64,000 bases of DNA from Squalus acanthias (lineage: Eukaryota): positions 72,604,001 to 72,668,000 of the forward strand of contig CM059432.1 of assembly GCA_030390025.1 (NCBI GenBank). The letters are read 5' to 3'. Shown piece after piece: positions 1-64,000 of this stretch. Under the pieces are notes generated by a model, which was not told where the DNA came from, made no database searches, and was given only the letters and a program-made list of their open reading frames with translations. Numbering within the stretch: position 1 is the first letter of the stretch; every line of letters begins with the position of its first letter. A program made the translations under genes and the position numbers.

Positions 1-1695
1 TGATATCAAGAAACAGCTGAGCGCACTGGATACAGCAAAGGCTATGGGCCCCGACAACATCCCGGCTATCGTGCTGAAGACTTGTGCTCCAGAACTAGCC
101 GCGCCTCTAGCCAAGCTGTTCCAGTACAGCTACAACACTGGCATCCTATCCAACAATGTGGAAAACTGCCCAGGTATGTCCTGTCCACAAAAAGCAGGAC
201 AAATCCAATAGAAGCATAGAAGATAGGAGCAGGAGTAGGCCATTCAGCCCCTCGAGCCTGCTCCGCCATTTAATGAGATCATGGCTGATCATCCAAATTC
301 AGTACCCTGTCCCTGCAATCCGGCCAATTACTGCCCCATCAGTCTACTCTCAATCATCAGCAAAGTGATGGAAGGTGTCATCAACAGTGCTATTAAGCGG
401 CACTTACTCACCAATAACCTGCTCACTGATGCCCAGTTTGGGTTCCGCCAAGACCACTCAGCTCCCGACCTCATTACAGCCTTGGTCCAAACATGGACAA
501 AAGAGCTGAATTCCAGAGGTGAGGTGAGAGTGACTGCCCTTGACATCAAGGCAGCATTTGACCGAGTGTGGCATCAAGGAGCCCTAGTAAAACTGAAGTC
601 AATGGGAATCGGGGGGAAAACTCTCCACTGGCTAGAGTCATACCTAGCACAAAGGAAGATGGTCGTGGTGGTTGAAGGTCAATCATGACAGCCCCAGGAC
701 ATCGCTGCAGGAGTTCCTCAGGGCAGCGTCCTAGGCCCAACCATCTTCAGCTGCTTCATCAATGACCTTCCCTCCAATATAAGGTCAGAAATGGGGATGT
801 TCGCTGATGACTGCAGTGTTCAGCACCATTCACAACTCCTCAGATAATGAAGCAGTCCATGCCCGCATGCAATAAGACCTGGACGACGTTCAGGCTTGGG
901 CTGATAAGTGGCAGGTAACATTCGTGCCACAGAAGTGCCAGGCAATGACTATCTCCAACAAGTAAGAGTCTAACCACCGCCCCTTGACATTCAATGGGAT
1001 TACCATCGCTGAATCCCCCACCATCAACATCCTGGGGGTCGCCATTGACCAGAAACTTAACTGGACTAGCCACATAAATACTGTGGCAACAAGAGCAGGT
1101 CAGAGGTTAGGTATTCTGTGGCGAGTGTCTCACCTCCTGACTCCCCAAAGCCTTTCCACCATCTGCAAGGCACAAGTAAGCAGTGTAATGGAATACTCTC
1201 CACTTGCCTGGATGAGTGCAGCTCCAACAACACTCAAGAAGCTCGACACCATCCAGGACAAAGCAGCCCGTTTGATTGGCACCCCATCCAACATCTTAAA
1301 CATTCACTCCCTCCACCACCGGCGTACCGTGGCTGCAGTGTGTACCATCTACAAGATGCACTGCAGCAACTCGCCAAGGCTTCTTCGGCAGCACCTCCCA
1401 AACCCGTGACCTCTTCCACCTAGAAGGACAAGGGCAGCAGGCACATGGGAACACCACCACCTCCAAGTTCCCCTCCAAGTCACACACCATCCTGAAGTAT
1501 ATCGCCAATCCTTCATCGTCGCTGGGTTAAAATCCTGGAACTCCCTACCTAACAGCACTGTGGGAGTACCTTCACCACATGGACTGCAGCAGTTCAAGAA
1601 GGTGGCTCACCACCACCTTCTCAAGGGCAATTAGGGATGGGCAATAAATGCTGGCCTTGCCAGCGACGCCCACATCCCATAAACGAATAAAAAAT
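1..1695 (+). mobile_element. LINE-A non-LTR retrotransposon (CR1/L2-group RT), 3' part, disrupted; 5' end outside window
   Basis: RT motifs QFGFRQ, LDIKAAFDRVWH, GVPQGSVLGP, MFADD spread over frameshifts and stops; 3' end AATAAATGCTGGCC...GAATAAAAAA; same family at 39372-42008 and 54306-55612. Confidence 0.9.
210..316 (-). mobile_element. 5'-truncated HE1-SINE/CR1 3' tail inserted into LINE-A
   Basis: Reverse complement matches the SINE tail at 15547-15660; flanked by CAAT at 206-209 and 316-319; removing it restores AAATCCAATCCGGCC as at 54321-54331 and (one mismatch) 40825-40839. Confidence 0.85.
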
Positions 1696-2831
1696 AAGTG
1701 TCTCAGCTTTTCTCAGATGCATGTACTAATCAATATAGCTTCAAATAAGAATTAATCATTTCTTGATGTTTATTTTAGTCACTCTTCTTATGTATTACTG
1801 CTAATAAAAAAACTAAGCAAAAGTGCAATGATTATTCTGTATAGAATGTACAAGAGACACTAGAAGGAACTAATTGAATATCTTTCTCAATGACACCCAG
1901 TCACACTCATGTTTCACATAATATATTCCACATGTGATTTACAGCAGGAAACAACATTATAATGTTCATTCTGTGTAGTGTGATGGACAAATCCAATGTA
2001 CTAGTATATCTCCTGCAGCATTGCTCACAGTGAATCACAAGATGATAAAAGGAACTGGTAACTGACCCCACATCAAAGGCAAAACAGTAGCAAATTATAA
2101 ACAAACAACTTGATAATGTTATGGTTATGCTCTGAAGGGACAATGGTTGTAAGTTGAGTGCCAGTGTTCGGCTGAGAGGTAAAGTAACATTAATATTTAA
2201 GAAAATGTTATGAATTATTTAGAGGGTGTGAGTTTTATTTTGTTTATATGCTCAAGTCTAATATTTTATATAGAGTGTAATATATATTTCTGATGGTTAT
2301 TTTGTAGTGTATAAATTATAAAGGGGATGCATTCTGTGCATGTATACAAGGCCTGCAATGGTTGTATTTGTACTGGCTCCTCCATTTAAAGGGCCAGACA
2401 GCAATCAATGCAAGCATTCATTATTTTGATGAAATTAACCCCTATTTGCATCTTATTCCCATTGCCCTCTGAGGTGCTGCAGCATTGGGGTTCCAGAGTA
2501 AGCATTGGGGCCGCACAATGAAGGAGGAGAGCTGACATTAAGGCGTTCCACCTATTTGGCTTGAGTTTCATGCCCAAAATATCAGTGCATTTCACACATT
2601 AGAGGAATGTGGGTGCCATTGAATGCTAGCCAAGGCCTGTACACAACAGATCTTCAATAGGGCATTGAGTGATGTTTAACTTAACTCCTACTTGCCAGAG
2701 GCATCAAAGACTGACTGAGACACAGAAATGCTTTAACTAACACTGCTTTATTTAACAACATAAATGATATCCCAATTCATACTATCACAAAGTTACAAAT
2801 TAATGATTACAGCCACTTCCCTGACAACCAT

Positions 2832-3698
2832 GTGTGCGGGAAGTGTATCCAGCTGCAGCTACTGACAGACTGCATTGTGGCACTGGAGCTGCGGATGGAT
2901 GCGTATTGGAGCATTCGCGATGCTGAGAACCTTGTGGGTAGCACGTTTAGCGAGTTGGTCACACCGCAGGCAAAGGGTGTACAGGCAGGAAGTAAATGGG
3001 TGACCACCAGGCAGAGTAAGAGGTGCAGGCAGGTAGTGCAGGGGTCCCCTGTGGACATCCCCCTCTCAAACAGATATACCACTTTGGATACTGTTGGGGG
3101 GGATGACTTATCAGGGGAAGGCAGCAGCAGCCAACTTCCTGGCACCATGGGTGGCTCTGCTGCACAGGCTGGGAGGAAAAAGAGTGGAAGAGCTATAGTG
3201 ATAGTGGACTCAATTGTAAGGGGAATAGATAGGCGTTTCTGCGGCCGCAACCGAGACTCCAGGATGGTGTGTTGCCTCCCTGGTGCAAGGGTCAAGGACG
3301 TCTTGGAGAGGCTACAGAACATTTTGGAGGGGGAGGGCGAACAGCCAGCTGTCATGGTGCACATAGGCACCAACGATATAGGTAAAAAGGGGGATGAGGT
3401 CCTAAAAGCAGAATATAGGGAGTTAGGAGGTAAATTAAAAAATAGGACCTCAAAGGTAGTAATCTCAGGATTGCTACCAGTGCCACGTGCTAGTCAGAAT
3501 AGAAATAGGAGGATATTTCAAATGAATATGTCGCTAGAGGAATGGTGCAAGGGGGAGGGATTCAAATTCCTGGGACATTGGAACCGGTTCTGGGGGAGGT
3601 GGGACCAGTACAAACCGGACGGTCTGCACCTGGGCAGGGCCGGGACCGCTGTCCTAGGGGGAGTGTTTGCTAGTGCTGTTGGGAAGGGTTTAAACTAA
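2832..3698 (+). CDS. CR1 ORF1 protein (partial zinc finger/coiled coil plus SGNH esterase domain), N-terminally truncated
   Basis: CGKC..LQLL, IVIVDSIVRG (GDS block altered), LPGA, VHIGTND, DGLHL motifs. Confidence 0.85.
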   Translation: MCGKCIQLQLLTDCIVALELRMDAYWSIRDAENLVGSTFSELVTPQAKGVQAGSKWVTTRQSKRCRQVVQGSPVDIPLSNRYTTLDTVGGDDLSGEGSSSQLPGTMGGSAAQAGRKKSGRAIVIVDSIVRGIDRRFCGRNRDSRMVCCLPGARVKDVLERLQNILEGEGEQPAVMVHIGTNDIGKKGDEVLKAEYRELGGKLKNRTSKVVISGLLPVPRASQNRNRRIFQMNMSLEEWCKGEGFKFLGHWNRFWGRWDQYKPDGLHLGRAGTAVLGGVFASAVGKGLN

Positions 3699-3742
3699 AG
3701 TGGCAGGGGGTTGGGCACCTGAGCAGGGAGACAGAGGAAAGC

Positions 3743-6638
3743 GTGTCAGGAAGGGACAGAAGGTATGGAGTAAAAGGTAAAGTGTTAAAAAAGGAAAAAG
3801 CAGGAACTAAGTGTCACAAAACATATTTGAAAGTTCTTTATCTGAATGCACGTAGCATTCGTAACAAAATGGACGAGTTAACGGCACAAATAACTACGTA
3901 TGGGTATGATCTTGTGGCCATTACAGAAACATGGCTGCAGGGTGACAACGACTGGGAATTAAATATGCCAGGGTATTTAACAATCAGGAAGGACAGGCAG
4001 GAAGGAAGGGGAGGTGGGGTGGCTATGTTAATAAAGGAAGGAATCACTGTAATACAGAGAAATTATATTGGGTCAAAGGATCAGGATAATGAAACAGTTT
4101 GGGTGGAGATAAGGAATAATAAGGGGGAAAAAACACTAGTGGGAGTAGTATATAGGCCTCCTAGTAGTTGCAACTCTGCTGGAAGAAGTATTAATCAGGA
4201 AATAGTTGGGGCATGTAATAAGGGAACAGCTATAATTATGGGGGATTTTAACTATCATATTAACTGGACAAATCAAATTGGGCAGGGCAGCCTTGAGGAA
4301 GAGTTTATTGAGTGTATTAAGGATGGATTTCTTGAGCAGTATGTAACTGATCCTACAAGGGGGCAAGCAACCTTGGACCTGGTCCTGTGTAATGAGTCAG
4401 GATTAATTAATAATGTCCTAGTTAAGGATCCCCTTGGAATGAGTGACCATAACATGGTTGAATTCCACATCCAATTAGAGGGTGAGAAGGTTGGTTCTCA
4501 AACAAGCGTACTGAGTTTGAATAAAGGAGTCTATGATGGTATGAGAGCGGAATTGATTAAAGTGGACTGGGAAAATAGATTAAAGGGTAAGACGGTACAT
4601 GAGCAGTGGTGTTCATTTAAGGAGTTATTTTACAACTTTCAAAAAATATATATTCCACTGAGGAAAAAAGGGTGTAAAAGAAATGACAGCCATCCATGGC
4701 TAAGTAAAGAAATTAAGGATAGTATCCGACTAAAAACAAGGACATATAAGGTAGCCAAACTTAGTGGGAGGATAGAAGATTGGGAAGTCTTCAAAAGACA
4801 GCAAAAAGTAACTAAAGGATTGATTAAGAAAGGGAAGATAGATTATGAAAATAAATTAGCAAAAAATATAAAAACAGATAGCAAGAGTTTCTATAGTTAT
4901 ATAAAAAGAAAAAGGGTGGCTAAGGCAAACGTAGGTCCCTCAGAGGATGAGACCGGGAAATTAATGGTGGGAAACATGGAGATGGCAAAAATGCTGAACA
5001 AATATTTTGTTTCAGTCTTTACGGTAGAGGACACTAAGAATATCCCAACACTGGACAAACAGGGGGCTCTAGTGGGGGAGGAGCTAAATACGATTAAAAT
5101 CACTAAGGAATTGGTATTCAGTAAAATAATGGGACTCAAGGCGGATAAATCCCCTGGACCTGATGGCTTACATCCTAGGGTCTTGAGGGAAGTGGCAGTA
5201 GGGATTGTGGATGCTTTGGTAATAATTTTCCAAAATTCCCTGGACTCAGCAAAGGTCCCGGCAGATTGGAAAACTGCTAATGTAACACCCTTATTTAAAA
5301 AGGGTAGTAGGCAGAAGGCTGGAAATTATAGACCAGTTAGCCTAACATCTGTGGTGGGTAAAATTTTGGAGTCTATTATTAAGGAGACAGTAACGGAACA
5401 TTTAGATAAACATAATTTAATAGGATAAAGTCAGCATGGCTTTATGAAGGGTAAGTCATGTCTGACAAATTTGCTTGAGTTCTTTGAGGACATAACGTAC
5501 AGGGTGGATAAAGGGGAACCAGTGGACGTAGTGTATTTAGACTTCCAGAAGGCATTCGACAAGGTGCCACATAAAAGATTATTACTCAAGATAAAAAATC
5601 ACTGGATTGGGGGTAATATTCTGGCATGGGTGGAAGATTGGTTATCTAACAGGAAGCAGAGAGTTGGGATAAATGGTTCATTCTCGGACTGGCAACCAGT
5701 AGCCAGTGGTGTTCCGCAGGGGTCGGTGCTGGGTCCCCAACTCTTTACAATCTATATTAACGATTTGGAGGAGGGGACCGAGTGTAACATATCAAAGTTT
5801 GCAGATGATACAAAGATGGGAGGGAAAGTAGAAAGTGAGGAGGACATAAAAAACCTACAAGGGGATATAGACAGGCTGGGTGAGTGGGCGGAGATTTGGC
5901 AGATGCAATACAATATTGGAAAATGTGAGGTTATGCACTTTGGCAGGAAAAATCAGAGAGCAAGTTATTATCTTAATGGCGAGAAACTGGCAAGTACTGC
6001 AGTACAAAGGGATCTGGGGGTCCTAGTGCAAGAAAATCAAAAAGTTAGCATGCAGGTGCAGCAAGTGATCAAGAAGGCCAACGGAATGTTGCCTTTTATT
6101 GCTAGGGGGATAGATTATAAAAACAGGGAGGTATTGCTGCAGTTATATAAGGTATTGGTGAGACCGCACCTTGGACTACTGCATACAGTTTTGGTGTCCA
6201 TACTTAAGAAAAGACATACTTGCTCTCGAGGCAGTACAAAGAAGGTTCACTCGGTTAATCCCGGGGATGAGGGGGTGGACATATGAGGAGAGGTTGAGTA
6301 GATTGGGATGCTACTCATTGGAGTTCAGAAGAATGAGAGGCGATCTTATTGAAACATATAAGATTGTGAAGGGGCTTGATCGGGTGGATGCGGTAAGGAT
6401 GTTCCCAAGGATGGGTGAAACTAGAACTAGGGGGCATAATCCTGGAATAAGGGGCTGCTCTTTCAAAACTAAGATGAGGAGAAACTTCTTCACTCAGAGG
6501 GTAGTAGGTCTGTGGAATTTGCTGCCCCAGGAAGCTGTGGAAGCTACATCATTAAATAAATGTAAAACAGAAATAGACAGTTTCCTAGAAGTAAAGGGAA
6601 TTAGGGGTTGCGGGGAGCGGGCAGGAAATTGGACATGA
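3743..6638 (+). pseudogene. CR1 ORF2 (APE endonuclease plus reverse transcriptase) with one stop and one frameshift
   Basis: YLNARS, ITETW, YRPP, MGDFN, LDL, SDHN; KSPGPDG, YRPVSL, GVPQGSVLGP, FADD; stop at 5426-5428, frameshift near 6170. Confidence 0.95.
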
Positions 6639-6857
6639 GGCTGAGTTCGGATCGGTCAAGGCCCTGTGGGTGGCGGAGCGGGCCCAGGGGCTGAGTGGCC
6701 AGGTCCTGCTCCTACTTCTTGTGTTCTTTAGATTTGAGGTTAGGATCAGATCAGCCATGATCTTATTGAATGGCGGAGCAGGCTCGAGGGGCCGATTGGC
6801 CTACTCCTGCTCCTATTTCTTATGTTCTTATGTATGTTCTTAAATTAGGTTGATGCT

Positions 6858-8545
6858 TAACATAAGAAACATAAGAAATAGGAGCAGGAATAGGCCACTT
6901 GACCCCTCGAGCCTGCTCCACCATTCAATAAGATCATGGCTGATCTCGGGCTCAAAGCCACTTCCCCGCCCGCTCCCCATAACCATTCACTCCCTTATCT
7001 TGCAAAAATCTGTCTATCTCCACCTTAAATGTATTTAATGACCCAGCCTCCACAGCTCTCTGGGGCAGAGAATTCCTCCTCATCACAGTTCTAAAAGGGC
7101 GACCCTTTATTCTAAAACTATGCCCCCGCGTTCTAGATTTCCCCACGAGGGGAAACATCCTCTCTGCATCTACCTTGTCGAGCCCCTTCAGTATCTTATA
7201 TGTTTCAATAAGATCACCTCTCATTCTTCTAAATTCCAATGAGTATAGGCCCAGCCTGCTCAACCTTTCCTCATAAGTCAACCCCCTCATCTCTGGAATT
7301 AACCTAGTGAATCGTCTCTGAACTGCCTCCAATGCAAGTATATCCTTCCTTAAATAAGGAGACCAAAACTGTACGCAGTACTCAAGGTGTGGTCTCACCA
7401 ATACCCTGTACAGTTGTAGCAGGACTTCCTTGCTTTTATACTCCAACCCTTTTGAAATAAAGGCCAACATTCCATTTGCCTTTTTGATTACTTGCTGTAC
7501 CTGCATGCTAACTTTTTGTGTTTCATGCACAAGGACCCCCAGGTCCCTCTGAACTATAGCATTTTGTAATCTCTCTCTATTTAAATAATAATTTGCTTTT
7601 TTATTTTTCCTGCCAAAGTGTATAACCTCGCACTTTCCCACATTATACTCCATCTGCCAAATGTTTGCCCACTCACCTAGCCTGTCTATATCCCTTTGCA
7701 GGTTTTTTGAGTTCTCTGCACAACTTGCTTTCCCACCCATCTTTGTATCATCCGCAAACTTGGCTACATTACACTCGGTCCCTTCATCCAAGTCATTAAT
7801 GTAGATTGTAAATAGTTGAGGCCCGAGCACCGATCCCTGTGGCACCCCACTAGTTACCTTTTGCCAACCGGAAAATGACCCATTTATCCCGACTCTCTGC
7901 TTTCTGTTAGTTAGCCAATTCTCTATCCGTGCTAATATATTACCCCCAATTCCGTGAGCTCTTATCTTATGCAGTAACCTTTTATGTGGCACCTTATCGA
8001 ATGCCTTCTGGAAATCCAAATACACCACATCCACTGGTTCACCTTTGTCCACCCTGCTCGTAACCTCCTCAAAGAACTCCAGCAAATTTGTTAAACATGA
8101 TTTCCCTTTCATAAAACCATGCTGACTCTGCTTGACTGCATTATGACTTTCCAAATGCCCTGCTATTGCTTCCTTAATGACGGACTCCAGCATTTTCCCA
8201 ACTGGTCTATAGTTTCCTGCTTTCTGTCTCCCTCCTTTCTTAAATAGGGGTGTTACATTTGCGGTTTCCCAATCCGCTGGGACCTCTCCAGAGTCCAGGG
8301 AATTTTGGTATATTGCAACCAGTGCATCCACTATCTCTGCAGCCACTTCTTTTAAGACCCTGGAATGCAGGCCATCTGGTCCAGGGGACTTGTCATCTTT
8401 TAGTCCCATTATGTTCCCAAGTACTATTTCCTTAGTGATAGTGATTGTTTTTAGTTCCCCCCTCCCTGGAGCCCCTTGATTATCCATTATTGGGATGTTG
8501 TTAGTGTCTTCTACCGTGAAGACAGATACAAAATATTTGTTCAGA
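6858..8545 (-). mobile_element. CR1 LINE, 5'-truncated (RT plus 3' UTR)
   Basis: ORF 6952-8562 with the RT motifs and two small in-frame deletions; CR1 tail at about 6858-6945. Confidence 0.93.
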
Positions 8546-8579
8546 ATCTTAATACCAATCAACGGAATTTAAATCATTG

Positions 8580-9765
8580 TAAGTATAACCAAAAACTTTA
8601 TGAAAAGGGAAAAAATAGAATATGAGAGAAAACTAGCAAGAAATATAAAAGCAGATTGTCAGAGCTTCCCTAAGTATGCAAAAAGGAGGAGAGTAGCAAA
8701 AGTAAACGTTGGTCCCTTAGAGGCTGAGACAGGAGAAATTATTATGGGGAATAAGGAAACAGCAGAAACATTAAACAAATATTTTGTATCTATCTTCACA
8801 GTAGAAGATACAAAAAGCAGACAAAAATAGTGGGGAACCAAGGGTCTAATGAGGGTGAGGAACTTAAAGTAATTAATATAAGTAGAGAAAAAGTACTAGA
8901 GAAACTAATGGGACTAAAAGCCGACAAATCCCCTGGACCTGATGGTCTACATCCTAGGGTTCTAAAGGAGGTGGCTGAAGAGATAGTGGATGCATTGCTT
9001 TTGATCTTCCAAAATTCCCTAGATTCCAGAACGGTCCCAGCAGATTGGAAGGTCGCAAATGTAACACCGCTATTCAAGAAAGGAGGGAGAGAGAAAACAG
9101 GGAACTACAGGCCAGTTAGCCTGACAGCAGTCGTCGGGAAAATGGGTTCGTGGGGTTGGGGGTAATATAGTAGCATGGCTAGAGGATTGGTTAATGGACA
9201 GAAAACAGAGAGTAGGGATAAACAAATCTTTTTCAGGTTGGCAGGCTGTAACTAGTGGGGTGCCGCAAGGATTGGTTGGAGCCTCAGCTATTTACAATCT
9301 ATATTAATGACCTAGATGAAGGGATAATGTATCCAAGTTTGCTGATGATACAAAGCTAGGTGGGACAATAAGATGTGAGGAGAACACAAAGAGTCTGCAA
9401 AGGGATATAGATAGACTAAGTGAGTGGGCAGTAAGGTGCCAGATGGAGGATAATGTAACGAAATGTGAGGTTATTCACTTTGGTAGGAAGAATAGAAAAA
9501 CAGAATATTTTTTAAATGGTGAGAAACTTTCAAATGTTGGTGTTCAGAGAGATTTGGGTGTCCTCGTGCAAGAAACACAGAAAGCTAGCATGCAGGTACA
9601 GCAAGCAATAAGGAAGGCAAACGTCATGTTGGCCTTTATTGCAAGGGAGTTGGAATATAAGAGTAGGGAAGTCTTGCTACAATTGTACAGAGCCTTGGTG
9701 AGACCACACCTGGAGTACTGTGCTGTGCACAGTTTTGGTCTCCTTATCTAAGGAAGGATATACGT
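8580..9765 (+). mobile_element. CR1 ORF2 fragment, decayed, with internal deletion
   Basis: KSPGPDG, YRPVSL, FADD, RPHLEYC in broken frames. Confidence 0.9.
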
Positions 9766-10872
9766 GGTTGCCTAGAATACTTTCAAGTCATGTAAGAAAT
9801 TTACTGTACAACAGCAATGAGAAATTTGAAAATGAATTTTAAACATCTAATGCATTCAAGGGCTAGATGACAAATCTTGATTGTGTAAATTTCTTTATTG
9901 CTTTAGGCAATGCATCATTTACATTTTGAAATCAACTTCTTTCTTTCCAGAGTAGGTTTGTACCACTTATATCCCTACAAACTGAACATTCAAAAGAAAA
10001 ACAATTTGAAGGAGCACCTTATCAAAGTCTAGTAACCAATACAGTACTGATGGACAAGGGGTACATCATGCTCAGTTCTTAAAACTGTAATAGTCTCCCA
10101 GTCACAAGGTGCTCCTTGCTTCGACTATAGCAAGCGTACTTTGTTCAAACCAATTTGCGTTGGTGGAAAAAAATCAGCCAGAGCCAAATATGAGCCATTT
10201 ATAATCATTGGATACATCTATCAGCACCAAAGTTAAGTACTACAAAACTGAGAAACTTCATTATTTTCGTAAGGACCTGTTTGAAATTGTCTTGACATAT
10301 TGTGCTATGTGATCTGACATTTTCTCAACAGGGGCAGCTGGTATATTGACTTGATATTTAAACAGTTTATGTGTTTTAGCTTCCTGTGTGCAATGGACAT
10401 AACCACAAAAGACAACAGTAGCATTTTATTTGTAGAATGGATGCAAGGCAGACTGAAAACTGAATCAAATCATGAGCTTAACTTCAAATTCATAATAGTT
10501 TCATCGCTGTGAGTTTAATAACTTTGAAATTATTGCAAAGCTTACAAGTCTAGCATCAAAATGCCTGTGATGAGTTGTCTATGACTATTGTTGTCTTTCT
10601 TCAGTTGTCTTCTAACCTTTATAGTTTTAGCTTCTTAATTTTTAGCTTTTTTGCTGTTATGCTGTACTTTCTCTCTGCTCAGCAATTATTATATTAGCTG
10701 TCGTAATACTTTTAATTTGGATCTAAGCATTCAGGCCCTTAAAATCTGTAATCTTCTTGGTGCAATCTGGGTGGGTGTGGTAGATTTTGGAACAAGATCC
10801 AATTGCCCCATTTGTATGATGCTGGGGTTTCCTTTTTGGTTGAGGGGGGAATGACTGTTCCTGCATCAACCC

Positions 10873-11490
10873 CAGGGCCAGCCTTAGGGAAAATGGCGCC
10901 CTGGGCAAACTTGAATTTTGTATTCTTTGAGTTTAAGTATGTAGTAGTATTAGCGAAAAGTTTCAGAAATAAAGCTGTAATCTCAAAAGTTTTTCAATTG
11001 AAATAATAAACGATGTAATTCATAAAAAATAAAATTATCGCTAAGTGACTAATAAACTAAACATTAAATTAAACACTAAACTAATAAATAACAATAACAA
11101 ATAAAAAACTTTGTTCACCAAGATATTTTGAGCCACTTCATTCTCAATAGACAGGATTGCCAACGAAGATAGCCTGTTGTCTCCCATGCACAATCACAAA
11201 TATGTTTTTATGACCTTCAACTTTGAGAAGCTCTGTTTGCTGCTCGCCACCGATACGGGCATGGTTAACAGGATCCTGAGTACTATCCATGTGTTTAGGA
11301 ACTTGCTCTTGAACCTTGAAGTTTGCTCTTCCTGAGGAGCACTACCATCCATTGGAAGCAGACTTTGGAGATTCCCAAGTTCTTTGCAGAGGTCGACGCC
11401 ATTAATGTCAGACCCTCTTGACCATGGTGCCTCCCTGACCATGGCGCCCTGGGCAGTCACTCATGTCACCCACCCGTAAGACCGGCCCTG
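10873..11490 (-). mobile_element. hAT (Tip100/ZMYM1-like) non-autonomous deletion derivative
   Basis: TIRs CAGGGCCAGCCTTA / rc CAGGGCCGGTCTTA (12/14); 8-bp TSD ATCAACCC/ATCTACCC; C-terminal dimerisation remnant LRILLTMPVSVASSKQSFSKLKVIKTYL...RLSSLAILSIENE. Confidence 0.9.
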
Positions 11491-12924
11491 ATCTACCCAC
11501 TTTCAGTCTGACATCACGGAAGGAGGCAGGACTGGCAGAAGGATGTCACCAAGCAGAGCTCTTGCCTGTCCCGCCTCTGATGTTCTAACATAACTTACAC
11601 TTACATGAAGCAGGAGTACAGTATTTTTAAGAAGGTGAACCAGATTCTTAAAGGCCAGTCTCTTGTCGTAAAGTGATCGGCTGCTGTAACAAATTGGGCT
11701 TCCTAGAAAAGAGCCCCTTTTTCTGACAATCTTCACTCTTAGGTCAAATTTGCAGCTCTGCTCACCAGTTGCTGTCCGGTATTATTGTTTGTACACCTCC
11801 ACACCTAGTGGGCACCCATCTGTACTGCTGGCATGGATGCCGCCCCACTTTATTTAAATTATCTGATGCTGGAAATTATGACGGGGTCAGAATAAGTCCT
11901 GATGTTATAGCAGCAGAGTGGGATCGTGAACTTTTGGCCCCTTAATCTTTCTCAGACCATCGAACTTTACAATCATAAAACTTCTGTCAACTTTCAAAGT
12001 TCTTCTTGAACCATCTAACCTTCCTCGATAGCTCTTCACAACTTCTTAAAACCTGATTTAGGGGAACAATGTCTGACTTTAAAAAACTTAAAATATCACA
12101 AAGGACGTCCTTCTTCAAGGAAAATGACAAAGAATGACCAATCAAAATGATCAATTCAACCATGTGGATCACTTTGAAAGATGGCAATCAATTGTGCAGA
12201 CGTGTCAGAGACTATAATTGCTGAATCTAAATTCGTTTGTCAAAAACAGACTCCAAATTATTCTTTTACCTCTTCCTCTTCCCTAAATCATGATAAGGAG
12301 ACATATTTTCTGCTAACGATTCTCTGCCAAGGTCTCAAATGGTTTATTAAGGAAGTGGTTATGTGCTCAAAGACGATAACACATTGTCTGTTCTTCAACT
12401 TTGGCAGGCCTTGATTTGAGCTGGTGTAAGGAGGTTAATTAGGAACTTTTAGATGTAGCAGAAAGTGTAAATGCCTGTATGTCTTACAAACATATGCCAT
12501 GAACATGAGCATCTCTTACCATTTAGAATACAAATCTTATTGAGGGTTAGTTTATGAGTGTCGATTTTCCAAGGCTCTGCTGTCTGTGGAATCTTGCTGT
12601 AAAATGCAAAGTTCATAAAATCGGTGATACAACCTTGCACAGCTGATTCACAGCAGGCTGGATTTTGCAACTGACACTATTGGTGGGTGAAAGGCAGCTG
12701 CGTTACTGGCAACTCAAGCCACATTTTTGTGGAACAATTATTCAAACTAGGTCACACACCAAATTTGATGAAGCTCGTCTGAGCTACACTCCCAGCATTC
12801 TCCTCACCCAAATGAATTTGGCACCTAACCAATCCACAGCCCTGGCGTATTTTAGTTGACTTCTTAAAGAGATGATTGATTTTGAAAGTTGCTTTTTCAT
12901 GATGTTACATTTCAGTACTTAATA

Positions 12925-13178
12925 CAGTAATCCCTCCCCAACCGCGGGGGATACGTCCCTGAAAACCCCCGTGGTTAGTAAAACCGCGGTTGGCAAATAC
13001 AGTATAAATGTTCAAATAACACAATAAAAAAGAATATAAAAGCAATAAAATCATGTTATTTACCTTAATCCTAAATTAAAAACCGCGTATACGCAAAATT
13101 CACTGCCGCGGTTGGCAAAAGTTGTCGCAGAGAGGAAACCGTGTATACTTGAAATCCGAGTATGGGGCGGGATTCCTG
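12925..13178. mobile_element. Tc1/mariner (Tigger/pogo-like) MITE
   Basis: TIRs CAGTAATCCCTCCCCA / rc CAGGAATCCCGCCCCA; TA on both sides (12923-24, 13179-80); repeated AACCGCG motifs. Confidence 0.85.
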
Positions 13179-13399
13179 TATTTGTACTTATTATTTATTT
13201 TTTGCTTGTGTCTTTGTTTTGCATCCAAGACTTTCCTGCAGTCCTTTTCCTTGCTAATGCTTTGTAACTTGCAGCTAACAAAGTGCTGAGAATGGGAATC
13301 TCTTTTGATGTCTCCATTGCCTTTCACTGCAAGGTTAGAATAGGACAATTTCATGAGGTGTCATGTCCAGGTGTGACAATGCTTGAGGAGGTATGTGAA

Positions 13400-13790
13400 C
13401 ACCCATCACTACCCCCAGATCCAAATTTATAGACCCCAATGGTCAAATCTAAGCATATCTGAGGGGACCTGTCTTCACTGTCTCTGCTTTATTAAAGAGG
13501 ATGTGATGTCGCTATACCATCTGTTTCAGGCTGACCTGCGGACATCTTCATGGGATGGCTCTTCCTATAGCTATGAAGGCCATTATTGCACTAAGTAATG
13601 CTACAGATTTTTCCAGGCCACTGCAGGGGACATCTGCCAAATCAGACAATTTGTTGTTCATAGATGCTTAAAGATGCCATGTTTGCCATGAGAAACACCT
13701 TCATAATTTTCCCTATGAGAAGGAGGCAGCCGCTGGAGAGGGCACAGAACTTTTTCTATGGCTTCCCAAGAGTCCAGGCCAAGATAGATG
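13400..13790 (+). pseudogene. Old, heavily decayed Harbinger transposase fragment
   Basis: YPQIQIYRP..LSISEGTC..LCFIKEDVMSLYHLFQADL, FQATAGDICQI, GFPRVQAKID follow the same order as the transposases at 37138-38327 and 59012-60249. Confidence 0.7.
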
Positions 13791-14099
13791 ATACCTATAC
13801 AGTTAGTACACCTCTGTCCTTGTGTGAAGGCATTCCAATATAGTACTGTTGCTGTATCTGGTGGTAATATTACCTTCATCCATGCAGCTTAGCTTTCACA
13901 GGTCAGATTCCTGCAGCAAAGGCTCCAAGACATCTTCTGTAAGTGGGGGAGATCACCCCCCATCTCCCTTGGCTTGATTTTATGCCCCCTCTTCACTGCT
14001 GGCGAGGCTCCTTATGCTTGTTTTTCTGGCACAGCGAGCCTATTTCAATAGAAAGGCGATAGCTTTGTAAAGTTTAGCCAGGCTAGCCCTCCTTGCTCC

Positions 14100-14732
14100 C
14101 TGTAGAGGTGCAGCAATGCAGTGGGCAGTAAAGGACATGAAACAGTTAACCTCAATGTACAGAGGGAATGAGTTACCTGAAATCCTGATTCATGATCGGT
14201 TTGGAGAACATTAACAATTGGACAATGCCACAAGTTCACTGCAATTATGTACAACGATAAGTTCCTGACAAGAATGGAAGAAGCATGAACACCCGAACAA
14301 TGCTATGAGCTAAGCGCCCATCACAATAAGGGGAATCACATTATCTTTCTGCTGTGTAAACAGCAGGGGAGGAGATAAGGAGTTGTCTCTGACCTTGCAG
14401 TTCTGCATAGCTCAGGAGATTGGAAGAACAAGATAACGAGATGTGAAGACCCAGCATTCCAGCCGGCTGTTAACTGAATCTACGCCTGAGGCCCAGGTGT
14501 GTGTCATAGCATGACTGGGACACTATAAGAAAGGACAACATCGAAGTGTGGGCACTGCAGTCAGGTGAAGAAGGACGGAGATCGGTCATCTCTGGATCCA
14601 GGCCTACAATCAACACCGGTAACGACCAGCCGCATGGGTAATTGTAAGTTTCAGTCAAATCATAAGGGGGTTTGTACTTGTTTGTAATAATTAAGTATCA
14701 GTTAAATCATAAAGGGGTAGCCCTTTCTTACA
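14100..14732 (+). repeat. Putative 5' LTR of the retrovirus-like element (boundaries uncertain)
   Basis: TGT start candidate at 14101, TATAAGAAA near 14524, ends TTACA directly before the gag remnant; no PBS or matching 3' LTR found. Confidence 0.3.
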
Positions 14733-17328
14733 GGTTGAGCAGACCAGACAGCTAGCAGGCGAGGCGTCGGATGCATTTGCGGATAGATTGTGGCCCGTAT
14801 AATTGAAAGCGACTGGGGGAAATCTAGTACACGCAGTTTTAATAGGGGCTCCCAGGAATCATTGGCTGAGGACCCTAGTGGCCAACAGTTTGCCGCGGAT
14901 CAGAGCAAGGGCCGAATTATGGTTTGACCCTGAGGACGATACAAATACGGAGGCGGGCGTGTTAAGGAAACGAACTTTGGCTTTCAAATCCAACAAAGGG
15001 GAGGAGAATAAACAAAAGGGGAAAGTGCACGAAATAAGAGGGAACGTCGGTAGTAAAAGGGAATGGAAGCAGGAGGGAGGTAATGCGGGCAGATCCCAGG
15101 CATGTTTCAACTGTGGGAAAACGGGACACTGGAGTAAAGAGTGCAGGTTCCCGAAAGGGGGGAAACCAGGATACGAGGGTCTCTCGGGGTCGAAACCATG
15201 GGTGACACACCCGAATGAATTCCCAACCCCCTACACGGTGGCATAGTGGTTAGCACTGGTGCCTCACAGCGCCAGAGACCCGGGTTCGAATCTGACCTCG
15301 GGTGACTGTCTGTGTGGAGTTTGCACATTCTCCCCGTGTCTGCGTGGGTTTCCTCCGGGTGCTCCGGTTTCCTCCCACAGTCCAAAAATGTGTGGGTTAG
15401 GTTGATTTGGCTATGATAAATTGACCCTTAGTGTTAGGGGGGATTAAATATGTGGGGTTATGGGGATAGGATGGGATATGTTAGGGGGAATTAAATACGT
15501 GGGGTTACGGGGGTAGGGTGGGATATGTGTACTGTGGGGATTAAAGCAGGGACAGGGTACTGGATTTGGATGATCAGCCATGATCGTATTGAATGGCGGA
15601 GCAGGCTCGACGGGCCGAATGGCCTACTCCTGCTCCTAGATTCTATGTTTCTATGTTTCTATGTTACACCATATGTTCAGACTCGATGTTCACCTGCAAT
15701 TCCTGCAATGAATATCTGGCGATATGGGCTAGGCGAGGATTCAAGTCCTCAGACGGGAGACCGTTGGTGACGGCCCCTTTGTTGGAAACTATCTTGGGTG
15801 TTACGGGCAATAACCAAGGGGATTATTACATTCAGAAGATGAAGGCGCATTCAAAAACAGAGCCCAAATGGGAAGGCAACTGGAAGGCCGATGAATTGGC
15901 AAAAAGGAGGGCCAGGGAAGGAGTACTTTGAGACCCACACCAATCTGGACAAATCACGGCCATAAAGAGTAGGGAGGGTCCACAGGAGATAAATCTGCCC
16001 CCAGATCTGACACAGGTTCAAATGCAAGATGCGGTTCTAAAAGCAGTAATTAGGAAAAGGGAAGAAGGGGAGCCAATTGAGGGACCCTTTGGAGCAGCAG
16101 ACGTAGTGGTTAAAGAGGAGATGCTGTTTAAGGGAGAAAGGTGGATCGTGCCTGTACAATATCAGGAGAAATTCATGCAACTAGTTCATGGGGGTCCGGG
16201 AGCTGGACACCCAGGACCAGAAACGACCTGGAAGAAAGTGGAGGAGGTGGGGTAGTGGCCCTATCTCAGGGGGGATGTAAAGGAGTATTGTGATAACTGC
16301 TTAGTGTGCGCCGTGAATAATCCAGACTCCCACCGAAGGAAGGTTCCATTGGGACACACTAGGAGGGTAGAGGGACCGTGGCGGTCCATACAAATAGACT
16401 TCATTGGGCCACTGCCCACCACAAAAACAGGCAATAAATATTGTCTGGTGTTGGTGGATATCTTCTCCAAGTGGGTGGAGGCCTTCCCTTGTAGAGCAGC
16501 TACAGCATTAACCACTGCTAGGATCCTGGTGAGGGAAGTGTTCTCCCGATGGGGGCTGCCCCAAATAGTGGAATCAGTTCAGGGAAGTCATTTCACTGGA
16601 CGAGTTGTGCAGACCACCCTGAAACTTCTAGGAGTACAGGGAAAATGGCATGTGGCCCATAACCCCCAATCATCGGGTATAGTAGAGAGAATGAACCGTA
16701 CCATAAAAGAGAGACTTAGGAAGGAGATAGGAGAGGACCCAAGGAGATGGGATGAGTTCCTGCCCCTAGTCCTAATGAACATCAGGGCCAGCCTCTCCAA
16801 AAGTACAGGATACTCCCCACATGAAGGGCAATGAGGACTCTGACTCATGTGTTGGTACCGAACCGGACCAAAACCCAGACTAAGGAGGTCACCCGGGACA
16901 GATTTGTGAGAGATCTACATGATACTCTAAGGAAAATGCATTGGGAAGCAGCTAATAACATGGGAAGACAGCACCAAAAGAATAAAATGCTGCTGGAACC
17001 ACGGAAAGCTCAGGAGAGGAAAGTAGGGGACCGGGTCATGGTCAGAAATTACGCAAGAGTAGGGGCATTCGAACCATTGTATAAGGGACCATATAGTATA
17101 GTGGATAAGGCAAGCTCTATGGTATATGTGGTACAACTGCCAAAACGGATAAAATGGTTCCACATTAACCAGTGTAAACTCTATGATCCCGAAGAGAGGA
17201 GAACAAAACAGACCAAGACCCAGGGAACAATCATGAGTTTAATCAGCATAAGCCTTCCTCCCATGTTGTGGGATGATGATGATGACCCAGAGGGCAGGGC
17301 GGTAAGAAGGAGTAGTTGGACACCTTGA
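14733..17328 (+). pseudogene. ERV-like gag-pol remnant: Gag C-terminus/NC, RNase H and integrase (protease and RT deleted)
   Basis: MHR-like QLAGEASDAFADRL; CFNCGKTGHWSKEC knuckle; RNase H YTICSDS...KMKAH...GNWKADELAK; integrase HGGPGAGH...CLVC, IQIDFIGPLP, GIVERMNRTIK, YKGPY. Confidence 0.9.
15234..15664 (+). mobile_element. HE1-like tRNA-derived V-SINE
   Basis: A box TGGCATAGTGG, B box GGTTCGAATC, V-domain TGTGTGGAGTTTGCACATTCTCCCCGTGTCTGCGTGGGTTT, CR1-type tail with TTCTATG repeats; TACAC on both sides. Confidence 0.92.
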
Positions 17329-17543
17329 TCCAGGGTGCCCTGGACGCCTCCTCATACACCAACCCCGAGCCGCAAGAGGCCCAAACCTCGGGGAAAGGGA
17401 AAGGGAAAGGGAACGCGGTAATTATAGCGTACAGTGTAAATATGTATATAACTTAAGCCTGACCTGTGGAGGGAAGACCTCTCACAGAGTGGTGCTATCT
17501 CCTATTTTTCTTTTGTAGAAGTGAATCGAACCAATGACGCAGG

Positions 17544-18985
17544 ATGAAGTGCACACTGTGGCTGGGCGTGTTGGTGATCCTGATTGGAGCAGGACAGGGA
17601 GATCGAGGGGACATCGAGATGTCCTTTATTTACGGGTGTGCTGGAGGAGCCGGGCCCACCATAACACAAGGGGGTACAACATGGGGTGATGACGGGGTAG
17701 TTACATACTTCCATAAGGGAAATTGGCCAGGTTGGTTAGGGTCAAATTCCACCAAGTATTCCAATCACACCGGTTACAAATTAAATATCATGGCAGTAAG
17801 GTACGGGTGAAAGAGGGCAGACGAGCTTGCCTAGAATGTTGAGGGAGCACCTCCGTGGGCTGGTGGTGGTGGTTATGAAAGACAGACGAGAATAAAAGTG
17901 ACGCATCCACGGATTGGGAAAAATTGGGGAACGACTCGCACAGGCGAATTATGGGAACTAAGGAAGGAGTGAAATTGTGTTGGGACAAGGCCATGTACCA
18001 TCATGGATTAACAACAGGCTATAAGTACATATGACAATCTTATAAATCCGTGTCAGCTACGGTCAGCCTCCAAGGAATATCCAGTTCCAATCAACTGTGG
18101 TCAGTATAACCAAACTATAATGGGGATAGTTCTCAGGATGCCAGTGATGGGTCAGTCGCAACGGCCAGTACCACTGTACCGGGTGTAAAATATTGGTGTC
18201 CTTCGAGATGGTGTATATGTGAGGCATCATGGGGCCCCTCCGTATGTGGTTAAGTGGAGGAACTCCATGACCGGCACGAATCTAGAGGGATGCCAGGGAA
18301 GAGGTGCGCATGTGGTGTTGTGCCCATACCATCTGAATCTTTTCGACCGACCGGTATGTGGGTTTAAATCTGGAGGCGGACCGCCTATCAACTGTACTAT
18401 GGAGGTGATGGCTCAGAGCCATGTTCCGCCCCAGGTTGCATATGAGGGTAACGGAACCTACGGTGTCACCACTAGTGCAAGCCGGTATAGGGTACACAAT
18501 GATACCTGGTGCCCAGTGCGTGACTCTATCTTTTGCTTCAGACCCCAGATAGAGGTTCAAGTAGCACAGGATCACACCCCAGTAAATCTCACAGTGAGTG
18601 GTACTTTACCGAACCTCCAGGAATACATATCCCATTTTGGATATGATATCCCGCCATTACCCAAACATTTGACTAAACTGGTAAAGGACGTAGAGCTTTC
18701 CCAAAAAACATAATTATACACTACAACAGAGAAATAGGAAAGCGAGGGATAAGATCGAAGAAATAGCTACCCCACCTTGGTGGAATATTGGGCTCAATAT
18801 TGCGGTTCCTCCTTGATTCGAGTCGCGTCACATGTGTTAGTGATTGTGCAATTGATTATTGTGCTGTATTTGTTGATATTGTCATGTAAGCTGAAAAGAA
18901 AGATAAAAGGGAGAAATTTGGAAAATTATTAAAAAGGGAATTCGAGATGATGAACCAAATGTATGATCTGATTAAAGAAATGTAA
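17544..18985 (+). pseudogene. Envelope (class I fusion-like) glycoprotein of the ERV-like element, disrupted
   Basis: Upstream acceptor TTTTTCTTTTGTAG (about 17505-17518); signal peptide MKCTLWLGVLVILIGAGQG; N-glycosylation sequons; Cys-rich block; TM HVLVIVQLIIVLYLLILSC plus basic tail ending at TAA 18983-18985. Confidence 0.8.
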
Positions 18986-19041
18986 GATTTGGCTAAGACC
19001 GGAAATGCATTCATAGCGGGAGGAGGATCATCAGAAGTAAT

Positions 19042-19711
19042 GGGCCGTATAGTACACACCCGTAGGGACATCGGAAATGCTGGTATCAGGCATGCCAAGC
19101 ACATGCGCTGAAAACCGGCATTTCCGATCTGTCAAGAATGCTCTTGACAGATTCGGACGCCTGCCCTAGAGAAGGGCCTCTGTGGGTGGACAGTTCGGTT
19201 TTCTGCAGAACCTCCACCCGCAGAAAACCCTTAGAAATCTTACGCCTGGTAAAAGCAGGCGTAAGGCCTGCTTTTACCAGCATAAGATTTGAAAAAAAGT
19301 AAAAAAAAAATGTTTTCACTCATTTATCATTTAAAAATACTTTAAAAAAGGTAAGTTTATTTTTAGCCCCGTAAAAAACTTTAATTATTTTTTCAAAAAA
19401 TTTAATTTTTGTTTAAAATATTTAATTTATTGTAATTTCAACTAAATTTAAATATGTGATTTTTTTTTAATTTTATTTAATGTTTTAATGTGTTTTTGGT
19501 GTGATCTCCATTCATATATTTGACAGGACTATCTGTCAAGTGTATGAAGGGAGATTTCCTTCTTTGATTGGCTCCCCATGGCCCACGTGATCCCAGGGAC
19601 GCTTGCGAACCGCATGCGCCTCTGGGATATGTGGGCTCTGCGCATTTCGAGTTTGGAGAAGCCCAGGTGCAGAAATATACGCAAGAAGCCTCCGATCGGA
19701 AAATACGGGCC
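19042..19711. mobile_element. Non-autonomous DNA transposon (MITE, probably Harbinger-type)
   Basis: Imperfect TIRs GGGCCGTAT / rc GGCCCGTAT, CpG-rich ends, AT-rich core; TSD unclear. Confidence 0.55.
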
Positions 19712-19783
19712 AAATTGTAAGGAGGAAGGGAACGGAGCCCCTTACAGCAGGGATAGCCATGATTTTGACATCTCACAAATCAG

Positions 19784-20535
19784 GGGGGAAAAATTCGGTT
19801 GATTTGCGCCACCCATTAGCGCCCTAAGAGGGCGTTAATGGATCGCAAAGCAACTAGCACCTGGGCATGGCGTAGCTAATGCCTCCCGCGAAATTCAGCG
19901 GGAGGTTAGTGGCAGCGGTAACCGTTAGCGCCCTGCGGCGTTGCGCCTCCGCGATGACATCATCGCCGTGCGCAGCGTCCCGCTCATGCCCTGGCCGATA
20001 TCTTCAGTAGTGCCCCTGACTTACCGCCGGACGCTATGTCCGACAGGGTCAAGGGTGCCTACCTGCGGCCGGGGTGGCGCAATTAAAGGGGAGTTGCCAG
20101 GCGGCCATTTTTGTTGCTGGCCGCCTGCCAGCACCTGCCCCCGTTGCTGTCCCCCGCCTCCTGTGCAGCCCCCCCACGGGGTGCCGGCTACGCTCCGTGA
20201 ACCCGGTACTTCTCTTTTGCCGGCACTCTGATCCCTGGTGGCCCAGCTGGACCCCGGGTCGTGCTGTGCTAGGCCCCTCCCCTTTAATAAGGGGAGGAAG
20301 GCCTGCAGTACCGCGGCGCGACGTGCCACAGTGCATGGTGCTGCTGCACATAGTGCCACAATATTCACTCGCAGCACCCCAAGAGGGAAGTGGGCCACTT
20401 CCAGTAGCGCCCCACCTCCCTCTTGGGGCGCTACCAGTGAATTTCAGGCGCAGGAGCGCTAACTATTTTGGGCGCTAAAAGTAGCACCCCGGCGAAGTTA
20501 GCGCCTCAAAGGGGACGCGACCCAATTTTGCCCCC
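19784..20535. mobile_element. Harbinger-type GC-rich MITE
   Basis: TIRs GGGGGAAAAATT / AATTTTGCCCCC; 3-bp TSD CAG; homologous copy inverted at 52417-53177. Confidence 0.88.
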
Positions 20536-20577
20536 CAGGACTATAATGTTTATGAGGACAATAGAAGAAATAACAGA

Positions 20578-21022
20578 AAAAAAAGACTTGCATTTTTATA
20601 GCACCTTTCACGACCACAGCACATCCCAAAGCATTTTACAGCCAATGAAGTAATTTTGAAGTGTAGTCACTGTTGTAATGTAGGAAATGCGACAGCCAAT
20701 TAGCACACAGCAAGCTCCCACTTATAATCTGTTTTTGTTATGTTGATTGAGGGATAAATATTGGCCAGGACACCAGGGATAACTCTCCTGCTCTTCTTCA
20801 AAATAGTGCCATGGGATCATTTACGTTCACCTGAGAGAGCAGACAGGGCCTCGGTTTAACATCTCATCCGAAAGACGGCACCTCCAACAGTGCAGCCCTC
20901 CCTCAGCACTGCACTGGAGTGTCAGCTTAGATTTTTGTGCTCAAGTCTCTGGAGTGGGACTATGAACCCACAACTTTCTGACTCAGAGGCGAGAGTGCTG
21001 CCCACTGAGCCACTGACTGACA
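20578..21022 (-). mobile_element. DeuSINE (SacSINE1/AmnSINE-like), full length
   Basis: tRNA-like head at the right end; Deu-like domain CTTTCGGATGAGATGTTAAACCGAGGCCC...GATCCCATGGCACTATTTTGAAGAAGAG on the minus strand; L2-like tail. Confidence 0.8.
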
Positions 21023-21996
21023 CACAGAAGGTCAGTTATCCATCTATGACATCACAGCACAGCTACAGAAACATGGAAATGGAAGTATGATTAGTTCCCA
21101 CTGCATTTCTACTAAGTGTAGCCACATGTGTTCCTGCACACAGCACCAATTATAATATTTTGTACTGAAGTAATTGCAGTGTGTCAGCTATGCTGTTAGG
21201 AGCACAATATAGACTAAGTAAGAACAGATAATAAATAACACTGCAGAATCACTGCACATTTTAATGTTATAAATCATATTTACTTGAACATTTTTATTGC
21301 TTTGTACCAAGGTAAGAGTAATCAGTACCTTGTAATGATTTCAATAATAAATATTGTGCTGTTAGGTGGGTCAGAGGAAGTCTACATTGAGGAGCAATGT
21401 GCTGTTACATGAAGTGTTACAGACCAGTAGGAACCACAAAGGCAGGTACAGCTGTTCTTACCACTTTTGGTCTGCCTTATTTCTGTAATGGGCTGATCTG
21501 CTCTATAGGAAATGGGTTCTGTACATGTGCTCACATTACCTGCCATGCATTCAAAAGAATCACAAGATGTGGGTTAAGAGAGAGCTGAAAAGTGTACACA
21601 GTCAGGAAATAAAACATGAAAGTAAGTTAAATTTACAGAAAATTCCCATAAAGTTAAATGTAAATAAAATTGAATAATTAACAAAGAGGAATTAACTATT
21701 AAGTAGACAAAAAGAATGGGGAGGGAGAAAATTGAAGTAGATGTAGACATAAAATAAGGTAAACAGAACATCTAAAGTGAACAAGGCCATTCAGTACATC
21801 AAATCCAGAGCCCATTTATGATTATTCTATCATGCATTTCTCTCCTACCTACCTGTTGATCACCATCTTTAGAAGCAATGAATTCCTTTGCTTACCTCCC
21901 TGAAAAAAGGAATCAAGCAGTGCTTAAATGCTTCTCAACAGATATTGATTCAGTTGCTTTTAAAAGAGCCAGTTGACTCTGAATTACATAGGATTA

Positions 21997-22277
21997 CATA
22001 GCATTTACAGCACAGAAACAGGCCATTCGGCCCAACTGGTCTGTGCCGTTGTTTATGCTCCACACGAGCCTCCTCCCACCTTACTTCATTTCACCCTATC
22101 AACATATTCTTCTATTCCTTTCTCCCTCATGAGTTTATCTAGCTTCGCCTTAAATGCATCAATGTTAGTCGCCTCAGCCACTTCATGTCGTAGCAAATTT
22201 CACATTCGAACCGCTCTCTGGGTAAAGAAGTTGCTCTTGAATTCCTTATTGGATTTATCGGTTACTATCTTATATTT
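21997..22277 (-). mobile_element. CR1 3' end fragment
   Basis: FFTQR..RMWNLL and CR1 tail on the minus strand. Confidence 0.8.
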
Positions 22278-23300
22278 TAGGGAGAGTTTTCGCTCCCTTT
22301 TTGCTCATCCTTTTTGATTCTCTCAGTGTCCTCTTCTGTTTCTGGTTCTGGGTTTTCTTTTCTGATTCTTTCTCTGGTGCAATCTTCTCTCAGTAACAGT
22401 AATTAGCCTCTCATTTAGCTTGGAAATGTAGGAACATAGGAACAGGAGGTGTCCATTCAGCCCCTCGAGCATGTTGAATGACTTATATTATCTGGGAGTC
22501 TGTTCCATATGTCCACTATCCTCTCAGAAATAGTTATTTCTTCTCATTTCTAACCTTGTTGTAGGCTTGTAAATGTTTTGTTTATGTCCTGTAGTCATAT
22601 GCTCATTGTTCAAGATACATAGCTTGCTCTATTGAATCTCACCCTATGCTTTCATTATTTTCAAGAACTTTATCACATCTCCTTTCTCTTTTTCTCCATT
22701 GAAAATAAGTTGTCATTTGAGACTTTCTTCATGTTAGTTTCCTAAGAACTGAAGTCATCCCAACCTCTCTTTTCTGAACCCTTTCTTATATACATTTTTC
22801 CTTTTTGAGGTAGTGTGACCAAAACTGCTTGACGTACTCCAGAACTGGCCTCACCATTAACCTGTAGAAAATATCAGTATTGCATATTTTGTCTTGTAAT
22901 CTAATGCCCTCCAGATGCCCCATTCACCACATTACCTGATTTACCTTAATGTAACTACCACCCATTTTCAGAATATGATCAGTGATCTCTTCCAAATCCT
23001 TATCTTTTTCAACCATGTAAGATTTGGATCACAGGTCACACACAGATTACCCAGAGGGTCTTAGGAGTTGTAAGGCATTTTATTAAGGAGCAGCAGTTTA
23101 AGTTAAGGACAACACACAATCAAGATAGATATAGTAGACATACGACCGTGACAAGCAGCTGGTATCAGTCCCGATTGGACAGACGGCTGGCGTGCACGAA
23201 CAGCTCTTCCCTTCCCTTCACCGTCTGTGCTAAAAGCTCTTTAGATATCTCTTTTACTCTCTTTTTAGGGGTGGGCCTAGGGTAGATTATCAAAGATACA

Positions 23301-23792
23301 GTCATAGAATCATAGAAAGTTACAGCACGGAAGGAGGCCATTTCGGCCCATCGTGTCCGTGCCGGCCAACAAAGAGCTATCCAGCCTAATCCCACTTCCC
23401 AGCTCTTGGTCCGTAGCCCTGCAGGTTAGAGCATTCCAAGTGCACATCCAAGTACTTTTTAAATGTGGTTAGGGTTCCTGCCTCTACCATCCTTTCAGGC
23501 AGTGAGTTCCAGACCCCCACAACCCTCTGGGTGAAGAAATTTCCCTTCAAATCCCCTCTAAACCTTCCACCAATTACTTTAAATCTGTGCCCCCTAGTTT
23601 TTGACCCCTCTGCTAAGGGAAATAGGTCCTTTCTATCCACTTTATCTATGCCCCATATAATTTTATACACCTCAATAAGGTCTCCCCTCAGACTCCTCTG
23701 TTCCAAGGAAAACAGACCCAACCTATCCAGTCTTTCCTCATAGCTAAGATTCTCTACTCCCGGCAACATCCTTGTAAATCTCCTCTGTACTC
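23301..23792 (-). mobile_element. CR1 3' end
   Basis: ORF2 C-terminus [12 protein letters not shown]...FFTQRVV and TTCTATGA tail. Confidence 0.9.
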
Positions 23793-23796
23793 TGTG

Positions 23797-25915
23797 AGTC
23801 ATAGATAGAGTCATAGATTTATACAGCACAGAAAGAGAGACCCTTCAGCCCATCGTGTCTGCGCCGGCCATCAAGCCCCATCTATTCTAATCCCATTTTC
23901 CAGCACTTGGTCCGTAGCCTTCTATGCTATGGCGTTTCAAGTGCTCATCTAAATGCTTCTTGAATGTTGAGGGTTCCTGCCTCTACCACCCTTTCAGGCA
24001 GTGAGTTCCAGATTCCAACCATCCTCTGGGTGAAAAAGTTATCCTCAAATCCCCTCTAAACCTCCTGCCCCTTATCTTGAAACAATGCCCCCTGGTTATT
24101 GACCCCTCTACTAAGGGGAAAAGTTCCTTTCTATCTACCTTATCTATGCCCCTCAATTTTGTACACCTCAATCAGGTCCCCCCTCAGCCTTCTCTGCTCT
24201 AAGGAAAACAACCCCAGCCTGTCCAGTCTCTCTTCATAGCTGAAGCACTCCAGCCCAGGTAACATCCTGGTGAATCTCCTCTGCAGCCTCTCCAATGCAA
24301 TCACATCCTTCCTATAGTGTGTCGACCAGAACTGCACACAGTATTCCAGCTGTGGCCTAACTAGCGTTTTGTACAGCTCCATCATAACCTCCCTGCTCTT
24401 ATATTATTTGCCTTGGCTAATGAAGGCAAGTATCCCATGTGCCTTTTTAACCACCTTATCTACCTGTCCTGCTGCCTTCAGGGATCTATGTACATGCACA
24501 CCAAGGTCCCTCTGATCCTCTGTCCTTCCTAGGATCCTACCATTCATTGTGTATTCCCTTGCCTTGTTAGTCCTCCCAAAATGCATCACCTCACACTTTT
24601 CAGGGTTAAATTCCATTTGCCACTGTTCTGCCCATCTGACCAACCCGTCTATATTGTCCTGTAGCCTGAGACTTCCCTCCTCGCTATTTACCACTCCACC
24701 AATTTTTGTGTCATCTGCGAACTTACTGATCATATCTCCTACATTCATATCTAAATCATTAATGTACACTACAAACAGCAAAGGACCAAGCACCGATCCC
24801 TGCGGTACACCACTGGACACAGGCTTCCAGTCACAAAAACAACCTTTGACCATCATCCTCTGCCTCCTGCCACTAAGCCAATTTTGGATCCAATGTGCCA
24901 AATTGCCCTGGATCCCATGGGCTCTTACCTTCTTGACCAATCTCCCATGCGGGACTTTGTCAAAAGCCTTACTGAAGTCCATGTAGACTACATCGACTGC
25001 ACTACCCTCATCCACACACCTAATCACCCCCTCGAAAAATTCAATCAAATTGGTTAGACATGATCTCCCCCTGACAAAGCCATGCTGACTATCCTTGATT
25101 AATCCTTGCCTCTTCAAGTAGAGACTAATTCTGTCCCTCAGAATTTTTTCCAATAATTTCCCTACCACTGATGTTAGGCTCACTGGCCTGTAATTCACTG
25201 GTTTATCCCTACTACCCTTCTTGAATAATGGTACTACGCTAGCTGTCCTCCAGTCCTCTGGCACCTCCCCTGTGGCCAGAGAGGTTCTGAAAATTTGTGT
25301 CAGAGCCCCTGCAATCTCCTTCCTTGCCTCACACAGCAGCCTGGGATACATCTCGTCTGGGCCTGGGGATTTATCCACTTTTAAGCCCGCTAAAACCGCT
25401 AGTACCCCCTCCCCCTCGATACTAATTTGTTCAAGTATATCACAATCCCCCTGCCTGATTTCTATGCCTACATCGTCCTTCTCCATAGTGAACACAGATG
25501 CAAAATATTCATTTAAAACCTCACCTACAGCTTCCGGCTCAACACACAGATTGTCACTTTGGTCCCTAATGGGCCCTACTCTTTCCTTGGTTATCTTCTT
25601 GCCCTTAATATACTTATAAAACACCTTGGGATTTTCCTTTATTTTGCCCGCCAGTGTTTTTTCATGCCCCCTCTTCGCTGTCCTAATTTCTTTTTTTAAG
25701 TACCCCCCTGCACTTTCTATACTCCTCTAGGGCTTCCACTGTTTTTAGTCCTTTGTATCTTCCAAAAGCCTCCTTTTTTTTCCTAATCCATTCTTGTATA
25801 TCCCCTGACATCCAGGGTTCCCTGGGCTTGTTGGTCCCACCCTTGACCTTTACGGGAACATGTTGGCGTTGTACTCTCTCTATTTCCTTTCTGAAAGACT
25901 CCCACTGCTCTGATG
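23797..25915 (-). mobile_element. CR1 LINE, 5'-truncated
   Basis: ORF 24404-25624 with RT motifs; frameshifted C-terminus; own tail at about 23797-23880. Confidence 0.92.
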
Positions 25916-26317
25916 TAATCACATCTCTAGTGCAATCACATCTTTCCTGTAATGTAGTGACCAGAACTGCACGCAGTACTCTAGCTGAGGCCTAACTAGT
26001 GTTTTATACAGTTGAAGCATAACCCCCCTGCTGTTGTATTCTATGCCACGGCTAATAAAGGCAAGCATTCCGTATGCCTTCTTAACCACCTTATCTACCT
26101 GGCCTGCTACCTTCAGGGATCTGTGGACATGCACTCCAAGGTCCCTTTGTTCCTCTACACTACTCAGTGTCCTACCATTTAATGTGTATTCCCTTTCCTT
26201 GTTAGCCCTCCCCAAATACATTACCTCACACTTCTCCGGATTGAATTCCATTAGCCACTGTTCTGCCCACCTGACCAATTTATTGATATCTTCCTGCAGT
26301 CTACAGCTTCCTTCTTC
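25916..26317 (-). mobile_element. CR1 RT fragment
   Basis: WAEQWLMEFNPEKC...[11 protein letters not shown]. Confidence 0.85.
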
Positions 26318-26584
26318 GGTATTGTTAAAAATAAAAACAAAGGCTTACAAAACTAAAATTTCTGAGAAGAGTAAGCAGTGATCAACAACTGGATTTCTGT
26401 GTCATTTTCCACCAATGTTTTGGACTTGATCACACTTGTCAAAATTTTTTCATTCTATTCCTATTTGCTGTTATTTATTCATAAACAATTCAGAATATGT
26501 TACCCTTATTGAAGATTTTCTCATACAACTACAGCACAATGGACTACAAATCTAACACCAGACAGACAGACATGAACATTTTTG

Positions 26585-28203
26585 TTTCAATCATGCACCC
26601 AGCCTTTATTTAAACACGCACAATTTTTGGGCACAGAAATGTAAATCAGTCACACTATATTTACTATTTACAGAAGAAATCATTACAAGTCTCAAGTATT
26701 CTGCATCGTTCTGTGTTTTTTTTTTAATACCAATGCTACAGCTACTGACCAATGTACTTTAACAGACAGGATACAATAAAAGGGATACCTCCACTCACTT
26801 GACCTTAATCTGCAAGAACAGTCAATCTGTCAAATCCACAAAAGCAAAAGGTACCAAATGTAGTAACATTCTGAAGTGATGAGGCAACATGAATCAAGCT
26901 GGCTAATTACAAGTGCTATATGTGTTACTCTAAGACACAGAGCTCAATAATTGCTGACCAGTTTGATACTAGACAAAAAGAATGCATGACTTTTGTCTCA
27001 ATCACAATATAGTTACTTAAATGGGACTTTGAGCACTAGAATCACAGCAGTGAAAGAACGCCTTTTAACGTTCTTTCTAAACCTACAACACATAGTTGCT
27101 CTTAAATCTGAAGCTACAATGTCAAGCCAGCACCTAAAGAGAAATAAAATCTAGTGTTCAAGTTGTTTCTTTCATTACATGACTCACACTTCTCTCCATT
27201 AATCATGATGAATAATTTGTTTTCGTATTCCTCTGACCAAAAAACTCCATGCTAACTTGGAAGCACTTTGGCCACCTGGATTGTCAGGACATATTTTTCC
27301 TGTTTCAGTGATGTAATTGAAGCCTCCTAGCACTTATGTAAAGCTCTGCCTCCACCGCAACAACAGTGAAATCACTTAGAGAAGAAGAATGTCATCACAG
27401 GGAATTGGATGTACTCAGAACCAGGAGCATAAAGATACATCAAGTCAAATTATAACTATTGTAGCAGAGGCCTTGGCAACTCCAACAATCTGAAGAAGCA
27501 ACTGAGGAGTTTAAGAACAATTCAGAGTGAATGCACAGAAAAAAAGTCACATGGAATCAGGACAATACCATTGGCATTTTGTTCCTTTAAGCCCACCTCA
27601 ACAATATTGTAAAAACTCACAATGCTAAAAATATGGGGCAAGTTTGCATAATTTCTTTTTAAAAGGTACTGAAAACACATCTTGAATTGTAGCACACGTA
27701 GAAACTTCCACCCACGCCCACATGCAATTCTAACCTTGTATTATGTTCTAACATGCAAAGCAGCATTCTGGCACATAAAAAAAGATGCATCAGCTTTTTC
27801 AGTGACTTTTTTCCCCCCAATTAAAAAGAATTATTTGTTATAAAAGTCATTTCAGAGAATTTTCCAGGCTTGGTATTTTTGCAAATGGAACAGCACCTCT
27901 TCATTTTTTCTAGAATTAAAACAACAATTTGAAAAATAAAAGTGCCTTTGCTGTTCACTAATTTAGTCTAACAATATAAACTGCTAATTCCTGGTTGCAT
28001 TTAAACACATGATTTTTTTTTCAAACTACTATCTTTAAAAAAGTGTGATAGAAGCTAATTTCACAGATGCAGCTGAATTTTTTACATAGACAAACACAAT
28101 ATTAAACATAAGAATTTGAAGCAAGATATAGCTCTAAATATAATTGACCTGCATCTCACACCAATAACAGTGTGCACTGGTCTTTTATCGACAAACATGT
28201 AAC
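26585..28203 (-). other. Putative terminal exon and ~1.6-kb 3' UTR of an unidentified host gene
   Basis: Acceptor CCATTTTTCAG ending at 28204; AT-rich stretch with no recognisable TE; AATAAA at 26610-26605 followed by a GT-rich element (26578-26555). Confidence 0.5.
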
Positions 28204-28947
28204 CTGAAAAATGGATTGAAAGTGGCAACGACTGATAGAGATTTTTCCAAAAAATACACAATACCAGGGAAGGGAAGCTATTATCAAATCTTCCTGAATA
28301 TCAGTCAACAACCTTTCTAGCACACAAACAACAGATAGTATCATAAGGGGGATAGATAGGGTTCTTTGCAGCCGAGAGCGAGAGTCCCGAAGGTTGTGTT
28401 GCCTGCCCGGTGCCAGGGTTAAGGACATCTCCTCTGTGCTGGAGAGAAACTTGGAGTGGGAGGGGGAGGATCCAGTTGTCGTGGTCCATGTTGGTACCAA
28501 TGACATAGATAGGACAAGGAAAGAGGTTCTGCTGAGGGAGTATGAGCAGCTAGGGGCCAAATTTAAAAGCAGAACCACAAGGGTAATAATCTCTGGATTA
28601 CTACCTGAGCCACGAGCAAATTTGGCTAGGGTAAATAAAATCAGAGAGTTAAATGCGTGGCTCAAAGTCTGGTGTGGGAGAAATGGGTTTTGCTTCTTGG
28701 GACACTGGCAGCAGTACTGGGACAGGAGAGAGCTGTTCCGTTGGGATGGACTTCACTTGGCCAGTGCTGGGACTAGAATCCTGGCGAATCGAATAACTAG
28801 GGCTGTAGAGAGGGCTTTAAACTAATTAGTGGGGGGGAGGTTTCAAGAGAGCGAAGAATAAAAATGTCAGCGGAGAAGGCAATAGAGCAAATTAGCAGTG
28901 GGGAAATTAAAAACCAGAGCGTGTCAGGAAGGGACAGAATATATAAA

Positions 28948-30077
28948 CATAAGAACATAAGAAATAGGAGCAGGAGTAGACCAATCGGCCCCTCGAGTCT
29001 GCTCCGCCATTCAATGAGATCATGGCTGATCTGATCCAACCTCAACTCTAAAGAACACAAGTAGGAGCAGGACCAGGCCACTCGGCCCCTGGGCCCGCTC
29101 CGCCACCCACAGGGCCTTGACCGATCCGAACTCAAACTCATGTCCAATTTCCTGCCCGCTCCCCGTAACCCCTGATTCCCTTTACTTCTAGGAAACGGTC
29201 TATTTCTGTTTTAAATTTATTTAATGAAGTAGCTTCCACAGCTTCCTGGGGTAGCAAATTCCACAGACCCACTACCCTCTGAGTGAAAAAGTTTCTCCTC
29301 ATCTCAGTTTTGAAAGAGCAGCCCCTTATTCTAAGATTATGTCCCCTAGTTCTAGTTTCACCCATCATTGGGAACATCCTCACCGCGTCCACACAATCAA
29401 GCCCCTTCACAATCTTATATGTTTCAATAAGATCGCCTCTCATTCTTCTGAACTCCAATGAGTAGAGTCCCAATCTACTCAACCTCTCCTCGTATGTCCA
29501 CCCCCTCATCCCCGGAATTAACCGAGTGAACCTTCTTTGTACTGCCTCGAGAGCAAGTATGTCTTTTCTTAAGTATGGACACCAAAACTGTATGCAGTAC
29601 TCCAGGTGCGGTCTCACCAATACCCTATACAACTGCAGCAATACCTCCCTGTTTTTATATTCTATCCCCCTAGCAATAAAAGCCAACATTCCATTGGCTT
29701 TCTTGATCACCTGCTGCACCTGCATACTAACTTTCTGATTTTCTTGCACCAAGACCCCCCAGATCCCTTTGTACTGCAGTACTTTCCAGTTTCTCGCCAT
29801 TAAGATAATAACTTGCTCTCTGATTTTTCCTGCCAAAGTGCATAACCTCACATTTTCCAATATTGTATTGCATCTGCCAAATCTCTGCCCACTCACCCAG
29901 CCTGTCTATATCCCCTTGTAGGTTTTTTATGTCCTCCTCACTCTCTACTTTCCCTCCCATCTTTGTATCATCTGCAAACTTTGATATGTTACACTCGGTC
30001 CCCTCCTCCAAATTGTTAATATAGATTGTAAAGAGTTGGGGACCCAGCACCGACCCCTGCGGAACACCACTGGCTAC
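28948..30077 (-). mobile_element. CR1-A 3' fragment nested in CR1-B
   Basis: Highly similar to 5700-6830 including the double tail; TAAA at 28944-47 and 30078-81. Confidence 0.92.
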
Positions 30078-30572
30078 TAAAGATAAAGGTAAAGTAGTAA
30101 AGGGGGTAAAAGCAGGAATAAATTGTCACAAAGCATGTTTAAAAGTAGAGGATACTAAAAATATCCCAACACTGGACAAACGGGGGGCTATAGGGGGGGT
30201 GGAGCTAAACACGATTAAAATCACTAAGGAGATGGTACTCGGTAAGATAATGGGACTTAAGGTGGATAAATCCCCTGGACCTGATGGCTTACATCCTAGG
30301 GTCTTGAGAGAAGCAGCGGTAGGGATTGCGGATGCATTGGTGGTAATTTTCCAAAACTCCCTGGATTCGGGAAAGGTCCCAGCAGATTGGAAAACTGCTA
30401 ATGTAACGCCCTTATTTAAAAAGGGAGGTAGACAAAAGGCTGGAAACTATCGACCAGTTAGCCTAACATCTGTGGTTGGTAAAATGTTGGAGTCCATTAT
30501 TAAGGAAGCAGTAACAGGACATTTGGATAAGCATAATTTAATCGGACAGAGTCAGCATGGTTTTATGAAGGG

Positions 30573-30977
30573 GACATAATCTTAGAATAAGGGGCTGCTC
30601 TTTCAAAACTGAGATGAGGAGAAACTTTTTCACTCAGAGGGTAGTGGGTCTGTGGAATTTGCTACCCCAGGAAGCTGTGGAAGCTACTTCATTAATAAAT
30701 TTAAAACAGAAATAGACCGTTTCCTAGAAGTAAAGGGAATCAGGGGTTACGGGGAGCGGGCTGGAAATTGGACATGAGTTTGAGTTCGGATCGGTCAAGG
30801 CCCTGTGGGTGGCGGAGCGGGCCCAGGGGCCGAGTGGCCTGGTCCTGCTCCTACTTCTTGTGTTCTTTAGAGTTGAGGTTGGATCAGATCAGCCATGATC
30901 TCATTGAATGGCGGAGCAGGCTCGAGGGGCCGATTGGTCTACTCCTGCTTCTATTTCTTATGTTTCTTATGTTTCTT
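30573..30977 (+). mobile_element. CR1-A 3' end nested in the CR1-B RT
   Basis: Interrupts HGFMKG|KSCLT; nearly identical to the reverse complement of 28950-29345. Confidence 0.92.
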
Positions 30978-33316
30978 AAATCATGCTTGACAAATTTGCT
31001 CGAATTCTTTGAGGACGTAACAAACAGGGTGGATAAAGGGGAACCAGTGGATGTGGTATATTTGGACTTCCAAAAGGCATTTGATAAGGTGCCACACAAA
31101 GATTACTGCACAAGATAAAAAATCACGGGATTGGGGGTAATATACTGGCATGGGTAGAAGATTGGCTATCTAACAGAAAACAGAGAGTTGGGATAAATGG
31201 TTCATTCTCGGGTTGGCAATCAGTAACTAGTGGTGTTCCGCAAGGGTCAGTGCTGGGACCCCAACTCTTTAAATCTATATTAACGATTTGGAGGAGGGGA
31301 CCAAGTGCAACGTATCCAAGTTTGCTGACGATACAAAGATGGGAGGAAAAGCAGTGAGTGAGGAGGACATAAAAAACCTGCAAAAGGACATGGACAGGCT
31401 AAGTGAGTGGGCGGAAATTTGGCAGATGGAATATAATGTTGGAAAGTGTGAGGTTATGCACTTTGGCAGAAAAAAATCAAAGAGCAAGTTATTATCTAAA
31501 TGGAAAGAAACTGCAAAGTGCTACAGTACAAAGGGATCTGGAGGTCCTGGTGCATGAAACACAGAAGGTTAGTATGCAGGTACAGCAGGTGATCAGGAAG
31601 GCCAATGGAATCTTGGCTTTTATTGCAAGGGGGATGGAGTATAAAAGCAGGGAAGTCTTGCTTCAGTTATACAAGGTACTGGTGAGGCCACACCTGGAAT
31701 ACTGCGTACAGTTTTGGTTTCCATATTTAAGAAAAGATATACTTGCTCTCGAGGCAGTTCAGAGAAGGTTCACTCGGTTGATTCCGGAGATGAGGGGGTT
31801 GACTTATGAGGAAAGGTTGAGTAGGTTGGGCCTCTACTCATTGGAATTCAGAAGAATGAGAGGCGATCTTATCGAAACAGATAAGATTGTGAGGGGGCTT
31901 GATCGGGTGGAGGCGGGGAGGATGTTTCCACTGATGGGTGAGACTAGAACTAGGGGGCATAATCTTAGAATAAGGGGCTGCCGTTTCAAAACTGAGATGA
32001 GGAGAAACTTCTTCACTCAGAGGGTAGTAAATCTATGGAATTTGCTACCTCAGAGAGCTGTGGAAGCTGCAACATTAAATAAATTTAAAACGGAGATAGA
32101 CAGTTTCCTAGCTGATAAGGGAATTAAGGGTTATGGGGAGCGGGCAGGGAAGTGGACGTGAGTCTAGGTTCGGATCAGCCATGATCCTATTGAATGGCGG
32201 AGCAGGCCCGAGGGGCCATATGGCCTACTCCTGCTCCTACTTCTTATGTTCTTATGTTCTTATAGTGAGTCTGGAAACAAGGGCACCACCACGGTACAGA
32301 ATGTTATAACATCCGCAGGGAACCAAGAACATATGCAAATTCTAAGCGTCTATCCAGTTATTCTAACACCAGTCTGAAAAGACTTTTTTGTCTCAAGTTA
32401 TTTCTTCCAATTCATGATTTCTTACAAGCATTATGTTTATTTTTGGTGACCGAGCGTTCTGGGTGATCTAATTGGTGGATCTCCTGATAGGTCTGCTCCT
32501 GTTCCTGGCAACTTGTGCCATCCAGAGGTCCAGGTGTGGGACCACTAGGTGGGATTCATCCAACTTCCTATCAGGCATAGTTCACACCTGGGTTACCCTT
32601 GACGACCAAAATATCGTGTCTAAAGCTCACTGGATGTCTTCAGTGACAATAGTCACCACATGGAATTTTTGTTTTGATTTTCCTTGGTGTTGTTGTTCAT
32701 CAAATCTTTATTATTTTAGATTTTTTGTTCTTCAAACTATTTTGGGTGGACGACCCTTTCTGAAATTTTCATGGCGTCAGACCTTATGGGGGGGCATTTG
32801 TTAAATCCTGATAATGTTGGGCTTACGTAAATTCCACAGTTCCCATGGGCCCATGTTAAAATAGAGCCTTTTAATGTAATACATATGTTTACTAGTACCC
32901 TTCATTTTTCCACATTAAAATCCAGATGTCATATCTCAGCCAATCTATTAGCTGAAGATAGTCAAGTGCCTTTCTATAATTAACTGCCCACAGAGCTTTG
33001 TTTCATGGGCAAATTTAATAACAGTTAATTTCCAATTTAATTTAATAAAGGAAAACCAGCTACAGGCCAACTAAAAGAGGGAAAGCTGTGTGTTTGATGA
33101 AGGCAGGATAGACAATCCATAAATGTGTTCTACCAGCCTGGAATAGTAAAAAGCAAGGTCATATCTCTGATTTCCCATGAGTTTCTATATTGATTGCACT
33201 GCCTGGGGCAAGCAATAAACACCACATATCTCCACAAGGAAAAAGTAAAATCGGAGAACAACCCACTCAGCCTGCTGTCTTCACTTCCAGATTCATCACA
33301 GCATAAGTTTACTTAC

Positions 33317-33354
33317 CTTCTCAGTTGGGTTAATAATGCTCTGCATGAAGGGAT
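33317..33354 (-). CDS. Putative 38-nt internal host exon
   Basis: Long polypyrimidine tract plus AG acceptor and AAG|GTAAGT donor; open as DPFMQSIINPTEK or IPSCRALLTQLR. Confidence 0.55.
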
Positions 33355-33462
33355 CTTTAAAGGGGGAAAAAGTAAAAAAAGTGAAATAAAACCTATGGAC
33401 TTTACAGCTTTAAGGAAAAGATTACTAGTTAAGTATTATTATTAGAAATTAGGTTATTTGAT

Positions 33463-33800
33463 AGTCCCTCAGTGGCTTATTTTGTGAGTACTTTTGCTAC
33501 GCAGACCGAAAGAGTTCTAAGTTTGATTCCTGGTCTGTTATGAGTTAACTGATCTTAGCTGAGGTAATAGTAACAGCTGAGGCACTGAAATTGGCCTTGG
33601 GTGCTCCTAGATTAGGAAGAGGAAAATCACCCAGGGTGACCACTCTAAATCATTATCTAGCAACCTGTGCTGGAAGTGTGTGTGTGTATTGCCCCTTGGC
33701 TGTGATGCTGCCTATAGTTGGATAGCCTGCTGGTTCTCACTGTCAAGGCTCACATTTGAATAATGGCCATTTTGATGAGACACCCTCTGGTACCTCACCC
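33463..33800 (+). mobile_element. Old tRNA-derived SINE-like repeat (family not identified)
   Basis: Degenerate A/B-box-like head (AGTGGCTTA...GTTTGATTCC). Confidence 0.4.
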
Positions 33801-34067
33801 AAATGGCTATTATTCAGAAAGGCCACAGACTGGCTTCTGTGAGAAATTAAATTTAGCACTGGTTCAGAAGGGGATTAAGAAACATTTGTACACCATACAT
33901 AAACAATATAAAGAAGGTACTTGCCGTAATATTATTGCAGTTTAGACATGAAAATTGATCTTTTATTGAGGTACTCTCTTGTACTGTTGTTTTCTGATGA
34001 CACTAAGGTATGTGGCTAGTGCAAGGGGGTATATAAAGGAATATAGACAAGTAACAGGCAGATAGGC

Positions 34068-34447
34068 TTTTTTTTATTCATTCACAGGCGTCACTGGCAA
34101 GGCCAGCATTTATTGCCCATCCCTATTTACCTTCGAGAAGGTGGTGGTGAGCCGCCTTCTTGAATAAGCCGCTTGCTTGGCCATTTCAGAGGGCAGTTAA
34201 GAGTCAACCACATTTCAATGGGTCTGGACGGCAGATTTCCTTCCCTAAAGGACATTAGTGATCCAGATGGGTTTTTACATCAATCTGATAGTTTCATGGT
34301 CACCATTACTGATACGAGTTTTTAAATCTAGATTTATTTAATTGAATTTAAATTCCCCAGCTGCTGTGGTGGGATTATGAGCTCATGTCGCTGGATCATT
34401 AGTCCAGGCCTCTGGATTACTAGACCAGTAATATAACCACTATGCTA
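34068..34447 (-). mobile_element. tRNA-derived SINE carrying the LINE-A 3' tail
   Basis: Head TAGCATAGTGGTTA...; last ~95 nt match LINE-A 1594-1695. Confidence 0.85.
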
Positions 34448-35101
34448 AGCAGTGTTGTTAAGTTTAGGTTCTAATTAACTCATGAGACGTCAGTTCAACA
34501 CATTATTTTATTAGCCAAAATCCATGTAAACTCAGTTAGACACAACATTAATAGACAGTTAGCAAGAGTCTATCAGACCTATTCTAATACACACCATAAT
34601 TAAGCAGTTGACTACATACTCACACTTTGAACACTCAGCCAGGTTCGGATGCTGTCTCCCATTCTCCCGAAGTGACATATAGCAAGACCTTTCCCCCCCC
34701 CCCCTCTTTATAGTAATTTCATTGGCCATATATGGCCCTACTTGTGACTTTTACAATTCACTTAACTTGAAGGGGGAGAAATTCATTGTAGCCCAGGAAT
34801 GGGCGGTAACTTTTGAAAAGTTTGATAATTAGTGCCAGATGCTAATGCTTCAGACTGCATGCAACATTAAGTCTCATTGCACAAAGAAAGGAGTGGAGCG
34901 CTAAATCAAGCGCTAATGGCCTAGCTCAGTGGTGTTAAACTTGAAGCGCTGACCAATATCAGGTGCAGTCTAATCACAAGTCATCATTGCCACAGACTCT
35001 TTCCAGTTCTTAGAGGGGAGGTTCATTGATGCTGCAGAACTTCATTCTCAGCCGGCAGCAGCAGGTCAATGAGAAGGAGCCAGATGACTCAAGCAGCCAT
35101 A

Positions 35102-36974
35102 ATGATGGCAGATCCACGCCCCAGGGAGAGAGCGCACAGATTCTGCAACCATGCATTGGAGGCATTGGTATTCGCAGTGGAAAGACGGAGGGTGGAGACC
35201 ATTGCCACAAGTCTTCCGCACCACGTGGAGGGAGGTTGCCCAGCACGTCTCGGGCAGCACTGTGGTCCCCAGGACTCACACTCAGTGCAGGAAGGAATTT
35301 AACGAGCTCACTCGGGTGGTCAGGGTGAGTCAATGCTTCAACAAATGCTACAATCCACCATCTGAACCACAGTCTGCCCACACTGCCCAAAGCACCACAC
35401 CCCCAGTACTCACCCACCAACAATCTCCACCTACCAACACTCACACCCACATCTCACACCTTGCACACAATGACAGCTATTCAACTATGACACGCACATC
35501 ACCCAGACACATTGCTCCACACTCACTCACACACTTTCCTTTTTCTTGCAGGCCAAGGTGGCTCACAACAGGTGGGAACAGGAGTGCACAGGCGGAGGAC
35601 AAGCCGACACCCAACCACTGTCCGCGCTGGAAAATCGAGTGCTGCAGATTATAGGGTGCCAGTTGGTGGGTGCCGTGGCCACCGGCGACGTTGACCCCCT
35701 TGAGGACAACAACGGTATGTTCATCCCTATTCCTTCTTCTCACATCCCACTTCCCCCTCACCCCACAAGCATTTTGCACTTTCCAGCTAATCATGCTGCA
35801 TGCTTGCATTTTGCTTTTCCTGCCCCCTCCCCTCACCTTAACCTAAATCTTGTGCCTTTATGCTTTCAGATAATGAACAAGCACCTGAGCAGCCTGTCCC
35901 TGAGGGTACTGTTGAGAGCGAGGTGGGAGAAGAGGAGGAGGAAGAAGACACTGCGTCACTGCATGTCTCACCCGCAGGCACCAGCTCAGATACTGGCACT
36001 ACGTGTTCTTTAGAGGCTAGTATAGTAGCGCGATCTGCACAGGGTGAGGCACTGGGGATGAGCGGGCTGCAGTAAGGCCAGGGGGAAAGGGTAGCTCGGG
36101 AGCCAGCTCCCCGGAGGGCGAGTTCTGCTGCACAGGACTCAGATGAGGACCTCGATGGGGAGGCCTTTAGAAGAAGGGTGATGGGCATGCACACGGAGAT
36201 GATAGGTGCAATGGCAAGGGTGCCTGAGAGCCTCTTGGCTGTAGTAAGGAGCTTGGAGGAGTCTGCCTCCAACATTGTACAGAGCTCTGTGCACACCATG
36301 GAGCCCATCATTTCCAGTCTGCAAAGGATGGTAGACTCCCAGAGAAACCGTGGCGACACAGACCTGATGCCGCATGTGATGGGCGATCTGGCAGCTTCCA
36401 TTGCAGCACAGGCGGAAGCGACACAACGTCTTAGTGCTGTAATGCAGTCTATGGTTGGTGGCATTCAATCTCAGACTGCTCTCATGCAGTCTCAGCTTGA
36501 TGCCACGTAAGCTCTGACTGCTGCCATCGTGGCTGGGTCTATCACCATCGACCGGACTTTCACGGTGCCGCAGCAGGTCAGCAATCTGTGCTGCAACAGA
36601 TTGCTAGGGATGCTGAGGTGCTGTCCCGGGGCAGTGGCAGTGGGTCAGTGGAGCAGGAAGCTGCTGCCCTCTCTCAGGATGACAGCATTCCTGCTCCCAC
36701 CACTGGCACTCCGCCATTGCCCTTGTCACTGCCTGTCATCCAGCCAGCCCAGACTGCTGTCGTCCATGCTGAGGTGGTGCAGTCTACAGCCAGGCCTTCG
36801 AGGCCTAGAGCTGGTCAAGGGCATCCTGCAAGGCCATCTGAAGTCTCCCGCACGGACACTCTGCAGCCTTCCACCAGCCCTGCTGCAGCCACTGGGCCTA
36901 CACTTCGTAGGAGCACTAGAGTAGGCAAAGGCACAGTAACAAGAGGCACTAATGGATTGCGCAAGGATGAATAG
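35102..36974 (+). pseudogene. Harbinger Myb/SANT (trihelix) DNA-binding protein, 3 exons (35102-35324, 35552-35714, 35870-36974)
   Basis: RERAHRF..ALEAL, WREVA...RTHTQCRKEFNEL, TGGG; phase-consistent GT-AG introns; stops and frameshifts. Confidence 0.85.
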
Positions 36975-37137
36975 GTAATAATGTTGCTGTAAATATGTGT
37001 TCACTGATTATTGATAAATTTATTAATTCAGTTTGGATTATTTTGTGATGTCTCTCATTTCAGCTTTGTGCTGTGATATGGCCTGTGACAGGGATGGAAT
37101 GATGGGGATGTGGTGAGCAACGGGATCTGGGTTTAAT

Positions 37138-38327
37138 TTATTGGAACCGCAGTCTGATGAGGCGGTCACGGACTGCTCTTCCGGAAGGCCATTTGAGTGG
37201 CTGCCTCCTCCCTCGCACCTGTTCCTCCTCCTCCTCCTCGTCTTCCTCGTCCTCCTCCTCGTTTTCCTCTTCCTCCTCATTCTCCTTCTCCTCTCCCTCT
37301 TCCTCCTCCTGAGGTGGACCCGCAATCCCTGGTGGCAATGGCTGGGCCCTCATGATGGCCAAGTTGTGGAGCATGCAGTAGACGACGACGAAATGAGACA
37401 CCCGCTCAGCCAAGTACTGGATGGCTCCTCCCGAGCAGTCAAAGCAGCGGAACCAATGCTTGAGCTCCCCAATGGTCTGCTCGATGATGTTCCTGGTGGC
37501 GGCATGGCTCTCATTATATGAGTGCTGGGCAGGAGTGTTGGGGTTGTGGAGGGGAGTCATGAGCCAGGTGGAGAGCGGATAGCCCTTGACTCCGACCAGC
37601 CAGCCGCGAGTTTGACATGGTGGCTGGAAGAGTGCTGGAACACCAGTCTGGCACAGGATGAAGGCATCGTGGCTGCAGCCAGGATGGCGGGCATTCACAT
37701 TGAGGATTCACTGTCTGTGGTTGCACACCAACTGCACATTAAGTGAGTGGTAGCCTTTGTGGTTACGGAAGATCTCAGGATTGTTATGCAGTGCCCGCAA
37801 AGCCATGTGGGTGCAGTCAATGGCGCCCTCCACCATGGGGAATCCTGCTATCCTGGCAAAGCCACATGCACATTCGTCCTGCTTCTCTCTGGTGATGGGG
37901 AACAAAATGTTGTCCCTTCTCCTACTGTAGAGAGCCTCTGTGACCTCCCGGATGCAGCGATGGATGGCGAACTGCAAGATGTTAGATATAACTCCTGTTG
38001 CAGACTGGCGAAGAAATTGAGGGTGATGGTGACCTTGACTGCCACTGAGAGAGCCGTGGTCACTCTGATCTGAGGCTGGAGGTCTGGTTGCAGGATGTGG
38101 CAGAGCTCTGTGACCACCTCCTTGCTGAAGCAGCTCCTTCTAATACATTGCTCCTCGCTTAATTGGAGGTAGAAGTGCTCTCGGAATATTCTTGGAGGGT
38201 AAGGCCTCCTGTTGAGAGCCCTGATGGCTCTCCTCCCTCTGGGCACATGTTCCAGTCTTTCTCGCTGCCTCCGCTCCCTCCACCGTAGATCCTGGAGGGC
38301 GAGGTTGACTGCCAGTACAGCCCCCAT
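37138..38327 (-). pseudogene. Harbinger DDE transposase (HARBI1-like)
   Basis: GAIDCTH, KGYHSLNVQ, GCSHDAFIL, LVGVKGYPL (D to V), IIEQTIG, LHN; frameshifts; acidic poly-E C-terminus. Confidence 0.9.
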
Positions 38328-38929
38328 TAATGTAACCAAGTGTAGCACTTTGATATGTTGAGAGAATAAATGTAACTAATTGTTAGTAGCCACCACACTC
38401 GGGGGTGAAGCGCTAAGGCAGGGGGCGACAATGAATTTTGCAGATCGGGTGCCCAGTGAGCGTTGCAGGCACTGAGGGCCCCGGCGGTAACTCGTAGCGG
38501 TGGTGCTACGGGGGGGGCTGGATTTGGCGTGCGTCGCTGGATTTGCCTCGCCCTGGCACGACTGCATCAGCGCCCCGTTAGCGCCCCTGCCAGGTGCTAA
38601 CTAGAGGCGCTAGCCAACTGAATTTTTCCCCCATAAAGTTTTAGCTTGCGAGTTTTAGATCATTGAGTTTAACTTCATTAGGTCATTGAACAGATTGCTG
38701 AACCATAGGAGCCTCATCCTTATCAAATCCTGTTTCATTGTCTAAAAATATCATTTTAGACAGTGGTCAACCACTATCCATTACACATGTCTCTTCCAAA
38801 ATACCTTTATGTTTTGCTTAAGGTGTATTATCTTGAGGCTAGATGTTTTTAATGGCTACGTGCAGAAGCGCACACTGCTTTCATAGGCTAGCGATTTTTA
38901 CCCGTATTATTACACTTTATCCTACCCAT

Positions 38930-39040
38930 AATTCCTACATTACAACAGTAACTACACTTCAAAAGTACTTCATGGGCTATAAAGCGCTTTAGGTCGTCCT
39001 GAGGTTGTGAAAGGTGAGATATAAATGCAAGTCTTTTTTT
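38930..39040 (+). mobile_element. DeuSINE 3' fragment
   Basis: Matches the reverse complement of 20580-20690. Confidence 0.7.
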
Positions 39041-39371
39041 AATGCTTGCATTAGCCGTTTTGCTATGATTACATAGAAAAGCTGCAAAAGCAAATATATA
39101 TTCTCCAACAGGTGTCAACTGGAATTTAATGTGAATAAGTGTAAAGTAACATACATTAGTAAAGGAAACTAAATGTATACTTAGTCCACCTGCAAAGGTG
39201 AACAGGAAAAAGACTAGGGTACTAAAAAGACCAGGAAACTAGTAGTCCCATTGTTTGTCTGGCATGCATGTAATACACATTTTCGCACAACTGATACATC
39301 ATTCTCCTCATATAAAACAGAGAAATAATAAGAACAACTGAGCAAGAATGATCAACATATATGCAGGATGT

Positions 39372-42008
39372 ACCCATGTTTAACCTGATGCCATGAGACT
39401 TCATGGGGTCCGGTGTCAATGTTGAGGACTCCCAGGGCCACTCCCTCCCGACTGTATACCACTCTGCCGTCACTTCTGGTGGGTCTGACCTGCCGGTGGG
39501 ACAGGACATACCCAGTGATGGTAATGGAGGAGTCTGGGACATTGGCTGAAAGGTATGATTCTGTGAGTATGACTATGTCAGGCTGTTGCTTGACTAGTCT
39601 GTGTGACAGCTCAGTCTCATGACATCAGGTCAAACATGGGCAAGGAAACTTCCTGCTGATTACCACCTACCGCCCTCCCTCAGCTGATGAATCAGTACTC
39701 CTCCATGTTGAACACCACTTGGAAAAACCACTGAGGGTAGCAAGGGCACAGAATGTACTCTGGGTGGGGGACTTCAATGTCCATCACCAAGAGTGGCTCG
39801 GTAGCACCACTACTGACCGAGCTGGCCGAGTTCTGAAGGACATAGCTGCCAGACTGGGCCTGCAGCAGGTGGTGAGAGAACCAACACGAGGGAAAAATCT
39901 ACCTGACCTCGTCCTCACCAATCTGTCGCAGATGCATCTGTCCATGACAGTATTGGTAGCAGTGACCACCGCACAGTCCTTGTGGAGACGAAGTCCTGTC
40001 TTCACACTGAGGACACCCTCCATCGTGTTGTGTGGCACTACCACCGTGCTAAATGGGATAGATTCAGAACAGATCTAGCAGCTCAAAACTAGGCATCCAT
40101 GAGGCACTGTGGGCCATCGGCAGCAGCAGAATTGTATTCCACCACAATCTGTAACCTCATGGCCCGGTATATGCTTCACTCTACCATCAAGCCAGGGGAC
40201 CAACCCTGGTTCGATGAGGAGTGCAGAAGAGCATGCCAGGAGCAGCACTCGGCATACCTAAAAATGAGGTACCAACCTGGGGAAGCTGCAACACAGGACT
40301 ACATGCATGCGAAAAAGCGGAAGCAGCATGCTATAGACAGGGCTAATTGATCCCACAACGAATGGATCACATCAAAGCTCTGCAGTCCTGCCACATCCAG
40401 TCCTGAATAGTGGTGGACCATTAAACAACTAACAGGAGGAGGAGGCTCCATAAATATCCCCATCCTCAATGATGGCGGCGCCCAGCACGTGAGTGCAAAA
40501 GACAAGGCTGAAGCGTTTGCAACCACCTTCAGCCAGAAGTGCCTAGTGGATGATCCATCTTGGCCTACTCCTGAGGTCCACACCATCACAGAAGCCAGTC
40601 TTCAGCCAATTCAATTCACTCCACGTGATATCAAGAAACGGCTGAGTGCAATGAATACAGCAAAAGCTATGGGCCCCGACAACATCCAGGCTGTCGTGCT
40701 GAAGACAAGTGCTCCAGACCTAGCCGCGCCTCTAGCCAAGCTGTTCCAGTACAGCTACAACACTGGCATCTCCCCGACAATGTGGAAAACTGCCCAGGTA
40801 TGTCCTGTCCACAAAAAGCAGGACAAATCCAATCCGACCAATTACCGCCCCATCAGCCTACTCTCAATCATCAGCAAAGTTTTTTAAATTTTTTTTATTC
40901 GCTTATGGGATCTCGGCATTGCTGGCAAGGCCAGCATTTATTGCCCATCCCTAGTTGCCCTTGAGAAGGTGGTGGTGAGCCGCCTTCTTGAAGCGCTGCA
41001 GTCCGTGTGGTGAAGGTACTCCCACAGTGCTGTTAGGTAGGGAGTTCCAGGATTTTGACCCAGCGACGATGAAGGATCGGCGATATACTTCTAAGTCACG
41101 ATGGTGTGTGACTTGGAGGGGAACTTGGAGGAGGTGGTGTTCCCATGCGCCTGCTGCCCTTGTCCTTCTAGGTGGAAGAAGTCGCGGGTTTGGGAGGTGC
41201 TGCCGAAGAAGTGATAGAAGGTGATAGAAGGTGTTGTTGACAGTGCTATCAAGTGGCACTTACTCACCAATAACCTGCTCACTGATGCTCAGTTTGGGTT
41301 CTGCCAGGACCACTCGGCTCCAGACCTCATTACAGACTTGGTCCAAACATGGACAAAAGAGCTAAATTCCAGAGGTGAGGTGAGAGTGACTGCCTTTGAC
41401 ATCAAGGCAGCATTTGACCGAGTGTGGCATCAAGGAGCCTGAGTGGTTGTGGTTGTTGGAGGCCAATCATCTCAGCCCCAGGACATTGCTGCAAGAGTTC
41501 CTCAGGGCAGTGTCCTAGGCCCAACCATCTTCAGCTGCTTCATCAATGACCTTCCCTCCATCATAAGGTCAGAAGTGGGGATGTTCGCTGATGATTGCAC
41601 AATGATCAGTTCCATTCGCAACTCCTCAGATAATAAAGCAGTCCATGCCCGCATGCAGCAAGACCTGGATGACATTCAGGCTTGGGCTGATAAGTGGCAA
41701 GTAACACACGCGCCACACAAGTGCTAGGCAATGACTATCTCCAACAATCGAGAACCTAACCACCGCCCCCTGACATTCCCATCGCCGAATCCCCCAACAT
41801 CAACATCCTGGGGGTTACCATTGACCAGAAACTTAACTGGACCAGCCACATAAATACTGTAGCCACTAGAGCAGGTCAGAGGCTGGGTATTCTGTGGCGA
41901 GTGTCTCATCTCCTGACTTTCCAAAGCCTTTCCACCATCTACAAGGCACAAATCAGGAGTGTGATGGAATACTCTCCACTTGCCTGGATGAGTGCAGCTC
42001 CAACAGCA
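39372..42008 (+). mobile_element. LINE-A APE-RT with inverted 5' segment (39372-39612, minus), 3'-truncated
   Basis: Minus: ELSHRLVKQQPDIVILTES...HEVSWHQVKHG; plus continues HQVKHGQGN..YRPP, GDFN, SDH, RT MFADD. Confidence 0.9.
40881..41208 (-). mobile_element. LINE-A 3' end nested in LINE-A
   Basis: Reverse complement of 1381-1695; AAGT on both sides. Confidence 0.9.
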
Positions 42009-42885
42009 CGAGCAAACCTCCCTGCGAGACTATTGGTCCCGGCTCTGTTGATGTGTAACAGGTAACCTTCCCCAGAAGCGGTCCCAATGCCTCAGGAATC
42101 TAAAGCCCTCCCTCGTGCACCATCTCTCCAGCCACGCATTCATCTGTTCTATCCTCCTATTCCTGTACTCACTAGCACGTGGCACCGGGAGTAATCCAGA
42201 GATTACCACCTTTGAGGTCCTGCTTTTTAATCTCTCTCCTAGCTTCCTAATCTCTGCCTGCAGGACCTCATCCCTCTTTCTGCCTATGTTGTTGGTACCG
42301 ATATGGACAACGACCTCTGGCTGTTCACCCTCCCCCCTCAGAATGTCCTGCAGCCGCTCAGTGACATCCTTGACCCTGGCACCAGGGAGGGAACATACCA
42401 TCCTGGAGTCATATCTGTGGCCGCAGAAATGCTTGTCTGCTCCCCTAACTATCGAATTCCCTATCACTATTGCTCGTCCACTCTTTCTCCTCCCCCCCTG
42501 TGCAGCTGAGCCACCCGTGGTGCCATTGACTTGACTCTGGCTGCAGTCTCCAGAGGAACCATCGCCCCCACCAGTACTCAGAACAGAATACTGGTTGGAG
42601 AGTGAGATGCACTCCGGGGTCTCCTGCACTACCTGCCTGGTCCTCCTCTTCTGTCTGGGGTCACCCATTCCCGCTCTGCCTGCATACTCTTAAGCTGCGG
42701 GGTGACGACCTCCTGAAATGTGCTATCCGCTTAAATCTCAGCCTCGCGAATGCACCGCAGTGACTCCAGCTGCCGCTCAAGCTCCAAAATCCGGAGCTCG
42801 AGTTGCTGTAGCTGATGACACTTCCTGCTCATGTGGTCGTCCAGGCTACGCGATGTGTCCAGGACTTCCCACATGGCACAGGAGG
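42009..42885 (-). mobile_element. CR1 ORF1 region (zinc finger/coiled coil plus esterase)
   Basis: MWEVLD..RKCHQLQ, IVIGNSIVRG, VHIGTNN. Confidence 0.88.
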
Positions 42886-45800
42886 TATTAGTGTTATTAG
42901 TATTAGTAAAAAAATAGAACTGGTGAAATTAATGGGACTGAAAGCCGATAAATCCCCTGGTCCTGATGGCCTACAGCCTTGGGTTTTGAAAGAGGTGGCT
43001 GTAGAGATAGTGGATGCATTGGTTGTCATTTTCCAAAATTCCATTGATTCTAGAATGATTGCTGCTGATTGAAAGACAGCAAATGTAACCCCACTATTTA
43101 AGAAAGGAGGGAGAAAGAAAACGGGGAACTACAGACCAGTTAGCCTGATATCAGTAGTAGGGAAAATGCTAGAATCTATTATTAAGGATGTGGTAACAGG
43201 GCACTTAGAAAATAATAATAGGATTGGGCAGAGTCAACATGGATTTATGAAAGGGAAATCATGTTTGACAAATCGGTTAGAGTTTTTTGAGGTTGTAACT
43301 AGCAGAATAGATAAGGGGAACCAGTGGATGTGGTGTATTTGGATTTTCAGAAGGCATTCAATAAGGTGCCACACAAGCGGTTATTAAACAAATGGGATTG
43401 GGGGTAATATACTAGCATGGATTGAGGATTGGTTAATGGACAGAAAACAGAGAGTAGGAATAAACGGGTCATTTTCGGGTTGGCAGGTTGTAACTAGTGG
43501 GGTACCGCAAGGATCAGTGCTTGGGTCTCAGCTATTCACAATCTACATCAATGATTTGGATGAGGGGACCAAATGTAATATATCTAAGTTTGCTGATGAT
43601 ACAAAGCTGGGTGGGAATGTAAGTTGTGAGGAGGGTGCAAGGAAGCTTCAAGGGGATATAGACAGGCTAAGTGAGTGGGCAAGAAACATGGCGAATGGAA
43701 TATAATGTGGAGAAATGTCAAGTTATCCATTTTGGTAGGAAAAATAGAAAAGAGGAGTATTTTTTAAATGGTGAGAGATTGGGAAATGTTGGTGTTCAGA
43801 GGGACCTGGGTGTCCTTGTACACGAATCACTGAAAGTTAACATGCAGGCACAGCAAGCAATTAGGAAAGCAAATGGTATGTTGGCCTTTATTACAAGAGG
43901 ATTTGAGTATAAGAGTAAAGACGTCTTACTGCAATTATATAGGGCCCTGGTAAGACCACACCTGGAGTATTGTGTACAGTTTTGGTCTCCTTACCTAAGG
44001 AAGGATATACTTGCCATAGAGGGAGTGCAACAAAGGTTCAGCAGACTGGTTCCTGGGATGGGGGGATTGTCCTATGAGGAGAGATTGAGTAGACTAGGCC
44101 TATATTCTCTAGAGTTTAGAAGAGTAAGAGGTGATCTCATTGAAACATACAGAATTCTTACAGGGCTTGACAGGGATGATGCAGGTAGGATATTTTCCCC
44201 TGGCTGGGGAGTCTAGAACCAGGGGTCACAGTCTCAGAATAAGGGGTCGGCCATTTAGGACGGAGATGAGCAGAAATTTCTTCGTTCAGAGGGTGGTGAA
44301 TCTTTGGAATTCTCTACCCCAGAGAGCTGTGGAGTCTCACTCGTTTAGTATATTCAAGACAGAGATCGACAGATTTTTGAATATTAAGGGAATCAAGGGA
44401 TATGGGGATAATACAGGAAAGTGGAGATGAGGTAACCTCCCTTTCGCTCCAAAGTCCTTGAACGTGTCATCGCCTCACAAATCCGTGCCCATCTTTCCCG
44501 CAATTCCATGTTTGAATCCCTCCAATCAGGTTATCTGCCCTGCCCCTGTACCGAAACGGCTCTCGTCAAAGTCACAAATGACATCCTTTGTGACTGCGAC
44601 AAAGGTAAACTATCCCTCCTCGTCTTTCTTGACTTGTCTGCAGACTTTGACATGGTTGACCATTCCATCCTTCTCCAACGCCTCTCCACCATCGTCCAGC
44701 TGGGTGGGACTGCACTCGCCTGGTTCCATTCTTATCTATCTAATCGTAGCCAGAGAATCACCTGCAACAGCTTCTCTTCCCACTCCCTCATCGTTACCTC
44801 TTGTGTTCCCCAAGGATCTATCCTTGGCCCCCTCCTATTTCTCATCTACATGTTGCCCCTTGGTGACATCATCCGAAAACACAGCATCAGTTTCCACATG
44901 TACGCTGACGACACCCAGCTCTACCTCACTACCTCTTCTCTCGACCACTGCACGGTCTCTAAATTGTCAGACTGCTTGTCCGACATACAGTTCTGGATGA
45001 GCAGAAATTTTCACCAATTAAATATTGGGAAGACCGAAGCCTTTGTTTTCGGTCCCCACCACAAAGTCCGTTCCCTAGCCACTCACTCCATCCCTCTCCC
45101 TAACATCTGTCTGAGGCTGAACCACACTGTTTGCAACCTTGGTGTCATATTTGACCCTGAAATGAGCTTCCGACCACATATCCGCAGCATAACTAAGGCC
45201 GCCTATTTCCACCTCCGTAACATCGCCCATCTCCACCCTTGCCTCAGCTCAACCGTTGCTGAAACCCTCATCCATGCCTTTGTTACCTCTAGACTTGACT
45301 ATTCCAACGCACTCCTGGCTGGCCTCCCACATTCTGCCCTACGTAAACTTGAGGTCATGCAAAACTTGGCTGCTCGTGTACTTACTCGCACCAAGTCCCG
45401 TTCGCCCATCACCCTTGTGCTCGCTGACCTACATTGGCTCCTGGTTAAGCAACACCTCGATTTCAAAATTCTCATCCTTGTTATCAAATCCCTCCATGGC
45501 CTTGCCACTCCCTATCTCTGTAATCTCCTTCAGCTCCACAACCCCCCGAGATATCTGCGTTCCTCTAATTCTGCCCTCTTGAGCATCCCTGATTATAATC
45601 ACTCAACCATTGGTGGCCGTGCCTTCTGTTGCCTAGGCCCTAAGCTCTGGAATTCCCTGCCTAAACCTCTCCGTCTCTCTTTCCTCCTTTAAGACACTCC
45701 TTAAAACCTAACTCTTTGACCAAGCTTTTGGTCAGCTGCCCTAATTTATCCTTATGTGGCTCGGTGTCAAATTTTTTGTCTTACAATACTCCTGTGCAGA

Positions 45801-45950
45801 GCCTTGGAATGTTTTTCTACGTTAAAGGCGCTATATAAATACAAGTTATTGTTGTTGTTGTAGAAGGTCAGCCATGATCTTATTGAATGGTGGAGCAGGC
45901 TCGAAGGGCCAAATGGCCTACTCCTGCTCCTATTTCTTATGTTCTTATGT
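42886..45950 (+). mobile_element. CR1 RT and 3' end, with L2 inserted in its 3' UTR
   Basis: RT motifs at 42930-44430; tail resumes at 45863-45950. Confidence 0.9.
44435..45859 (+). mobile_element. L2 LINE 3' part with open RT ORF 44508-45692
   Basis: TETALVKVTND, LDLSADFD, PQGSILGP, YADDTQLY, SRLDYSN; tail AAGGCGCTATATAAATACAAG(TTG)n; GTA on both sides. Confidence 0.92.
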
Positions 45951-46270
45951 TGTCGTATCCGAATCCGGTGTCTAGTTCGATGCCGGGTTGTGCGTCCGGT
46001 TTTATTCTTATTATAGTTTTTTGTCGCGGTTTTGATGCAACTGAGTGGCTTGTTAGGCCATTTCAGAGGGCAGTTAAGAGTTAACCACATCGCTGTGGGT
46101 CTGGAGTCACGTATAGGCCTGACTGGGTAAGGACATTAGTGAACCAGATGGGTTTTTACAACAATCCGGCAGTTTCATGGTCACCATTACTGATACTAGC
46201 TTTTTATTCCAGATTTATTTAATTAATTAGCTGGATTTAAATTCCCCAGCTGCTGTGGTGGGATTTGAAT
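45951..46270 (-). mobile_element. Body of the 34068-type SINE continuing into a non-tail sequence (possible LINE 5' region)
   Basis: 46045-46270 is homologous to 34170-34375. Confidence 0.7.
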
Positions 46271-46539
46271 GTACAGCTGAGCCCAACCTCATATAAATCA
46301 ACAGAAATTATCTTGTTCCCATATTAAAAATCTATCATCTATATGAAATTTTAAAAACTGTTGTAAAATTATCCAGAAGGCATAATTTTTAATATAAAAC
46401 AAAAAAATTCTGGCTAAGTCTGTTGAATCCAGCAATCAAACCAAAAGGTGCTGACGTATTGACAAAACTGTTCCCGAATCTGCACCCTCCTTTTTTCCAC
46501 GCCCAGTTCCTTTTCATTATTTTAAATTTATTCAGCTAC

Positions 46540-46828
46540 AAAGATGTTGCGGCACTGGGTCGGCATATTTGTTCCTCTTCCTGCGTAACTTGCTGTGCAA
46601 AGTTCACAAAACCCGTTAGTTTAAGTCTCGACGTGGGTTTTGTTTTCTATCGCCGAAAGGACTTCACCCTTGTTCGATTGCCGCAACTGCTTCCTATGTT
46701 TTGCAACTTAAATTCCGTGAAGTGAATCAACGAACTTTGGCGAATCAGGAAGATCGGTAGGGAAGAGCAAAGACTGCAACAACCTCTGCTGCTGTCACCA
46801 CCCGTTGTTCCTGACAAATTATCCAACA
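46540..46828. promoter_or_regulatory. CpG-enriched non-repeat segment, candidate promoter or 5' UTR
   Basis: Retained CpGs, several CTTCC/GGAAG motifs, upstream of a strong-Kozak ATG. Confidence 0.4.
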
Positions 46829-46911
46829 ATGGCAGATCTGGGTGTCTGGATTGCGAGTATCTTGGCCGGGGTGTCACTCGGCTGGTTCCTGCTGCTAAGG
46901 AACAGGAGAAG
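46829..46911 (+). CDS. Putative first coding exon encoding an N-terminal membrane anchor (MADLGVWIASILAGVSLGWFLLLRNRR)
   Basis: ACAATGG Kozak; hydrophobic helix plus basic cluster; AG|GCAAGT GC-type donor. Confidence 0.5.
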
Positions 46912-47552
46912 GCAAGTGCAGATTTGTGTTGCTGTCTCTTTTCTCGTTGTAGCAGTAGAAACAGTCCCTTTGCAGTTAAACAAAAATCGATTTGTAAGTC
47001 ACAGAATCAGAGAATTTTATTTCACAGAAGACTAAACAGCCCATGCCACCCAAGCTGGCTTTCTGAAAGAACTATTCACTTCGTCTCATTCCCATGCCCT
47101 TTCCCCATAGCATTTATTTATTGTTTCTTTTTTAAAACTGTATCCACATTCCTTATAAAAAAAACTATTATGGATTCTGCTCCCATCAGTGTTTCTGATT
47201 GAGCTTTCCAGGGCTGATTCTCCTGTCCAGAATGGCCTGTTTGTGCCAGGTTAAAGGGTGTTACAGAAAAGAAATGGGGGCAGAAACCTGGATTTATTAT
47301 GCATTTTTGGGGGCCAAATGGGCAGCGGCAGGAAGCTCTCAGGAGAATTTCGATGACATGAGTCACAATCCCTTCTGTGTTATTTTGTGGAGCTAATGCT
47401 GGAAAAACGCCTGCATAGAAGCTGTGTGGAAACTAAATGTTGGGAGTTTCTACCATTTGCTATCAGGTTACAGGATCTTTAAATGGGAAGTTAGCAACTT
47501 CACAACATTGCAAGTTGTTGGACCAGATTTTCCTGTTTTAAAAAGAATTTTG

Positions 47553-47935
47553 CATGTTTCAATGAGATCACCTCTCATTCTTCTAAACTCCAGAGAATAT
47601 AAGAAACATAAGAAATAGGAGCAGGAGTAGGCAATTTGGCCCTTTGAGCCTGCTCTGCCATTCAATAAGATCATGACTGATCTTCTACCTCATCTCCACT
47701 TTCCTGCACTATCCCCATATCTCTTGATTCCCTTAATATTCAAAAATCTATCGATATAGGCCTAGTCTACTCAATCTGTCCTCATAGGACAATCCCCCCA
47801 TCCCAGGAACCAGTCTGGTGAACCTTCGTTGCACTCCCTCTATGGCAAGTATATCCTTCCTTAGGTAAGGAGACCAAAACTGTACACAGTACTCCAGGTG
47901 TGGTCTCACCAGGGCCCTATATAATTGCAGTAAGG
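47553..47935 (-). mobile_element. CR1 fragment with a nested CR1 3' end (about 47602-47753)
   Basis: YSLEFRRMRGDL split by a CR1 tail; ATATA on both sides. Confidence 0.8.
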
Positions 47936-49962
47936 AGGCTCTTAAAATTATATATTATAATATATATTAAAAAAATTAGTTTACTAAGAAACTGACAACT
48001 GTATACCAATTCAGCTAGTAAACGGTTCTGTATAGTTTTTTAAAGTCATTTTAGTTATATAAAATCAGGTTACTTGCAGGTGGACTAGACACTGATTAAA
48101 AATGCTTATTTTTTGTGATAAACCCATTTTCAGTTGTATTAATAAAACTGCACCAGGTTACCACTCTTAAATAGATCAGGGAATGTTTATAAATGCAATT
48201 TAAAAAAAAAATTGCATTCTAAAAGGCTGCCCGATTGTACTGGCTCATGGAAGATTTTACGTTCGCCAATATGCAATAGAGATTGAACGGAAACTTGAGT
48301 AAAAAATTCAATTCAGAAAACTAGCGCAATTTTGAGCATAATGTGCGCCTGTATTTAGATATTGGGTTCAGTGATGGTGCAGAGTTTTTGTTGCAGCAGG
48401 TGGGAGGGGTTTTTGCTGCTGTCACAAACAGTGGCCACTGGTGCAAAATTCTCTTTTGTCATTATGATTAGTAGATATAGAGACTCCTCTTCCCAAATGA
48501 AAACAGACCCAAAGGCATCACTAAGAAATGTGAATGGCTCACTGACCATAATGTTACATGCTTTTTTGGGAGCATCCCCATCACAGTATGCCCTGGTTTC
48601 TATGGCACAGCATGGGTATCCAGATTGCCTGTACCTGGCAAGATGCTACCAACTATTTCTGCAGGCTCTGGCATGCCTATTCGGAAATGAATGTTGGGAA
48701 CTGTCTTCTCAGTCCTTCCTTATTTCTCTCTCAACTCTTTTTTCCCTCCTTTCTGTCTCTCTGCCTTTCTTCCTCTCCCTCCCCCTTTCACACCTTTCTT
48801 TCACTTTCACTGCATTTCCTTCTGGACAAACTGCTTCCCTAAGGCTTTTTGACTTTCTTCCTCTCTTTTCTTATAATTCCTCAGCCTTAGCCAATGATGC
48901 ACTTATCAGCCTTAGCAGCCACCCTTGCTTTGCTTAACTGGGTTAGTATGTTGGTGAAATGGGTGAGGTGTTCATCTCATCTGACTGAAAATGGTGTACT
49001 ATCCATGTAAGCCTGTCAAAATAGAATCTATCAGCCACTACAATAGGGTGGATGCATTCTGCATCTTGATAGGCATGACCATAAATCCATATACCCCTGA
49101 TTGTGTGGCAAAGCCGATTGAGTCACTATGCTTATTGGCTCCTGCTAATAACCTTTTGTTAGGTATAGAATCATCAGATACTGGGTACTCCCTAAGTTCT
49201 AAAGGATCTTCTCTGTGCGAGGTATAGAACAAGCATCCACCACTGTCGGGTTATTTAGTTACTGACAATCTACACAGAACCGTGTGGTCAGCGACCTACA
49301 CTGCCTGTCATACCACGGATTCTGGGATGGCTGCATTCCTCTCAGGTTCAGAATTTCCTGCACTTTTCTAGTTACATGTTCCCTCACCTTAGGTATATGT
49401 ATTGCTTCACCTAATTTAAAGTTCCTGTTTTTATATTGTGGACAAACTGCTTTACCCAAGAATAGTGACTGAAGCCATAGCAACATTTTCCCAGCTTACG
49501 TTTTCTGTGGGGGAGATATTGAGCTGAAAGAGTGATCTGAGGAATTCCGTTTACTTTCTGAGACCCTGTGCCATTAGTGGAGCTTTGTACACAGCAGATG
49601 ACTTATTGAAAAAGCATGGGTACACTATGTATGATTTTACACTCATTAGTGCACCTGTGATGTTTTGATAAACTGCCCATTGCCTGTGAGGCCTGCCAAT
49701 TACTCAGGGCTTCAGAAAATTCACTCACTTTCCTCGCCCTCCTCTGAGGTGACCATGACAGATGCGGCCACTTGTTCTTGCATGAGATAAAGTTTTAGCT
49801 TATTCCTGATGATATATTATTCCATGGATGATGGACACCCTCCGGTATCATGCTAAAGTGGCCTGCTGATACTCGTTAAGATCACAAGAAAAGAATGGCT
49901 ACTTGGGCAAGATATTGGAGGACATCCTTTGTCTACAAAATCATTCACCAGCATGACTGACT

Positions 49963-50642
49963 ACAACAACAACGACAACAACAACATATAGCGGCTTTAA
50001 CATAGTAAAATGTCCCAAGGCGGTTCGCAGGAGCATTATCAAACAAATTTTGGCACCGAACCACACAAGGAGCTATTAGGGCAGTTGGGAGGCAGGTTTT
50101 AAGGAGCATCTTAAAGGAGGAAAGAGAGGTAGAGAGATGGAGAGGTTGAGGGAGGGAATTCCAGAGCTTAGGGCCTTGGCAGCTGAAGGCAATTAAAATC
50201 AGGGATGCTCAAGAGGCCAGAATTGGAGGAGAGCAGATATCTCGGAGAGTTGTAGGTCTGGAGGAGATTACAGAGATAGGGAGTGGTGAGGCCATGAAGA
50301 GATTTGAAAACAAGGGTGAGAAATTTAAAATTGAGGCATTGCTTAACCGGGAGCCAATGCAGGTCAGCAAGCACAGGGGTGATGGGTGAACGGGACTTGG
50401 TGCGAGTTAGGGCACAGGCAGCAGAGCTTTGGATGGCCTCAAGTTTACAGAGGGTGGAAGATGGGAGGCCAGCCAGGAGTGCATTGGAATAGTCAAGTCT
50501 AGAGGTAACAATGGCATAGATGAGGGTTTCAGCAGCAGATGAGCTGAGGTGGGGTGGATTCGGGCAATGTTACGGAGGTGGAAATAGGCGGTCTTCGTGA
50601 TGGTGCGGATATGTGGTTGGAAGCTCATTTCGGGGTCAAATA
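49963..50642 (-). mobile_element. L2 3' end
   Basis: Homologous to 45150-45859; (TTG)n tail. Confidence 0.88.
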
Positions 50643-53600
50643 CAGAGCGGGATTAAATGGAGTGGACTTGAACAGAATGCTTTGGTTGGGAATTTGGAAA
50701 GAGTGGGAATTTCTGGTAAGTATTGGGTAAGTAGAAGCTGTAAAAAGTGAAATTTAGTTTAAGATTTTGATTTTAACATAGAACTTTAAAACATTAAAAA
50801 CTGTAGTTAACAGAAGCTGACTGCCAGTGGCAGTGAACGGTCAGTCAGGTTTAAGTGCTTGATTTGAATAGGCGCTAATCACCAGGGAGCAGGGGAGCTG
50901 AATCAACACTTGTAAAATGGGTGAGGCTGCAAGTGTATAAAAGTAAACATTTATGCAGAGCACAGAGCAGTCTGCACAGAGCGGGATTAAACGGAGTGGA
51001 CTTGAACAGAGTGCTTTGGTTGGGAATTTGGAGAAGAGTGGGAATTTGAAGAAGAGTGGGAAGGAGTTGTTGATTTTTGCCGACACTACTTGTAGTGCTT
51101 TGTGTTACAGGTAGAGCAGAGTAGAGGTTTGGGTAAAAATAAACAGAGTGGATCAGGAAGGGACAGAGAGAGTAACAAAGGTAATAAGGCATCAGTGACT
51201 AAGGTGACATCAGGGAAAAAGAGAAATAAGTCAAAGCTAAAGGCACTATATCTGAATGCGTGAAGCATTCGCAACAAAATAGAAGAATTAATAGCGCAGA
51301 TAGAAATTAACAGGTTTGATCTAATAGCCATAACGGAGACGTGGTTGCAAAGTGACTAAGGTTGGGAACTAAATATTCCAGGATACTTAACTTTTAGAAG
51401 GGATAGGCAAAATGAAAAAGGAGGAGGGGTCGCCCTGATAATAAAGGATGGGATAAAGACAGTCGAAAGAAAGGATCTTAGCTCTGAAAATCAAGAAGTA
51501 GAATCAGTTTGGTTGGAGCTAAGAAACAGCAAGGGGCAGAAAACATTGGTGGGAGTTGTTTATAGGCCCCCAAACAGTAGTTGTAATGTAGGGCAGAGTA
51601 TAAATCAGGAAATTAGAGGTGCATGTAACAAGGGTAATACAGTAATCATGGGGGACCTTAATCTACACATAGACTGGGCAAACCAAATTTGCAGTAATAG
51701 GGTGGAGGACGAATTCATGGAATGTATGCAAGATAGTTTTCTAGATCAGTATGTTGAGGAACCAACTAGGGAACAGGCTATTTTAGATCTAGTATTGTGC
51801 AACGAGAAAGGGTTAATTAATAGCCTTGTAGTAAAGGAGCCTTTAGGGAAGAGTGACCATAATATGATAGAATTTTATATTGCGTTTGAAAGTGACTCAG
51901 TTAAATCCGAAACTAGGGTCTTAAATCTAAACAAAGCAAACTACGTAGGTATGAGGGGTGAGTTGGCTAAGGTAGATTGGGAAACTACATTAAAAGGTAT
52001 GACAGTGGACGAGCAATGGCTAGCATTTAAAGAATTATTACATAATTTACAACAAATATACATTCCTTTAAGGCACAAAAACACCACAGGAAAAGTGGTC
52101 CAACCGTGGTTAACAAGACAAGTTAAAGATAGTACTAAATCAAAGGAAGAGGCTTATAATGCTGCCAAAAAGAGTAGTAAGCCTGAGGATTGGGAGGATT
52201 TTAGAATTCAGCAAAGGAGGACCAAGAAATTGATAAAGAAAGGGGGGAAAAAATGAGAGTAAACTAATGAGCGACATAAAAGCAGACTGTAAAAGCTTCT
52301 ATAGGTATGTAAAAAGGAAAAGATTAGCAAAAATAAATGTGGGTCCCTTACAGACTGAGACAGGGGAAATTATAATGGGGAATAAGGAAATGGCAGAGAA
52401 ATTAAACAAATACTTTGGGGTAAAAATTGAGTCGCGCCCCATTTGGGGCGCTAACCTCGCCGGGGCGCGACTTTTAGCGCCCCGAAAAAATTAGCGGCCC
52501 CGCGCCGGAACTTCAGTGGTTGCGCCCCAAGAGGGAAGCGGGGCGCAACTGGAAGCAGCCCGCATCCCTCTTGGGGCGCTGCGAGTGAATATCCTGGCGC
52601 TACGTGCCGCAGCGCCACGCGCTGCGGCACGTCGCGCCGCGGTATTGCAGGCCTTCCTCCCCTTCTTAAAGGGGAGGGACCCTGTGCAGCGCGAACCGGG
52701 GCCCAGCTGGGCCCCCAGGGATCGGGAGTGCCGGCAAAAGAGCCCGGCACTCAAGAGAAGTGCCGGGCTCTTGGAGCGCAGCCGGCACTTCACGGTGGGG
52801 GGGCTTCACGGGGGCCGGGGGCAGGTGCTGGCAGGCGGCCAGCAACAAAAATGGCCGCCTGCCACCTCCGCTTTAAATATCGCCGCCCCGGCCGCACGTA
52901 CGCCTCCCTGAACTCGTCGGACATAGCGTCTGGCGGTAAATCAGGGGGCGCGACTGAAGATCACGGCCGGGGCGCGAGCGGGGTGCTGCGCACGGCGATG
53001 ACGTCATCGCCGGCGGCGCAGCGCCACAAGGCGCTACCGGCTGCCGCCGCCGCTAACCTCCCACTAAATTTTTCGGGAGGCGTGGGCGGCGCTGCGCCCG
53101 GGCGTTAGCTGCTTTACGCCCCATTAGCGCCCTCTTAAGGCGCTAACGGGAGGCGCAAGCAGCTGAATTTTTCCCCCTTTGTGTCTATCTTCACGGAAGA
53201 AGACGCAAAAATCTTTACGGAAATAGTGGACAACCTAGGGTCTAACGAGAATGAGGAACTGAAAGATATTAGTATTAGGAAAAAAGCAGTACTGAAGAAA
53301 TTAATGGGACTGAAAGCCAATAAATCCCCTGGACCTGATGGCCTACATCCTAGGGTTTTGAAAGAAGTGGCTATAGAGATAGTGGATGCATTGGTTGTCA
53401 TTTGCCAAAATTCCATTGATTCTAGAACGGTTCCCGCAGATTGGAAAGTAGCAAATGTAACCCCACTATTTAAGAAAGGAGGGAGAGAGAAAATGGGGAA
53501 CTATAGACCAGTTAGCCTGACATCAGTAGTAGGGAAAATGCTAGAATCTATTATTAAGGAGGTGGTAACAGGGCACTTCGAAAATAATAATAGGATTGTG

Positions 53601-54305
53601 CAGAGTCAACACGGATTTATGAAAGGGAAATCGTGTTTGACAAATCTGTTGAAGTTTTTTGAGGTTGTAACTAGCAGAATAGATAAGGGGGAACCAGTGG
53701 ATGTGGTGTATTTGGATTTTCAGAAGGCATTTGATAAGGTGCCACACAAGAGGTTATTAAACAAAATTAGATCTCATGCGATTGGGGGTAATATACAAGC
53801 ATGGATTGAGGATTGGTTAATGGACAGAAAACAGAGTAGGAATAAACGGGTCATTTTCGGGTTGGCAGGCTGTAACTAGTGGGCTACCGCAAGGATCAGT
53901 GCTTGGGCCTCAGCTATTCACAATCTACATCAATGAAGGGGACCAAATGTAATATATCAAGTTTGCTGATGATACAAAGCTGGGTGGGAATGTAAGTTGT
54001 GAGGAGGATGCAAGGAGGCTTCAAGGGGATAAAGACAGGCTAAGTGAGTGGGCAAGAACATGGCAAATGGAATATAATGTGAAGAAATGTCAAGTTATCC
54101 ATTTTGGTAGGAAAAATAGAAAAGCAGAGTATTTTTGAAATGGTGAGAGATTGGGAAATGTTGATGTTCAGAGGGACCTGGGTGTCCTTGTACACGAATT
54201 ACTGAAAGTTAACATGCAGGTACGGCAAGCAATTAGGAAAGCAAATGGTATGTTGGTCTTTATTACAAGAGGATTTGATTATAAAAGTAAAGACGTCTTA
54301 CTGCA
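50643..54305 (+). mobile_element. CR1: probable 5' UTR, ORF1 missing, decayed APE-RT
   Basis: YLNA*S, ITETW, YRPP, SDHN, RT motifs; interrupted by the MITE at 52417. Confidence 0.88.
52417..53177. mobile_element. Harbinger-type GC-rich MITE
   Basis: TIRs GGGGTAAAAATT / AATTTTTCCCCC; TSD TTT; removal restores the CR1 sequence NKYF|VSIF. Confidence 0.92.
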
Positions 54306-55612
54306 AAAAGCAGGACAAATTCAATCCGGCCAATTAGTCTACTCTCAATCATCAGCAAAGTGATGGAAGGTGTCATCGACAGTGCTATCAAGTGGCACTT
54401 ACTCACCAATAACCTGCTCACTGATGCCCAGTTTGGGTTCCGCCAAGACCACTCGGCTCCTGACTTCATTACAGCCTAGGTCCAAACATGGACAAAGGAG
54501 CTGAATTCCAGAGGTGGGGTGAGAGTGACTGCCCTTGATATCAAGGCAGCATTTGACCGAGTGTGGCATCAAGGAGCCCTAGTAAAACTGAAGTCAATGG
54601 GAACCAGGGGGAAAACTCTCCACTGGCTGGAGTCATATCTAGCACAAAGGAAGATGGTTGTGGTGGTTGATAGCCAATCATCACAGCCCCAGGACATCGC
54701 TGCAGGAGTTCCTCAGGGCAGTGTCCTAGGCCCAACCATCTTCAGCTGCTTCATCAATGACCTTCCCTCCAACATAAGGTCAGAAATGGGGCAGTTCGCT
54801 GATGACTGCACAGTGTTCAGCGCCATTCACAACTCCTCAGATAATGAAGCAGTCCATGCCCGCATGCAACAAGACCTGGATGACGCTCAGGTTTGGGCTG
54901 ATAAGTGGCAGGTTACATTCACGCCACAGAAGTGCCAGGCAATGACTATCTCCAGCAAGCAAGAGTCTAAACACCGCCCCTTGACTTCAATGGCATTACC
55001 ATCGCCGAATCCCCCACCATCAACATCCTGGGGGTCACCATTGACCAGAAACTTAACTGGATGAGTCACATAAATACTGTGGCAACAAGAGCAGGTCAGA
55101 GGCTAGGTATTCTGCGGCGAGTGTCTCACCTCCTGACTCCCCAATGCCTTTCTACCATCTACAAGGCACAAGTAAGGCGTGTGATGGAATACTCTCCACT
55201 TGCCTGGATGAGTGCAGCTCCAACAACACTCAAGAAGCTCAACACCATCCAGAACAAAGCAGCCCACTTGATTGGCACCCCCTCTACCACCTTAAACATT
55301 CACTCCCTCCACCACCGGCGTAACGTGGCTGCAGTGTGTACCACCTACAAGATGCACTGCAGCAACTCGCCAAGGCTTCTTCGGCAGCACCTCCCAAACC
55401 CGTGACCTCTTCCACCTAGAAGGACAAGGGCAGCAGACTCATGGGAACACCACCACCTCCAAGTTCCCCTCCAAGTCACACATCATCCTGACTTAGAAGT
55501 ATAGCGATGATGAAGGATCACCACCACCTTCTCAAGGGCAATTAGGGATGGGCAATAAATGCTGGCCTTGCCAGCGACGCCCACATCCCATAAAAACGAA
55601 TAAAATTAAAGA
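54306..55612 (+). mobile_element. LINE-A RT and 3' end
   Basis: Homologous to 190-1695. Confidence 0.9.
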
Positions 55613-55848
55613 AAAACTTTTTTACGCAGCGAGTGGTTAGGATCTGGAATGCACTGTCTGAAAGGGTGGTGGAGGCAGACTTAATCATGGCTTTCAAAAG
55701 GGAGTTGGATAAGTACCTGGAGGACAAAAATTTGCAGGGCTACGGAGAAAGGGCAGAGGAGTGGGACTAGCTGAGGTGCTCTTGCAGAGAGCTGGCATGG
55801 GCTTGATGGGCCGAATGGCCTTCTTCCATTTTGTAACCATTCTATGAT
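55613..55848 (+). mobile_element. CR1 3' end
   Basis: NFFTQRVVRIWNAL, TTCTATGATTC tail. Confidence 0.8.
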
Positions 55849-55849
55849 T

Positions 55850-56790
55850 CAATGATGAGTTGAAATGGAGGTTGAAATTAGAGAAGATGAGAAGTGGCTT
55901 GGTGCAGAGTCTGAGGTAGGAAAGCAGTGAAGATATCTCAGTGAGAACATTTTTATGGTACGTGGGTAGGCAGTAGAGAACGAGGATTTTAAATGAGAGG
56001 CAAGAGGGGTGGAACAAGGTGAGATGCTTAAAGGAAGAGAAGGTGCCAGAGGAGTAGGGGGACAGACCTAGGTGTGATTTGGTGATGAGAGCCACACTGC
56101 CACCGCAGTCTGGGCGGGGCAAGTGGTGGAAGGTATAGCCAGGCGGGGAGACTTCATTTAGGGGGAAGGTGTCATCACCCCTCAGCCAGGTTTCCGTCAA
56201 GGCCATGATTTCGATGCAATCATCCACATTAAGCTCATGGATGGCAAGGGCCTTGTTCACAAGTGAATGTACATTCTGGAGGGAGATGCAGAGAAGGGCG
56301 ATGATAGCTGATCCACTGCCAGAGTCCACAGGGTCAGCATTGGAATGGGTGAGTTGGACAGGAAGGAGGTAGGAAAAATTAGCCCCCAGCGGGCATGCTG
56401 GGTGGGAAGGTCAGCGAGAGAGTAGGATGGGGTAGTTGGGGTTGCCGCTCATAAGGAGGCAGCAATGAGTGCATCGATGGGCCCTTCAGAGGATGCCAAG
56501 AGAGACACAGAGGAAAGCTGTAGGGTTATCTAAGAGGAAGTCAATCCTGGGATGGCAGCAGGAGAGGAGTAAGGTCGAGGAGTGCTGACGGGTTGGGGTA
56601 GGGATTTGGGAGGGCAGAGTATTCGGGAGGGGAGAAATGAAAGGAGGCATGATGACAGGAGAGAGGGGTCTAGGAGGGGTAAAGAGAAAAGAAGTAAAAA
56701 TGGGGAAGAAAAAAGTGGAAGTAGAAGTGATGGGCTCGGGTCCGGAGCAGCAGCCAAAACACGCACGCGAATAAACACATGGAAAACTCA
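55850..56790 (-). mobile_element. L2-type 5' region with APE N-terminus
   Basis: ISLQNVHSLVNK, MALTETWL, SPPGY, FSNFN; pyrimidine-rich leader. Confidence 0.75.
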
Positions 56791-57082
56791 AGTTACATAG
56801 GCCTGGTTACATAGAAAGATTATGATACATATTGACGTAAGAAAACTACTAGGCACTTGGTCTAAGCGTTAAACAAAGCTTTAATCAACTGTTTTTCAAC
56901 ATGGAGATCTAGTTGTGTCCTTCACTAGTTCCTGTTGAGGAATGTCCTAAGCAAGCTGGGCCCATGCCCGAGTATTTATACTCTCCCTGGACAGTGCCAC
57001 CAGCAGGCCGCCCAGTATTACTTCATACATGAATGACAAGATTCATGTCACATATATCCTGGTAATAAACGGGGAATAGAGA

Positions 57083-57510
57083 GGTACAGTAGCATAATGG
57101 TTAGGTTACTGGACTAATAATATAGAGGCCTGGTATAATCAGAAACATGAGTTGAAATCCCACCATGACAGCTGGGGAATTTACAGGATAATATAATAGA
57201 AGTGTTTGAAGTTATGAAAGGTTGGGACAGGGGAGATAGAAGCAGACTGTTTCTAGTAGTTGAGGGGTCAAGAACGAGGAGCCATATATTCAAGATTAAA
57301 TGCAAGAGATTTTAGAACTGAGGGCAGGGGAAATTTCTTCTCTCAGAGATCTGTGAGGATGCAAAATTCACATCTGAGGTTAATGGCTGAGGTAGAAAGT
57401 ATGTTAACAGGGTGGGTATATGTGATTAGAACTATTTGCTTGCATGGAAGGTAAGTGCTGATATGGACTGGTTGGGCCGAATGGCCTGTTTCTGTGTTGT
57501 AACTTCTATA
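57083..57510 (+). mobile_element. SINE head (57083-57183) followed by an old CR1 3' end
   Basis: TAGCATAATGGTTA head as at 34447; RTRSH...NFFSQR; CR1 tail. Confidence 0.7.
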
Positions 57511-58330
57511 TAGAGTAGTTTGAAAGGATGGGTTCCTTATTTTTAGCACATCTTTTCTTTTGTTCTACTTGAGCTGTTGTGAAACTCCTTTGCTGATTCT
57601 TGGTTTGAGTAGTCATTCTGAGGTGGGAAGTATTGTTTTTGTTCTGCAGTCCAGCAACAATTATGCTGGTGACTCTACACCATCTCTAGGCATGCTACGA
57701 TAATGAAACAGGGCGAGATGCACTAAGACCTGATCTTTTGCTTTCTTCAGCAAATTTTTTTGCATTTGGAACAACTTTCTCAGCTTTTCCATTGGATTTT
57801 TGGGTTCTTTTGTGATGAGGTTGTGTGGTTCAAACTATTGGTTTTGCAAAATTATCTGAAACTACTTTAACTGGGAAACCATACCTAGCAAACAGCTACT
57901 TGCAAAGTGAAATCACATTTGAACTCTTGGCACTAAGTTAACTTACTGAATTCAAAACAATTTGAGAAATAGGTTAGAATTAATAAATATTGATTGTAAT
58001 GAAAGTCAAATATATCAATCCTAGCTTTCTGCGTCAGTCTACTTGGAATGTCATATACATTGGCCGCGAATTTGCCGGCGCTCAGAGGGCGGGTTTGGAG
58101 GCGGGTCGGGAGTTAAAATCCAAATGATTGCCGGTGGATTACGAACCCGCCACCATCCCAGCTTCACGCAAATTTGCAAAGTGTCGGGTCTGCGAGTCCC
58201 GATCTGACCCGACACCAAACGACGGGAGAGGCACTTAAGGCAGTTAACAGCTTGTTAACTGCCTAGATAATGCTTTTTTAACTGGCTCTTCCTATTTTAA
58301 GAAATTTTCAGCGTGTTGCCTGTCGTGCAA

Positions 58331-58763
58331 CACGGTGGCATAGTGGTTAGCACTGGTGCCTCACAGCGCCAGAGACCCGGGTTCGAATCTGACCTCGGGT
58401 GACTGTCTGTGTGGAGTTTGCACATTCTCCCTGTGTCTGCGTGGGTTTCCTCCGGGTGCTCCGGTTTCCTCCCACAGTCCAAAAATGTGTGGGTTAGGTT
58501 GATTTGGCTATGATAAATTGACCCTTAGTGTTAGGGGGGATTAAATATGTGGGGTTATGGGGATAGGATGGGATATGTTAGGGGGAATTAAATACGTGGG
58601 GTTACGGGGGTAGGGTGGGATATGTGTACTGTGGGGATTAAAGCAGGGACAGGGTACTGGATTTGGATGATCAGCCATGATCGTATTGAATGGCGGAGCA
58701 GGCTCGACGGGCCGAATGGCCTACTCCTGCTCCTAGATTCTTTCTATGTCTATGTTTCTATGT
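58331..58763 (+). mobile_element. HE1-like V-SINE inside Harbinger-2
   Basis: Near-identical to 15234-15664. Confidence 0.92.
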
Positions 58764-59011
58764 GCCGGGTTCAGCAAGGATCTGAACTGTTGACAGCTGC
58801 TCCTGCAGCATAAAAGCGGACTTGTAACATGGCTGACTTTCAGATGACAGAACTTTGTGCTTTGAGGTTTTGGAACACATTTTGCAGGTCTTTTGAGTTT
58901 GAGTGTTTAAGCTGAGATCCATATGCACTGTGACCTCCTTGGAAGACCCTCTGGCCACATTGACTGAGCGCTTATAACATCTCTTCCTCAACTGAGATAT
59001 ATACCAGCGGG

Positions 59012-60249
59012 ATGGGAACCATTTATACCCTCTCATCCTGGCCCTGAGAATCGGAGGAAGTGCAGCCGCGGCAGCAGCAGAACCGGCCACAGCAGCTGCA
59101 GCAACAACAGGAGCGCCAACCTCCTCCTCAGCCACCTGATGATGCACAGGGCAGAGGCCGTCAGCACAGGGCTGCACCTCGCTGCAGGAGATACCCCCAA
59201 CACAAGGTTTACAGGCCGAGGATGAACTTCCTCAACATGACTGAGCAGCAGTGCCACAAAGGAGGCTGAGACTTTCATGAGAGGTAGTCGCTGACATCTG
59301 CATAATGCTGCACCAACACCTGGAGCCCAGAGGAGCGGGTGGCCACTCGTTACAAGTGGCTGTCAAAGTCACCATCGCACTCAACTTCTTTGCATCAGGG
59401 TCCTTCCAGGGATCATCAGCAGACATCAGCGGCATCTCTCAGTCGGCCGCACACACTTGCATCACACAGGTTACCGATACCCTCTTTGCAAAGGCGCACA
59501 ATTACATCCACTTCTCCCTGGATGAAGCAAGTATAACCGCACGCGCGGTTGGCTTTGCAAATATGGCAGGCTTCCCAAGGGTACAGGGCGTCGTAGACTG
59601 CACACATGTGGCCATTAGGGCACCACATCACAACCCAGCTGTATTTGTGAACCGCAAGGGCTTCCACTCCCTTAACGTCCAGCTGCTGTGTAACCACAGG
59701 AAGGACATTATGCATGTTTGCGCCAAGTTCCCTGGCAGTTGCCATGACTCATTCATCCTTCGGCAGTCTACTGTGCCTCAGCGCTTCAATCCGCCAAGAC
59801 AACTTTCCGGATGGCTACTTGGAGACAAGGGCTATCCCCTGAAGACGTGGCTAATGACACTGATGAGGAGGCCATCAAACGAAGCTGAGGAGCGGTACAA
59901 TGTGAGCCACATTTCCACCAGATGCATCATTGAACCAACCATCGGCTTGCTCAAAATGTGATTCAGATGCCTCGACAGATCTGGTGGAGCCCTACAGTAC
60001 TCACCAGCCAGGGTCTCCAGAATCATCGTGATCTGCTGTGCACTGCACAACATCGCACAGCAGCGTGGCTTACCGCTGCCTGAGGAACAAGTGGCTCAGC
60101 GCACAGTCTCCTTGGAAGAGGAGGAGGAGGAGGAGGATGCAGCAGGTGAGGGACGCCTTGCAGGGGCGGATGTGCCAATTCCACCAGCACTCGACCACAT
60201 TGCTGGCCGTGAGGCAAGGGATGCACTTATCCATGCCAGATTTGTGTGA
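59012..60249 (+). pseudogene. Harbinger DDE transposase (HARBI1-like)
   Basis: [35 protein letters not shown] at 59959-61; 5' frameshifts. Confidence 0.92.
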
Positions 60250-60539
60250 TGTGATGCTTTAACCACATGTGGCTGGCACATGGAAATGAGTGTCTGGCTA
60301 ACCTTCTTAACACACCATACAGCTTCTGTGCAATAAACTGTGGTTTTCTATCACTCTCACCACCATCATTATAGATGAAAGGCGCCCTGACCCCTCACTG
60401 TGCAACTTCCATTTCTGAGCACACGCAGGCCAACTCTTTAAATCTTTGTCATCGCTTTTCTTTAATACATTAATAATAACGATGACAAACGTTTGTGAAA
60501 ACACCCAAGTGACTACCGTTGTGACTATTTGTGTGTTAA

Positions 60540-63334
60540 CTTTCTCTTACACGTGCTTCTATGTGGTTGTTCCCTTCTGGCTTCAGCAGATGTAGAGGCA
60601 CCTTGCTCACTTGATGCTGTGCCTGTTTCGACACCTTTGGCGGGCGTCCTCTGGGTTTGGGAGCCTGGGAGGGCTTGGCAACAGTCTGCTCCTACTGCGG
60701 CTGTGCAGGGGCTGAGACGGCCATCTCAGTTGGGTGAGGAATCTGGGGCTCTGACCGAGGGCTCCGCTGTGGCATGGGAGTGTGAGCGCTTGGAGAGGAG
60801 CCAACACTTCCTGGTTGTCGACCACCAACATCCCTCTCATGGGTCACCCACACTTCACTGCTACCAAGTGGTTGGAGAGCACCTTGCTGCACATCAATGG
60901 GGCCATGAGGACCCGTCGCTGTACTGACAGTCCTCATAACGGGGACGTCCATGTACCTCTGGTTCCTCTCCTAAATAGATGCCCATCTATCCTCCATATC
61001 AGACCATCTATTTAGAAGAGTCACCATGCTCTATTGAGTCTGGTGATTTATGTCCTCCATGGAGGTTGCCATCCTTTCCATGGCAGCACTTACATTCGCC
61101 ATTGAGTGCACCACCGCATTGCTCATGTTTGAGATGGACTCCTCCATTCCCTGCACACTCGCAGTTACCGTGGATGCAAACCCTGTCATAGACTCCTGCA
61201 CTTGTTCCTGGAGTTCCAGCACCGCTCCCTTTCTGGATGGCCCCCAAGGCTCAGTGTCTACATGCAGCTGAGCAGAGCTAGGAGCGTCCTGCAACCTCCG
61301 ACGAGGACTCTCCAGTGCTGTCACTGTCTCCACCATCTGCTGATGCTCACTTGTGAGCTGTGATACACCAGGTGACAACATTACTCTATATCGTGAAGGA
61401 CCCGCTGAGGTGCGCGTCTCTGAGCTGGTGCTGGGTGCGCTAAGTCCTGGTGACGCTGCTCCCTCAGAGGCTGCAGGTTTCTCTGAGGAGTCGTCCGGCT
61501 CTTCTTCCTGGACAGTGGGGAGGAGGGCTCTCGATGGTCCTGTGGGGGAGTAAAGGCATGAGTTAGACATGTGGGGGGAAAAATTCGGTTGCTTTGTGCC
61601 TCCTGTTAGTGCCCTAAGATGGCGCTAATGGGGCGCAAAGCAACTAGCGCCTGGGCGCGGCAATGTTTGCACCACTCGCAAAATTGACCAGACATTTTGT
61701 GGCAGTGCTAAACACTACCGCCACGATCTCCTGCGCCCGCAGATCGTGACATCAGTCGAGCGTGCAATGCCCCGGTAGCGTCCCAGACCAGATATTGAGT
61801 GGTGCCCTACCACCTGCCTTACTACCTGCCGCTAGCAACAACAGGTTGAGAGGAGTGTTTTGCAGTCGGGAAGGGACTGGGGGAGCGCTATTTTAAGCGG
61901 CCACTTCCTGCCTTTTTTTGTCGGCGACATTTTTGCACCACGCATTCTGAGAGAGAGAGAGAGAGACTTCTGGAGAGATTCAACGCTGCGTGAAGGAGTT
62001 TTGGGTACTGAGCAGCACTTTGCAGGTTCATTTTGATTTGACATTCCTTGCATCGATTTAGAAGAGACTGTGGGGGCTGCACACTGAGCTCTTTCCCTGG
62101 GCCTCTCCATTGTTCTTTCCAGCAGATTTGATGTACAGGTCTCTCCAGGCCGAGATTCAAGGCTGCAATGAGCAGGGTGTGGATGGAGAGCAAGATTGAC
62201 CCTCCCCTTTAAGAACTGGCCGGCACCAGCGTGTCTGTGTTCCATTGCTGACTGACATCACATGAGCTTCGCCAGCGCTCTGAGGTAGTGCCTCGCTCCT
62301 CGGCGTTAGTGCCTTAAGAGAGGTGAGTAGTGCCTGATTTACCGCTCTAATCATCTCCAGGAGCGATCGAAGCCAAGTTTGCAGTCGGAGGCGATCATTA
62401 GCGCCAGGCGCTAAACTTTGCGCCCGGCCGATAATTGCATCCCAAACAGGGCAATACCGAATTTCTCCCCCGTGATATTTAGGTACCAGAAACATCCTAT
62501 TGTGCAGATGATCAGAAATCATTCTATGAACATCAGATGCCATTTCAATCATTCATGAAATATAAATGAGAGGGTTGCAAATCTATTCTGTCACCAGCTT
62601 GCTCTAGTGCGCCCGTCTCTCCATCCCCCACTTCCAGATCCTCTTCACCTCCGACTATGTCGAGAGCAGCCTCCTCAGTGTTTGTTAAAGTTGCGAGTGA
62701 TGGTGGGCATCCTCCTGTCCTCGCTCTCTCCCTCTTTTGTCGGCTCTCTTTTCCTGCAATGAGGGACACAAGTGGAGTTTCAGTGAGATTGATGGAGTGA
62801 GTGTAAAGATTACATAACATTGAAGCTTAGAGGGAGACAAAGATGGAGTGAAGTGCCAATACCAAGGTGCCTCCCTGTGCCTTGTTGGTTGTTGTCATTG
62901 CATAACAGTGAGAGCGAGTGTGAGGGGTGCATAGTAGGATGGTGAAGTGATTCTGTACAGAGAGAGAGGGATAGGTAAGGGTGCAAGGGAAGTATGGGTA
63001 AGTTGGGATGTGGAGGAGTAGGTTGACAATGCTGAGTGCTGGTGATGAGAACAGATGGGAGGCAGATTGAAGGTAAGTGTGATGTTATACTCAATTTTGC
63101 TGAGCGTAGCAGATCATTGAACCTTTTCCTGCACTGAGCCCAGGTGCGTGAGCACAAAGACCTGGCGCCAACCTCCTCAGCAATTTGCAGCCAGGCTGCC
63201 TTTGTCTGCTGAGGAGGCCTCCTCTGGCCATCAGGAGGGAACAGAACCTCCCTGCGCCCTCTTACTCCCTCCACAAGAACATGGAGGGAGTCATCATCAA
63301 ATCTAGGAGCAGCCTTTGATCTTGTAGCAGTCAT
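60540..63334 (-). pseudogene. Harbinger Myb/SANT protein, 3 exons (about 63334-63095, 62753-62597, 61540-60540)
   Basis: KAAPRFDDDSL, AWLQIAEEV...RTWAQCRKRFNDL, RTGG; first donor mutated (TTGAGT). Confidence 0.82.
61574..62471. mobile_element. Harbinger-1-type internal deletion derivative in intron 2 of the Harbinger-2 Myb gene
   Basis: TIRs GGGGGAAAAATTC / GAATTTCTCCCCC; TSD GTG; retains MERPRERAQ, like the Myb start. Confidence 0.88.
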
Positions 63335-63624
63335 TTTTACAGGACCCGTTTTCAGGAGCAGCATAAACCAAATGAAATGCAAAGGCTACACGGGCCCCTT
63401 AAAGCTCCTGAATGGAAGACGTCAGCAGAGGCGAGCAGCACACCCGCACCCACTGATTGGGCCGGGTATTGTGCACATCCGGCTTAATAAGCTCAGTTAA
63501 CTTAAAATCCTGATTTGAGAGCGGCTGAAGCCGGCAGTGAGACCGGAAGCCGCCAACCACTCAACCCAACTCCAACGCGCCTCCGATGGGAAAATCGCGG
63601 CCATTGAGTGGGTCTTTGCACACT

Positions 63625-63990
63625 TTCTATACCCACCCTACCTCCGAACCCATCTCCAGCCCTCTATATTCACAACCCACCTTTTCCATTCTCTGATTCT
63701 AGTCTGTTGTGTGTCCCTGACCCCTTTCTTTGCCCCACCATTGGCGGCAGAACCTTCAGCCTCCTGGATTCCACTTTCTGGCATTCTCTCCTTAAACCTT
63801 TCTGCCACTTCAGTTCCCTCTCCTCCTTTAAAAACCTTCTCAAAACCAAGTTTTGGTCACCCCTCCTAATCTTTCCTTTCCAGGCTTGCCGTCTGTTTTA
63901 CATATGCCCTTCTGTGGTGTGTTTTGGGACTTTTTTTTACATTAAGGCACTAGATAAAAGGAAGTAATTGTAGTTATACTTGTAGTATGT
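63625..63990 (+). mobile_element. Old L2 3' end
   Basis: TIGGRTFS, degenerate L2 tail. Confidence 0.7.
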
Positions 63991-64000
63991 GTTGCATGTT

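Follow-up and report, generated by a model that had tools for sequence, protein, structure and literature searches.

A dead provirus in the genome of Squalus acanthias, probably of a SnRV-like retrovirus family, and the predicted F-like envelope protein of its relatives

A degraded provirus in a shark genome

We have analyzed a stretch of 64,000 nucleotides of Squalus acanthias (assembly GCA_030390025.1, contig CM059432.1, positions 72,604,001 to 72,668,000), from here on the window. It contains the remains of a provirus, with the following features (window positions; + is the forward strand):

14129-19746, +: whole provirus, flanked by two GCAG copies
14125..14128, +: left target-site duplication GCAG, 4 bp; repeated directly behind the 3' LTR, at 19747-19750
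14129..14712, +: 5' LTR remnant, 83-94% to the two LTRs of L023/L024
14713..15203, +: 3' portion of gag, carrying one CCHC zinc knuckle, 76% to Gag residues 319-483 of another copy
15204..15232, +: start of the RNase H remnant; the translation runs into the RNase H motif of another copy's Pol
15233..15664, +: short interspersed repeat, a later insertion in RNase H; pol homology is back at 15665
15665..17337, +: pol remnant with the rest of RNase H and the integrase (zinc finger, core and C-terminal domain), Pfam rve E 5.3e-13
17497..17518, +: candidate env splice acceptor, pyrimidine tract and AG (17517-17518), kept in L003 and L004
17544..17600, +: env start (ATG at 17544) and signal-peptide-like stretch, mean hydropathy 1.48; same layout in other copies
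17800..17985, +: broken remnant of the probable Ig-like head domain of Env, by the matching stretch of a natural copy
17985..17989, +: env deletion junction, by blastn against eight of eight copies compared and a tblastn map
17990..18830, +: C-terminal half of the F-like ectodomain with the second heptad region, 68% to residues 339-654 of a natural copy
18831..18929, +: TM anchor (18831-18887, 19 residues of hydropathy 2.7), then a short cytoplasmic tail of basic character
19042..19715, no strand assigned: unrelated 674-nt sequence in place of most of the 3' LTR; homology to other copies ends at 19041
19716..19746, +: last ~30 nt of the 3' LTR with its CA terminus, matching the LTR ends of L022, L023 and L024

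The 5' LTR remnant has at least 46 matches in its own genome (40 of 216 candidates were scored), and 4-bp duplications were also found around other copies, with four of four letters shared in L023/L024 and three of four in L017/L018. The zinc knuckle is located at 15103-15144 (Pfam zf-CCHC, E 1.7e-07), in agreement with the original prediction, which had been made from the letters alone and had proposed a Gag with a CCHC box. The pol remnant also matches the Pfam H2C2 and SH3-like models, with 73-82% to Pol of another copy, and is interrupted by stops and one frameshift. The env motifs named in that prediction are all present as well. The putative splice acceptor is consensus-like, the signal-like stretch is hydrophobic, and the anchor with its basic tail is found where expected. 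In the cysteine block, which extends from 18282 (LEGC) to about 18467 inside the ectodomain remnant, the spacings of six and eleven residues had been given correctly, and the third one is of 10 residues and not 9.

One deletion has taken away the 3' end of the 5' LTR together with the PBS and the greater part of gag, and a second one has fused the end of gag to RNase H at about 15203/15204, with the loss of protease, RT and tether. At the env junction 843-870 nt are missing relative to all eight genomic copies compared, taking away the rest of the head, the F2-like part, the furin site, the fusion peptide and the first heptad repeat. The remaining half of the ectodomain is broken by stops and a frameshift. 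The internal deletion of env, the gag/RNase H deletion and the several stops and frameshifts had been overlooked in the first reading of the sequence. The window copy is thus an ordinary dead relic, incapable of any step of the viral cycle, and the value of the finding lies in its family.

The repeat inserted in RNase H, presumably a SINE, has a tail in common with the LINE ends within the window. Its positions 15233-15532 are 100% identical over 300 nt to 58330-58629, 43 kb apart, and the pair points either to a family that is still very young or to local copying. LINE reverse-transcriptase fragments, which we take to be CR1-like, lie densely on both strands in the remainder of the window (6952-8568, 24404-25726 and others). 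As for the 674-nt sequence close to the 3' end, it contains a 57-nt inverted repeat (19235-19290), and a second copy was not found within the window.

Organization of the family

A genome search with positions 17500-19000 gave at least 58 matches besides the window, at 71-90% identity (40 of 841 candidates were scored), that fall in two groups, one close (~89%) and one distant (~78%), with different LTRs. Because of these 58 matches in its own genome and 45 protein relatives, the pattern of the env region is not due to chance. The original prediction had advised to look for full-length copies, and other genomic copies did supply RT, PBS and LTRs. The organization of the family was read from seven other copies, the sequence of which was read in pieces, and is LTR, PBS, gag, in-frame stop, pro, RT, tether, RNase H, integrase, env and LTR. 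Their gag has one CCHC, the protease the motif DTGA and the RT the retroviral motif LPQG together with YVDD. The tether and second RNase H align with MLV and foamy RT over residues 1-587, i.e., this is a dual RNase H. Between env and the 3' LTR there are less than 200 nt, including a purine tract, and no accessory genes were found in the family. The PBS is complementary to the 3' end of the tRNA-Arg(TCG) genes of the same genome, indicating a tRNA-Arg(UCG) primer. Two LTR pairs differed at 31 of 673 and 70 of 934 ungapped columns, which at the shark rate assumed in PMC4422223 would correspond to about 105 and 170 million years, ages that are uncertain tenfold because the mammalian rate gives a tenth of them.

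A far more abundant sister family is present in the same genome (sampled by the three copies L088-L090, contig C1), with 71-72% identity in Pol, 49-56% in Env and 34-43% in Gag, and with the same RT motif. The combined pattern of LTR end and PBS matched 3155 times in the genome and spans several families; two PBS variants recur among the matches listed. The tRNA-Arg 3' end by itself has 422 matches genome-wide, and in contig C26 (38.9-42.2 Mb) there are long tandem arrays with a 1.62-kb period that carry tRNA-Arg(TCG) and tRNA-Ser(GCT) genes. We also observed that the stretch from the start of env to its core is longer in the close copies L003, L004 and L002 (a gap of ~1.3-1.8 kb) than in L005-L011, which belong to the distant group.

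The named relatives of Env come from sharks (Chiloscyllium punctatum and Scyliorhinus torazame carry some of them), a ray and frogs, and the best relatives of Pol are frog and coelacanth proteins (39-44%). The frog pol and env relatives are here assumed to be parts of the same elements. Many of the frog relatives are copies of the same length, 675-677 aa, in clusters P0081 (Mantella aurantiaca) and P0094 (Bombina bombina), which points to the lineage having been active recently in frogs.

The gag-pol junction

At the gag stop, UGA-CUAG was found in 59 of 66 genomic junction matches, and UGA in 64 of them. As these copies are close kin, their agreement by itself says no more than what the ancestral state was. 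In the sister family, with a much diverged Gag, the same UGA-CUAG is present in two of the three copies fetched (the reading of the third did not extend to the junction). Between the two families 10 of 10 letters are kept around the stop, compared with 8 of the 27 letters directly before it and 21 of the 30 directly after it. The conservation of CUAG may be partly coding, because it also encodes the first residue on the protease side. Downstream of the stop, RNA structure above that of shuffled sequences was found in none of four sequences (z -0.5 to +1.3). UGACUAG is a known readthrough context in alphaviruses and human genes. For retroviruses, the contexts given in the accessible part of a recent account are UAGGGA, UAGGAU, UAGGGC, UGAAGA, UGACGA and UGAAGU (PMC13517186), and a literature search, by title, returned no retroviral gag junction with UGACUAG.

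Predicted structure of the envelope protein

The family Env is about 800 aa long. In the natural copies it starts with a signal peptide and an N-terminal head, followed by a segment of beta strands and helix, an R-x-K/R-R site and a fusion-peptide-like stretch, and continues with a long heptad region, a cysteine-rich beta region, a second heptad region, a TM anchor and a cytoplasmic tail of about 25 residues or fewer. The 45 relatives were obtained with phmmer, and 32 sequences were aligned and used for structure prediction; a later search with the Env profile gave four matches, three of them new close relatives. Sequence searches of Pfam and PDB, with single sequences or with the profile, gave nothing significant and no match to F proteins.

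A natural copy was modelled with AlphaFold (pLDDT 71, pTM 0.50). With Foldseek, as had been suggested in the original prediction, the best match in PDB was hPIV3 F (E 2.7e-11), and there were 244 matches at E<=0.001, those listed being all paramyxovirus or pneumovirus F. In VIA-align the top 16 rows were exclusively F or foamy Env, both foamy structures included, with NDV F at Z 12.3 (rmsd 18.8, 373 aligned) and foamy Env 8rm0 at Z 8.6 (rmsd 5.8, 266 aligned; range for the foamy structures 8.4-8.6). Matches to coiled coils appeared lower, with Z up to 6.1. The fold matches in BFVD were baculovirus F, lispivirus glycoproteins, WEHV-1, feline foamy virus and WDSV Env; the Env of SnRV was absent among the 50 matches listed. 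ESM features pointed in the same direction (Baculo_F/Fusion_gly, 0.92-0.93). The ISD and CX6CC motifs, both found in a gamma-type control, were absent from the ectodomain of six of six family members (one CX6CC-like match is located in a membrane anchor), which speaks against a gamma-type Env, as the original prediction had suggested.

The F core to which both subunits contribute, by which class Ib with F, foamy Env and spike is recognized, is seen in the model. We consider very probable, from the predicted fold, that the family Env is an F-like class I fusogen of class Ib. The furin motif and the heptads are present in the Env of other copies; trimer formation, cleavage and fusion are predictions. 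The head of the natural copy scored 0.93-0.95 for V-set/I-set Ig clusters in the ESM Atlas, and its Pfam Ig matches were under the cut-off (E 0.07-0.6), so that an Ig-like domain is probable at the N-terminus of Env, ahead of the F core. Weak Pfam V-set signals were also seen in the front of SnRV Env (record positions 6131-6550, E 0.32) and in the relative P0083 (E 0.045). The Ig-like head may be common to the whole group, SnRV included.

Envelope proteins of other retroviruses

The profile of the family Env aligned with that of other retroviruses. In HHalign the highest value was that of WDSV Env, 96.5% (in a separate comparison, 27.7 bits over profile positions 38-558), with some 500 residues aligned (record positions 5962-9648, in a record that we take to be WDSV), followed by SnRV Env (89.7%, 287 columns), which reached 15.2 bits against a maximum of 1.8 in 500 shuffles. 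Foamy Env gave 34.9%, a local match located precisely on the cysteine block that the original prediction had compared to the foamy TM and to F proteins; 12 of 14 foamy Env ORFs aligned there with more than 3 bits. None of the gamma-type ectodomains scored. A core-only profile changes this order (foamy 12.7-15.0 bits, WDSV 8.8, SnRV 5.2, with shuffle maxima of 1.4-8.5), so that the ranking of the known Envs varies with the method. In BFVD the walleye proteins of WDSV and WEHV-1 matched the family model at E 9e-09 and 6e-06. A model of SnRV Env (pLDDT 68) also matched F proteins in Foldseek (best E 5e-08); it is not independent, because it was folded on the alignment of the shark family, and in VIA-align its foamy and F matches (Z 6.4-6.9) were level with plain coiled coils.

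By sequence comparison, the Env of SnRV appears to be a remote homologue of the family Env. Since the profile aligns with both SnRV and WDSV Env, the F-type Env would not be confined to foamy viruses and lokiretroviruses. In the published texts accessible to us, F-like Env is described for lokiretroviruses (PMC7947760), for foamy viruses, as class Ib (PMC11468914), and for errantiviruses (10.1101/2023.10.26.564294), and the walleye Env is called "a distinct Env lacking gamma-type hallmarks", its fold not being given (PMC9967133). Our literature search, to which subscription journals were mostly closed, found no statement of an F-type Env in SnRV, SnRV-like ERVs or walleye retroviruses; such a statement is likewise absent from the accessible portions of PMC12583693, PMC13709493, PMC12456133, PMC5512871 and 10.1101/2024.03.17.585361.

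Relationship to known retroviruses

Within the reference set used, which covered neither ERV-L/S nor lokiretroviruses, RT similarity puts SnRV closest among the named viruses, with 41% identity and 196 bits, compared with 31-35% for five foamy viruses, 36% for three gammaretroviruses and 32% for WDSV (115-167 bits for the foamy, gamma and epsilon-like references). The PBS of SnRV matches a tRNA-Arg(ACG) gene, and SnRV resembles the shark family in its single CCHC and in a gag stop that is in frame. The scores of integrase and tether give SnRV no advantage. Integrase scored 110 bits with SnRV, 134 with WDSV and up to 142 with Gypsy elements, and the tether 21 with SnRV and up to 59 with Gypsy. 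The Gag capsid gave no significant match among 107 viral ORFs, the Gag of SnRV included. A direct RT search of viral contigs had no match, and reference sequences were gathered via alignment and motif scans.

In the RT-core tree, built without the outgroup (six Gypsy rows dropped), the shark/frog/coelacanth group is found together with SnRV, the foamy viruses and one further row outside class I and class II (98/96), and SnRV is its sister with weak support (81/74). The best tree of RT, tether and RNase H, built without Gypsy or class II rows, placed the group with the foamy viruses (62/99.7), SnRV as sister not being rejected (p-AU 0.245). When Gypsy outgroups were used they adjoined the group in two trees (98/95; 68/98, the latter without class II rows), and a third tree left the base open; in the topology tests, from which nine redundant or long rows were dropped, none of the placements compared was rejected, be it a single clade (p-AU 0.28) or a clade with SnRV (p-AU 0.25). 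The integrase tree was built without L035, CGIN1 and lokiretroviruses. No tree included a lokiretrovirus sequence, and these were compared by eye with excerpts of the supplement of PMC7947760.

Taken together, these data incline us, by a modest margin over the contrary, to file the element as a dead copy of a class III family, SnRV-like, in clade Huo. The original prediction had spoken of a spuma-related or lokiretrovirus-like lineage. Spuma-related is fair in the broad class III sense; the foamy features fail and the RT motif of lokiretroviruses is absent. It had also considered the lineage possibly undescribed in this host group. Both the host group and the SnRV-like clade, the closest one, are already known, SnRV-like ERVs having been described from the chimaera Callorhinchus (CmiERV lineage I, PMC4422223) and, according to the accessible sections of other reports, from coelacanth, amphibians and fish (PMC4977317, PMC6001957, PMC12193657). 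Coelacanth and amphibians are among the hosts so reported in PMC4977317. A text search of the CmiERV supplement (PMC4422223) did not find the PBS and junction motifs, in a text where line breaks may hide matches. That a described family carries the same env is partly the case, because SnRV Env appears to be a remote homologue.

Proposed mechanism and alternative explanations

Our favored explanation, somewhat ahead of all others combined, takes the element for an old copy, now dead, of a simple ERV family in the SnRV-like group (class III, clade Huo), which has relatives in sharks, rays, frogs and coelacanth. The ancestral virus most likely worked as follows. Reverse transcription was primed by host tRNA-Arg(UCG), and integration generated a 4-bp duplication. 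Gag-Pro-Pol would be made by ribosomal readthrough at the in-frame UGA-CUAG; the junction was observed, and readthrough there is likely. Env would be translated from a spliced RNA, enter the ER by its signal peptide and be cut at R-x-K/R-R into two chains. Judging from the predicted fold and from the behavior of related fusogens, fusion would most probably follow the class Ib route of paramyxovirus F and foamy Env. Once freed, the fusion peptide would insert, the first heptad would extend into a coiled coil of three chains and the second one would fold back. Attachment might take place through the probable N-terminal Ig-like head, a role that is a guess with slightly less than even chances.

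The main competitor is a separate early-branching lineage or grade of shark, frog and coelacanth elements, placed between lokiretroviruses and all other retroviruses, that has kept ancestral traits (F-type Env, Gypsy/Loki-like tether, DCG motif before RT) and is merely lumped with SnRV. The Gypsy outgroups join beside or inside the group, the tether scores higher with some Gypsy RNase H than with any named retrovirus, the end of the tether and the DCG motif resemble lokiretrovirus Pol by eye in the supplement excerpts (PMC7947760), and the SnRV-containing clade is called a possibly ancestral branch in the accessible text of PMC4977317. However, the outgroup branch is long (1.1-1.5) and the rows short, a setting prone to false joins, the topology tests leave one clade, with or without SnRV, unrejected, and the DCG motif is also present in SnRV. 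We consider this early branching unlikely. Less probable still is a foamy-like ERV of the kind described from shark and frog (CmiFLERV/XtrFLERV, excerpts of PMC5512871), with an Env inherited from a foamy ancestor. Its shark and frog members, known there from pol fragments, cluster, as would fit our shark and frog hosts; the best RT-RNase H tree and the local alignment of the cysteine block would also agree. The CCHC, the in-frame gag stop before pro, the Arg primer, the signal peptide in place of a long leader and the short distance from env to the 3' LTR all speak against it, the RT is closer to SnRV than to foamy viruses, and published fish FLERV RTs differ by eye. A foamy virus of cartilaginous fish was reportedly described in 2023, and the same low probability covers a family of that kind.

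Very improbable is also the reading as a lokiretrovirus, which would be the first from a cartilaginous fish. The Env layout with signal peptide and RXKR site and the dual RNase H are as in the accessible text of PMC7947760, the frog and coelacanth hosts overlap, and NCBI names the Pol relatives "NYNRIN-like", the Loki integrase being near CGIN1. Nevertheless, the RT has LPQG where all the Loki passages compared by eye have PFG, and as far as that text goes none of six chondrichthyan genomes had lokiretroviruses, although relatives of the family Env occur in C. punctatum and S. torazame, two of the species surveyed. Even more remote is an artefactual F-like match, produced by long helices and a model of low confidence. 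The pTM, the TM-scores of 0.25-0.41, the high rmsd and the missing Pfam or PDB sequence match to F could be read in that way. But the matches cover model residues 6-413 with the beta domains included, Foldseek, VIA-align and ESM features concur, coiled coils rank lower, and the high rmsd would fit a mixed pre- and post-fusion placement of helices in a monomer model. The SnRV-like family with a predicted class Ib Env stays as our preferred reading.

Significance

The origin of retroviral env is left open, with four scenarios and none chosen, in the accessible text of PMC7947760; orthoretroviral Env is class Ia, and the F-like fold of foamy Env has been used to support the split between subfamilies (PMC11468914, accessible part). 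If SnRV, WDSV/WEHV and the shark-frog ERVs carry class Ib, the fold would occur on several deep branches, two of them filed under Orthoretrovirinae, favoring either an F-type ancestor or a repeated exchange of env among aquatic retroviruses. We advance only tentatively, and as a joint claim that is more doubtful than not, that the F-type Env is ancestral to Retroviridae and common to lokiretroviruses, foamy viruses, SnRV, walleye viruses and the shark/frog/coelacanth lineage, and that UGA-CUAG readthrough for Gag-Pol is first noted here. If true, this lineage may be among the earliest retroviral branches and the first retrovirus group noted with such a signal, Envs of the gamma and beta types would have come in later as replacements, and the division into classes Ia and Ib would not coincide with that into Ortho- and Spumaretrovirinae. 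The apparent presence of the same fusogen fold in SnRV and walleye retroviruses makes an F-type ancestral envelope a testable idea, and these two are cultured fish viruses amenable to structural work.

Comparison with known systems

SnRV and the SnRV-like ERVs share with the family the RT similarity, a tRNA-Arg primer, a single CCHC, a gag stop in frame with pro, the FATH..DCG motif before RT and a remotely homologous Env. They differ in the gag stop (UAG-GGC in SnRV, UGA-CUAG in the family), in the isoacceptor (ACG versus UCG) and in a Gag without detectable capsid match to the 540-620 aa Gag of the family. SnRV Env is a frame of 1134 codons with a long tail, of 136 residues according to the accessible part of PMC12193657, which also describes accessory ORFs; the shark family has neither.

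Foamy viruses have a Gag without Cys-His box and express Pol apart from Gag, and an ORF with CCHC was listed in none of 14 foamy records. Their Env (PDB 8RM0/8RM1) shares the predicted F core and the local match on the cysteine block, but it has a long leader with a first TM helix, which the family lacks, and a large receptor-binding domain between the subunits, where the family has instead the probable N-terminal Ig-like head. The bel genes and the mostly tRNA-Lys primer of Spumaretrovirinae (PMC11468914, PMC5512871, in the parts accessible) contrast with a family without bel genes and with an Arg primer. The CCHC, the in-frame gag-UGA-pro, the ordinary signal peptide, the lack of accessory genes and the primer rule out the identity as a foamy virus.

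Lokiretroviruses share the F-like Env layout, the dual RNase H and, by eye, a similar tether. They differ by PFG before the catalytic YxDD of RT and, in the accessible text of PMC7947760, have an integrase close to CGIN1, an smc gene in some members and no report from six chondrichthyan genomes; by the RT motif, compared by eye, the family is probably not one of them. The Env of the walleye epsilonretroviruses (WDSV, WEHV-1) aligns, but it is much longer and comes with a class I Pol (RT 32%). Finally, paramyxovirus and pneumovirus F, baculovirus F and the F-type Env of errantiviruses are the best structural matches, at 10-15% identity and in different virus orders. Errantiviruses are Ty3/Gypsy elements of invertebrates, an identity that for the shark family is ruled out by the tether with second RNase H and the LPQG motif of its RT.
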